The position numbers were made by a program, and so were the translations under genes. A model generated the notes under the pieces. That model worked only from the letters and a program-made list of their open reading frames with translations. It was not told the origin of the DNA and searched no databases. From Paragordius varius (taxonomy: Eukaryota > Animalia > Nematomorpha), in NCBI GenBank assembly GCA_964247055.1, contig OZ176052.1:3906001-3970000 (forward strand): a stretch of DNA of 64,000 nt. Reading direction: 5' to 3'. Below are positions 1 to 64,000 of the stretch, one piece after another. The number at the start of each line of letters is the position of its first letter. Position 1 is the first letter of the stretch.

Positions 1-60
1 AATATTTGTTGACCACCTAGTTTTTGAAATATTGAGAGAAAATATTTGGGCAAATAGATA
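1..60 (+). repeat. Fragment of the foldback family seen at 40060-41065
   Basis: tttgttgaccacctagtttttgaaatattgagagaaaa closely matches the reverse complement of ~40945-40990 (tttgttgacgatctagtttttgaaatattgagaaaaaa). Confidence 0.6.
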
Positions 61-582
61 GTTTTTAATTAATATTTTAATAGTTTACATAACTTATTGA
101 AAATATTCTGTTGAACAATTGCGACATTCATCCTTATCAACATGTGTGGTCACTTAATTTTTGGGCGAGACAAACGTTAATATACAATCATGACGCCGAA
201 ATTATAAATAGATTGCGATGTTAAAGGTACAAAATATGTATTAACGTTTTTTTATCATACATCAACGATGGTATTTTTTTAAAGTATACCTTAGCGCCGA
301 ATATAGCATATCTTTTATTAAAACACACTCAAATTTTTACTTTTTTTAGAATATTTCATTCCGTAATTTCTAATTTCGTATACGCAACCCATATATTTAT
401 TATTTCATGAACATTTATTGGATTATTTGAGAGATATTAATTTTAAAAATAAAAAAACTCATAAATTAACAAATTTTTTGCAAATTTTCAATATGGGTTG
501 GTAAAATTACAAAAGTATTAATTTTCACATATCAAAAGTTTTGAATTAGGGTTTGAATGGTTGCTTCTTGCATATCTTATCC

Positions 583-3500
583 TCAACCTAAATAAAATTT
601 ATATTGGTTAATAAAACAAATTATTCTAAGAGCTAATTTTTATTTATAAACTATACCTCTTGGTGGTGGTCCATCATCTCTACCGCCTCTCCCGCCACCT
701 CTACCACCATTTCTTCCATTATTGCCCCGCCCTAAAAATAGATACGATTTTTCAAAGTTAAGAGATATGGATCTGAATTTAATCTATGGTTTTAATTATG
801 CTTCTTTAAAATATTCTTGAATGTAAAATAGTTTGCATTAGATAGCTAAATGTATATTCTTGCGGATTTTTTTGTATAAAAAAGTAATAGATTCCAAAAT
901 TTTTATGTCATTGTTAATTTAATTATAAACAATTTGTCACCGCTGGTATCGAAAATTGTATATTTAAAACGATTCTTAAAAATTATAAATCAACTTCGAT
1001 TCTAATTTTTTTATTTAACTAAATCATAGGTTATGGAAGCGGTTTCTAAATATGTTTATAATGTAATTGATTGTGACTAAGCACTTTTAATCCGGTTCCA
1101 AAACCGGTTAAAATAGAGCATAGGATAACTTAAATATCGAAATATCAGAAATTCAAAGAATGCGATCGTTTTTACTTAAATAAATTTTATAAGAGTGACT
1201 ATTATTTATATTTACGATCATCCGTAAAAAGTTCAATTTATGATTATTAACATAAATTATAAACAAAATATGTCGTTGCTAAATAATGCTTTGATTGTTA
1301 CAAATTAGTTTTGATAACATTTGAATCTATGTAAGAAAAAATTCCAAAAGTTTGATATGATTAAAACATCATCCATAGCGCAATTTTTAATACGCCTAAA
1401 TGTAATAATTAACTATCTAATTTATATTGCTATGAAATTGTTGTCAGTTTTACAAAATAAGATGCCGACATAATTAGATTTTTTTGATACTTGTCGTTTC
1501 AAATTTTTATATAAATAAAAGATATATTTATTTATATAAGTATAATATCGATAAATTGCATTATTTTTCAGAAATTATTAATTATATTGATATTAGAGAC
1601 AGCCAATTTTTTCAAATTAAAATTAATTATACAAATATTAAATAATTTTAAAGTGATTTTTCTAAGAGACCATCTCTTTTATGGGGATTACGATATTGAT
1701 TTGCTTAGTTTATTCAGAATTTTTTCTTTAATAGATTTGTAAATTTCTTTATTATATTTTTGATCGAAATAGGCAATATAAATTATTGGCAAATTATTCT
1801 TAAATTTTTTATTTTTACTGATGTTTACATAAAAATATTTATATTATAATGAATATTTGGTAATATAAATTATTTTACCTGATCTTGGGTTTGGGTTTCC
1901 TCCTCCAATTCCTATTTTAAGAAACAATTATAAAATTATAAGTAAAATTTTTTTGCCCTAAATAAATTCTTATGAGTAATATATTTATCCTGCTTAATAT
2001 CTATTTATTATTCAGTGAAATTATATTAATTTTTTGTGAATTTTATCATTTTAGTAAAGACCTACGATTACTATCGGGCTATCTAGAATATAAAACGAGA
2101 TTCTATAATAATAGTCATTATTGATGTGGAGCCCTTATAAATTGTTAAATTTATTAACTCATGATGCCAATTTTTCAAGCACATAAGGGTCATAACAAAA
2201 AGTTTCGGTCAACATTATTAATTATAAAACAAATCTATTATATAAATTTTGGAGTATACCTCCTGGATCTCTGATTGGGCCCCCCAAAATCGGAACTCTA
2301 ATCGGACCCCCCAAAATTGAACTTCCCGGAATCGGGCCTCCAGGAATAGGACCTCCTATGCCTATAATTTAAAAATATTTCTATTATAAAGCAAATAATT
2401 ACAGTATACATTTTAATAGTTGCTTATTTCACATTATAGTAGGGCAATTGGAACACAGTAGTGTATGGATAGAAGAAAGGAAAAATATGTTTATTTAACA
2501 TTTAGTTTTTTTCATACACTACTGTGTTGCAAATTGGCCTACTATAGTGTGCTATAAGCAACCATTAAAATGCATACTGTAATTATGGACAATGTATTCA
2601 AAACTCTACTATTTTACAAACCAATAATAATATGAATAAGCCAGCATAAATGTGCATACTGTAATACTTCATTAGCAAAATTGAGATATTTTAGACGCTC
2701 TAAACTATTAATATCAAAGGCAATTAAATACCCGGAATCGGATTAGCTCCTGGAATTAAATTCGAGACTCCTCCAATCACACCTATATAGAGATAAAATT
2801 ATTAAAAAAATATATAGACTTGCTGTTTACCGGTTTAGTGTATTTTCAAAGAAGATTTTTTGGTAGATCAAAATTTAGAATATTTTTTGCTAAAAACGTT
2901 TTTTCGTACTAAAAATATTTGATACATTAGTGAAACTTTCATCTTATATCTATAAATTAAGCCTGTATGGTTAATTTGATAAAATAAATCAAGTGAGTAA
3001 TAATTAATTTTCATGATGTTTGGTTTTAAACTGTAAAAACTCTGCTGTAGTAGTAATTTGAAGCTATAGTTTTTATCAACAAAAATGTTAAATAATTATT
3101 AACTAAACCAAATATGAAATTAACTGTTCAAATTGGTTCTAATAGTGTCAAACATATCAAAAGCGTCAGAAATATATTAAAAATAGGTTTCGTAGCTATA
3201 TTTTATATATATTTTAATTCTATGTATGTTTTTTTTAAAGTTTTTGATTGCTATTTTTATGAGCGGTCACACTCCTGATACATTTATAATGGGTTTAGCC
3301 ATTTAAGTGTTATTTAAAGTATATACCAACTCATTGTGATAAGAAGTTTTTAATATGTAATATTAAGATATACCAGATATTTGGTTGGTTAATCCGGACA
3401 AATCTATAACACCATAAACAAATAAACAATTTATTATCTATAATTAACTAGTTTAATTCCTAATTGTCATATTTTATTAAATAGTTGGTATATAAAAATT

Positions 3501-5286
3501 TAAAGTCCCCATAATCTTATATCAAAGTTATCAAATAACTACATGAGTTATCGATTATGATTGCGCTAACTCCATATTAGCGAAATAATCGAAATCTAAA
3601 CAGCTGCTGATCACTATTACGGCTTAAACTTTCAATAATATGGCGCTAAGCATTTAAACAAGAAAATGAATAAGGTGAAACTAAAAGCTTCATTAATTTT
3701 TTGATTTCACACGCGTTATTAAAAAAAATTGGTAAGATAAAATTCAGACTATAAAACATTTGTATTCGATTTGCCCAATTTATTTAATTTAGTCCTGGTA
3801 TTGTAATAAGGGAAATATTAAATTTTATAAGGATAATTATATTAATTTTCAAATATGTTCTAATTTAATAGATTCTGTATTTCTTTTATAATATTTAAAA
3901 TTTAGAAAATTATTCACTTAATGTAGAGCCTGATTTTAGATAAACTAAAAAACATAAGGTATGTTTAAATCCCATATTACAAAATCGTTTTTTATATTTT
4001 TTAATATAATTTTGTCAGAATTTTTTTAGATTTTAGAAAGTCTGAATTTCAGAAGAGTTAAATGGAAGGTATTTTAATTGCTATTGATATATTACAGATA
4101 TATGGTAATGTGAATATATTTTAGTTTATAATATCTGATAATCAGCTGATTGCACAAACCATTAGTATCCCAATAGATATAAAAAGCCCCAAAAAATATA
4201 ATTTTCAAAAAATAAATAAAAATATGGTAAAATTTTGTAATAGTTACCCGGGATAAGATTGGAGCCTGGATATTTTATATAACATATATGATACAATAAA
4301 TAAAATTTAACAGAAAAAATATCAATCAACATTTTTCAAAGATAATACTAATAATTCAAAATTATTAGCATAAAACAATTAACAGTGTAAATATTTTTTC
4401 TTTTGACTGTTTGTAAACTGAGTATATCAATTCAAATAATAAAAATTTGGTAAAAATAATAATAATTATAACCCAGAGATAAGAGATTCCCGCCACTAGC
4501 ACCACCACCTAATATTAGTAAGATTATGTAAAATAATATTATTGCTAAAACATTGTTTGCATTTTTATAAATTTATTTACAAATACTCTTATTGAAAATT
4601 TTTTTAATATCGCTTTCTATCTTATCATATGACTGTGATGATCAAATTAAGATATAATAAATAAAAATTTTTACGCTTTTCGGAAAAAAATTATTAAAAA
4701 TTAAGATTTAGTCATGAATACGGTTCCTATTTACTGATATATCTTTAGCATATTAATACAAAATTTATAAACCTAAAAATCAATAATACTGATCAATGTG
4801 TTGGTGATTTTCAATTGACATTTAATAAACATTTAACAAAATGTCCATTTACTTATATTTACACTATTAATTTAACTTTTTATAAGCTAATGAAAAACAT
4901 TAACTTTTTTCATATTATAAATTTTTTTGCATTAAAAAATACTAAAATTAGATGCTAAAATTGGAAATAATACCACCAATATTGGGGATTCCTGCCAATG
5001 GATTGCTAATTCCGGAGCCCAAACCGCCCAATCCGCCCAGACCACCCAAGCCTCCAAGACCGCCTAGCCCACCTACTAAAAAAATTAAAATTTATTTTTT
5101 GCCTTTATAAAACATTGTTTATAAACCAAACTTATTCTTAACGGTAAATAGCTAAGAATTATCATTTAAATTATAGGGTAAGTAGTTTTAAATAATGATC
5201 ACAGATAAATAAAATTTACTTTGGCACATGGATAATCCTATCAGGATGGCACAAATCACTAAGTTATGGGTAATCTTAGAATACAT
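583..5286 (-). CDS. Secreted glycine/proline-rich low-complexity protein (~172 aa) encoded by micro-exons
   Basis: Exons in transcript order: 5286-5220 (MYSKITHNLVICAILIGLSMCQ, signal-peptide-like), 5075-4974 (GGL repeats), 4508-4473, 4265-4248, 3403-3374, 2782-2732, 2361-2260, 1911-1879, 731-657, 587-583 (GT TGA). All have AG/GT boundaries and phase-1 junctions and join into a 519-nt stop-free CDS. The 18-nt, 30-nt and terminal exons are the least certain. Confidence 0.8.
2402..2579. mobile_element. Tc1/mariner-type hairpin MITE (TA-CAGTA...TACTG-TA)
   Basis: ~70-bp imperfect inverted arms (2402-2469 and 2512-2579) with flanking TA, in an intron of the Gly-rich gene. Confidence 0.75.
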
Positions 5287-8200
5287 TTTTTTGCAAAGAA
5301 ATTTTTTAAAAATGAATTAAAAGTTTTTCTTTTATACTTTTTTTCACGACATTAAAATTATTTTTAAATCAAACTCATCAATAACAAATAATCGCTTTGC
5401 CGGAACACATTTCAAATGTCAGGTTCAACCGCAGTAATATATACATATATATTTATTCAAAGTTTTCTACAAAAAGTTATAAATAAAATGTCTGCTTTGA
5501 CATGCAAACCACGCTCTGAAATACTAAAGACTTTTATCTTTATTTGCATACATAATGACATTCAGATTTTGCCAAAAAATTGACAACGGTATCTAAAATA
5601 TGATGATATGATATCAATGGCATATGTATCATCTTTTTTAGTTACATGCAGCATTTTTGTTTTTTACCTGTGTCAAAATTGATGACATTTTTGACAAGAT
5701 AATATATTTGTTTTGACATCTAAACAAACTCCTGTCAAAACTTCTTGATTTAAATAAATATAAAATGATTAAAAATTTGACATATGTTTTTAGTTTAGAC
5801 CTAACAATCAAAACATAAGAGGTGATGCGAGTTTTTTTCCAAAGGGTAATCTTGGTGCATCTGACGCCGAATGCTTTTTTAGGATAAAAAGCTAATGGAA
5901 TAAAACTTTATCTGTTAGGTATAAGGCTTAAAATATTACAAAATAATAGCGAAAGTATAGAAATATAAAAGTTTAGGGGTGGGCCTTGGGATTAATTGGT
6001 TCAAAAATCATTATTAAAATTTTTAAATCGCCAATCTTAGCTTTTAAGATAGGTTAGCCTTATATTGTCACTTAGCTAGGTCATGAACATGGCCCTTTTA
6101 ATAAAAAAATCCCTGTAACCCAAAATTAGGAATAAGTTAATGCAGCTTCCTGCGCGTTAAAGTATAAGCGGCTTATTTATTAAGTTGTGTCTACTGGCAC
6201 AAAAGGGTACTCCATAATCAACTTTTTATCTTTAGTTAATAGTTAACAGCAATTAAAATGAACAGGATATTTGTTTTAGAGTAATCAATTTTTTATCTAA
6301 AAGTCTTAAATAAATACTTTTTTATGAACTGTAATTAATGGATGGCAATGACTACTTTTACCCCAAAGATGATACAACTGTATTTTTTAAATGGTTTGGA
6401 CTGCTAATTTCAAACTTGTACTGTCAATATTTATAATAGTTTTAAGCTTTTAAGATCAATTTAAAGTAAAGAATATTTGTATGATTGTTTTGATTCCATA
6501 GAACTACTCAAAATTTATTGCCAAGCCTGAGAATGATCCAAAGGTTCTCTTCTTGCATAATTACCTCTGAAAAAAGCCCTTCTGAAAAATTTTATTGGTG
6601 CAAAAGCTTATTGGATAAGACTTTGGTCTTAAATTGTATTTTACAAATTATAAAAAGATTCCTTAAATAAATAATATCATGGGAAATTTTTAACGGTAAT
6701 CTAAATTCGTATCATTTTGTTTTTTTGTTTGCAATCATTTTGGCTTTGAGTGAAGGCAAAACCTTACCCATTAGAAATCATTTATTGCTTATCAGTGAAA
6801 TTTTTCTAAAAATGCCGGGCTTTTAGGCCCAGGTACACCACCCATAAGATAAATTGATGCATGTTCTCATACAAATATAAAATTTTAATAGACATATTAA
6901 AAATCACTGTTCCGAACCCCAATTGGTACGGTTCCACCATTAGAAACAGTTTAATCAAATGCGTCCAGTTTTGCAAATTTTCGAATACATTATTTTTCCA
7001 TCAAATGGTTCAAATTGGGTTTCACTATTTAGAATCTAGAATGACCTATTATTTCGATACAATGAGGATTAGATGTCACAAAGAGTATATAAACTATTAA
7101 GCCAGTTTTTATGCTGATTATCCTAAAATCAAATCACATGATTCAAATAAAATAGCAGAAAAAAAATATAAAAATAAGTTAGGTAACCAAAAATTCAAAA
7201 AAATAGAAAGTAATTTAAAAATTTATTTTTTTCCGTTTAGAATCTCGGTTATATTTCCAAAAACGCTTGCGGAAACGTTTTAGATAATTATTTATTTGGT
7301 TCCAAAGTATCAAATACCTAAGTAAGCCTTATCATTTTTGTCTACATCTTACCTTACATTATAAGGCCACTTTAGAAAATAATAGTGATGACAACAGATC
7401 TATTTATCTTTGTTTATCTTGAGATCACAATTAAACATTACATATTATTTCAGTTAGATTTATTTTTTGTTAGCAGATTAATGTCGGTTGTAAATCTTAT
7501 TTTTTTGTTCAGATATCCTTATTGTATTACATAGCGCCCAAAATCGGTGGGTATAAAAAACTCGCGGGCTGCGTATTTACTACCCTTGCTTTACATCAAT
7601 CAAATCATAAAATATGATATATACATTCAGCGGCTTTAACCCTTTATCAAAAATCAGTGATGTTTTAAAGACTTAAGTATAATGGATATAAATATTCACA
7701 TAATATTTTAAAGCGGAAAAGGATGTTAAATAAGCATTTAATTAAGATTGTAATTGGATTTTTGCATATATTAAATAAATTAAAATCTTCACGGACTGAT
7801 CAAAATGTCGCGAAGAGCCGCATGCAGTTATTAATATTCGAAAATTTATCAACCTATACAAATAAATGTTATTAATAAAGGGTAAATTAAAATTAAATTA
7901 TTTATTTTTGCAGTAAAATAATAAGTTTTTTCATCTGAACGTCAATGTATATATCTGCTAAATCATTCGTGTAATAGGATAAATTACGCAAATATTGAAT
8001 ATTAGACAATTTGTCTAATACACCTTGAATCGTAATACTTGAGAATTATAGAATTCTCTATATTATACTGATTTGATCTAAATATCAAATTATTTTTAGT
8101 GAATAAATGGCTTAATGTTATAATTTTGTTTATAAATAAAATCTAATCATTGCAAAACAAACACATGATATTTTATTAAAACATATAAAATATCCAAAAT

Positions 8201-11200
8201 ACATGGAATTAGACTAAATAATTGTGAATTTTTCAAAGTTTGAAAAAAGATTTGATTTTATATGCCAAATATTCAAGAATCTATATCAATGTAAGTAATT
8301 TCATTAAAAATATCCTTTCAATGTTTTAAAGAGTAATGAAAGTCAGTATAGTTTGTAAGATGAGTTAAGCTTAAGTCAATTCATTATAATTTATTAAAAG
8401 TAACCCCTATGATCTTTTAATTTATTTATTGTAAATTTAATCATTATCAAATTCTCCACAAATAAAACAGCTACATTTTTTTAATTAAATTTATTTGTTG
8501 TTAATAATATAATACATATATATATATATATATATATTCTATGTTTAATGTCTGATTTATATATTTATCGTTGGTTGCTATATATAGCTTTATTTTAATT
8601 TCCATTTCAAAGAAATTCTTAAGATTGGTTAATCTTAAGAAATATTTTTTTCTAATTTCAAATAAATTTATTAAAGCCTTAGCATGGTAAAAAAATTTGT
8701 TATCCGATTACATATTAATATATGTCTTTTTATGAATAATATCACACTTATATGGTATCTTAAAAGGATTTAAGGTACAAAATTCTATGGAAAAAACATA
8801 TAAATTTAACAAGTTTAACAAACGTTCAAATATTAAATATAATGATCTCTAAGCAGTTACAAAATACATGATACAATCGATTAAAATATCACTATTGTTT
8901 AGAATTTAATTCTGTTTCTAACTTTATAACAATTAGTGCTAAATGAAGACACATGAGCGGTTTTTTCCAAAAATTATGATAACATTTTCAGGATTAAATA
9001 ATTATAGATTACACAAAGAGGGGAATATTTATCATTCCTTAATCAACCTAATCCTTATCAGTACCCAAATTCTTTGACATCTCTTCCTTAATAAATTGTT
9101 TTATAATTATATTACTACAAATTTTTTGTAAACCAATGTGATATGTTAGGATAAGTATAATATATGATCATTTACCATATACAATAAAGTAAAACCAAAT
9201 AATTTCTTATTTTTTTCAGTTTCTAATATTATTATTTGTCGTAAAGTCTATTGGATTTGAACTCCTTCCTAATAAATTCAATTTCATTCCATTCCATATA
9301 TAGACGTGGGGACGCATTGTGATGAGTTGTGTTATATGTTGTGGTCATAATATGATAAATGTTTAATAAATAAAAATAAAATAAAATAAAAAGAAAAGAA
9401 AAAAATTAATAAATTAATGCGTTTAACTACTAAGATGAACTGCTCCTTAAGATGTCTCTCTGATATACATGAAAAGGATGATTTTTGTGGTATTTTGTTT
9501 TTTTTTCGTCCAAAAAGATACAGGTTTTAACCACAAAAAATGTTATTGTTAAAATTTTAAAATTCGTTTATAAGTTATTATTGATGATTCCCATTATATA
9601 TATATATATGATATATATATTTAGATATATAGATCTGCTAATGGGAAGAAAATTGTGAAATTTTACTATATTTAATCAAATCATAATATTATCAAAATTA
9701 ATAAAAAAAATAATATATACGCATGTTTTTGACATATTTCAGACTAACCAAGGATCTCTAACTCATCCTTTCATTATTTTATCTCATCACTGTATAATAA
9801 CATTATATAATGATAAAAAAGGGAAACCTCAAAATTTAATCAATTTTCATATTTTTTTCTCTCGTTCTATCCTTTATTAAAGTTAAGTGATGAAAGTTCT
9901 CCAAGCTTGTAGCTAACTAACCACAAGCTTAAATTATTAATACATTTTTAATAAAATTAATTTAATATATGGCTAAAAATGAAAAAATGGAATATTATAT
10001 ATATATGTGAAAAGTTTATCAATTTTGAGAGTTGAGATATGTATGTATGTGTGTGTATATGTTGAAATTATATTAGGTTAACCAATAAAATATGGAAAAA
10101 GTATCTGAAAAAAAACCAAATGTGATGTCTATTAAATTTTGGTGGTGTTGTCTCAAAAGGTTAAAATATCATAAAAACATGAATGAGATTTAAAAAATAT
10201 TATTTTATTAATTTATTCTCTAAAAAATGAAATATTTTAGTATTTTTATTTTGAAAAAGTATTTTTAGAAATATTTTATTTACCTTTAGCTAGAATCTCC
10301 CATATATATACATATATTATTTTTGAAATCAATCCATAAACTGTAAAATCCAATAAATCGACCCTAAGATATTGTCCCCGAAATGAATCCATCGTTTTAA
10401 AGTATGACAGATAAATGTGAAAATAAAAATTATATAAAAAATATAAAAAATAGAATATGTCACTAATACATACAATATTCTCTCCTGTTTATATCCTTGC
10501 ATATTCAATTACTTCGTTATAACAAAAATTATAATAATAACAATATTATGAGTATCCTACACTATAAACTGTGAGAGATAATGCAAAAATCCTTGCTTCT
10601 TGTATGCATAACTAACTCTCAAAATCATTTATAATATGGTGTTATTAGAATGGTAACGACTCATTCTGCATTTAAATGAGGTAACTATTTAGTACAATAT
10701 ATATTTAGATAGATACATAAAATATCATCATTATCGAATATCATGGTATGTTCAAGTTAAATGTCGTTTGAGAATAGCAAGGCTTATTAAAGTCTCTTTC
10801 AGTGATATTTAATTGATAAGTTAATGGCTTTTTCCGCAGCATTTCGAAATCATTTAATTTATACTTTATAAGTTCTTTTGATTGGTAAAATACAATTAGG
10901 ATAATAATCGGAAAATAAAATTTACTATTGAAATTTTTATAAACCCCATTTTATAAATGTGTTAATATACAAAATGTATAACGGTTGAATTACTAAATGG
11001 GTTCAAATTAATAAAAATTATGAATTTCTGATGCTTTTGAATTAATCCAAGCGATCAATACGATTAAAAATAATTTATAACAAAAATACAAATATATAGA
11101 ATAGGCTTTTTAGGTAGGAATTAAATTAAAACTCATGAATTGAACACTCGTTTAAACGGTTGATATGACGGAATGGTTGGTGGTAGATTCTAAGTCTAAA

Positions 11201-11364
11201 TAAAAAGAATTTTGGGAATTATAAGGCCCACACCCTTAATTCTTTTATTTTAAGCTTCATAAAAAACGATTTCTTACTCCCTGATCTAATAATCTACAGA
11301 TAATTATTTCGACCATATTCTTCGAATTCATTCGCTTAAAATAATATAATCAATAGGCTGAGCG

Positions 11365-11425
11365 TAAATCCAAAAAAGCCGCCCTAAAAGATGGTGGCTA
11401 GATATTCTCAAAGCCTTACTCCTCC
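11365..11425 (+). mobile_element. Possible RTE-type LINE 3' remnant
   Basis: Translates to KSRPKRWWLDILKAL, resembling the RTE C-terminal GRPxKRWxD motif. Very short match. Confidence 0.35.
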
Positions 11426-13731
11426 TTAAATGATTCGGAATTGCCATGATCGTTCAAAATGGAAACAAAATCTTTAACAAAAGCAAAAAAATTCCTGCGC
11501 AAATAGCCTATAACCAATACACATAGTAGAAGATTAAAATTTTCAACCCTTTAAAGTTTAGGGTGTCTGTCTAACGCCATATGTGCGAAATGAATGCATA
11601 GAAAAGATTAAGCATACGAAGTATCGTCACTACTTGATGATTTTTGAACAATAGTCGGTTTGGACGCTAAGCTTTTATATGTAATGCCAATTGTATATAT
11701 AATATATTTATTAATATATTGAAATTTAGCTTTATTCTTATAAATATATAAAGTTGTAGGATATAGTGATGATAATCTTGTGTATTTTGGATTTTTCCGA
11801 TTTAATTAAAAGGCATTTAACCAAATATATACTAGTACCGTAATAAATTAATATCCATACAAATATCAATAACTATTTAGACAAGAATGTTATTTATCAT
11901 TAGTCGACAACTATAAAAAAATATTGAATTTCGCGAACCCATAGTATATTAATAATGACATAGTTAAAACCCTTTGAATATCCATGAAATCACATCTTGG
12001 TTCTTATTTAAGAAGCAATTGACTTCGTTGGATCAAGTCTTCGAAATTCTCTGATTCCAATTCTAAAATTTTAGGAATGATTTTTGTTTCTATATTTTGA
12101 GATGCAATTTAAACCCTTGAGGAATTAGTCAAGTTTTATTAGCCTTAAAGAGGTGGTTCCTAAGAATAGAAGAATACACTAAATATCGTTGCTTAAAATA
12201 CTAAAAATATCTTTGGCAAGGTTTTTATGAAAAGTCACTATATATTATATTATAAAAAATACACATCTTAAATTTTTGATTATACTTTCCTTCCAATCAA
12301 AGAAAACTCTTTGATAGGACCAAAAAAAGATGGTACACAAATATAGTATTAATTTATGTATTTACTAAACCTCAAAATGTTGATTTTGATGGGATATCTA
12401 AGCAATTAAGTTTATGCATCGAAGGACATCCATAAAATAAGTCAAATACACACCTTTAATTTTTAAATTATAGCCGAGCAGCACTAAAATATGCTTGATT
12501 AATGCCCCAATATTTAAGTATGGATAAAGTTGGACAGTGATGAAAGACGATTAAAGAATAAATACAGAATTTGAATTTTTCTGCTGGAAAACGTTTTGAA
12601 CATAACATGTAAGTAAGTATAAAACAATCAACAAATACGACCATAATACCATACCTTTCCTAAATGGGAAAAATAGTAAACTAAAGCTATCGTAATTCGA
12701 AAACGTTATCCGAATTTCTTAGAATAATCAATGATGCTGTAACATAAACGGGTACAGAAAAGATGCCGTGGACTTACTCGCTGGTGTGATTTATAGTTCA
12801 CAAAGTCCTCTCTCCATCCCTTGAAACAAATTATTGAAAAGATACAAGAATGGAGAATGTATTTTAAAAATTAATCAAGGTTGACGACGACCCTAAGTAC
12901 ATCATGAAAAAATACGAGGCTAGCTAAGAACCAATCCAAATTTCAAGTGCAAGATTTGGTACCACTTAAAACTTTTCGGCTGTTGTATAAAACCGCACTG
13001 GTTTTACTTACGAGACGACTCTATTAATTTTTGAAATCTTTTAAACCGGTTACGGTTCCAACATGTTTAAAGACTTGGTTAAATATTTTTCCAATTATTA
13101 TTCAAAAAATAAATCTACGAAAATGATATTTAACATAGTGAAAAATTGTATATTTGTTGAACAATGTTATATTATACAGCCAAAATTGTTAAATATTATC
13201 CATATTTTGTGATTTATTTGCTTTTAAGTAAGTGACCACCAATTGACAGGATTACAGAATTTATCATTTCATGAAGTATGTAATTGCAAAATTAATTTGT
13301 CATGTTAACCAAATTAGATTTTATTGACAGTTTCATATGAAATATATATTGAAATGGTAGTTACTTAATAACTCACAGTCAGGGAGATAACCATCAATCA
13401 CAAAAATAAATATGTTACATATATAAAATTATTTGTAATTAATTTTTTGAATTGCATTATACTAGTAAATAAAATTGAACAATAATTATTTCCATCAACA
13501 AAATTTTTATTAATTCACAAATTTAATTTGCAAAGTTCAGATCGCAATTTTTACAAGCGATGCTTTTCAAGGTTCTTAGAAACTTTAATACGTTTACCGG
13601 TTGTGATTTCTGCATCGATGTAAAAACCAAATTTGCAAAAAAGCCATAAAAAATGTCTTGAAAACGGTTTAGAGATAAAAAAAAATCCCTTTATTATATA
13701 TTGTAAAGTTCTTTTAAGTAAGGGTATTTAA

Positions 13732-13951
13732 CACGCCGGCGGAATGCGGCCTTTACATTTTGTGTGTCCGCGAAAAATCGGGAAATCGTCAATGTGTAAA
13801 ATTTGCTTACAAAATTTTGAAAAAATTGATATTTCTTTAATTTTCACAATGTTAATAATTCAAGTAAAAAATATAAAAACATTTTTTTATATCGCTGATG
13901 CTCATTTTTTACATCTCAGATTTTTAATTAATAGGTTTGTTCGCCGGCCGT
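13732..13951. mobile_element. TTAA-flanked MITE, possibly piggyBac-like
   Basis: TTAA-cacgccggcggaa at the left end and ttcgccggccgt-TTAA at the right end form a degenerate TIR. Confidence 0.5.
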
Positions 13952-13997
13952 TTAAGGTAGATATAAAATGTGTTTTATGCAAAATATATGTACTTAA

Positions 13998-14548
13998 CAC
14001 TTAGATATAAAACACATTCATTTCAGTCCTTCAATTCAAATTAAAGTAGTTGGAACCCAAGCCTGTTTAAACATAAATGTATAAATATTAAAGGATTTGA
14101 AAGCATGGCAAAAGTTTGCACCTATATAACATTAATGAACCATAATAAAAAAAATCATTCAAAAATACTTGAGATTATTTATTTTAAGTTAAAACCCAAA
14201 GGTAAAAATTTAGTCAACATGGAATGTGTGCATTAGCTAAATTTAAAAATATTAAAAATAAACCCCTTTTTCTGTTTATATTTATGATGTGATTTAAATA
14301 AAAAATTAGCTCTTAATTTAGTGTTAAAATCAAATAAACACGACATTTTGCAAAAATGATGTAAAATTAAAATGGCGTCGAAGTAGTTTGATATGAAGCT
14401 TTTTTTCAAAGCTAAATTTTATTTCGATATTTCGGCTTTTCTATATAATTTTTTTAGGATAGAAGCATTTTGACCGTTTCTTTCAGTAGTTTTTCAAAAA
14501 TATCAACTTGAATATGGATTATTTAGATACCCTATTTTGAATCGAAAA
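13998..14548 (+). mobile_element. piggyBac-like non-autonomous element, copy A
   Basis: Starts TTAA-CACTT and is colinear with copies at 26489 and 33545 (shared aatggcgtcgaag and taggatagaagc blocks). Right end is degenerate. Confidence 0.8.
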
Positions 14549-15133
14549 TATTTGTATTTAAATACATTTGATCAAAAATTGAGATATAATATTTAAGATC
14601 ATTAAAATATAAAGTGCTTTAATATCGTTAAAAATTATATATTATATCAACTATGCAAAAACAAAAAAATATTTAATTAATTTTTTGGCAAAATATGCGT
14701 TTTTTAAAAAAATTGTTTGAAGTTATAAATAGCATATATTAAAATTCTTATCGCGCTTCTCCGGTATTTTTGCATTTATTTAATATCACCCCCTAGACGG
14801 ATCGACATTCAACTACCACACATCTCAAAATTAAAATTTAATATAAATGCTTTGTGAATTTATTAATATTTTTCGGAATGAAAAATTTATAGCTAATTAT
14901 GCGATTTTTTGATACGGAACACAAAAATGAAACGTCGACTGGTATAATCCAAAATCAAAATCATGATAATCATGATATGACATATATATATGTATATTTA
15001 TTACATATATACTAGAATATTTTTTATAACCCCCCATTTTGTGACCTGTATATAAGTGAGATAAGCGGAATATGAAAAATATATTTTTATAAAATATTTT
15101 ATACATAGCTAAACTCCATAAAACTTCCTAATT

Positions 15134-15324
15134 CAGTGACACTCAAACCGCAGGCCACGGACCGCATGCGGCCCTAAAAATGATGTTATGCCCTGAATTA
15201 ATTATTAAATTATTTGGAGTTAAATATCTACAAATAGGTTAAAGCCATAATTTTATCGGCATTATGGCCCTCGAGACCGGAAAATATTTTTTTTGGCCCT
15301 TTAAATTTTTGGTGAGTACCACTG
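15134..15324. mobile_element. hAT-type MITE
   Basis: Ends CAGTGACACTCA / TGAGTACCACTG, with the subterminal ggccacggaccgcatgcggccc motif typical of Charlie-like MITEs. No TSD detected. Confidence 0.6.
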
Positions 15325-15475
15325 ATAGATTAGAATACATCAAGTTAGTTAACCTTAGACAAGACCAATTTATATATTAGATTTGAATACATTTTGATGA
15401 CCTTTTATATATGAGTTAAACGATTGTATCAATTTTGTATTTAACCTGCACAAGTTATTTTACCTTGGCTTAACA

Positions 15476-15850
15476 TGTAAATATTGTATTCACAAAAAGT
15501 ATATATACATCGCAAACTGTATGTAGTTTAGTTTTTGCATTTTATCTCAATAAATCTTATTGTTTTACGGTTTCTTGATTTACTACATTTGGCGCGGTCG
15601 AATTTTTTTTACCTCATTACATTCGCGCATGGAGAAATTAAGTTTAGAACCCTATGATCCAGCAACGAGTTTCGAGGATTACATAGATTATATAAAGAGA
15701 ATGTTAAAAGTGAAATCAATTCCAGAAGATGATGAAACAAAAAAAAACTTACTATTGGCCTCGCCTAATTTGCATCTTTTAGTAATCAAGTCAATTTTTG
15801 CACCTGAAGACAACGTTTGCAAAACGCTGCCATTAGAAAATGGGTGTTGA
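15476..15850 (+). mobile_element. Ty3/Gypsy remnant: short LTR-like segment, PBS and gag fragment
   Basis: TG...CA segment 15476-15587 containing AATAAA, followed by PBS-like TGGCGCGGTCG (15590-15600). The ORF LEPYDPATSFEDYIDYIKRMLKVKSIPEDDETKKNLLL resembles a Gypsy gag N-terminus. No matching 3' LTR found. Confidence 0.6.
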
Positions 15851-17481
15851 AATTTTTTTGCCAGTTATGAACATGCATCGATTAATGTGAAACATGCGAA
15901 ATTCAAATAGTTGTGATATCAATATGAAAGAGAGTGAGTGCTTCAAGAGGCCACAAAACTCCGAAACCGATAAACCTAACTCAAACGAATCATTGGCAGA
16001 AGCATTACATGTATTACAACAATTGATATATGTCTACAAGCAATGGGAAAGGAGATAAATAAACTAGGTAAAGGGATCCCATATGATTTGAATAGGCGTC
16101 AAATCATAAATCGCAAAGTGGCTTATAAATCCTGCAAGGTCACAAAAAAATTTTAAATCCCAAGCAGAGCGTGGCTTGAGTATTGTGTCTTTCGAACTTT
16201 GTAAGCCCGGTAAAACCGTTAATGCACATCGCTAATGCCAACATATGATTAATTTAAACCATGTATAATCGAAACCGAAATCGCCAGAAAACATGATTTT
16301 GATACATTACAACAACTCAACTCTCGTGACCTGGGGCCATTTGACTAATACAAACTCGTCAACACCATCGCAAAGCAGCACTTTACTAATTTGGAAAGAT
16401 GTTGAATAATGTCGACAATCCTATCCATCGGCCGTATAAGAGGCGAAAATTTAACAACTGGAAGGTATATATATTACTGGGAGATGGGCCAAACGTGTAA
16501 AATTCGATGAACAATATTTAGTAAATGAATTCCTTGTAATACTTCATATTTTTTACCAATGAATGATAAAAACTTGTGATTATACCTAGTGTAGTTCTTA
16601 TTCCTTGGACAAGAAGTAAAGCCTATCCCACTTAAAAATAAAGTTGAATGGTGCTATATAATGTTACGCATTACATATTAATGCAATCGTATTTTCTCTA
16701 TTTAATAAATGAATTGATTGAATTAATTATAATTAATAAAATGTTGTTGTTGTTGATAAGGTCGATTCCGACTAACTGCAACATTGAAAATATAACTTCT
16801 CCATTTATTGCAAATACAAGATTTGGCGTTTAGCTCAGATAATGTTTGGTTCAATATATTGAAAAATAAATAAAATATTGTCTTTATTGTATTCTTTTGT
16901 AGAAAATATAATGTTGCAAAAAGTTTTAATTAACATCTCCCACAAAAGGCTCTAGAATTCCCCAGAGGACTCATGACATTTTGATTAACTACTTATTAAT
17001 GTTACCTTCTTTAAGAGATATATTAACGGTTTGTAGCTATATGGTAGTTTATTTAAAAAGCAGCTAGCTAACAAAATAATCTAATTTTGGTTGCAAGATA
17101 CCGTGTAATGCGTTTCTTGTAACAATTAATTATTATTTTTATTAATATTTTTTTTGGATTCTCAAAATTTTTTACTGCACCAATATCATTCCCATTATAG
17201 AGGACGCTTATACAAGTCTCCCGCACAGAAAACTTGAAAAAAACATTGATTTTTAATTATTTTTTTGGTACTTTTAGATATTGATATAGGATATACGATA
17301 AAAATACATGTAAAAAACATTTTTCAGAGGCTCACATAAAATTTTGCCCAATTATTTAGGTTAGTGGGTTCCAATCTAGAAAAAATATATATCCTTACAC
17401 AATCCACGATAGTTAAAATGGACTTTTAATAATCAAAGAATATAGAGCTTTAATCAAAAATATTTATTTTAATAACCTTAA

Positions 17482-17519
<38 letters not shown>

Positions 17520-19269
17520 TTTAAATATTTCAGGCTTATGGCTTTAATAGTATAAAATTTTTTTATTTATTCATATTTATTTAGGCAAAAATGTTAAAGG
17601 TTATTGGCTAACCAAAAATATTTTTTTCTCTTAATTTAATTATATATTTTTTTCCTAACAAACTTTTTCAATATTTTTCTATTAGAGTTAAAGAATTACG
17701 CAATTGTACAACAAAATACATTTTTTTATAAATACGCAAGTATTAGAACTAGTCCTATTAGTTGTGTGCTAAATTCAATTTTTTACAATAAGTATTGATA
17801 TATATATATATATTAAATTAATATTTTAAACTTTTTTCTAATTTAATATAACAATATTTATATTAAATTAATAATTCATTTTCATTATTATCATCATTGT
17901 ATAAATTTGGTAAAAAATTATATTTATTTTTTGATTTCATTAAAAGGAAAATATTCTGATACGAAATTAAATTAATAAATTGTGTTTTGCGCAAAATAAT
18001 AATTATTAAATTATCGAAAAATTTATTAACTAAACCAGGAAAGTATTCTATGGTCCGTTCGTTTATATTTATAATCCATCTCTTTCAAAAATAATCATTA
18101 TGTATTGATATAACAAATTGTTTGTGAATATCATTTTGTAATATAATGAACATCTAATTAACTGTATATTGTATTATGTATGTTATAATAATCCAGTCTC
18201 TTCACAACAAGCAAAGAATGTGCGCGGTCATATTTTAGAGATATCAAAACATTACATTTATTTCTGCAAAGTTTATTGGTGAATTACGGACCGAAAACTA
18301 TAATTTCAACATAGATTATATTTTATTCTTATTAAAATATCACACAATACAACAAAATTCTACAAAGATAATCAAAAATGGTTAATATTTTAAAAACAAC
18401 TCTACAAAACCCAAAATGCTTTTACCCGATTCCATTGATGCATGAAGTGTGCCACTAAAATCATCATCTATACTAACCAAACTAAAATTCCTCAGGAACC
18501 TTTGCAGTGGTATATTTTTTATTCCGTAATTTATAAAAATTGAAATATTAATATTACAATAATAATATTCAAATAAAAATGTTGAATGAAAGTATTTTGA
18601 AATATTTTTTGATACTATATGACAAAGTTTTAGAAAGTGGCGAAAGTAAGGGTTCGCTTTGGAGCGTTTTCTGCTGAGTGTTTTGTTAGTGGTCCGTCCA
18701 TATTGTATTGTTGGGCACCTGAGCACAACCCATGTTAATTGGTCAAATTATTTTTGAAAACTATATGAATTTAAATAATTGTTTTTAAAAGAATATAATA
18801 TCGATTAATTAAAAAATTTGGTGTAACCTAAGCTTAGACTATTGAAATAATACATGAAATCACCCTTCGTATTATCAACGTCTGCATGGAGATAGATGAT
18901 ATAATTACAGACTTAACTACGTCAAAAAATTATGAAAAGTGTCAGTTTTATTTATATTAAATTTTGAAAGACTTAAATGCTTTAATCAAATGGGCAAATA
19001 TTTCGTATATGCGTCAAGCACCTAACCATATATATAGTATTTATATGTCAACAGTTTTAATCATTGCTGAAAACCCAGTATATTGTAAATCCTTTATACG
19101 AATTCTATTGCTCAATTCTTTAATATTTTGCATCTTTTTCAAAAAAACGACGGAGGAACCAAGTTTTATTTTTTTTACTCTTTGATGCGTTTTAAAGAAT
19201 AGCTATCATAGCGGAATCTCAAACTTTATACGGATGAGGTAGGGTATACATATTTTACTAATTTTAGGG

Positions 19270-19315
<46 letters not shown>

Positions 19316-20746
19316 CGTATGTGGGAAATAAAAGCATTTTTAAATTTTTTGTTACTTTTGATTGGGTATAAATTTTTTGACCTATTATATATTTGAAAAA
19401 AGACACATTAGCCAATAATATGGCTGTTTAGTGTATAACTAATATCCAAGTTTGATTTAAAATTATAGTTTTTATATGAGAAATTGAATTTATGATTTTA
19501 ATAGCCGTAAATATATCTAGACTTATATTTTTGTAGCGTAAAAAAGCCCATAAAAATTAATTAATTGTTAAAGCAAAAAATATGGTATTAAATTTGTTCA
19601 ATTATTTTTTCTACAAGTAAGCTATAAATTATAATTAGTAAAATATTGTTTCAAATATTTAGATATCAAAACTAAATATTATAATTCCATTGAAATGTTT
19701 TCTTAGAGGATAATTAGCAAATTTTGTGTAAAAAACGCGACATATTATGCATAATTAATTAATTAAATTTTATTAAATTAATATAATCATTTTTATTATT
19801 GTCAACGAAACTTTAAAAAAACTATAAAAATGGTCCGAATAGGTTTTGTCAAAATAATTCTTATTATCATCAGGTTTAAAATGTATATATCACAATTATT
19901 TTTGATAACATTAAACCTCAATTCATTTAAATATTAATTATCCCTAGGTAATATTATAAATTTTAAAGATTTGTCTCCTAATCACAATTTTATTAAAAGC
20001 CATTTGACCAGTAATAGCAAGTTTATCGATGCATTAACTGCCGAGACATAACTAGGGAGAAGGGGGCTTATGCACCTGACGTCATAGTTGAAGAGATTAT
20101 AAAAAAATTTTAATCAAAAAAATAGGTATTTAAAAGTTATTATTTTTAATAATACATAAAAAAGTCACCCATTTATTAATGGTCATGATCACGGTTTGAA
20201 TTTGATTATTTTTTTATTGCAAGGAATTGCATGGAGGGGATGACGGATTCATGCATTCGACGCAGAAATCGAAACTACGCCTTTGATTAACTGTTAAAAA
20301 GGCTTTAATATATTCAAAATATTAAAATTTCCTTAAACATTAATATATTTACATATAGCAATAATATATATATATAAGAACTTGAATCTGTTTAAATAAA
20401 TTTTGATAATAAAATAAAATTTGTTATTCATGAACTCTTGAAACTTTTCTCTGTAGTCATTGCAAACTTTTACAGTTAATATTTAAATTATACAGATAAA
20501 AGGTAAAAACATAAGGACAAATTTTCAAAAGACAACTACATTTTATTAAGCTTTGGTTTTTCCTATATAAATAAAATGGACTGATTGTGTTACCAAATTA
20601 CATCTCAATTTCATTATATGCAGCTAAAAGCAAAAAATCTAGTTTATAACAAAGTACTCCGGTTTTTTTTGGAAAAAGCATTTGTCTTTATGTTTTTATG
20701 TTATGTCTGCATATAATTTCAATGTTTACTGTATCATAGGGGGGGC

Positions 20747-23700
20747 ATGCTTGAATTAAGAAAGGAAAGATCCCGCGATGCAGCACGAAGTCGAAGGGGA
20801 AAAGAAAATCATGAATTTAATCTTTTGGCCAAAATGTTACCGCTTCCAAGGGCCATAACTACCCAATTAGATAAAGCATCCATCATTCGTTTAACTACAG
20901 CTTACCTTAAAATACGGGAATTTTGTACATTCGGTTTCCCAGAATGGAATGGTAGAATTATTTCAGAGCAATCTATCCTCTCCAAAAATAACCACATACA
21001 ATCACCAACTAAATTGATTGCTTGGGGTAACGATTGTAAAATTTTGAAATATCCTACGATTAAACACCATACAACCAATAAAAATATTCCAGCAATGACA
21101 ACATATCTGAGTAAAAACAGCAATGAAAACATTTACCCATTTGCATCAACTAATAAGTGCGTGCCATCATCATTAGAACCTAATTTTGGTAATTTAGTTC
21201 CAATCATTAATATTTATAACAATTAAAGTATAAAGCAAAAACGTAAAAATATAAAGGACAAATATTTTTTGAAAAGACGTTTTACTTTTTTAAACCTTGA
21301 TTCTTTCAAATATAATCATCCTTTGGTTAATAGAAATAGTTAACAACTCGCTTATATATCTCATTGTAATTATAGTTTATGTATCAGGGTCTGGAAAAGT
21401 ATGGTTTTCTTTTTTAAATAATATATCAGTATTTTAATTAACATTAAATGCATGAGGTTGTGTTGCCAGTTAAATATTTTTTATCAAAAAATAGGTCCTG
21501 CCAATAAAGAGATGGAAATACTTATGGGCAACAACATTTTACAAGTAAAATTTCGCCAACATTAATTTCTTAAATATATCAAAAAAAATATGTATATAAA
21601 TTAATAAATTATGTACACCATCATTAGGCTTCTAAATATTTTTATTTAGTCCTTAGATGGCTTTGCATTTGCGCTATATAATGATGGCCGAATATTATAT
21701 GTGTCGGAAACTGTATCCATTTATCTCGGTTTATCACAGGTAAAAATCCCCACGATACGATTATATAAAATTATTTTTGAAGGGCGAATTATTATTTTTA
21801 GAGATTTACATTTTTGTATTAAAAAAACCCAAAGGTTGAATTGACTGGGAGTAGCATTTTTGATTACATACACCTCAAAGATCAAGGTGAATTCGCTAAA
21901 ATGCTAGGGATTGATCTGAAATGGATTTATTCGTCCAACGTTGAAACAACCTTTACAACAAATGCATCAGAACTCTCGAATAACTCCACCAAAAATGATC
22001 AACTATTTGATCTGAATCATTATAATAACCAGCGGATACCCAACACTTCATCAACGGTACAAATATACCCTGATATAGCTTTTAGCGAAACAGGTCTGCT
22101 AAGTTATTTATAACTCAATAAATATCTTAATTTAACATAAGACGGCTTTTTATATCAATATGTGTGCGTGTATATATAGTTGGAACTATGAAATGTCGCA
22201 AAAACAAATACAATAAAATCATTTGTATTCGAATGAAATCAACACTCAGTAAACGCGGGAATCATGTCAAGCAATCGGGATATCGAGTAAGTAATAAAAT
22301 AAAAAAGTATATTTAACCCTATTATACTATCGTAATTCTAACGTTTTCACCCCTAGGTGGTTCAATTGATATGTCGTTTTAGACCCAAAATCAACCAAGG
22401 TACATTAAATGTGTTATCATCAAAATATATTTTAAATACTAAACAATTAAATTTATAGATGATTTGATTGGAATGGTTGGGATTGCAATAGCTCCGCCAC
22501 CACCTGCCATTCATGAAATCAAAATTGAGAATGACATGTTTGTCATGCGACTTAATCTCGATTTCAGTATTATCAGTTGTGAAACAAAGTAAAACATATA
22601 TTGATTCAAAAGTTATATTATGTATTTTACAGTAGAGTATGGTAAAAGTTAAACGATTTTTCCCTATATTTTGTTTATTGAATTATGAACATATTTTTAA
22701 TACCATGCGCTACTGTATTTCATATAAGACTTAAAATTTTGGCGAGATTTTATTTTTGCATGGTAAAAATTTGGTTGATAAAAGAATCATATTAGAGGGG
22801 AGTTTTCTCTAATTATAAAAGTTTTTTTAATACATCATCCCAAATAATGATTTACATAGGGAATCTTCAATTTCCAATAAAATTTAAACTTTTACCAAAA
22901 TATGTATTTTATAATTGTAAGGCGGCTTTGACGACACATATATCTACATAGGTTTTCTAGATTAATATATGATCAAAATTACCATAATTATTTGAAATAT
23001 AAATAGTGATAGAGCCTAAATGTTTACTGTTATCTATAATAATAGAATGTTAATTTTCCAAAAAAAAGCGTGGACCATTCAATTCGATAAGATTGTTCAT
23101 TTTTTTAATAATGCATTGAACATTGTAGGATATTTTTTCAAATAAACCACTGCCACCGCTTTCAGGTCATATGACACCCTTTGCGAAAAAAACCCCAAAA
23201 TACTTAAAAGCAATATCCGTTCATGTTTAAAGATTAAAATAAGTCAATAGTAGTTTTTAGTATTCTCTATGTAGCACTGTGAAAAAGGCCCACCATATAA
23301 AAACACCATGGTCTTGAAGCTAACTTTCACACAAGTGACAATATATTCAATAAGGGTTTTAATTTTTTCCATTATAAAATCGCAAATTCTACCCCTTTAA
23401 ATAGTCGCTGGGTAGGGGTTACCGTCTGTAAAATGCGCCATCCTATACCTTTAAATCTAATTTTGTCCAAGTTAAAATATGGGATTCAATTATGGTTTTA
23501 GGTAATTTTTGTATAAATGCAAAAAATTTTAGTTTAGGTTTATAATTAATCCCTGAATAGGGCTTTATCATCTGTAAAGACCACATTATAGATATTATAT
23601 GGCTTAGAAGCGAGTTTTTGGATAAACGAGCATAGCAAGTTAATAATACTAATTACGTTATATTATTTTAATCTTTCAAGCGGCCATGTCCGTAAACTTT

Positions 23701-24623
23701 CGCCTTAGAACTCTTTCTATGGCTTCTCGCGTTTTAGGTTCAGTTTTGCCATGTCCCTCTTAACCGTATCTATCCATAGTGTTTTAGGGCACCCTCTATT
23801 CCTCTTACCTCAAAGGCGTAGCTTGCATATATGGCGCCCAGTATATCAGCTTCCCTTCCCCCGCCTATTTACGCCTCTGTCTTACCTTTTCCAATATAAT
23901 CATCATTTTTACCATTGTAGTTAATATCTCTTCTTTTATCCAAACCATCTAAGACGATTTAACATCATCTTTTGGGTTCTCGGCTTGGTTTCCGTACTTC
24001 CTTCCTATAATGTGAACATTCATGACCTTTTCTTTCTTCGTTACACCGCACATCAATCTAAGCCCAAAACCATATTTGTCCAAATCGCAGATAATTAATT
24101 TTAAGGATGCTTTTAAGTCTAGGACTTAAACAGCTTTCCAGGTTTTATTTCTTAAAATTATTGAAGTATATGAAGCCGTTTTTTGAAATAGACAATGGCT
24201 TTACAACATAAAAGCGTACCAATTTAAAACTTTGTACCTGAGTTGTACGGTTAAAAATATTTAAATGATATGAAATGGATAATTAGCTCTTAAAGTAAAA
24301 TATTTACATTTTGCAGAATAGAACAATTCACGGGTTTGCAAATTGGCGATGTACGAAACCGTACCCTTTACAGTTTGTGTCATATTCTAGATTTGCCAAA
24401 ACTTCGTAAACATCATTTAGACTGTAAGTTTTTATCTTTGATATCACTCTTTAAACATATTTATAATTATTATATCCATAATTTCAAGCCCTCACAGCAA
24501 ATAATGACGAATTTAACAAAAAACACTTTTTGGTTTTATGGATTACAAACATATCCATAGTTAAGTGCCACTTTAAAAGAAATATATACTATATGTCAAA
24601 TGTCCATAGTTAAGTGCCACTTA

Positions 24624-24662
<39 letters not shown>

Positions 24663-25746
24663 CAAATATATAGTGTTGAAAAAGGGTCAAATCATTACCG
24701 ATTATTATCGTATAATGGCTAAAGACGCGGGATACATATGGGTACAAAGTTGCGCTACAGTTGTTTCCCACACATCACCTCATGCTTCAAAGTTTATCAA
24801 TTCTCAAACATCAAGCAACACGCAACTGTCGGTAGGAATGCCTCACCCGGAGAACGTTTTAGACATATCAGGTAAAAAATATGTTACCTTATAAAATTTT
24901 CTATAGATAGGTCGTCTCGTTGTGATAAACTGCATTTTCAAAATAAAGAATGATACAGTAACGTAGTTCCAACAGCCAAGATGAGTTTTTAAGAGATGTT
25001 TCATAAATATTTTTAAGGTGAAGCGTTTTAATAGATTTAGTTCTCCCAAAACTATCACATTGTGGTTTATAAACTAGACTCTAATAAATCCTTTACTTTC
25101 ACCTGATTTTATTTATAATTTTATTTTGTGCCTGTATCTAAAGATAATAATAATAAAATGCTTTTACAATGTACGGAAGAGGAAACCGAAAATTTTTCCC
25201 CACGATCACACACATCAAGTGGCACAAATAGTTCAGTGCATTCAGGAATATTGGCGCCTTTTTCTTACAATTCTTCTTGTGGATCACAAAGTAATAATAA
25301 TAACATATCCAACACCTCTCAAACCAATATTAACCATCACCATTCTAATCTTATCCTAACGGATGAAGATAGCATAATTCTTATAAACTATCTAATATGG
25401 TAATAATTTTAGTTGTTTAGTATTCGTTTATTTTTGAAAACTCTTAATCCTATTTATAGGTTTTCCAAAGTTAAATCTTAAAAATTTATAATATTTTTTA
25501 AGTGATAATAAAACAACACCGCCAAATGTATGTAACACACTGCAAAATGTTATTACAATGTCATCAGATATTGAGACACCCCTAATACCTATCAATGACC
25601 AATCCTCTCAAAAAACTTTGGATTTCTATTCAGTTACTGAAAATAATCATTATAACTATGAAAAAAATGTAGTCAATATGGCAGACATAGCGGTAAAAAG
25701 ATCTGGAATTCCTCCTCAAAGAAAAAAATCAAAATTGAAACATTAA
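20747..25746 (+). CDS. trh: bHLH-PAS transcription factor Trachealess / NPAS1-NPAS3 orthologue
   Basis: b[51 protein letters not shown]; [37 protein letters not shown] and [11 protein letters not shown]; [27 protein letters not shown] and [21 protein letters not shown]. Phase-consistent exons: 20740-21188, 21495-21544, 21650-21739, 21835-22093, 22180-22286, 22357-22399, 22459-22588, 24317-24423, 24674-24871, 25144-25399, 25503-25746. Confidence 0.93.
23670..24090 (-). mobile_element. RTE-clade LINE 3' remnant in trh intron
   Basis: Minus-strand fragments [23 protein letters not shown] and [20 protein letters not shown] match RTE RT C-terminal motifs, interrupted by stops and frameshifts. Confidence 0.75.
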
Positions 25747-26488
25747 TTTTATTATGTAAATGTAGTATTTTAGCGATGTCGATATATGATTGCAATTTAG
25801 ATTAACTCTTACTTATTTTATGTAAATAGTAAATAATATTTGTTTATTATAAATTAAAATAAATATGTATTTAATTCATTTAGATTCCTATAGTTTTAGA
25901 AAGCGCAAAATAGCTTAAAGCGGAGTTTCATAAAAACATCGTTTTTTTCATCTACCTGATACTTTTTTATATAATATGGATCAAGGCGAAATTTGTAACG
26001 CTAAAAGGTTTTTTGAGTAAAAAATACCCATATCATTTCAGAAAGTTTTCAACTAATAAACATAAAACCCCCATCAAGAAACGAAATAATTCAAAAATAT
26101 TAAATTAAGGTGCTCTTTTTATATTGTATTGAAACGAATTTTAGTTCAATATTTGCAAAGAAGATCGGCTGATAACATTTAACCAAAAATAAATTAATGT
26201 TCAGCCTAGGTCGTAAGTAACAATTTTTCTGAAACATAAGCAGTAAGTTATAATTAAAAAACAACAAACAGTAAAATTGTTGTTCAATTAGATAATTTCG
26301 CTGTTCAAACGATGGAAATAAAATATTTTATAACATCCAACTTTTAAACAACTTTAATTATATTTATAAAGTTTGTACAATGAATCTAAAGATGGTAAAG
26401 TACATTTTATATGAATACAATTTTATTAAATGTCTAAATTTCAATTGTTTAGGTATAATAATTAAAGTGAATTAACACATTGGTTTAA

Positions 26489-27043
26489 CACTTGGCAACT
26501 CATTTATTTTAGTACTTCGATTCAAATTGGGATAGTTAAATACCCCAGGCCTGTTTAAAATTAAATTTTTTATAAAATATGGAAGGAATCGAAACCATGG
26601 CAAAATTTTGGACTTATATAACATTAATAAACCGTAATATATAAAAAAATTTATTCAAAAATACTTGATATTACTTATTTTAAGCTAAAACCGACATGTA
26701 AAGATTTCGTCAACGTGACATGTGTGCAATGGTAAAATGGAAAAATACTACAGAATAAACCGCTTTTTCTATTTCTATCAATGTTAGATGTGATCCTTTA
26801 ATTTTACTCTTAAAATTAAATGAAGACGATATTTTGCAATAATTTTGTAAAAGAAAAATGGCGTCGAAGTAGTTTGACATGGAGTTTTTTTCAAAATTTT
26901 ATTTAGATATTTTGGCATATTGATATTTTTATTAGGATAGAAGCATTAATGTAAATTCAGACCGTTTCCTTCAGAAGTTTTTTTAGAAATCCTAACTTAT
27001 ATTTAGTCTGGGGTATTTAGATACCCCAATTTGAATCGAAGTG
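26489..27043 (+). mobile_element. piggyBac-like non-autonomous element, copy B
   Basis: TTAA-CACTTG...CTTCGATTCAAATTGGG at the left end; CCCCAATTTGAATCGAAGTG-ctaa at the right end. Confidence 0.85.
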
Positions 27044-27098
27044 CTAAATCGGTATTGTATATATATGAAATAACAATTATGAATGTAAAATAAAATAA

Positions 27099-30000
27099 TT
27101 AATCTTTAATCCTGACGTATTGTTCATTCCATAAATTTGCATTTATATCCGGTATGCGTGTACATCTGATTCTTCTATTTCTTCTATTAATTCATTAATT
27201 AAAAACAATTTTTATTAAAACTCCATACAAAATTTAATAAATTTATAATGTATAAAACGATTTTAAAGTTTCCTTAAAAATTTTTCGTTGTAAACAATTA
27301 TTACGGTATGTCTTACCCCTTATTTGGTCGTAAAAATACGTTTCTATGCATGCGTCCAATCGAATCTGTGTTTCGGCAGATTACCCCGGCCAACGTGGTC
27401 GTTCGAATATTAATCAATTGTTCTTTTAAATTAAATATTTTTACAATGTATGGAAATAAATATACAAATAGAAAAGGTTGATAATTTCTCAAAACTTACT
27501 AAATTAAAAAGTTTATAATTACAGATATATTATACTTACCCATATAAGATTTTTGAAAATTAATATATAAAAAATGTTGTCCGAAAGAAAATATCATTGA
27601 TTGGTCGGATACTAAGGTTAAAAATTTACTATTTTATTTTAAAAGGGTTAAATTACCTTTTAACACGTTTTTAAAGTCAACAAAACAACTTTTTATTAAA
27701 ATGATAAAAATTTTAACATAGTCCCTTATAAGCAATATTTAACATTTTGAATTAATTACCAGATGTAAATTGATGTGTGATTTTGTCCGGAATATTTTTA
27801 TTTTCATACCAAAATCTGTCACCAAATTTAAATCGATGAAATTGATTGGCTACGATGCAGGAAAAGGTTGGACCTAAAATGCCATGTCTCATCATTGAAA
27901 TATTATGCGCTGGTGAAATCTCCGAAACACCGCCCATAAACAAATCAATATCATCAGGATGTCTAACCAACATTAAACAAGATTATTACAATAAATAACA
28001 GTATAATATAACTAAAAGTATCTTTAAATTAGGGAATAGAGAAATAAATGTCAAGTAAAAATTGTCTTTTCTTGCTTAAATTGGACATAAACTGAAAACT
28101 AAAAAAATCACACAAGCTCATCGATAATATTTTCTTTTTTTATTTTATTAATTATTTTTAAAAAAATTTCAACTTACTCGTAAACTTGTTTGAACGCATC
28201 GACAACCGAGTCTGGAAAATGAGAACGCATGTCAGCAAATGTTTTGAATGGGTTAAAGCCACAGAATTTTCTCCATTTATTATATGAGGGGACACCGTGC
28301 TCCCGTGCCCGTAATATATTAAGAGACATCAAATCCATACCTGGAAAAATAGTTATAGATTGGTATCTGAAGGGTTAAAAAGTTCTAATCGGTCCTTCTA
28401 ATGCAAAATGTTCATGGTCGAAACCAATCGAAAATATTAATCTCGAGTGGATTTATATGTGCAACAAAATATAAAAAAATTTTATAATCATGCATTAATT
28501 TATTTGAAATACGAATAAATGATAAAAATTAAAATTAATTTTTTTATATTTAAGTGTCTTATACAATTATTTTTAATTTATTTCACATTATATGATATAT
28601 GTTTAAAATATTGGCTTTACAAGCGGTCTCAGGTGATCAATGATAATCGGTCAGACCCAACCCTATCAAACATTACATTAAAATTCTCTTAACTTAAAAA
28701 TGTTTAGAAAAGGTCAGATGGTAAGTTTCGTTTATACAAAAGCTATATATGTAACTATCTATATTTTTTAAGATAAATAAAAATTTAATTGTTTAATTTT
28801 TAACTCCTTTACCAAACGACTCAATCGGCAATTTGAACAAATGATTTCGCACATCTTCGACCACGTGATGATCCATCATCTGTGTTGGGTGATTGGTCAT
28901 ACCGCGATAAATAGCATCCAAATTATTGCGGGTATAAATGTGTTGGGGTTGAAAAAAATCTCTCCTCAAACTCACAGCAAAGGACATACGATTAAATTGA
29001 TCCATTTTTCGTATGGTTGTGCTATAATTTTTTTAAGAAAAGAAACGATCTAAAAGGTGTCATATTGTTGATTTGTAAAGAGAATAGTTGTAGTTTGTTT
29101 AAATATTTTAGGGTGACCCTTTAAACTTTAAAAAATCCTCCTTTTTATGATTAAATAAAACCCAAACTACTAAAGGAGCTGGGCGCTTAACAAATAATAT
29201 TGTTAAAAATTATTATTATGGGTGGTCTAAAATCAACTATGTATTTTGGACAAAGACCATAAATCTATAGAGTACTTATGGGAAAAAACTTGGATTTAAA
29301 AACTTATTTCAATAAAACAAATTGGTTTGTACTCGATTAAACTGTGACCAAAACGGAACGCCGCTGTAGCAAACCCATGATCCAAACTAGCATCAATCTC
29401 TTCATCGTAAGCATTTAGATATCCAGCCTCTAGGGAACTTAAATTAAATCGTCTCATATTGGCTTCCCCAATCACAATAGGCAAAAATTCATTGTAAGCA
29501 ATGTGTTGTAATTCGGCAGCCACTATGCGACGAGCTTCTTGGTACCTAATTGAAAGGAACAATGCAATATGTGTCATAATGAATATCACATAAAAAGCTG
29601 ACAATTATTATCAGTCATTTTTAACGCAGAAAGATTAGTTAATGATTGTTTTTATAGTGGAAGAAAGGTAAGAAAATACCTATTTGCCACGCCCGGTTAT
29701 TTATTTTGTTTTAAAAAGAGAAAATTATTGAATTATTAAAATTATAATTACAATCTTTCATCTTCCCATAATGGATTTACGGAATGTAATGCATTAGCTA
29801 TCCTGTTGTGCTCACGGTGAAACAGGGTATGTATGGCAATAAGTAAAGAGTTTTCATTCGTCCTCTCATCCCCTAAAACAAATATTATTTATTATCTTTT
29901 TCTAACCTTATTAAAAATCCTTATTAAAAAAGTTTTGTAAGTATATATACCGGCAGCGAAACAGGGGTAACGATCGGAAACTCGTATTTCGCATTGTCGT

Positions 30001-32660
30001 GAAAATGAAATGGGTGAAACTGGCAACAATGGGCGCTCGAATCCACTTGGATTTGATTGCGTCCATAATTGACCTTATATGTTTTAAAATCAAATAAATA
30101 TTTTTATCCATGAAAATTTTATATCAATATTCATGGCTTAAGTTCATTTTTTGTCAAATTATAATGTGTTATATATAAACCTAATCTAAATGTTCTGAGA
30201 CTGTTGGCAATATTTGGTGTAGATCCATAGATGGCAGATCCGTCAATATATGATGTGATTTCATTATTCATTTCTCGATTGCCTATAAAACAATTTTTTT
30301 ATATTAGTTGTGATAAAATCCTTTAATGTATTTTTGAATGTTAATTTCAAATATAATAAGTGTCATTTAATAGTATCATTAAGTTTTAAAGATTCATATT
30401 TCTCTATTTTATGTTTTATACATTCGACCATACCTAATTTACAATCTTTGGAAATGACAGGAAAAGATCTAACCACCTCCATACATTGATGATGGTGGAT
30501 AGAGAAAAAAGAATCGTTGCTTGGAATATCCATAGCCAAGCAAAGCGGATTAACTTTATTCATTTGAGCGGATGACCCATTCATACAACATCCAAGTCCT
30601 CCATATTTGTAGCCTATATTTATTTATAAAAACATAAAATGTGGTTAACCATGTTAGGTGTCTAGTGATGATGCTCTCTAAGACTTATGACATCTTAACG
30701 GCCCAACAAGTAAATTTTAAATATAATCGGTTTGTATATTAAATCGTATTCGATAAAAAAGTAAGTTATAATTGAATCTACAATAGGTATTGATAGTGTG
30801 CAACATTACAAATGACGGCAAAAAATAGCAACGGATCTGTAATCTAATTTATACCTCTAATATAATTTTAAAAATAATTTTGTAACCCTTCAAAGGGATT
30901 ATATATATTGGCAAGGCAGTCTTTTTTGAAAGTCGCGCACTATCACAAAATTCGAAGTTGTATAAAAGTTTATGTTCCAACACGTAAATTTTTTAATATC
31001 TTAAATTATTTATGATACCCGTGGGACTAGAAACAAGACTGAATTCATGGTCCATTAATTGCCCAAAAACCATAACCATAGATGTAGCAAAAGGGTGAGC
31101 CTTTGGGGACATGGGTAGGACAGCCATATTAATAATTCGAGGGTGAGGTAATGGTTTTCCCTTTTTATTTAGCCTTGGAGTGGAGAGTCCTAACATAGTG
31201 TAATTACGGCTTTTAACATAAATTATATCAATGAAATTATATGGTTAAAAAACATAAAATCGGCTAATTAAACAGATTATTTTTTAAGTTTGACTAAAAG
31301 CTTGTTGACCTAATGTCAGGCACGGTTCAATACTTTTGATTTAATATTTAACAATTTCCAGAGTATATAGTGTAAAAAATATCAAATTTTACCTAAACTT
31401 GATTAGTTTATTATTAGCAAAATACCATCTCCGAAATCGGGTTTTAAGAATCTTTGAGCGGGTGAATGGGAAGTGCCCCTAAACGGATATTTTAGATTGT
31501 TGCAATATCCATCAATCTCTCTATATCGAGGATTACAGGTTCGATCCGCAAACGTTCCGATATCCCGAAGCAATCCAGTGCTGATCAATGATTTGTTTTG
31601 GCGATTCATATAGGGACACTCATCTTCAAACATTGTTCCATTCATTTGCATGGATTCAATTCGTCTTTTAATTTTGGATTTTGTCATATTAAATTCTTTA
31701 AGTCTATGATTTTAATAGTATTTATGTTACACATACGTATGTAGTTTTTCAATATAGAAAAAGTGCTTGGTGATATAGGAAGTGTCCTAATTTTATTAAA
31801 TTAATCTCAAACCGACATAAAATAATAGCACAGATTTTACATTTACAGTTAAAAAGTATGGAGTCCAAATATCACTTAAAAACAAACTTAATTTTAAATA
31901 TGCAATCCAAATTTAAGGAACATTATATTTTAAAAAGCCATTTTTGGTACCACCTGGTAATACTTTTCATGCTAATACAGTAAAAATTAAAACTATACGG
32001 ACAAAACGTAAAAATATACAGACACAAATTTTTTTGTTAAAAGTCAATACTTTTTTAAACCTTAATTTTTTCTTTAATTATTTAATTACAACTGTAAAAT
32101 ATATAATTGATTGTGTTACCAATATACATCTGTGTTAATGCTTTTCAATTAAAAAAATATGATTACTTTTAGAAAAAAATATGTGCCTTTTATTTTTACG
32201 TTTTGTCCGTATAATTTCAATTTTTACTGAAATACAAGCATAATAATTAATGGATAAAATAGAAATTACCTCTTTTTCATTTCTTCTCCCATAAAATAGG
32301 CTATGAAACCAAGTTTAATTTTCTTGAATGCTAAAGGCCGCTCAACAATCGCATCATTATCTTGTTATATAATAAATTATGAGAAATGAAGAACATTCAT
32401 ATAAAAAATTTGATATTCCTTATATATTTCAATATATTTTCACATACCATACCTCTGTATAAGGCAGACTTTAATTCATTTACACGCATCCTTTCAAACT
32501 TTGCCAAAGCATTTTCCATAATTTGTTGCATGGCATCGCTGGACATATCCAAAATTTTAGCTTCTCTAACGCCTTCATTTTGAGCCAATGAACGATAATC
32601 CACAAATATTTGGAATATAAATGTAATAATTATTAAATATTTTGATAATTGAGCTACCAT
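27099..32660 (-). CDS. Secreted animal heme peroxidase (chorion peroxidase/peroxinectin-like)
   Basis: Signal-like N-terminus [20 protein letters not shown]; motifs [18 protein letters not shown] (distal His), [12 protein letters not shown] (Ca loop), GDERTNEN (distal Arg and ester Glu), AFRFGHS (proximal His), [13 protein letters not shown] and [12 protein letters not shown]. About 14 exons, ending [12 protein letters not shown]. Confidence 0.92.
31978..32229. mobile_element. Hairpin MITE with CAGTAAAAATT termini in peroxidase intron
   Basis: Arms cagtaaaaattaaaactatacggacaaaacgtaaaaata and tatttttacgttttgtccgtataatttcaatttttactg are reverse complements. Confidence 0.7.
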
Positions 32661-33544
32661 AATTTTTATATAATTTTTTTTTGGAGAATATAGTGATAAA
32701 ATACGAGTTAATGTCAACACAACATCTAACCAAATTTGTTAAAACACTAAATATAAATTGTAGGTAATAGTGATATTATCATATATATATCAGTTAAAAA
32801 ATATTGTAACATAATACTTTAGACATACATTTATGTAAACGGATTTGGTGTAAATTATTATAAACGAAATATATAGTAAATTTTTTGGGTATTAAATATT
32901 ATATATATTAATATATAGCTTATTTAAACGATAATTTATTGGTAATAAATATAACGATTATATTTATAGGATATATAGGAATATAATGATGCGCTTTCAG
33001 TGTCTAAAAATATTATCGCATAAAAAACCGATGGCGCAGAGAGCTAATAATTATGTATAAAATTCGAAAATATAATTAGGATTCTGATGGTGCTTTTGAT
33101 TTTTACGATCGATTTGATAAAAATACCCTTTTTTGTAATTAATCAAAAGTAACTTGCAAATTTTATCTGGTATACAAATAAATAATTATTTTGCTTACTT
33201 AATGCTTTTACTTATCGTATTAGATCAGATTAAAAAATTCAGCATAATTAATCCATGAACTCGCACAGATATCTCATAACAGAATGCTATAGTCCAGGCA
33301 ACTGCCCTATCCATATTCATCATCATTTTAAAATTAATGATATACAATTATTTCAATAGAAACAATTTTAGTGGGTTATGAGGTCTAAATGTCTCGAAAC
33401 CTTGAAAATTGGCTCATGATATAATATACACAAAAAGTGGATATATTTAAAAATTATTAATATATGCTATAATCAACATCAAAATTATTAACACTTGTTT
33501 ACCTGCTGGATATAACCCAACGCGATTTAAAATCAATATATTAG

Positions 33545-34105
33545 CACTTGTATACAACACATTCATTTTAGTCCTTCGATTCAAATTGGGGTAGGATACC
33601 CCAGGCCTATTATTAAATTCTTTAATATAAAAGGAATCAAAACCATGGCAAAATTTTGCACTTATATAACATCAATAAACCAAAATATATAAAAAAATTT
33701 ATTCAAAAATACTTGATATTACTTATTTTAAGCCAAATTCCAAAGGTAGAACTTTAGTCAACGTGACATGTATGCAATGGTAAAATTAAAAAATAATAAA
33801 AAATAAACCACTTTTTCTATTTCTACAGTGTCAGATGTAATTTAAATAAAAAATTAGCTTTCATTTTACCTTTAAAATTACATAAAGACAATATTAGCAA
33901 AAGTTTTATAAAATAAAAATGGCGTCGAAGGGGTTTGACATGGAACTTTTTTTTCAAACGAAATTTTAGATATTTTGGCTTATTTATATTATTTTTTAGG
34001 ATAGAAGCGTAAATTTAAATTGAGATCGTTTTTTTCAGTATTTTTTTAAAATTTTAAGTTAAATTAAGTCTGGGGTATTTAGATACCCCAATTTGAATCG
34101 AAGTG
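33545..34105 (+). mobile_element. piggyBac-like non-autonomous element, copy C
   Basis: ttag-CACTTG...CTTCGATTCAAATTGGGG at the left end; CCCCAATTTGAATCGAAGTG-TTAA at the right end. Colinear with copy B. Confidence 0.85.
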
Positions 34106-34589
34106 TTAAAAAATATTTTAATGGGCCAAATTTTAAATTAGGCATTGTTTGTTGGCGCATGATTAAAAAATCTTTTTAAAAAAGTAAATTGTAAAAAAAT
34201 TCTATTTCAAACTTAGGTGACATTTTTTAACGCTTTACGGTAATACAACATGAAATAAATGTATATTATGATTAAACAATATAACTACTCAAATTTTGTA
34301 AGCTTTTTGAAACATTTTAGCAATAAAATATTGGTTACTGAGTTTAAAGCCACAATTTTGGACTTAAGATTAGAGTGCAAAAAATGTAAGCTTTTTTTAT
34401 TAAATACGGGAAAACAATGTTTGATATTTAAATTTTATTCAAAACTAGCTTTAAATCAGTACTTTATGTACATATTAGCTCTTGGAAACAATACTATTCC
34501 GAATATAATCGAATGTAATTATAATGAAGTGTTAAAATCTGATTTTATATTTAATTTTTGACAAACTACTTTAGCATAAGCGCAATTTG

Positions 34590-34900
34590 GTGTTTTAACG
34601 CCTTCAACTTATGGTATAAAAAAACAGTTTTCCCAATAAAATCGTGGCCGCTGAAGTTCTCTATTATCAATCTATATTAAAAAATATCATCCAACATTTC
34701 ACCTACATATCAGGTGGTCATGAGTCATTACCGGTTTATTCGAAATATTCTCGATAGGCTTCTACAGCTCATCTCTTAAGAAATGTATAAGTGCCATGCC
34801 ATAAAAACTAATTGTTTTGCGGCAAAGCATAAGCCGTTTTTCACTTCTAATTTATTGAAATACTGCTCTGTAAGTGTGCGCCCCATTGATGAGAGATAAA
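34590..34900 (-). mobile_element. Possible highly decayed mariner transposase N-terminus
   Basis: Broken minus-strand fragments (YRAV, FYGMAL, KR*AVE) loosely resemble mariner HTH motifs. Weak evidence. Confidence 0.25.
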
Positions 34901-36561
34901 AAATTGAAATTACACAGGCAAAATGTAAATATGAATAATATTTTTTAAAAAACACTCATATTTTTAAACGTTGATTTCCTTATAGAAAACAATATATAAA
35001 ATTTTAAACTGTGTAAATGAGTGTATTATGAATTTCCATAAAGAATTTGCCATGTACTCTGGCTCATTCTAGTCTTTTCACGATCAATGCCCGGTTTATA
35101 ATAATTGTTTATTGACCCGCTTTTAAAATATAGTTTAGGAGTAATTTTATATTTTTTTTGAATGAAATTTAGCTTTTACCAAAAATTTTTATCTAGGAAA
35201 AGCGGAATTCCCCATTTTTCGATATGAAGCAATTACCGTAAAAGTGTAATTTTCTCAAATTCATGAGACGTAAAACCAAAAGCAGCGTTAGGCTAAATAA
35301 AGATACATAACAAATATTCCATAAACAAATGACTGATTATAATTAGTATTTGGTTTGCGTTGTCCTTAAAGGCAAGATGACTCCTATTTTTTGCATAGTG
35401 TGGTGTTCTATATCCCAAAATACGATTTAGAAAAACTACATTTTGAACCTAAACTTGGCACACTACATATTTTCTTATCATACGAATGTTCAGATGACCT
35501 TTTTTGATCACGAATAGGTTTTAACTATTTATAACAACGAACCATGATAAAATATTTTTTTCTATGTGACAAAATAGAAAAATCGGTAGGGGGTGGGGGG
35601 AGGGGGTTATAAAAAGTATCTTGATGAATATATTATGATAGATAATTGTATCAGGATTGTCCTGAGCTTTTTGTTTTGGAGTATACAAGTGAAAGAAAGG
35701 TATTTGCACTTTTGTGGTAAGGCTCGATGTAAAATCCAAAAATCAGCTCACAGTATGTTCACATATCATTCTGATAGCGCCTTTTTGCGTTTGTCCCTTT
35801 TGAAGGGGTCTTTGTGACTTTCGTTGTCCACATCTAAAATTTATATTATATGGAATAGTTAGATTTTGATATGTAATTTATGATATATCATATTTTTCAC
35901 CAAAAATAATTAATTTTACAAAATATGCGCAATTGTCATTTTATGATATGTTCAATGTGGATAACATTCCTAATAAGTCGTTAGGGAAAACTAAAAGTGA
36001 TAGAAAACTCTGATAGATTTATTTATTAATAAAATATGTATATCAGTAGAATATCTTTGTGTGTGTGATGAGCGATAATGCGTTTTTTTAATCATGATAT
36101 TAAAAATAACCGAAACCTATGCGTGTCAGTTTTTCCATCAGAATATGGATATTATAATTATTAGCATATGTTATTTTAATTAATCAAAACTTGATAATGT
36201 GAAAGCACTTGATTTAGTACTAAAAAATTATGCAATTTCAATAATATACCTGTAATCAATTTTCTATTATAAAAATATATTTATTTTAATATTTTATTTG
36301 CGATCACTTTTTTATCATTGATATAAATTTTAAAAGAGGGTTTTCAATGTAAATTTTATTATAGCATTGTTAAGATATGTTCGCTCTAGGGTATAACTAA
36401 ATAATAATGGGTATAAAATTTATATAGATATAAAATATGGGCTTCTTTTATAAAAATTGATTTAAAATCGTCCATGGACAAATATTTGATTATTTATTAT
36501 GGGTTGCACTTTTATAGGGTTGGTACAAGATGATTGAATTTAAAATATTCACACCTATTTA

Positions 36562-37677
36562 ATGAATTCTGGGGAAATATATCAAAAGTGTTTGCGGAAA
36601 GTACTTATTTTTATAATTTAGTATATATCACTATTGAATGATGGGTGTCAAATTGACACCTATTTAAAGAAATTGAAGTCACATCCATTTTGTTTAGTTA
36701 TTTATTATAATGTAGGTAAAGGGAATATATTAGTTTTGGGAATGGAATTAATGGTTGGCACATTTGAGCATAAACGTTTACCCCATTTATACCAAGAACT
36801 AGTTGATAATCTCAAAAATGCGTTATCCACATCTGATCGAAATCATCTTAAAGCTCTTTTGTTTATGGCTAAATATGATGTATTTCTTTTAACCTATTAT
36901 AGTTTGAAAATGCAATTAAATGTTGGAAAACAATTATTATAACTAATCCTGATGATATATTAGCCTTAAAGTTTGCACATGATGTTTCATTTTACTTGGG
37001 AACTTTTGAGGCAATATTGGATTTGTATCCATTAGTTTTGAGAAAATTGGATGTCACAAACTTTTTTTACAGGTATTTTTACGTGCGCCTATATATTAGT
37101 TACATATTGGCAATGTATGCATTTGCAAAAGTCGAAACATTTTTGCTGGAGGATGCTGAATATTTGTCCATTAATGTAAATTAACTGTTTTTGATATTTA
37201 TAACAATATTAAATTTATTGTTAAAAATGGGTATAAACCTACCAATTTTTTTCTATAAAAAAATTATTTAAGTTTTTTATAAGACGAAGCCCTAGTATAT
37301 TTAGTTATATAGATTATTTTATAATTGACAAATAAAATTTGAGTTGGTAAATATACTTTTTATGTGAATAACAGGCCTTGAATACATTTCGACTAAATGC
37401 AATTTTTTTATTATTTCTTTAATTTGATGACTATTTTAATATAAACGCGATTTATATTTGAAAATTCAGTTTTTTACTAGTAACAACTGGAAAATCGCAT
37501 TTTCGCACATATGTTCACATAAAAATAAATATGAAAAAAATGGGTCAGTTTATATTTTTGTAACTTAACATTATCCTAAATAGGGATTAATATTCATTGA
37601 CTTATTCATTTTTACGAATGTACAAAACTCACAATGATAAGATCTAATAGATGTCGTTAGAATATCAAATATTTTAA

Positions 37678-37714
<37 letters not shown>

Positions 37715-39362
37715 GTAATTATCCATCCAAAAGTGTTTGAAAATGAATCCACAAAATGCATGGGCTACACATTCTCTAGTCCATGTATACAGTATGACGG
37801 ATAGACATGACAAAGCTTTATTTTTTCTCGAAACTACAAAAACTGATTGGGAACAAAGTGATTTTTTGGGTTGTCACATTTATTGGCATTTAGCTCTTTT
37901 ATATTTGGAGAAGGTAATTAATTTTAAATATCGTTTTTTTAATTTTATTTTATAATTCTATTGATAGCAGTAGGCATGTCTTTTTAAATGTAAGATTATT
38001 TTGAAACTATGGGTCGGTTTGGAAATGGGTAAAAAGTAGTTGAATAAAATATGTGGAAATTTTTCACGTTGGAATTTTTTCATATTCATTCCGAATCAAA
38101 ATATTTTCAAAAATGACATACGATTTGGGCATTCCCCTTAGGCAAAAAATTGAAAAATTTGAAACTTAAATAATAAAGAGTTTGATAATATTGATCTGAG
38201 CCCAAGATATTTGTTCTTTTAATGTTTTTTAGGATTATACTTTTTAAAGATTTTTGATTCGAATGGTGGAATTCACTGTTTCAGTTTCAATTTATCAAAC
38301 TTTATGTTAACCAATTTGATTTATTTTTCCATATCTAGGGTGATGTTGCCCAAGCATATGATGTGTTTTCCACTCAAATTAAATGTAGAGCCTTGGATTC
38401 TCTTTCCTTGTTTCATTTTGTGGACGCCGTTTCCATTCTTTATCGATTATGTGCTTACCAAAGTATGACAGATGATTGTAATAATATGCCCCTTTACGCA
38501 CCATACGTATGCAATTATAAATCTGCTTACATGGTTGATTGGATTACTTTAACGCGGGATATAGCCTCAACGTTTGTTGAAAAGTTTCATGTATGGCCAT
38601 TCAATGTAGCTCATATACAATTAACTTTATCTGTTACTATGTTTGAAATAATGAAATTTATGGATAACAACTCATTACAAAACGACGAATTCCGTGAAAA
38701 TAAATTATTTGACGGTAAAATCTGCCAAACACACTGTGAAGATTGCAAGGAATGTGCTCAATCTAAAAATGTACATGGGCATCCATCCGAATTAAACTTA
38801 AATTATTTAGATAAATATGATGGCGATGACCATAGTCTGAATGAAATACTCACTCATGTGCAATATTTACAAAAACGGTTTAACGTTCATCTTGAAAAAA
38901 ATCTCAGGTTTTTCCTTTTATAAAATTTGTAATATCATTAATTTTTCCGTTTCTTCATAGTGATATATTATTTTTAAAAGGAATAATTCTACCACAAGCT
39001 ACGGGGTACTATGCAAAAATCTTGAAGTGTTATGCAACTTTATATCTCAACTATTTTGCGCCCATAAAATGCAAGAAGAACCTAATCTAACTATAGAGTC
39101 GGCACAACAATTTTTTGAGTTAGCTAATACACCTTCATATCCAATGTGCACAATTGATATAAATAATAATGATGTTGTTCATACCAATAAGGATAAAATA
39201 ATCAATGCAAAAAATTTTTGTTGGTTAGGCGGTAGTTTCCCACAACGTGAACTCTTTACTCTTATATGTTATCAGTACATGAAGCAAGCGATGAAATTTA
39301 ATTATCCAGCCAACGCTAATGACACCTATGAATGGAATAATTTAAAATGCAATTTCGAGTAA
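36562..39362 (+). CDS. TTC38: Tetratricopeptide repeat protein 38
   Basis: Motifs PDDILALKFAHDVSFYLG, NPQNAWATHSLVHV, DFLGCHIYWHLALLYLEKG, FVDAVSILYRL, FNVAHI and LGGSFPQRELF match recalled TTC38 motifs in order. Start codon is tentative. Confidence 0.9.
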
Positions 39363-39399
39363 AATAAAAAACATTTTGATAAAATATTATTTATATTTA

Positions 39400-39609
39400 C
39401 AGTCATGTTTGCTTTATTTTATCATTTTTTTTTCGTTAAATGATTTTAAAAATATTTGGTAAAGAACGAACAAGAGCTCTATGGTATACTTTTTTAATGA
39501 ATATGATATTGTTAATACCATAGAGCTTTTTTTTCTATTCTTTACCAAATATTTATACCCATTTAACGAAAATAAAAAACATTTTGATAAAATAAAGGAT
39601 ACATGACTG
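39400..39609. mobile_element. TA-CAGTCATG hairpin MITE just after the TTC38 stop
   Basis: ~90-bp inverted arms tacagtcatg...gagctctatggtat and ataccatagagc...catgactgta, with flanking TA. Confidence 0.8.
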
Positions 39610-40059
39610 TATTTCGAAATCTAAAAATAATTATTTTTCGTTTCTTAATATATTTTCTAACAAAACCTTATTTATATATAACATTGATGATTATTAATTT
39701 TCATATCTAGTTTAATGGGAAATCATCTGAAAATGCCAAACCACAACTTTTTATGGTCAATTCGAGATTTTTCAAATACATAATCTATGAAACACACACA
39801 CTATATATTTATATTATTACGACCATACTCGGTGAAAACAATGCATCTTACTATTTATAGACACAAATAAATTTATTTACAACTATCTATCGTCTATATA
39901 CACTTAGTTATAATGTAATAAATTAATTGGCCTCGTTCGAATGTCATTGAATCGGAAAAATCATTACTGATGTTTATTGGCATTAAGAAACAGTCATATT
40001 ATTATAACTGTTTATGACCTACTCTATATTTCCGTTTCCAAACACATTATTTTAACTAT

Positions 40060-41065
40060 ATTGTGCAAAAAAATGGTTTTTTAAAAAATTTTCATGAGAT
40101 AGCTTATGCCTTACGTATTATTTATTCGCAAAAATTTATATTTGTTGACGACTAGAATATCGAAATTGGAATCAATGTTAAGGATAATTAATAAAATATT
40201 GTTAAAATTTGAGAAATTGTTAATATCATTTTATCAGATATTTACAATATATAAACAGCCTAAAATCATGCAAATAAAATTTTTATTAAAACTCAGATCA
40301 AACACTCCTGTTTTTCATTTGATAATACAAAAAAATTCATAATTGTACTAAAATGGATTCTTACAGTAAAATTAACTTATTTATCAAAATAAAGTTTATA
40401 AAATATTGTTTTTTATTTTTTCATTTTTTGTCATCTAATTTATGAGTGTACAATAAATTTACTTTATTTTGGAATCTTATATGATCGGGACTTACAAAAT
40501 ATACTATATCATTCTGTATATATCCTAAAGGTTTGTTTTATAACAAATTAATAATACTGGGATTTGTACAAATATTTGTTTAATTTCCACTACTTGTAAA
40601 TCCTATTTTGTATTAATTTATATTTGTAATTCCCGCTCGTGTAAGATTCAAAAAAAATTTATACACTCATAAACCAGATGACAAAAAACATATTATCAAT
40701 TTTATTTTAATATTTAGGTTATTTTTACTGTATAAAATAGGAATGTTAAGATTTAGTGAGTTTAGCTAGTAAATTAGTTTTATAAAAAAATTGAATTTTA
40801 AGTATATGTGAGGAAAAACACGAATTTTGATCTGAGTTTTATACAAAAAAAACAATATGTTAGGATTTTGTAATTATCTGATAAAAAATAATATATTTTT
40901 ATATCTCATGTTACTATTTTTAAATATTCGCTTTTTGCCCAATTCCAATTTTTTCTCAATATTTCAAAAACTAGATCGTCAACAAAAAACATTTTTGCGG
41001 CAAGGCAAATGAATTTGATGGTTTTAGGTTATCTCAAAAATTAAAAATTTTTCACACTGTGCTAT
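40060..41065. mobile_element. ~1-kb foldback element with long imperfect inverted arms
   Basis: Blocks cgcaaaaat..tttgttgacga.ctag, ttttatcagata, aaaactcagatcaaa, tacagtaaaa and ttttttgtcatct..tttatgagtgta recur in mirrored order and orientation. Ends are approximate. Confidence 0.7.
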
Positions 41066-41422
41066 AATCGCTTAAAACTGCACCACTATTTTCAAGAGCC
41101 TAGAGATAATGATGTGTCTATATACTCAAATTTTAATTCGAAAACATAATTATCACAAAATCTTTCAGGGGCTATATAACATATTATATACCTTGTTTCC
41201 AGTTTATTAAATTTTCTATGAAGATTTGTCACTAAAATAGCATTTTTTATAATATCTAATAACATTTATTCATTTTTATATTTTTATTATTATTTGAAAG
41301 CCAAAAAATTTGCTTACTATTAAATATTTGGCTTGAGATACGAGTATTGAAGGTTCATTAACCATTTTACCTCCTAAGTTATATTGAATGATAGGTTAAT
41401 TAACATTTCGAAATATATACTC

Positions 41423-44400
41423 ATGAAAACAATTGGTTTTAGTTTAATCTCATGTTTGATCTTTTGCACAATTTGGGCTGATGAAGATCCTAATACAAAT
41501 ATAACATATATATTACAAAAACAAGGTTAATTCTTTAGTTTTCCATCATTTTCCTTTGTTTATATCAATTTTTTGACTAATTTAATGATCAGTATGCGTT
41601 TAAAATCAAATATAAATATTAATTAGAGACTTCTTTAAATTATATTGAGTTAACCTAGGGTATTGAGGGAGTAGATTTCGTTTATTTTAGTTGGTTTACT
41701 TTTAACATAAAGTTGCCCAGGCTTATTTATTTTTGAATCGTATTTGCTTAAATTGCGGAATAAAAACTATTTTATCTGGGAATATGGTTAACCCCTATGA
41801 TAATAAAGTTTGCAGTTTACACTATGTGTTTTTAACAGGCTTAAAATAAAATAATAAGGGATAGAATTTCTAAAGAAGGGTATTTTGGAAGTATCAAATA
41901 TTTATTTTTCATATAATTAATATGTCATTTTGTTATAAATTTATATCTTTTAATAAATTTGAACAGATTTATGCCTTATTAATGAATCAACTACCTACAG
42001 TTTCAACAGATTGAAAAACGTTTCATGGTAATAACAATGTGAAATTATTATATGTTCATAAGTCTTAACAATCAGCGTATGAAACACTTCCCATATAAAT
42101 TATAAATTTTTGCCATTTTTTTGATTCCAAAATATATTTACAAATTTGTATATATTTTCTTTAAAATAATAAACTCTTTTTGTAAAGATTATTTTTTTGA
42201 AGTGGCCTAAGTGCCTTTAATTAACAATTTTATTTCCCACCGCATAATAAAATAGTTTTAACATTGTTGTATGAAATTTTTAATCGCGCTATATCGACAA
42301 AATAAATGACATTTGTATGCCGATGAATATAAACCATTTATCTAAGTTTTTTAGACCCTTGTTTTTCACAAAAGAGGGGAAAATATAAATATATCTGTCA
42401 CGACTGGTCACATCTAATGTTCCATCTAAAAGTTTTATAAAGAATTTTTAGTAATGTTGATACAATTTCAATATAATTCTTAGGATGAAACTTTTAAACA
42501 TTTATTATAAAAGCAGGTGTGCCGAAAATAGTGAATGTGGAAAACATAAAATATACACATTAACTTAACGAATAGCAAACCTAAAACTTTAGACGATTGA
42601 GTTATGATTTTATGAGCTACTAAAATAAAAAGCATATCAAAATTTTACAACATATTTTTTCGCAATCATTCCAGCATCCATATAAGAAATATTATTATAA
42701 ATAAATCATCTAATTAAAAAAATAAACATATTATAATAAATTTAACTACGATAAATATTTTTAGTATGTGGAGTCTTAATTTTGAGATTTACAAATCCAA
42801 CGATTTTGCCATCTGGGAAACTCCACAAACCCAACACTACCATTTTTTAACAGGACGCACAGTGTATCAGCCTGTATATGATGAAGGAGAAACTTACTGT
42901 TTAACCGTAAATTTGGGTGTATCAGTAAATTAATCATATAACAATTAAACGTTTTATTAAATTTCTTCGCTAACCTTTCCATTTCCTATAAAATCACTTT
43001 TTCTCTATTAAGTAACATGGTTCGTTTGTCTTTTATAAAAATATATATTTAACAATGTATATAATATTATAAATTAGCTTATATACATCCGCTATACTAA
43101 TAAAAAACTAAGATTCTCAAAGAATTGAGACAATTTAAAACTGCTACGGATTACCGCAAAATTGATAATTTAATGAAATTATTGATTAATTAAAGCGATT
43201 TAAATAGGATATTGTTGCAGCTAAACAAAATTTTTAACTTTAAAAACTCCCTAGAAGTTTCCTGAGAAGCATTTTAGTTATTTTCAGTATTTTAAACATA
43301 TTTTACAAACTTTACAACTAAAAGATCATTTATAAATCTTATTAAAGGACTGATATGGTAAACTAAATTTAATAAAACTATAGCAAAAATACGACAAGTA
43401 TTAATAAAAGTTTTTTATGTACGCACATGCACCAGTATTTTTTAGAAATCGATCACCTGGAATTTAGCATTACACAAATTTGCGGCACACAATTGGAATA
43501 TTATGGGACGGTTTATGGTTCAATGATTGACATTTCAGAACAATGTTTTAACCTATCAAATTATAGGTCCTATGTCGGTGGTAATATAACTAAAGTAAAC
43601 TATATTTATTTTGCTACAATGAAAAAAAGGCCATTACTTAATTTTGTTTAAGATTATATCCTTTTAAAGATAAGTGCTGAAACGTTATACATGATAACCC
43701 AATAAAAAGAGATAATTTTTAGGTAAGTTAATGGCTGCAGACGTAGATAGCCTGATAGAAATCTGTTCTAACTCTAGACGTATATTACAAATGGATGAAT
43801 ATATTAAAAATGGAGAAAGTTTATTTAGGATTTTACTCAAAGTCGATGCTTACCATAAACAAATCAACTGAGGATTTTAATTATAGTAATCTTTTCTAAA
43901 AGCTTTATTTCTCTTTGCTCATGGCTTACAATGAGGATAAAAAATTGGGGAGTTTTGGTTTTGAGCTCATAGTTAAAAGTTCGTCTTAAAACCACATTGC
44001 TACTATGCTTTATTTAACCATTAAAATAGTTAATTTAATCCAGGGGTGGCCAAACGGTCGACCGCGGTCTATTTTGTGACCGGGTGATAACGTGACAGTT
44101 TGAAATTTTTAAAATGAAAAAAAAAATATTGCTTAGATTTTTTTAACAATATAATAATTTATTTTCTTAATACATTTTTATTCTGTGTTTAAATTTATTA
44201 ACAAAAATTCATATTAATTTTAATTTTAATATTTTTATTTATCATATTTATTTTATTCGAATTTTATATCCTTTAAAAAATAGTTTTAATTTATCAAAAA
44301 AACCATAGCAGGTATCCTTTAGACTTATATTTAAGTATGATAAAAAATTTAAGCCGAAAAATTGCTAAAATATATGGTTATAGAAATGAATGGGAAGATT

Positions 44401-46276
44401 ATTTTTTTATAATGATAAATGATAAATATACCTGTTTGATATGCAATTCCACCGTGGTCTTGCCTAAAAAGGTAAACCAAAGAAATTTTGCTAGGCCTCA
44501 CATGAAAGTATCAAAAATACAATTCTGATATTCTCAAACCAAAAATCAAGCTATTGGAGCAGTTAAATGCTCAGAAAAACTGCATTGTGAAATACAGCAA
44601 AAAACAAAAAAAATTAATTGCAACTTACAAAATGTCAGAAATCTAAATAAAAACAACAAATCTTTTCAGGACGGAAAAATGCGGATAGTAAATTATGAGG
44701 TTAAAAAAATTATTATGGAATCAATAAAAAGCTTATCCCTATCTTGAAACACTATTATGTGGGGAGGTGATGATCCTAATCAAAATCTTACCGAAATTTT
44801 ACATGGAAATATTAAATCTTGTATATTTTTTCGTGTCAAATTGACGAATCCATCGATTACAGTCAAATTTCGCACGCGTATAATTCGCATGGTCTTTCAT
44901 GACATGTTAACCTCAGTAGAGTTATTGAGCCTCATACCTCTGCACAGATTTTATATTAAATTCATTTAATAATTATATTACAGCCGATTTCAAATCTTGT
45001 AGCCATAAAAATCGACGGAGTTTCAACGATGATTGCAGTAATTAATGGGTTCGTGGCTTGCAAATCTCATAATAATTTCCAAATTTATGAAAAATTACGA
45101 GATTTGGAGTATGGAGAAAGAAATTATAAATATTTGTGCAATATATCTGAGATATCGCATCAAAAGCAAGATCAAGAAATGATTTTAGATAAATTAATTG
45201 TAGATATGAATAATATTTTTCTGAAAATAGATATATTTGTAGTAAAAGTTGTCGTAATCTTACTGAAAACGCAAAGGTTTAACCATCTTACAGCTGTATT
45301 AACTAGTTTACTATGTCAATACCAGTTCCCTTTGACTAAACTTAAAACTGGGGCGCGACACTCTTTTCGATTTGATGTAATTTAATATAAAGCATATGTC
45401 TATTTTTAAAATAAACCATAAAATCATATTATAAACATCTTTGCCAAAAGCTTCATTTTTTTTTTCAATCGTCTGAAATCTGTCTCAAGATGTGCTGTTA
45501 ATTATGCATTGTTAATTTGATAAATTAAATAATGTTAATGTTTTAATATTTGTACTCATTAGGGCATTCAAAGGTCTTCTGAATTAAGATTTATATATTT
45601 GACAAAGATTTTATACAAAAGTAACCACTGAAATATAATTATAATTCGTATTATATATTTCAAAATAGCCTGTGATAGTCACCCCAATCCTTAAATAGAT
45701 ATATAAATAAATATATATATTTGCATCATTTGTGAAATGATAAATGACTCCTTAATACTAAATATTCACAAGTTGATGAAATTTTTCCCAAAATGTAGCC
45801 CGTGGGAAAAAAAGGTTGGCCACCCTGATATGATCCAATGAATCTATTATATTAAATATAAACAACCCATCTTCTAATGTTTACGCTAATGCTAAACTCC
45901 TTTCCTGTTAAAAAATAACCATATATTAAAATTTTTAGCTTGTTTTATACCATCAAAATAAATATGCCGATTTGCAAACGTTTGAATTAGTCAATAAAGA
46001 AACATTTTACGGGACGAAAATACCTCACCCACATATTTTGTATCTAAGTAGCCTTACAAAATATTTGCAAAGCCACGAATTCGATTACCCCTATGATCCA
46101 TTAAACAATACAATTAAATATGTGATGGAAGATTGTCGAACACATATTTTACGTGCGTAAATTACTTGTTTCATATTTATTAAAAACTTCGAATTTATCG
46201 TACTATTTTTGTGCAGATAAAGTATCTCAAAACCTATCACTTCCATACTTTGGGACGTTTCTTGGAAAAGGTAAGG

Positions 46277-46308
<32 letters not shown>

Positions 46309-48792
46309 TATATATATTGGTTGGTAAAATTAATATCACGACATGAATTATTTTATTTATCAATAGAATTGATAATTATCGAAAATTTTATGTGCCAGCA
46401 CGTTCATCAAAGCGGGATCTATAATATAAAATCTGATTTAGCCATATTATTCAGGTGCGTCTTTATGGTTATTTTATATCCCATTTATTATTTAATTAAT
46501 CACCCATCTATGTTAATTATCTACCTAAAGTTCAAATAGCTACATAGAATATGACAACATATTGAAATTTCCAGATAAATTATATTAATAAAACAAAAAA
46601 CTATTCAGATCATTAATTTAGAACATCACTATTTTTGGCTAAATGAATACTTCTGAGCGAATTCATATTTCCTATGATATTGGGCTAAATAAGAAAATTA
46701 AATTACCCGTGATTGTGACCAGAATGTTTTTTTTAGAAATGAAACCAGAATAGGTTAATTCAAAATCAAAACTGTCCTGCTCTCAATCGATCAGGTTACA
46801 GTTCAAGTTAGTTTCAGCGGCCCGAACCTAATTAACAAAGCAAAAAATACTAGAGTCTGCACTTTTATGTTGGCCAAGTAGAGTAGATTATAAATAAAAT
46901 AAATTTTCTTTATAATCAAAAACAAATTAATGTTGTAATATGGGAAAAAATGTTAAATATCAACCATTGGTTATTTTTACCCATACGCTACTTATTGCCA
47001 ATTGGCCAAAAATGAGATTGGCCTTCATAAATGTGCATGCAGTACTTTTTCGCCAAAAATTTCAATTTTCTAATAATATTTTATTCACTTTTAGTATTTT
47101 ATCATCACACCATCCGAATTATTTCGTTTTTTTTCTAAATGGCAAGTTTTATGATTGTGATACGACGATTTATGTTTTAAATTTGATGAAAATTTTGTTT
47201 AATCACATCTTCAGGAATCGTATCATATATTAATTTGTTAGATCCTTAGTTATGATTATTACAAATGCACGGTACAAAACATTACATGCAAGAATTTATC
47301 CTAAGATTGAAAAATCCGAATTTGTCCTATTTGATGAACCTATACAGACATGCGATAAACTTACTTTGTTTCCATCAGATGTTAGCATAGGAGATGGATT
47401 AACACAAATGGAGGATAAATCCAAAAATCCCCACTTAAGATCATACATAAGTTCTTGGCCCTTATTTAATGCATGGGGAGAGGTGAAACAACTAATTTTT
47501 ATTAGGCATTATGTTTAATTTTTTTGGATAAAATTAAACATACATAACCATAAGTATTAGTATGTAATATTTATTTATAGCGGAAAAATAAAAAAAAATA
47601 TGCAGATTATATGCACTTTTATAAGTGCAAAAATGCTTATAAAATTTAGAGCCAATTAGAGGTTATTTTAAAAAATTTTACGATATATTTAAAAATGTAA
47701 CCTATTAACTCTTAAACCTTAACTAAGTGAAATATTTTAGTCAAACAATTATCTCACTAAGATGAATTGTATAAAATATTAAATTATTCTGATCAGAATT
47801 AATTTTATAGATAATAAAATTTACGTTATATTATTAGATAATCACATAATTAACATATGTTTAAACATTTTTTGACTGACATAAAATGGTCACAGTTACG
47901 GTAATAAATGATGTTCATATTCAATACAAATTTAATGTTTCTAATATATTCTATTATACCATATAGTATAAATTCAAACAAAAATATTTTTTGTCACCAA
48001 ATAATACGTTTTGCGACCTTTCCCTCCTGAATTTGGATCGTGGATACGTTTTTAATTATGTAATTCATCCGTATGAGAAGGTGTGATTTTTGTGATGCAG
48101 TTTATATATATATATATACATTTATCATTGCGTCAAAAATTTAGTTTTTAACATTTAAAACATTATCGGATATTTTACATTGGACTAATTATTTTATAAA
48201 TAATATACTCAAAACGTTTTAAATGGATATTTAATTTGGTTAATATCATAGATATGATTTACAGTATAAACTAATTGAATCCCTCAAAGTGTCATATAAA
48301 AATTATAAATAGGAGGAGATCGGTAATGTTTTATGGCAATAGTCGCATTGATTAGTTTAAGCCGATAGAATAATCATAAATCTTAAGGATTTTTTTTAAA
48401 AAAATAGCTCGTAAATAAGAGTGAGTTTATGTTAGTAAAAGGTCTGTAATTAGCTTAATTTCACACATTTTTATGCAATTTAAACGACTTTACAAAAATG
48501 TATACCATTTTGACGGATTTTTTTAAAAAAACAGATTCATTACCAACAAAAAAATGGGACAGTTATAATTACACAATTTTCTGGGAGAAACAATTCAATA
48601 AACAACAACGAAAATATCACCGAAATACGGTATGAAAAAAGTGTCGTTTACAGGTATATGTGTCAAAATGCTTATTTGAACCAGGTCGAGAATTTTGAAA
48701 ATAGCTCGAATTATATCATTACACTCTTTGACATCAATACTAATCAAGGTCGTGACGATTTTTACCTGACAAGGGCAATCAAATTTTGTTAG
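41423..48792 (+). CDS. Orphan secreted glycoprotein (~482 aa, 11 exons); may instead be two genes
   Basis: Signal peptide MKTIGFSLISCLIFCTIWA. Phase-consistent exons: 41423-41525, 42355-42406, 42484-42516, 42765-42906, 43436-43580, 43723-43841, 45939-46152, 46217-46270, 46367-46454, 47242-47482, 48535-48792. Two junctions rely on weak GTC donors. No family recognised. Confidence 0.65.
44041..45827 (+). mobile_element. Decayed hAT (Charlie/SPIN-like) DNA transposon
   Basis: TIRs CAGGGGTGGCCAAAC and GGTTGGCCACCCTG; 8-bp flanks atttaatc/atatgatc (6/8 identical). Internal YRNEWEDYFFIMINDKYTCLICNSTV resembles the GTF2IRD2/SPIN zinc-finger region; the ORF is broken. Confidence 0.85.
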
Positions 48793-49109
48793 GTTTTTAA
48801 ATCATTTCAATTTAATTATTTATTAATTATATAATAATAAATTGTTTGAAAAAATAAATTTATTTTTTCCGTTTTCCCGGTTTTGAGGGTTGACTTTCAT
48901 TCAAAAAATCTTTTTTTAAAGAGTCCAATCTGGTTAACGCACTTGTACTTGTCTGAGTATCAGGTGTTGCCTTATTTAAAAAATTGTAACACATATAACG
49001 TATAAATACCAACAAAAGTGTAAATTTTCCCCAAAACTCTTTAATAAGAAAATTACAATAATTTTTGAATTATGCGTAATAAAATTTTATAATATATAAA
49101 GTAATAATT

Positions 49110-52100
49110 TCATTTTACTTTAAATGGGTTGTGGGGCACAGAAGGAGATTTAGTGGTTGCGTAATTAAGCCATGGATTACTTTCGAATTTCCGTTTAACA
49201 ACTTTAGGCGTTTCATAATTTTCAATATCATCGTTTGAAGCTTTAAAAATCACAATAAAAAATTATACTGTGCATTAACATCAACGAGGATTTGGTATAA
49301 ATTGAAAGAATTTTAAAAATAATTCATAAAAAAATAATTTACATTCATCAGGTTGGTGTTTGTCTTTGGTTGCAGGATTGATATCTTCAATATCATCTCT
49401 GTACAAATGCAATAAAATTATATAGTTTTGAATAGTTTTGTATTTTTATAGACAAAACAAACCAAAGTTATACCTATCTTCAAGAGCATGAAAGCCATTA
49501 ACATAATGTCCACGATTCACATCAGCTCCTTCTGTTGTTGTTCCAAATTGTGGTTCTTTTTTAATCTTTAAGGGAGGAGAATTATTGTTAGACACGTGAG
49601 GCATAGTATCAATTTCATTCTGCAGTGTTTCAACAAAATTATCCATATCCTGGATGAGTTGATTAATTCGTTTGGCCAATGCAAATTTTTTATTTCTTGT
49701 GGCATATTTTAGGCTTGCTTTTAGTACCAGACCCATTTTACTCGTTTCATTGTAATAGGTTTGTAAATCAACATTTTTTTCACTACTACCAAAAATATTC
49801 AATCTTTTATTTAGTGTGTTTAGTTGTGACTCTTTAATATGTGTTAATCTTTCCTGCAAACAATCTTTCATAGATTCAACGACGGTGTATGCGCGCATGT
49901 CCTCACCACTTTGACAGTAGAGCTATATTGTTAAAAAAAGTGTAATCAAAGCATTTAAACAAAAATGTAAAAAGTTGTTCTATAGTCATTAGATTTCTTC
50001 TTTGTTCACCTTTACCTAGATACATTAGTATATTTGCGTTTGATATAGTGTAACAAATTATTTAAATTAAGACTTCTTTGATTAAAATATTATAACAATT
50101 TCATTACTTTAAATAAATTTAAAGTAGACATTAATTTGTATTAAAAACATCGGCGCTTTACGTTAGGATAATAATCCCATGATGGAATTAGATTTTTCGA
50201 TAATGAAATAAACTGTTTATTTATATAATTATAATTTACTGCAAATAATTTCATAAGGCATTTTGATTTTTCAGTTTCCAATTTTTCCTTATCCTGCATT
50301 AATGATGTACATTCATTTTCTGTATAATAATCTTTTCCAGGAATCAAAGTTTTTGTGGATTGCAGATGTAGCGTGATATAATCATTCTTTAAAAATAAAA
50401 AATGAAATCGAATTACAGTAAAAATAATAATTATTAAGACAAAAAACATAAAGAAGAAAGCCATGTTTTAAATAAAACCTACCTATCGTTTTAGTTTAGA
50501 GGTGCAAATTGGTAATTCACATAATTTTTTATTTACAAAAATGTAATCACATAAATTCTAAACATCAAGGATCAAAAAATATGGTTATTAGCTAGGGTTT
50601 TATGAAATTACGAAATAAATTGATCATGTATTGATAAATACCTGTAAAGCATAACTGGACTCAGGTGAATTCAGTTTTAAATCATTCATTTGATTTATAA
50701 GGGGTAATTTGCACCCAAGTAACACAATATTTGGTTTGGGCAGGGTTAGAGGATAGTTTGATCCACGACAAAGGGTAGCTCTAATACATAAAATATAATA
50801 AATATTTATTGATTATATACCAATTTTGATTTATTTAAAATAATTTTTAGTTTAAAAATAGTAAAACATATTGAATAAATGTAAAAAATTACTTAATTTG
50901 TAAGGTTTGAGCCATATCTTGCATTGATTGTATGCCAATAACCCAATAATTATCTGATGGATTAGGGACCTATACAATTTAAAAAATTGATACACATTTA
51001 CCATAATTAATTAGACCCAAATAGTTAAAAATATTTTGTCACTTTATTATATAAGTTATTACAAAAATATAATAATATATTAAATATAATTTAAATAAAA
51101 AAAACTACCGTAACTCACCAAATTTTTAGTGTTAAGTATAGGGATCCATGTGTTGCCAGCAAGTTTTAATATCCATCCAGAACTTAAGACAACGTACAAA
51201 TCAGAGGAACAAAACCTTTGGTCATAGGATAATAATATGAAATTTAAATGTGATTTTATAAATACGCTATATTTTTACCCCTTTGAAATAATCTGGTATT
51301 AATAATCACTCAAATTCGAAATAATTTATAATTTCTAAATAAATGCGTCATCATAAAAAAACCATATCCTTGGTATTTTTTGTGTTTAAATTGGATTTTA
51401 GATATTACTAAGATTCATACTTCAATGTTAAATTAATATTTTTATATTAATAAGTTTTAGTAAAAAAAAATTTACATTATACCCAATCCATACTAATTTA
51501 TCCATATTATCTGTTTTCTTTTCGCCATACACATTATCACTTTCATCAAGTGATTCCAAATTTTTATCTTTTTTCAATCGACCAATGCTTGCCGTGTGAC
51601 AGGGAATGGGAAAATTTGAAATTATGGTTTGTTGCACTTTCACATTGTATAAATATAAACAGGGGCATAAACCATCTAAAATAAGAATGACAAATTATTA
51701 TGATTTTTAATTTAAAAAGATTTAATTATTCTTTGGAATATAATATTTTATAAAAAAAATAATTTTTTACATTGGTTTTCTCATTAGAATTGATAAACTA
51801 AAAAGTTAGAATACTATTAGAATTATAACTTTTTAAACATGAGTTAAAAAAATTTAGGTATGTCCGTTTTCAAAATATTCTTCAGCTCAAACATAGAGTT
51901 TAAATATCCAAAAAAATTTGGTTAAAAGATGATATAACCTAAGTTCAATCTTATTTTGGGAATAAAACAATATATATATATATATATATATCATTTAGAG
52001 TTCATCACCCTTGAAAATTCAAATACACCCTACGATTCAAATTCACCTTGAACAATTCAAATTCCTAGAATAAATTATGTGTTTTTTAAGATCAAAAATT

Positions 52101-52483
52101 AATTTTATCTTATAATATTTTTAAAATATAAAATTTTGTTTAAAATTAATATAATGCTGAAAAAATAATAAACTATATCGTAAAAATATTTTCCATGTTA
52201 AGGATGAGTTATATTCCGAATACACATAATCTATTTTTAGGGTGAATTTGAATTGTAAATGGTATATATAATAATATAAACTTGAATATACGATAGCCAA
52301 CAAATCTGGACATTTATTTTTGGGAGAGTCAAGGACATAATCATTATTAGCATTTGATGCCATACAGATAAATTGCCCAGGTATAAAAAAGGGGGCAAAA
52401 CACCCCTCGATCCCCGTCAAAGTTAAGATTCGAATAAGGTAAGCGTTACACGCCATTGCTAACCAATCTTGACCCAAAACTAA

Positions 52484-52518
<35 letters not shown>

Positions 52519-53602
52519 CATTACCAAAATTTAAGTAATATTAATGGGAAAGTTAAAAATAATAATGAAACGATCTACTACATAACCATAAAAAATTAAA
52601 AGTTATATAAAGACAAAAGGTAAAAACTAAAAAACTAATATTTATACAGCGAAAACAATATTTTTGGCTAATTGCTTTTTTAATTTTAACGTATCCTTTC
52701 TACAACATGAAGAAGAGATCGGAAACACACTTAATTTTATAATTGATTATAATGATATTAGGCATATAATATCTTTTCAAAATAATTTTTACACTTTCTA
52801 AAATATTGAACACCACCCAAACCGTTAAAAAGGGTAAATACAAAAAAATATTTTACCTGAAGATCTTCGTTAGAAGGTAACGTTAGTTCCCATTCTTTTT
52901 CAGTGTGCCAAGCCGTAAAATGAATGCATTTAAGAGCACTAAATTTATAAATTATAGATATATAATATACAGTAGACTCCCTAAAAAGTCCCCTAATAAT
53001 GAGTTTTTTACAAAACAACTTTTGAATTTATATATATATATATTGAATATTAATTATAAAATATTATTAGAGATAATTTATATGAAAATTTCATTTTTCT
53101 CAAAAAGGATTAAAGATACAGATCATAAGCCAAGTTTACCCATAACTGAAGTCATTACAGAGAGTTTTACTGTATAAACATGTTTAACTTAACTTATAAA
53201 CATCACAAATACCATTAACAAATCGCGAACTTACGATAATTGTTTTCGCTTTTGAGATGATCGCCCAAATAAAATAGCTTTGTTCGATACATCAGCCATA
53301 CTATAGTGCTCTGAGCTATTGCGTAACGTTATAGTGTGATGAATAGATTTATCTAAAAATTCGCATTCAATCATAGTTATAGAGCCTTTATCGCTAATAT
53401 GCTCATTTGTATGGATATTTATTGATGAGGCTTCTTGATACGTTTGAATAATGCCAACATCATTCCATTTCTAAATGTTTACGAAATTAGTAGTGGATTA
53501 AGGTAACGACACCATTTTTACAAACTTTAAAAATAACTCATATTTGAAAATTTATTTATATAAATAAAAAATTCTAATCTAAAAATGATTTATATTAGAA
53601 TT

Positions 53603-53635
<33 letters not shown>

Positions 53636-55326
53636 GTATGATGTTTTTTGAAATCGTAAGGCTGTTTTATAGGTACCTTTTTAAGGGCTTATTTATGTCG
53701 TTTCTTTATGGTTATCAATTAATTTGATAAAAAAATTTATCTGGCATACTACTATGAATAAACTAAATGTCATAAAAACTAAAATGATCAAAAAATCTTA
53801 CCAAAAAGTGATCGCCCATATAAGCAGGAGTCGATCCAGGTTGGAATGGTTTTTGCTCAAAACTAGCTGTTTTTAGATTACCTCTATAGTTTATATATAC
53901 CATTTACGATTCAAATTCACCCTTGAACAATTCAAATTCACCCTAAAAATATATTATGTGTTTCTCTGGCTAATATAACTCATCATTAATAAGAATATTC
54001 TTACGGCATAGTTTATTATTTTTTCAGTATTATATTAATTTTGAACGAATTTCGTTTTTAGAAAATATATAAAAATATAGGTAATTTTTAATCTTAATCA
54101 ACACATAATTTATTTTAGGGTGAATTGGGATTGTTCGAGGGTGAATTTGATTGTTCATGGGTGATTTTTAACTGTAAATGGTATATATAATTTTTTATAT
54201 TTCAATTCAATACAATAATAGATAAAGTAAAAATCAAGGTTGGTGTCAATATGTTTTTCGACAATAAAAATATCTTCTGTTGTTTTATAAAAAATTTACT
54301 AAAACTTGATAAAACACAAACTTGTTAAAATAGTCATCACCCAATTCTTTGCGATAAAAATCATTCATGTGTTCATTTGTAAGATGGGTATCGGTATCTT
54401 TCGTATTATTTTCAAATGATACTTTATTCGATGGCGTTATTTTATCATTAGTATTACCATTAAATTTTTGTTTCTCTTTAACAGATATATCCTTTTCAGT
54501 TTGGGCTAAAATGCGTTCATCGTGTTGGATACTTTTGTAATAATTGGCTTTGACTGCACTTATGTCTTCCAATTCGGCCGGGTCATACATATCTTTCGCG
54601 TAATATAAAAGCGGGGAAGAAATATAGGAATAAGAAATTTAACTCCAATATATTATGGGTTTTTATCTTAAAAACATACACTCTATGAAAGAATTTATAT
54701 AATAACGCAAGAATGAAGCATATACAAAAAATGGTAAGGTTATACATTGTATTGAGAATTGAAAATGAGAAAAATCATATAGGTCGAGTTTAAAAACGGT
54801 TCTGGTACCGTTTTATTTCCAAAAAGTTAAAAGAACTATTGCAGTTCTATTTCCTTCTTGCTTTTTTTACTATTATTTAACCAATATTTTACACTCTCAC
54901 CACACATTATTCCCATATAAGAATCTGTTTAAGAAAGTTACCCTCAGGTCTGTAAACTAGAGCAGTAATTTTCTTTTTAGCCGGTGGTGAAAATGTGTTT
55001 TGTCTATTTATTGGATGGCCATCAAGCATTTCATTATCTTTGATTATGGCATCGATATCATTGGAATCTTCTCCAAAATTATCGTAAGGATCTTGGTTAG
55101 TAGAGTTAGAATCAAGTCCGTTTTTTGTGTTACCATTTATTGCATGTGTTAGTTGTGGAATTAATTTTTCAACGTTGGTATAATACCCGTAACCACCCTA
55201 ATTAAAAATATATTTAAACAGTTATAATATTTATTTCTAAAAAATATAAAATGGTTCTGACAAGTAATAAATGCTTAATGAAATATAACGAGGTTAAAAA
55301 ATTAGAGCGTTTATTTTTCATGAGGG

Positions 55327-55376
<50 letters not shown>

Positions 55377-57861
55377 ATGGATCTAAATCTTCTGATATAA
55401 AGAGATTCTTGGATATAAATTTTATTGACACAAATAAAACCAATCTCGATTAAATATTTATAGCTATTATATTTAAAGTATCAACTAACTAGTTATGATA
55501 ATAATTAATTCTTTATTAACGGTTAGACCGATTATATCTTTCTGACAGAAACTCTTAAGCAATTTTTTAAAAATGTATAAATCGTATAAACTATAAAAGA
55601 TAAAACGAATAATTGATTTGGTTTATATTATTAGTAAGATTAATAAATATAACGAAAAAACAAATGAATATTTATAAATAAACTATATAGGACCCTTGCT
55701 GAATCCTTTCTGTTGTATCTACCTACACATCTAACATATTTTTTTAACCATGTGCTAATTATTTTTTTCATATTTGGATACTCATTTGTTTTTTTCGTGA
55801 TAATCATTTATTAATGTTAGTGTATATTAATGTTATAAAAAAAATATTCTGTTTAAAAATTACTTCACGGTCAGTTATAATGACATTAATGATAGGTTGT
55901 TCTTGTTTCCCAATATCCGAATCCAAATCTTTTTCTGGTGTTGTCAAATTATTTTCTTTTTTAGCATTAGAAATACTCCAACATACATTAAGGATACCAG
56001 GATGCCGAACACTTGAATCAAGTCTATTAATTTAGCAAAAACATATGCCCATCAGATAATGGATTAAAAAATATACATCATTAAATTAAGAAAAAAGGTA
56101 TGTAATCCCTAGACATGGTAAAGAGCAAAACTGGGTTTGCTTTTTAATGTATGTTACTTTGAAAGATGTACAGTGAAATTAGATATTAAAAAACAGAAAA
56201 AATAAATATATCTAATAAAAAATTTTGGGTTAAATATTATAATCAATTCTATGCGAGAATTAATTGACTAAAAACAGTCAATCACAAAATAATTGATAAA
56301 AAATAATTAATAGTAGAAATTTTTTTTCCAATTTTAATAAGTCTTAAATTTAGATATAATGTATAATCATATGAAGTTAGATTAAAGTAAAAATTAGAAT
56401 TTTTTCAAATTGAGCATGATTCGAAATCATTTAAAATATGGAGTTTCGTTTTATAAACGATATTATACCTTTTCAATAAAGCGGCAGATTTTGTGTCAAA
56501 AATTTCAATTAAACCCTTATCACTTGCAGCGGCCAGAATGTTTGGGCTAAGATAAGAAACGCAACAGAAATCCTACAAAATAAATAAAATTTATTATAAA
56601 ATGATGCAAGAGGTTATCTTGATTTGATTTAAAAATAACGAGTTTATATTGATTTAATAAATCAAAAGATTTCCACATACCTGGTCAAAATCAGAATGTT
56701 TAAGAGTTGTAGATAGAGTCAAATCATGTCCTTTAAATATTTTTACTTGATTAAAAATAGGGACAGCTAAATACTGATTGGATGGATCCCAACATAATCG
56801 ACAATGACTTTTAGCGGCTCTGTTGGACATTAATATATATTTTAGAGAATTATATTAAAACCAAACGTAATTAAAGGATTATAGAGTTGGTATGACCGGT
56901 TATGAATGCATATATGATCGTTGGAATTGCTCATAAAAATCAACAACTTTCATAGATAATCCCGTAATTTAAATAATAATAAATAATATACGACTAAAAT
57001 AAATAAGGAATAAAAAAATGTGATATATTAAAATTTTATTAAATTATCAATATTAATATTTATGTCACTAATAAAACCAAATTGAGCGTTAAATAAATTG
57101 TTTTAACCTAAATATTTTAGATTGGTGTTAACTGCTTAGCATTTATAAAAGGTCAGCGGTTATTATTTGTGGAACGGTAAAGTAGGTGTTAATTTTTTTA
57201 CTTTAAACTATTATGCTTGGGTAGGATTGTAACCGTTTTGCGGCAGTTTGTAGTTATATAATCCCAAAGTCGTATTGTTCCATCACAACTAGATGATGCC
57301 TAAATGGCAAAAAAAATAGTTAGATTAAGTTATTAATGCATAATAATAATAATTAGGGAGGCAAACTAGAATATCAAATTCATTATTGAGATGAAAAGAT
57401 AAAATTGGAGCTTTGTGACCATAATAACTTTTCTGTGTATGATTTGTTATATTGATTCGTTTAATGGAAAAATCACTTGTATATATTAAAATTCCTAATA
57501 CTCAAAAGACACTATCACGTCATTAAATAATTCATCACATTGTATATATGTGGGACATGAAGTGTATAAGCCAATAAACTTCACATGTTCCCCTTCTTTA
57601 TCGTATAAATTAATTTCTTTATCAGAAGAACCAATTACAATATTGTCATTCTAAAAAATTATAATTAAATACAATAATTCCGAAAGCCGTTATTTTCTTT
57701 TCACATACAGCTTGTCCGATTAATTGACAATTTGTATCAATTAATTTCCACACATTGTTAAAACACAAATATATAGAGTTTCTATACGATATTATAAACT
57801 CATATTACAAAGGATTCGACGCAACGAAAACCGGGCCTGAAGATACTTTTTTATAATTCAT
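49110..57861 (-). CDS. WDHD1: WD repeat and HMG-box DNA-binding protein 1 (AND-1/Ctf4) orthologue
   Basis: N-terminal WD40 exons (SSCDGTIRLWD, RLCWDPSNQYLAVP); SepB region QKPFQPGSTP, KWNDVGII, IECEFLDKSIHH, GQDWLAMAC, MKLFAV and RAYTVVESM; C-terminal NPFKVK*. Start inferred at 57861. Confidence 0.9.
51989..52264. mobile_element. TACCATTTAC-TIR MITE with 21-bp subterminal repeats, copy 1 (degenerate)
   Basis: Units like ttcaaattcaccttgaacaa at the left; ggtgaatttgaattgtaaatggta at the right; flanked by (TA)n. Confidence 0.7.
53898..54183. mobile_element. TACCATTTAC-TIR MITE, copy 2
   Basis: TA-TACCATTTAC...GTAAATGGTA-TA, with mirrored 21-bp repeats in both arms. Confidence 0.8.
55331..55371. 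repeat. (TA)n microsatellite, representative of many (e.g. ~8515, ~17485, ~19275, ~24626, ~37681, ~52487, ~53605, ~60827)
   Basis: Direct inspection of the sequence. Confidence 0.95.
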
Positions 57862-58019
57862 GTTTCGCGCAAAAATAATTGTTACGCATATGATTTATAT
57901 CAGTTTCTTTCATAACCACAATAATAATTTTTGCAATATAATTTAAAGCCTTGTAAATATTGGTTTCAACAGCTATTTTTATTTTGACATAGTACTCATT
58001 GTTTAATACCTTTAGTTAA

Positions 58020-58325
58020 CACTTGGATACAACACCTTTATTTCAATCCTCCGATTCGAATTGGAGGTTTTAGGGACCTTAGGCATGTTTACTATTAAAT
58101 ATTTTGAAAAATATGGAATAAATTAGAACGATTTCAAAAGATTGCACTTTTATAGCATTAAACCGAAAAAAAAGAGTTATTTAAAATAATAACTTGATAA
58201 TTTTGCTTATTTTTATAATTATCAATAGGATAGAAGCATAAATTTAAATTGGAACTTTTTTTCAATTTTGAAAACAACTTAAATATAGTCTGGGATCTCT
58301 AGATATCCCAATTCGAATCAAAATG
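58020..58325 (+). mobile_element. piggyBac-like non-autonomous element, copy D (internally deleted)
   Basis: TTAA-CACTTGGATACAACAC at the left; cccaattcgaatcaaaatg-TTAA at the right; retains the taggatagaagc block. Confidence 0.7.
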
Positions 58326-60365
58326 TTAAAAAATAAGGTTTATTTAGATAATATTCATCGATTTATAACACTTCTAAATAATCAGCTGTAAAATCAAATC
58401 GGGAGTTACAATAGGCCAACTTTTCTATATTATTACGAAAATACCAGGGCGGGCTCAATATATTTATGGTTACCTGATACTATTGACCAATTTTTAGATA
58501 CTTTTTTTGAAATAAATTCCAGGTCAATTATTTCGACGCTATTTTCTTTTATATTTTTTAAAATATTATGCTTTCTTGGGTACAAATAAAATTTTTTATT
58601 TTTTATTAAATACAATAGAGAAAAATCAGAGAAAAAATATGAAACAATGGTCGATTTTGCAATATTTTCTATTTTAGTTTCTCGGTCATTTAATAATCCT
58701 AAAAGTGGTAGCAAAAAAATTAAAGAGCCGCAAAAATTATCTTGTCTAAAGGGCCATGCACCTTATAATAACGATAAAATTTTCGTAACTGTTATAAGTG
58801 CACATTATTCTTAAGTACAACAATAAGTTTTATAAATAATTCAACCATCCAAACTTTTGGGGCTGCCGATAAAGTAACTCTGGTTTAAATCGTTAAATTT
58901 AAAAGCATAAAATATAATTAATTTAGAATGAAAATTATATTATCTGAATTCCATATTTTAGATTCGACTTGAAAAAAAGCCTGGGATCCTACATTAAAAA
59001 TAAGGTAGTGTTCTGACTAACTTTAAATAATTACCCAAACACCAACCTAACTGGCGGTCCCAATTCACATAGCTTCTATCTAAATAAACATAATGGGCAA
59101 AAAAATTAAATATATGCAAAATTCAGAGCGACATTTGTCGGAATTTCAGGGTTGGTTGGGGATTTAGAAATCAATTAAACAAGTTTTTTCTAATTTTATG
59201 TTAATTGCTGAAAAATTGTAGAATTATCGCACAATAAAAAATATAGTAGCAACTAAATATATTGTAAATATACTATTGTTTCGAAAATTATTTTGGTTAA
59301 AGTATAATAACAAACATTGTCTGTATTAGAAGATGCTTATTTATAGACTTCTAGCCACTAAAGTTGAAGTTGATATAATTAATCGAAAGTTTGTTGATAA
59401 ATGTAATTTAAAAGCTTACTTAAGTTAATTTATTTCATTTTTCATAATCATTTATTTGCCTGTCGTACTAGCGACTCGAAAAAACTTTTAATGGCGAAAA
59501 AGTCGAGATTAAGATTTTATTACAATTTTACAGTTTAAAAATAAACTTACGCTACGCTCAAATCTACTCCTCTATTGCAGTGGTTCCTATTGATTTTATT
59601 TGCGCCTCACCATATTGAAAAACTATTGTCCCCCTCCTCCCAAAAACAAAAATAAAGATTTAAAATTAATTATAATATGTAAAAAGGATTTTTAATGAGA
59701 TCCTTGTATCGACCATTTAGATAAAGGAACTGAAAAGTATTAAGCGATTCCCCAACAAGATAATATTAATGATCAAATAACACAAAACAGTAAATTTATC
59801 ATAAATTAAAAGTCGTTTCTCCAAATTTTTAACCAATCTAGATTTTTCTACGCCCCCTTGAGGCAGTTACTCCACTACTCTGTTGTATTTACTTCGACCC
59901 AATCTCCGATGAAAATCCGATTATTAATTTAAGCCAATACCATATCGAAGCATATTCGTTTTACATAAGGTATGAACGTATGATTCAGATTACAACATAA
60001 CCTTTCCCATCTGGAGCTCACGGAAAAATCGTATTTGAAGTCTTTTAAATTTGAGTTTTTTTGAGCAAATATTAGCATTCATTAAAACATTTATACACCA
60101 AAATCGTAAAGGTTTCAATTTTTTATTGAAGATAAACTTATCTTAATTTTATACGCATTTCTAAATGTATCTTTCCAAATTTTGACACGTAACAAACAAA
60201 CATATAAATAATTAGCAGAGTCGCGGTCGTAATTATAATTTTTAATTTTATGTTTAAAACATATAAAAATATGTAATGATGTCACAATTCGCCATTTTTT
60301 AATGCGGCCCGCCAAAACTTTCGAGCTGAAAATATGACCCGAGAATTTATTTGTGTTTGATAGAC

Positions 60366-60630
60366 CAGGGGTGCCCAACACAAATCGCTTCGCGGGCGGC
60401 ATTTTTAACTCAATATAATTGTTACTAATTATTTAAATTATTGATCATTCCATTGGCATAATTTGGAAAGATACGTTCAGATTTTCCTACATTTATCTTT
60501 ACGGTTAAAGTAAATGATATAATTTTTGTCTTTTTACCAAGAAATTTTAATCATAAAATATTGTATTTATTTTTAACATTTTTTCACGGGCTGAAAATTT
60601 TTTTGGAGGGCCGCGTGTTGGACACTCCTG
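60366..60630. mobile_element. hAT-type MITE
   Basis: TIR CAGGGGTGCCCAACAC / GTGTTGGACACTCCTG (14/16 match), similar to the ends of the 44041 element. Confidence 0.75.
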
Positions 60631-60821
60631 CATTAAACAATTATTACATTTATATGGTAATTAAAACCTGCCTTTTAAAGTTTAACTTTGATGTTAATAC
60701 AATAGAAAAAAGGCCGAACACGTAAATAATTAAATAAAACCAAATCAAATGAACAATTTTTAATATTTAATTTATATATAATGTAACTCTATTTACTTTG
60801 TAATATTCAAGCCAAATACCG

Positions 60822-60863
<42 letters not shown>

Positions 60864-61162
60864 TATATTAAAAAAAGTTGATAAAGGTTTCAAATATCGT
60901 ATGTAATTTCCATTCTTTCTATTTATTTTAAATAAATATTTCGCGAGTTTAAAAAACACTTGTATTGATACACCTATTTACTAAATATATTATTTTGATC
61001 TTGTCAAGGAGTTTAATGACTTTCCTCATTATGATATTATAAAAAAAAAGTTGATTGCATATATATGAATGTATAAAAGCCACACATACCTGTGTGCAGA
61101 AAAGCGAAAGGAAAGCTATTTCAACCACCAGCAATATACAGTAGTATTTTATTTGTATATGC

Positions 61163-63528
61163 ATGCCTAATCAATGCCTTTTATTTGTGCTCAAACTATC
61201 TATTCTCCTATCGTTAGCCTATTTGGCCGTCATAAAATTATATCCCATTATTGTGCAAAACGAAAATTCTGTCGATACCCACGACAATTATGGATTGAAT
61301 AGCGGCGCTCAATTTTTATCACCATTAAAAGAAAATGTAAAATCCAACCCTATCAATATCAATGATAAAACAAATAATGATAAAAAGGATGGTAAAGATT
61401 GGTCACCTCAAAAATCCAATGATTTAAATGATAAGACATTATTGAGGGAATTAGCGATATGTCAAAATAGCGTAGAAATATATAAAAATCAAGTACATCT
61501 ATTGAATGAAAGCTTGCCGCCTCAAAAGGTAAATTTTATGTCTTTTTTTCAGAGATATATATTTTCTTAAAAACAATTTTATATTAAATAGTATTTGAAT
61601 ATTTTGCTGTAGTGCCCTAAACAGGAGCTGTTTTCAGCGGACGATATGGAAGTAGAAAAAATATGCATAAAGAAATATCCGATATTAGTAAATAAATTTT
61701 AATATCGCTTGATAAACTATTCTATATAATACAACTTAGATACTTATTTATATTATTTGCATGATTTTTTTGACTTGCATTTGGGAAAGGAGAAGGTGGT
61801 CTTTACTTTGCAAATTTTACTTACATATACCATTTACAGTTCAAATTCACCCTTTAACAATTCAAATTTACCCTTGAGTAATTCAAATTTACCCTCGAAC
61901 AATTCAAATTCACCCTAAATTAAATTACATGTTTTTAAAATTAAAAATTACCGATATTTTTTTTAAAAATTAAAATTTTGTTTAAAATTAATATAAAACT
62001 GAAAAAATAATAAACTATGCCATAAGAATATATTTGTTATTCATGATGAGTAATATTAGCCCGAAAACACATAATTTGTTTTTAGGGAGAATCTTAATTG
62101 TTCAAGGGTGAATTATTGTAAATGGTATATATTCAAATGCAAATAATTAACAATTTTATACATTTAATAAAAGCGCAAAGAAAAAAATCCAAACATACAA
62201 TTAATTAAAGTTAATGTGGAACCTAAAAACTCAATTCCAACCAGAAAAATGGAATTACTTCGATACTTTCAAAGGTAATAAAACTATCGTCCATACACTT
62301 TTATTTGAAATCCTAATAACGGTTAATTTTTTTTAGTTTTGCCAACAATATCACGTACAATTGTCAACATATGAAACGGATAGGTCATGAGGGAAACGGT
62401 GGTTGGAATATGTGTTTGGATGGAAAATTCGCTCTTAAAAAACCGTGCATCGTTTACTCATTTGGGTATTAATTGTACAGTGTATTCTCATAAATTGTTT
62501 ACCTCTATTCGTATTTTATGCTTATATTTTTGTTACCCGTTAAAAAATTAAAATATATTAAAAGAATTGATTTATTTACCCTTAAGGATATTAAAAATAA
62601 AAAGTAAATTTCTTTATTACCAAGGACTTTCCCGATATTTCTTGTTATTTATTTATATAACTAAAAACAAGGGTAGGAAGTGATTGGTCTTTTGATACTT
62701 CAGTATCCAATATGTTTGGATGCGAAAACCATGCTTTTGATCCCACAGTCGCTTTCAAGGGAAAAATGCTGAGTAAGGGTGTCTATTTTCACCCATGGGG
62801 TATAAAAGCAAAGGACGAAACTTCCTCAAGTGGTCAGGTATAAATAAATTTTTTACACTTATAATTATATGAACAAATGATTGTCGGAAAAATATAAGTA
62901 CAAAAACAGATTTTAGCACTGTTTTTTTAATTGTATAAAAAATGTTGTATCAACAATTCAAAAATTTAGAGGGGGTTAAAAATCGATGAGATTTTACAAA
63001 ACTGATATAATTTAAAGTAAAAACGTTTGATTATTAAAAAAATTGACATATAGTAATTAAAAATTAAATGTCCAATAACTTCTAATTACTTTAATTTCAA
63101 ATTTTTCAGGAGTTATTAATCCTGTTTGTATCCATTTGTAAAATCAGGTTTATTTATCCCTTCCCTCAATAATGCAACGCTTGGGTCATCAAACTACATC
63201 ATCTATACCCAATACTGCTAAGAAATCCGAAGAAAAACTAATAGATTTCCTAAAAATCGATATTGAAACTTGGGAATGGGAATCATTAGATGCACTAGCA
63301 AATTCAGATTTCCTTTCACGCCATGTGAAACAATTGGTTGGGGAATTTCATTATTATGGTATTGTACCACTGACCTTTATGAAACGAGTCCATCAAAAAC
63401 TTGTGGAACAAGGTTTTAAACTCTACTTTGCCCGTGCCAATCCGGGCTGTAAAATTAATCAGATCGGCGTTTTCCTACATTTCTATTGCTATGAATTGCA
63501 TTTTATTAACAAACGTTTTATGGAGTAG
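61163..63528 (+). CDS. METTL24: METTL24-like (FkbM-type) methyltransferase with N-terminal membrane anchor
   Basis: Hydrophobic N-terminus; motifs RIGHEGNGGWNMCLD, PCIVYSFG, DWSFD, GCENHAFDPT, IDFLKIDIETWEW and VKQLVGEFH, in consecutive spliced exons. Confidence 0.85.
61828..62127. mobile_element. TACCATTTAC-TIR MITE, copy 3
   Basis: TACCATTTAC...GTAAATGGTA with about 3.6 tandem 21-bp units in the left arm; lies in a METTL24 intron. Confidence 0.8.
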
Positions 63529-64000
63529 TAAAGCATTAATTTTATGTAAAAATGTAAATACTTGCAAAATCCAAATTTATCATGGGTGCTAATTATGTCA
63601 ATAAATATATTGTTATTATATAACCATTTTTGATCCAATGCAGGCCCCTGGCCATATAAATTATTTAAGCCTTGCAAATTTACCATCGATCTCGCCTAGT
63701 TTTTAGCTATCTGAACCTTTTTGGGTAAATTTTTAAGCCTAAACCTCATATTACTTTCAAACCCGATTTTCTATATAAAGAAGGCAATTTTTAATTTATG
63801 AAAATTGATTAAGTTTAGCACCATTTTTGATTTAATCACAACAGAAAAAAAATCCTAATTTTTATTCACACCATGAAAATTATGTAATTACTTGCGAAAA
63901 TCTAAAAACATCCTTCTATTCAAGGGTATATATATTAGAACAATGGTGAATCAAAACATGGTTCGAAAAGATTAAGGGTAAATTTAAATGGGTGAAGGAT

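Follow-up and report, generated by a model that had tools for sequence, protein, structure and literature searches.

In micro-exon genes (MEGs), by definition, very small symmetric exons account for the greater part of the coding region (PMC4350168); these exons are mostly ~15 nt long and range from 6 to 81 nt (bioRxiv 10.1101/2023.06.21.545858). Reports confine MEGs to platyhelminths. Secreted proteins are likewise encoded in many small same-phase exons by the aphid cassette effectors (KQY/KHI) and bicycle genes (PMC7495047, PMC9168663) and, as these genes are not from flatworms, a second parasite-like lineage is already known to possess this architecture. Tropoelastin, in which all exon–intron borders are phase 1:1 (bioRxiv 10.1101/2024.12.03.626628), and the glycine-rich proteins (at least 20% Gly), which act as glues, cements and antimicrobials (PMC11772090), are the other described systems with which the present locus can be compared.

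The locus lies on the minus strand of a 64-kb window (the whole stretch of DNA that was analysed), running from 5286 to 583, and is very probably a real but ordinary gene for a secreted Gly/Pro-rich protein. It spans 4.7 kb and begins with a 67-nt exon holding the ATG and the signal peptide, followed by eight small exons of 102, 36, 18, 30, 51, 102, 33 and 75 nt, all bounded by AG...GT and all in phase 1. The frame is open from the ATG to the stop through phase-1 junctions with canonical splice sites, the coding sequence is ~514 nt long, and the whole protein has ~175 amino acids. Six junctions split a Gly codon; the junction codon of E1/E2 is Ile or Ser and that of E4/E5 is Asp. The exon map of an earlier note on this DNA is reproduced for all nine exons in position, strand, length, AG/GT borders and phase, and its observations that every internal exon is a multiple of 3 (eight of eight) and that every junction is phase 1 hold as well. 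Its remark that the open-reading-frame track misses the gene is also borne out, and an intact secreted-protein gene is hidden from ORF-based finding, as is the case for MEGs, which automatic ORF and gene finders miss. Seven of the small exons are well supported and one, of 30 nt, is doubtful. A gene on the plus strand was rejected, as that strand of the locus contains neither a consistent AG..GT open chain nor a Gly-rich reading. No further cassettes were found in the remainder of the window, nor any more of the Gly/Pro kind over 15 kb downstream of the gene, and positions 1–8000 gave no Rfam match.

Exon 1 (5220–5286; all features are on the minus strand) carries the ATG, a signal peptide of 22 codons and one base of the codon that follows, and ends in the donor gtaaat. 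The predicted 22-residue segment contains a hydrophobic core, with a nine-residue Kyte–Doolittle mean of up to 3.24, and terminates at the exon 1 donor. The context ahead of the ATG is A-rich. A candidate TATA box (TATAAAAG, 5329–5336) is located 50 nt upstream of the ATG and would place the promoter there; this 8-mer occurs 22 times on the two strands of the window (0.17 per kb per strand), which is rare enough for one at the right place to be mildly significant. Exon 2 (4974–5075, 102 nt; an island of GC 0.58) encodes (GGL)6 and a Ser/Asn/Pro/Ile-rich tail and contains a tandem repeat with an 18-nt period (TRF). With its acceptor in tandem (tag|tag) and a choice of two GT donors spaced by 3 nt, it may be 96, 99 or 102 nt in length, all three in frame. 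Exon 3 (4473–4508, 36 nt), a Gly/Ser/Leu module, forms a GC 0.56 island in an intron of 18% GC; its donor is an unusual GTT, the sole GT ahead of the next in-frame stop. Exon 4 (4248–4265, 18 nt; GC 0.56), which encodes SNLIP, is probably a genuine micro-exon. No other intronic AG..GT candidate of 18 nt or more reaches a GC content of 0.5, and exon 4 ranks first among the intronic candidates by composition. Exon 6 (2732–2782, 51 nt; GC 0.47) is a Val/Ile/Gly/Asn/Pro module with SNLIPG, so that the SNLIP(+G) of exon 4 recurs here, as the earlier note had observed, with five of 15 nt differing and all of the differences synonymous. Exon 7 (2260–2361, 102 nt; GC 0.55) encodes GGPIP/GGPIR repeats, with two copies of a 27-nt period (TRF), and exon 8 (1879–1911, 33 nt; GC 0.48) is a Gly/Asn/Pro module. 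Exon 9 (640–731; GC 0.57) encodes an RGG/RG-rich block and has two possible 3′ ends. In the first, the exon comprises 75 nt (657–731) and a 69-nt intron (588–656) must be spliced out to reach a terminal coding end of 5 nt (GT + TGA, 583–587), for which AATAAA at 419 and 401 would serve. In the second, exon 9 is read through to a TAA at 642–640 that overlaps an AATAAA at 644–639.

The proposed exon 5 (3374–3403, 30 nt; GC 0.37) has no codon-position signature and is no better supported than expected by chance. The 1465-nt interval between exons 4 and 6 offers 14 AG..GT segments that are in phase 1, in frame and free of stops, and exon 5 is one of these. By composition it comes 9th among 38 intronic candidates, and it is the only exon that begins with A and the only one to give an Asp junction codon. 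In its favour, its tatag acceptor and gtatat donor resemble those of the confident exons. The frame is kept whether it is included or omitted. The earlier proposal of eight cassettes is upheld by composition for seven, and the 30-nt segment stands at chance level.

The GC content is 47–58% in seven of the eight downstream exons compared with 16–26% in the introns, and a blind scan for 24-nt windows with at least 50% GC recovered seven of the eight. The earlier map carried the caveat that the smallest exons had been found by looking for the pattern; the blind scan and the codon bias give support for seven exons that is independent of that pattern search. The GC contents of the three codon positions are 0.59, 0.64 and 0.35, with AT-biased third positions, and the six GGL units of exon 2 show 41 pairwise site differences and no amino-acid change; together, these two features indicate that the exons code in the stated frame, and the synonymous-only divergence of the repeats points to purifying selection on the peptide. 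The intronic stretch 3200–4200 is unique in the genome. It is unlikely that the locus is unexpressed or decaying, or that the model is wrong, such that the GC islands would be gene remnants or parts of another exon chain and the protein would not be made. One exon at chance level, an ambiguous 3′ end, the failure to find a homologue and two small extra islands (3258–3284 and 3600–3624), the only ones that the blind scan returned from 4.1 kb of intron, would fit such a locus, but a run of eight exons, all open and in phase and with their splice sites intact, together with a start codon, signal peptide, stop codon and poly(A) signal, would not, nor would the selection indicated by the repeats, and the plus strand offers no alternative.

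The exon-by-exon translations give a mature protein of ~150–154 residues with ~54 Gly (~35%), 12% Pro and 24% Ile/Leu/Val. There is no Cys outside the signal peptide, aromatic and acidic residues are almost absent, and the only Lys is the final residue in the read-through variant; nine Arg stand against three or four Asp, and the C-terminal tail is Arg-Gly-rich (RGG). A chain of this composition cannot fold compactly, and elastomeric proteins stay hydrated and disordered through their high content of Pro and Gly (PMC5703643). We consider it reasonably probable that the locus is an intact single-copy gene for a secreted, disordered, self-associating Gly/Pro-rich matrix-type protein, with the phase-1 layout as a by-product. 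Judged from its composition, the product is most likely to be a matrix, coat or adhesive protein of a glycine-rich or elastomer-like kind, for example in the cuticle, an egg covering or a surface coat. The absence of cross-linking residues (Lys-Ala, Tyr or Cys) that would stabilize a matrix counts against this role.

There is a likeness in design to tropoelastin, with which the locus shares phase 1:1 at all junctions and hydrophobic Gly/Pro low-complexity modules (hPG, GGh and hGG in tropoelastin; GGL and GGPIPG here). Tropoelastin is secreted, disordered and self-associating, and its phase 1:1 borders allow cassette-like splicing (PMC5703643; bioRxiv 10.1101/2024.12.03.626628); the same properties would be expected here. 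The two differ in that tropoelastin has ~700 residues (~150 here), Lys-rich cross-linking exons and a C-terminal Cys pair; the alternation with Lys-rich cross-linking domains and the conserved C-terminal domain have no counterpart at this locus, which contains no KA/KP exons. Elastin is a vertebrate family without sequence homology to this protein, and the resemblance is one of design and not of descent. Like the glycine-rich proteins, such as those of tick cement, the product has a signal peptide, short repeated motifs and lineage-specific sequence (PMC11772090), and its ~35% Gly lies above the 20% threshold of that class (PMC11772090), which is a compositional class and not a homologous family, membership of which tells little about mechanism.

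The simplest account of the uniform phase 1 is that it is a by-product. Introns of phase 1 are known to interrupt Gly codons and to be concentrated where signal peptides are cleaved (PMC8001218). Introns between the first and second bases of GGN codons, and a phase-1 intron just after the signal peptide, are the default to be expected in a Gly-rich secreted protein (PMC8001218); internal duplication (of the GGL units, the GGPI units and SNLIP) may then have multiplied the like-phased pieces. The earlier note had itself cautioned that Gly-rich proteins favour phase-1 junctions, in agreement with the literature on intron phase (PMC8001218) and with tropoelastin. A row of eight phase-1 introns is nevertheless uncommon, even among Gly-rich genes, which counts against the by-product view. 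As all junctions are phase 1, the loss of any subset of the internal exons would cause neither a frameshift nor a stop, as had been claimed: the last base of each exon (G, or A for exon 1) joined to the first two bases of any later exon never yields a stop codon. The layout, as read from the exon borders, permits in-frame exon skipping, and its use in this way is possible but hypothetical.

The gene is single-copy in the 110-Mb genome, as found by a DNA search with the whole locus and by exon-peptide searches. Beyond the locus itself, the one sequence that the DNA search returned was a palindromic MITE of ~190 bp, which lies in the intron between exons 6 and 7, and peptide searches of the same genome with exons 1, 2, 7 and 9 as queries gave self matches only; a paralogue family was rejected on these results, and the search for relatives of the signal exon that the earlier note had suggested likewise found no second copy. 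Degenerate patterns for (GGL)3 and GPIPGGPI, run genome-wide, picked out, besides the locus, two further (GGL)n loci (contig C4, ~2.698 Mb, and C6, ~2.915 Mb), where (GGL)n-type blocks follow signal peptides. These were rejected as cassette paralogues, being ordinary genes of two to three large exons, and BLASTP against the C4 gene showed no significant similarity. The placement of (GGL)n blocks in ordinary large exons at both loci indicates that this class of motif is not tied to micro-exons. The four longest exon peptides had no Pfam match; for exon 7, phmmer against 1.84 billion representative proteins returned no relative, only one spurious unrelated repeat protein, and in the ESM Atlas its best score (0.75) was noise, with no neighbour rising above it. 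The gene is best read as a lineage-specific orphan in an AT-rich animal genome, probably that of a horsehair worm.

It is quite unlikely that the phase-1 cassettes are skipped combinatorially to give variant secreted proteins at a parasite–host interface, in the manner of schistosome MEGs or aphid effectors. As in MEGs, a longer 5′ exon supplies the signal peptide (here a predicted segment) and is followed by exclusively symmetric exons (eight of eight multiples of 3, phase 1–1) that are short and separated by much longer introns, and the frame survives skipping; no skipping product would shift frame or gain a stop, and most junctions would keep their Gly. Exon 3, with its weak GTT donor, and exon 2, with its tandem acceptor, could be prone to alternative use, and the source organism is probably a parasitoid hairworm. 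The sizes, however, do not agree. MEGs have 10–20 exons, mostly of ~15 nt, that make up most of the coding region (PMC4350168; bioRxiv 10.1101/2023.06.21.545858), whereas here there are eight or nine exons, of which four are of 36 nt or less. These four, only three of them supported, account for 117 of the ~514 coding nt (~23%, as against most of the coding region in MEGs; PMC4350168), a share that falls to ~18% without the unsupported 30-nt exon, and the two 102-nt exons carry ~40% to half of the coding sequence. MEGs also form families, with alternative splicing and gland expression demonstrated, whereas this gene is single-copy; no sequence family or genome paralogue emerged from the exon 1, 2, 7 and 9 peptides or from phmmer with exon 7, and no shared signal exon. 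Aphid cassette genes differ similarly, having 10–37 or more exons, often of 15 nt or less, over 12–87 kb (4.7 kb here) and belonging to families whose signal-peptide region is conserved, and CYC motifs are found in the bicycle proteins; the present locus has eight or nine exons, no second signal exon and no Cys in the mature protein. With a low-complexity, structural composition and an ordinary explanation for the phase pattern (PMC8001218), the MEG-like variation system proposed in the earlier note is not supported.

Defence peptides of the Gly/Tyr-rich or Gly/His-rich kinds contain aromatic residues. A cationic antimicrobial-type peptide or precursor, like the Gly-rich immune effectors of invertebrates, is a very unlikely product of this gene: the signal peptide, the high Gly content, the small size and the net positive charge would suit it, and antimicrobial activity is a recognized role of glycine-rich proteins (PMC11772090), but the sequence has no dibasic processing sites and almost no aromatic residues, its hydrophobic GGL and GGPIP blocks are closer to elastomeric proteins, and neither Pfam on the exon peptides nor phmmer on exon 7 found a homologue.

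It would be a long shot to suppose that the gene belongs to a hairworm-specific set of unrelated secreted-protein genes built from same-phase cassettes, with exons skipped in combinations that depend on stage or host. If this were true, micro-exon-based variation of secreted proteins in an animal that lives inside another organism would have arisen independently for a third time, blood flukes and aphids being the earlier cases. Taken singly, the gene appears from its sequence to be ordinary, with no sign of mix-and-match cassettes such as those of blood-fluke micro-exon genes. As an intact gene for a matrix-type protein, it adds an unannotated orphan for a poorly studied phylum and provides an example of a Gly-rich secreted protein that has become a string of frame-neutral exons missed by ORF-based finders.

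The gene lies on the minus strand and opens with exon 1 (67 nt, ATG at 5286), which encodes a 22-residue segment: basic at its start, hydrophobic over a 12-residue core and with small residues towards the end; TATAAAAG sits 50 nt 5' of the ATG. Downstream lie eight AG...GT-bounded segments of 102, 36, 18, 30, 51, 102, 33 and 75 nt (exons 2-9), in each of which the first two bases complete a codon and the final base opens the next (phase 1); these lengths and junctions reproduce exactly those of an earlier note. The junction codon is Gly at six junctions and Asp between exons 4 and 5, and that between exons 1 and 2 is Ile or Ser, set by the choice of AG in a tandem tag/tag acceptor. This NAGNAG-type acceptor and a pair of GT donors offset by 3 nt, at the borders of exon 2 (5073-5078 and 4974-4979), give possible lengths of 96, 99 or 102 nt, all in frame, and are the sole hint in the sequence at what may be small-scale alternative splicing. 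The 3' end can be modelled in two ways. In one, removal of a 69-nt intron joins the 75-nt exon to GT+TGA at 587-583; in the other, reading continues past the exon for four codons to a TAA overlapping AATAAA. A search for more cassettes in the 15 kb downstream and in the remainder of the window found none, and nothing on the plus strand could serve as an alternative gene.

Seven of the eight downstream exons are more than chance. A blind scan (24-nt windows, at least 50% GC) recovered exons 2, 3, 4, 6, 7, 8 and 9 and, across 4.1 kb of intron, just two further small islands; were lengths random, seven independent islands taken to their maximal AG/GT borders would all be divisible by three with a chance of about (1/3)^7. 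The window (3906001-3970000 of contig C3) is AT-rich along its full length (~26% GC), with exons at 0.47-0.58 GC compared with 0.16-0.26 for introns, and codon-position GC in the proposed frame (GC1/GC2/GC3 of 0.59/0.64/0.35) shows the pattern that marks coding DNA in AT-rich genomes. Exon 2 has six GGL units, whose 41 pairwise nucleotide differences bring no amino-acid change. Of the 15 positions of SNLIP in the 18-nt exon (exon 4, 4248-4265), five are changed in the exon 6 copy, each synonymously. That both repeats diverge solely at synonymous sites points to purifying selection acting on the peptide. The coding frame is intact, spliceable and selectively maintained, with a secretion signal, and the 18-nt exon is probably real. 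The two additional islands (3258-3284 and 3600-3624) lie in the long intron, outside any modelled exon; the 1 kb around them has no second copy in the genome and no Rfam match.

The earlier exon map stands for these seven exons, and its remaining member, the 30-nt exon (exon 5, 3374-3403), is at chance level. It has 37% GC, lacks the codon-position signature and is the only exon with A as its first base. Between exons 4 and 6, over 1465 nt, there are 14 phase-1, stop-free AG..GT segments, this one included, and by amino-acid composition it ranks ninth among 38 intronic candidates. We keep it as a candidate because its splice sites, a tatag acceptor and a gtatat donor, are like those of the well-supported exons; the case for its being real is nearly balanced, tipping slightly against.

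Several other elements were observed. The intron between exons 4 and 5 carries a perfect 12-nt palindrome with ATCAGCTGAT inside (4140-4151; AWCAGCTGWT word), which on the plus strand falls in an open AG..GT segment of 40 nt; WCAGCTGW is found three times in the window (0.84 expected). A ~190-bp palindromic MITE-like element (2395-2586; 55-nt arms, 89% complementary) lies between exons 6 and 7 and has at least 40 copies of 74-87% identity, spread over many contigs and each alignable in either orientation. The N-terminus of a plus-strand ORF at 20747-21226 resembles the basic helix-loop-helix start of a bHLH-PAS factor (Sim/Trachealess/NPAS type), a likeness that we presume by eye only. The mitochondrial contig (C44, 5980-10320; locus L033) contains zero-loop palindromes whose arms measure 131 nt (95%) and 97 nt (99%), as well as hairpins of 49-52 nt repeated in tandem at 72 nt spacing, adjoining a COX1 with six in-frame TGA. 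These features resemble the hairpin-rich mitochondrial DNA reported as a hallmark of Nematomorpha (PMC6649704, PMC10380579), and the horsehair-worm attribution is plausible.

The uniform phase can be explained in ordinary terms. As Patthy described, a phase-1 intron in an AG/G proto-splice site interrupts a GGN codon for glycine, and introns of this phase are significantly over-represented beside signal-peptide cleavage sites (PMC8001218); for both reasons, a glycine-rich secreted protein drifts to 1-1 exons. This bias would first yield such exons and internal duplication would then multiply them; the modules are short repeats (GGL x6, GGPIP/GGPIR, SNLIPG x2), which shows that the gene grew by internal duplication. 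Uniformity at 8/8 junctions is somewhat above what glycine and signal bias alone predict, so selection for frame-neutral exons may also have acted.

The gene is a glycine-rich protein (GRP) gene in compositional class, and its nearest analogue in design is tropoelastin, the standard example of such phase uniformity: every junction is phase 1:1 in every species, permitting cassette-like splicing (bioRxiv 10.1101/2024.12.03.626628). The aphid KQY/KHI and bicycle genes are same-phase micro-exon secreted-protein genes outside flatworms (PMC7495047, PMC9168663), but they form multi-gene families with conserved signal regions and have many more and smaller exons. Schistosoma-type micro-exon genes (MEGs; PMC4350168; bioRxiv 10.1101/2023.06.21.545858) share the signal peptide and symmetric exons but differ in their central feature, as exons of 36 nt or less hold only ~23% of the coding sequence here; they also form families, which this gene does not. 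The gene belongs to neither MEGs, aphid effectors nor elastin. Of the earlier proposal, a real gene of frame-neutral cassettes for a secreted protein survives; putative combinatorial MEG-like splicing of these cassettes is not supported.

Counted per exon, the mature protein has roughly 150 residues after signal cleavage, with ~35% Gly, ~12% Pro and ~24% Ile/Leu/Val. Its nine Arg are concentrated in the C-terminal RGG/RG block and it has three to four Asp, at most one Tyr and one Lys, and no Cys, Phe, Trp, Glu, His or Met. A high content of Pro plus Gly, such as elastin and other elastomeric proteins have, holds hydrophobic chains in a hydrated, disordered state and promotes liquid-like self-association (PMC5703643), and glycine-rich proteins commonly serve as glues, cements, coats or antimicrobials (PMC11772090). 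From composition and established knowledge, we favour with moderate confidence a matrix or coat protein that is secreted, disordered and self-associating; a weak point of this reading is that the protein has no cross-linking residues.

The gene is an orphan. It has no Pfam family match and no meaningful neighbour in the Atlas, and exon 7, the most distinctive exon, has no relative among 1.84 billion representative proteins. Paralogues sharing the signal exon, which the earlier note had proposed seeking, did not appear: an exon-by-exon search of the 110.6-Mb assembly found no second copy of exons 1, 2, 7 or 9. Two other loci encode (GGL)n-type blocks behind signal peptides, in ordinary large exons, with no significant similarity to the gene. 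One (contig C4, ~2698402-2699732; 4402-5732 of locus L031, plus strand) encodes a signal peptide and, in an exon of ~1.07 kb, GGLG / QQGAALGALGGLG repeats; after a single phase-1 intron, its last exon is GFPG/GGPG-rich and has a basic tail. With its ordinary exon sizes, it resembles a gene for a secreted protein of silk- or elastin-like type. The other (contig C6, ~2914545-2915954; ~5954-4545 of locus L032, minus strand) has three exons encoding a signal peptide, a poly-Pro/Lys stretch, Gly-rich blocks with Tyr, Phe and Ile, and a (GGL/GGI)n block. Same-phase micro-exon architecture for secreted proteins is already known in schistosomes and aphids (PMC4350168, PMC7495047). The occurrence of (GGL)n in ordinary large exons indicates that the motif type is not bound to micro-exons, and its presence behind signal peptides at two further loci makes glycine-rich secreted proteins a recurrent class in this animal.
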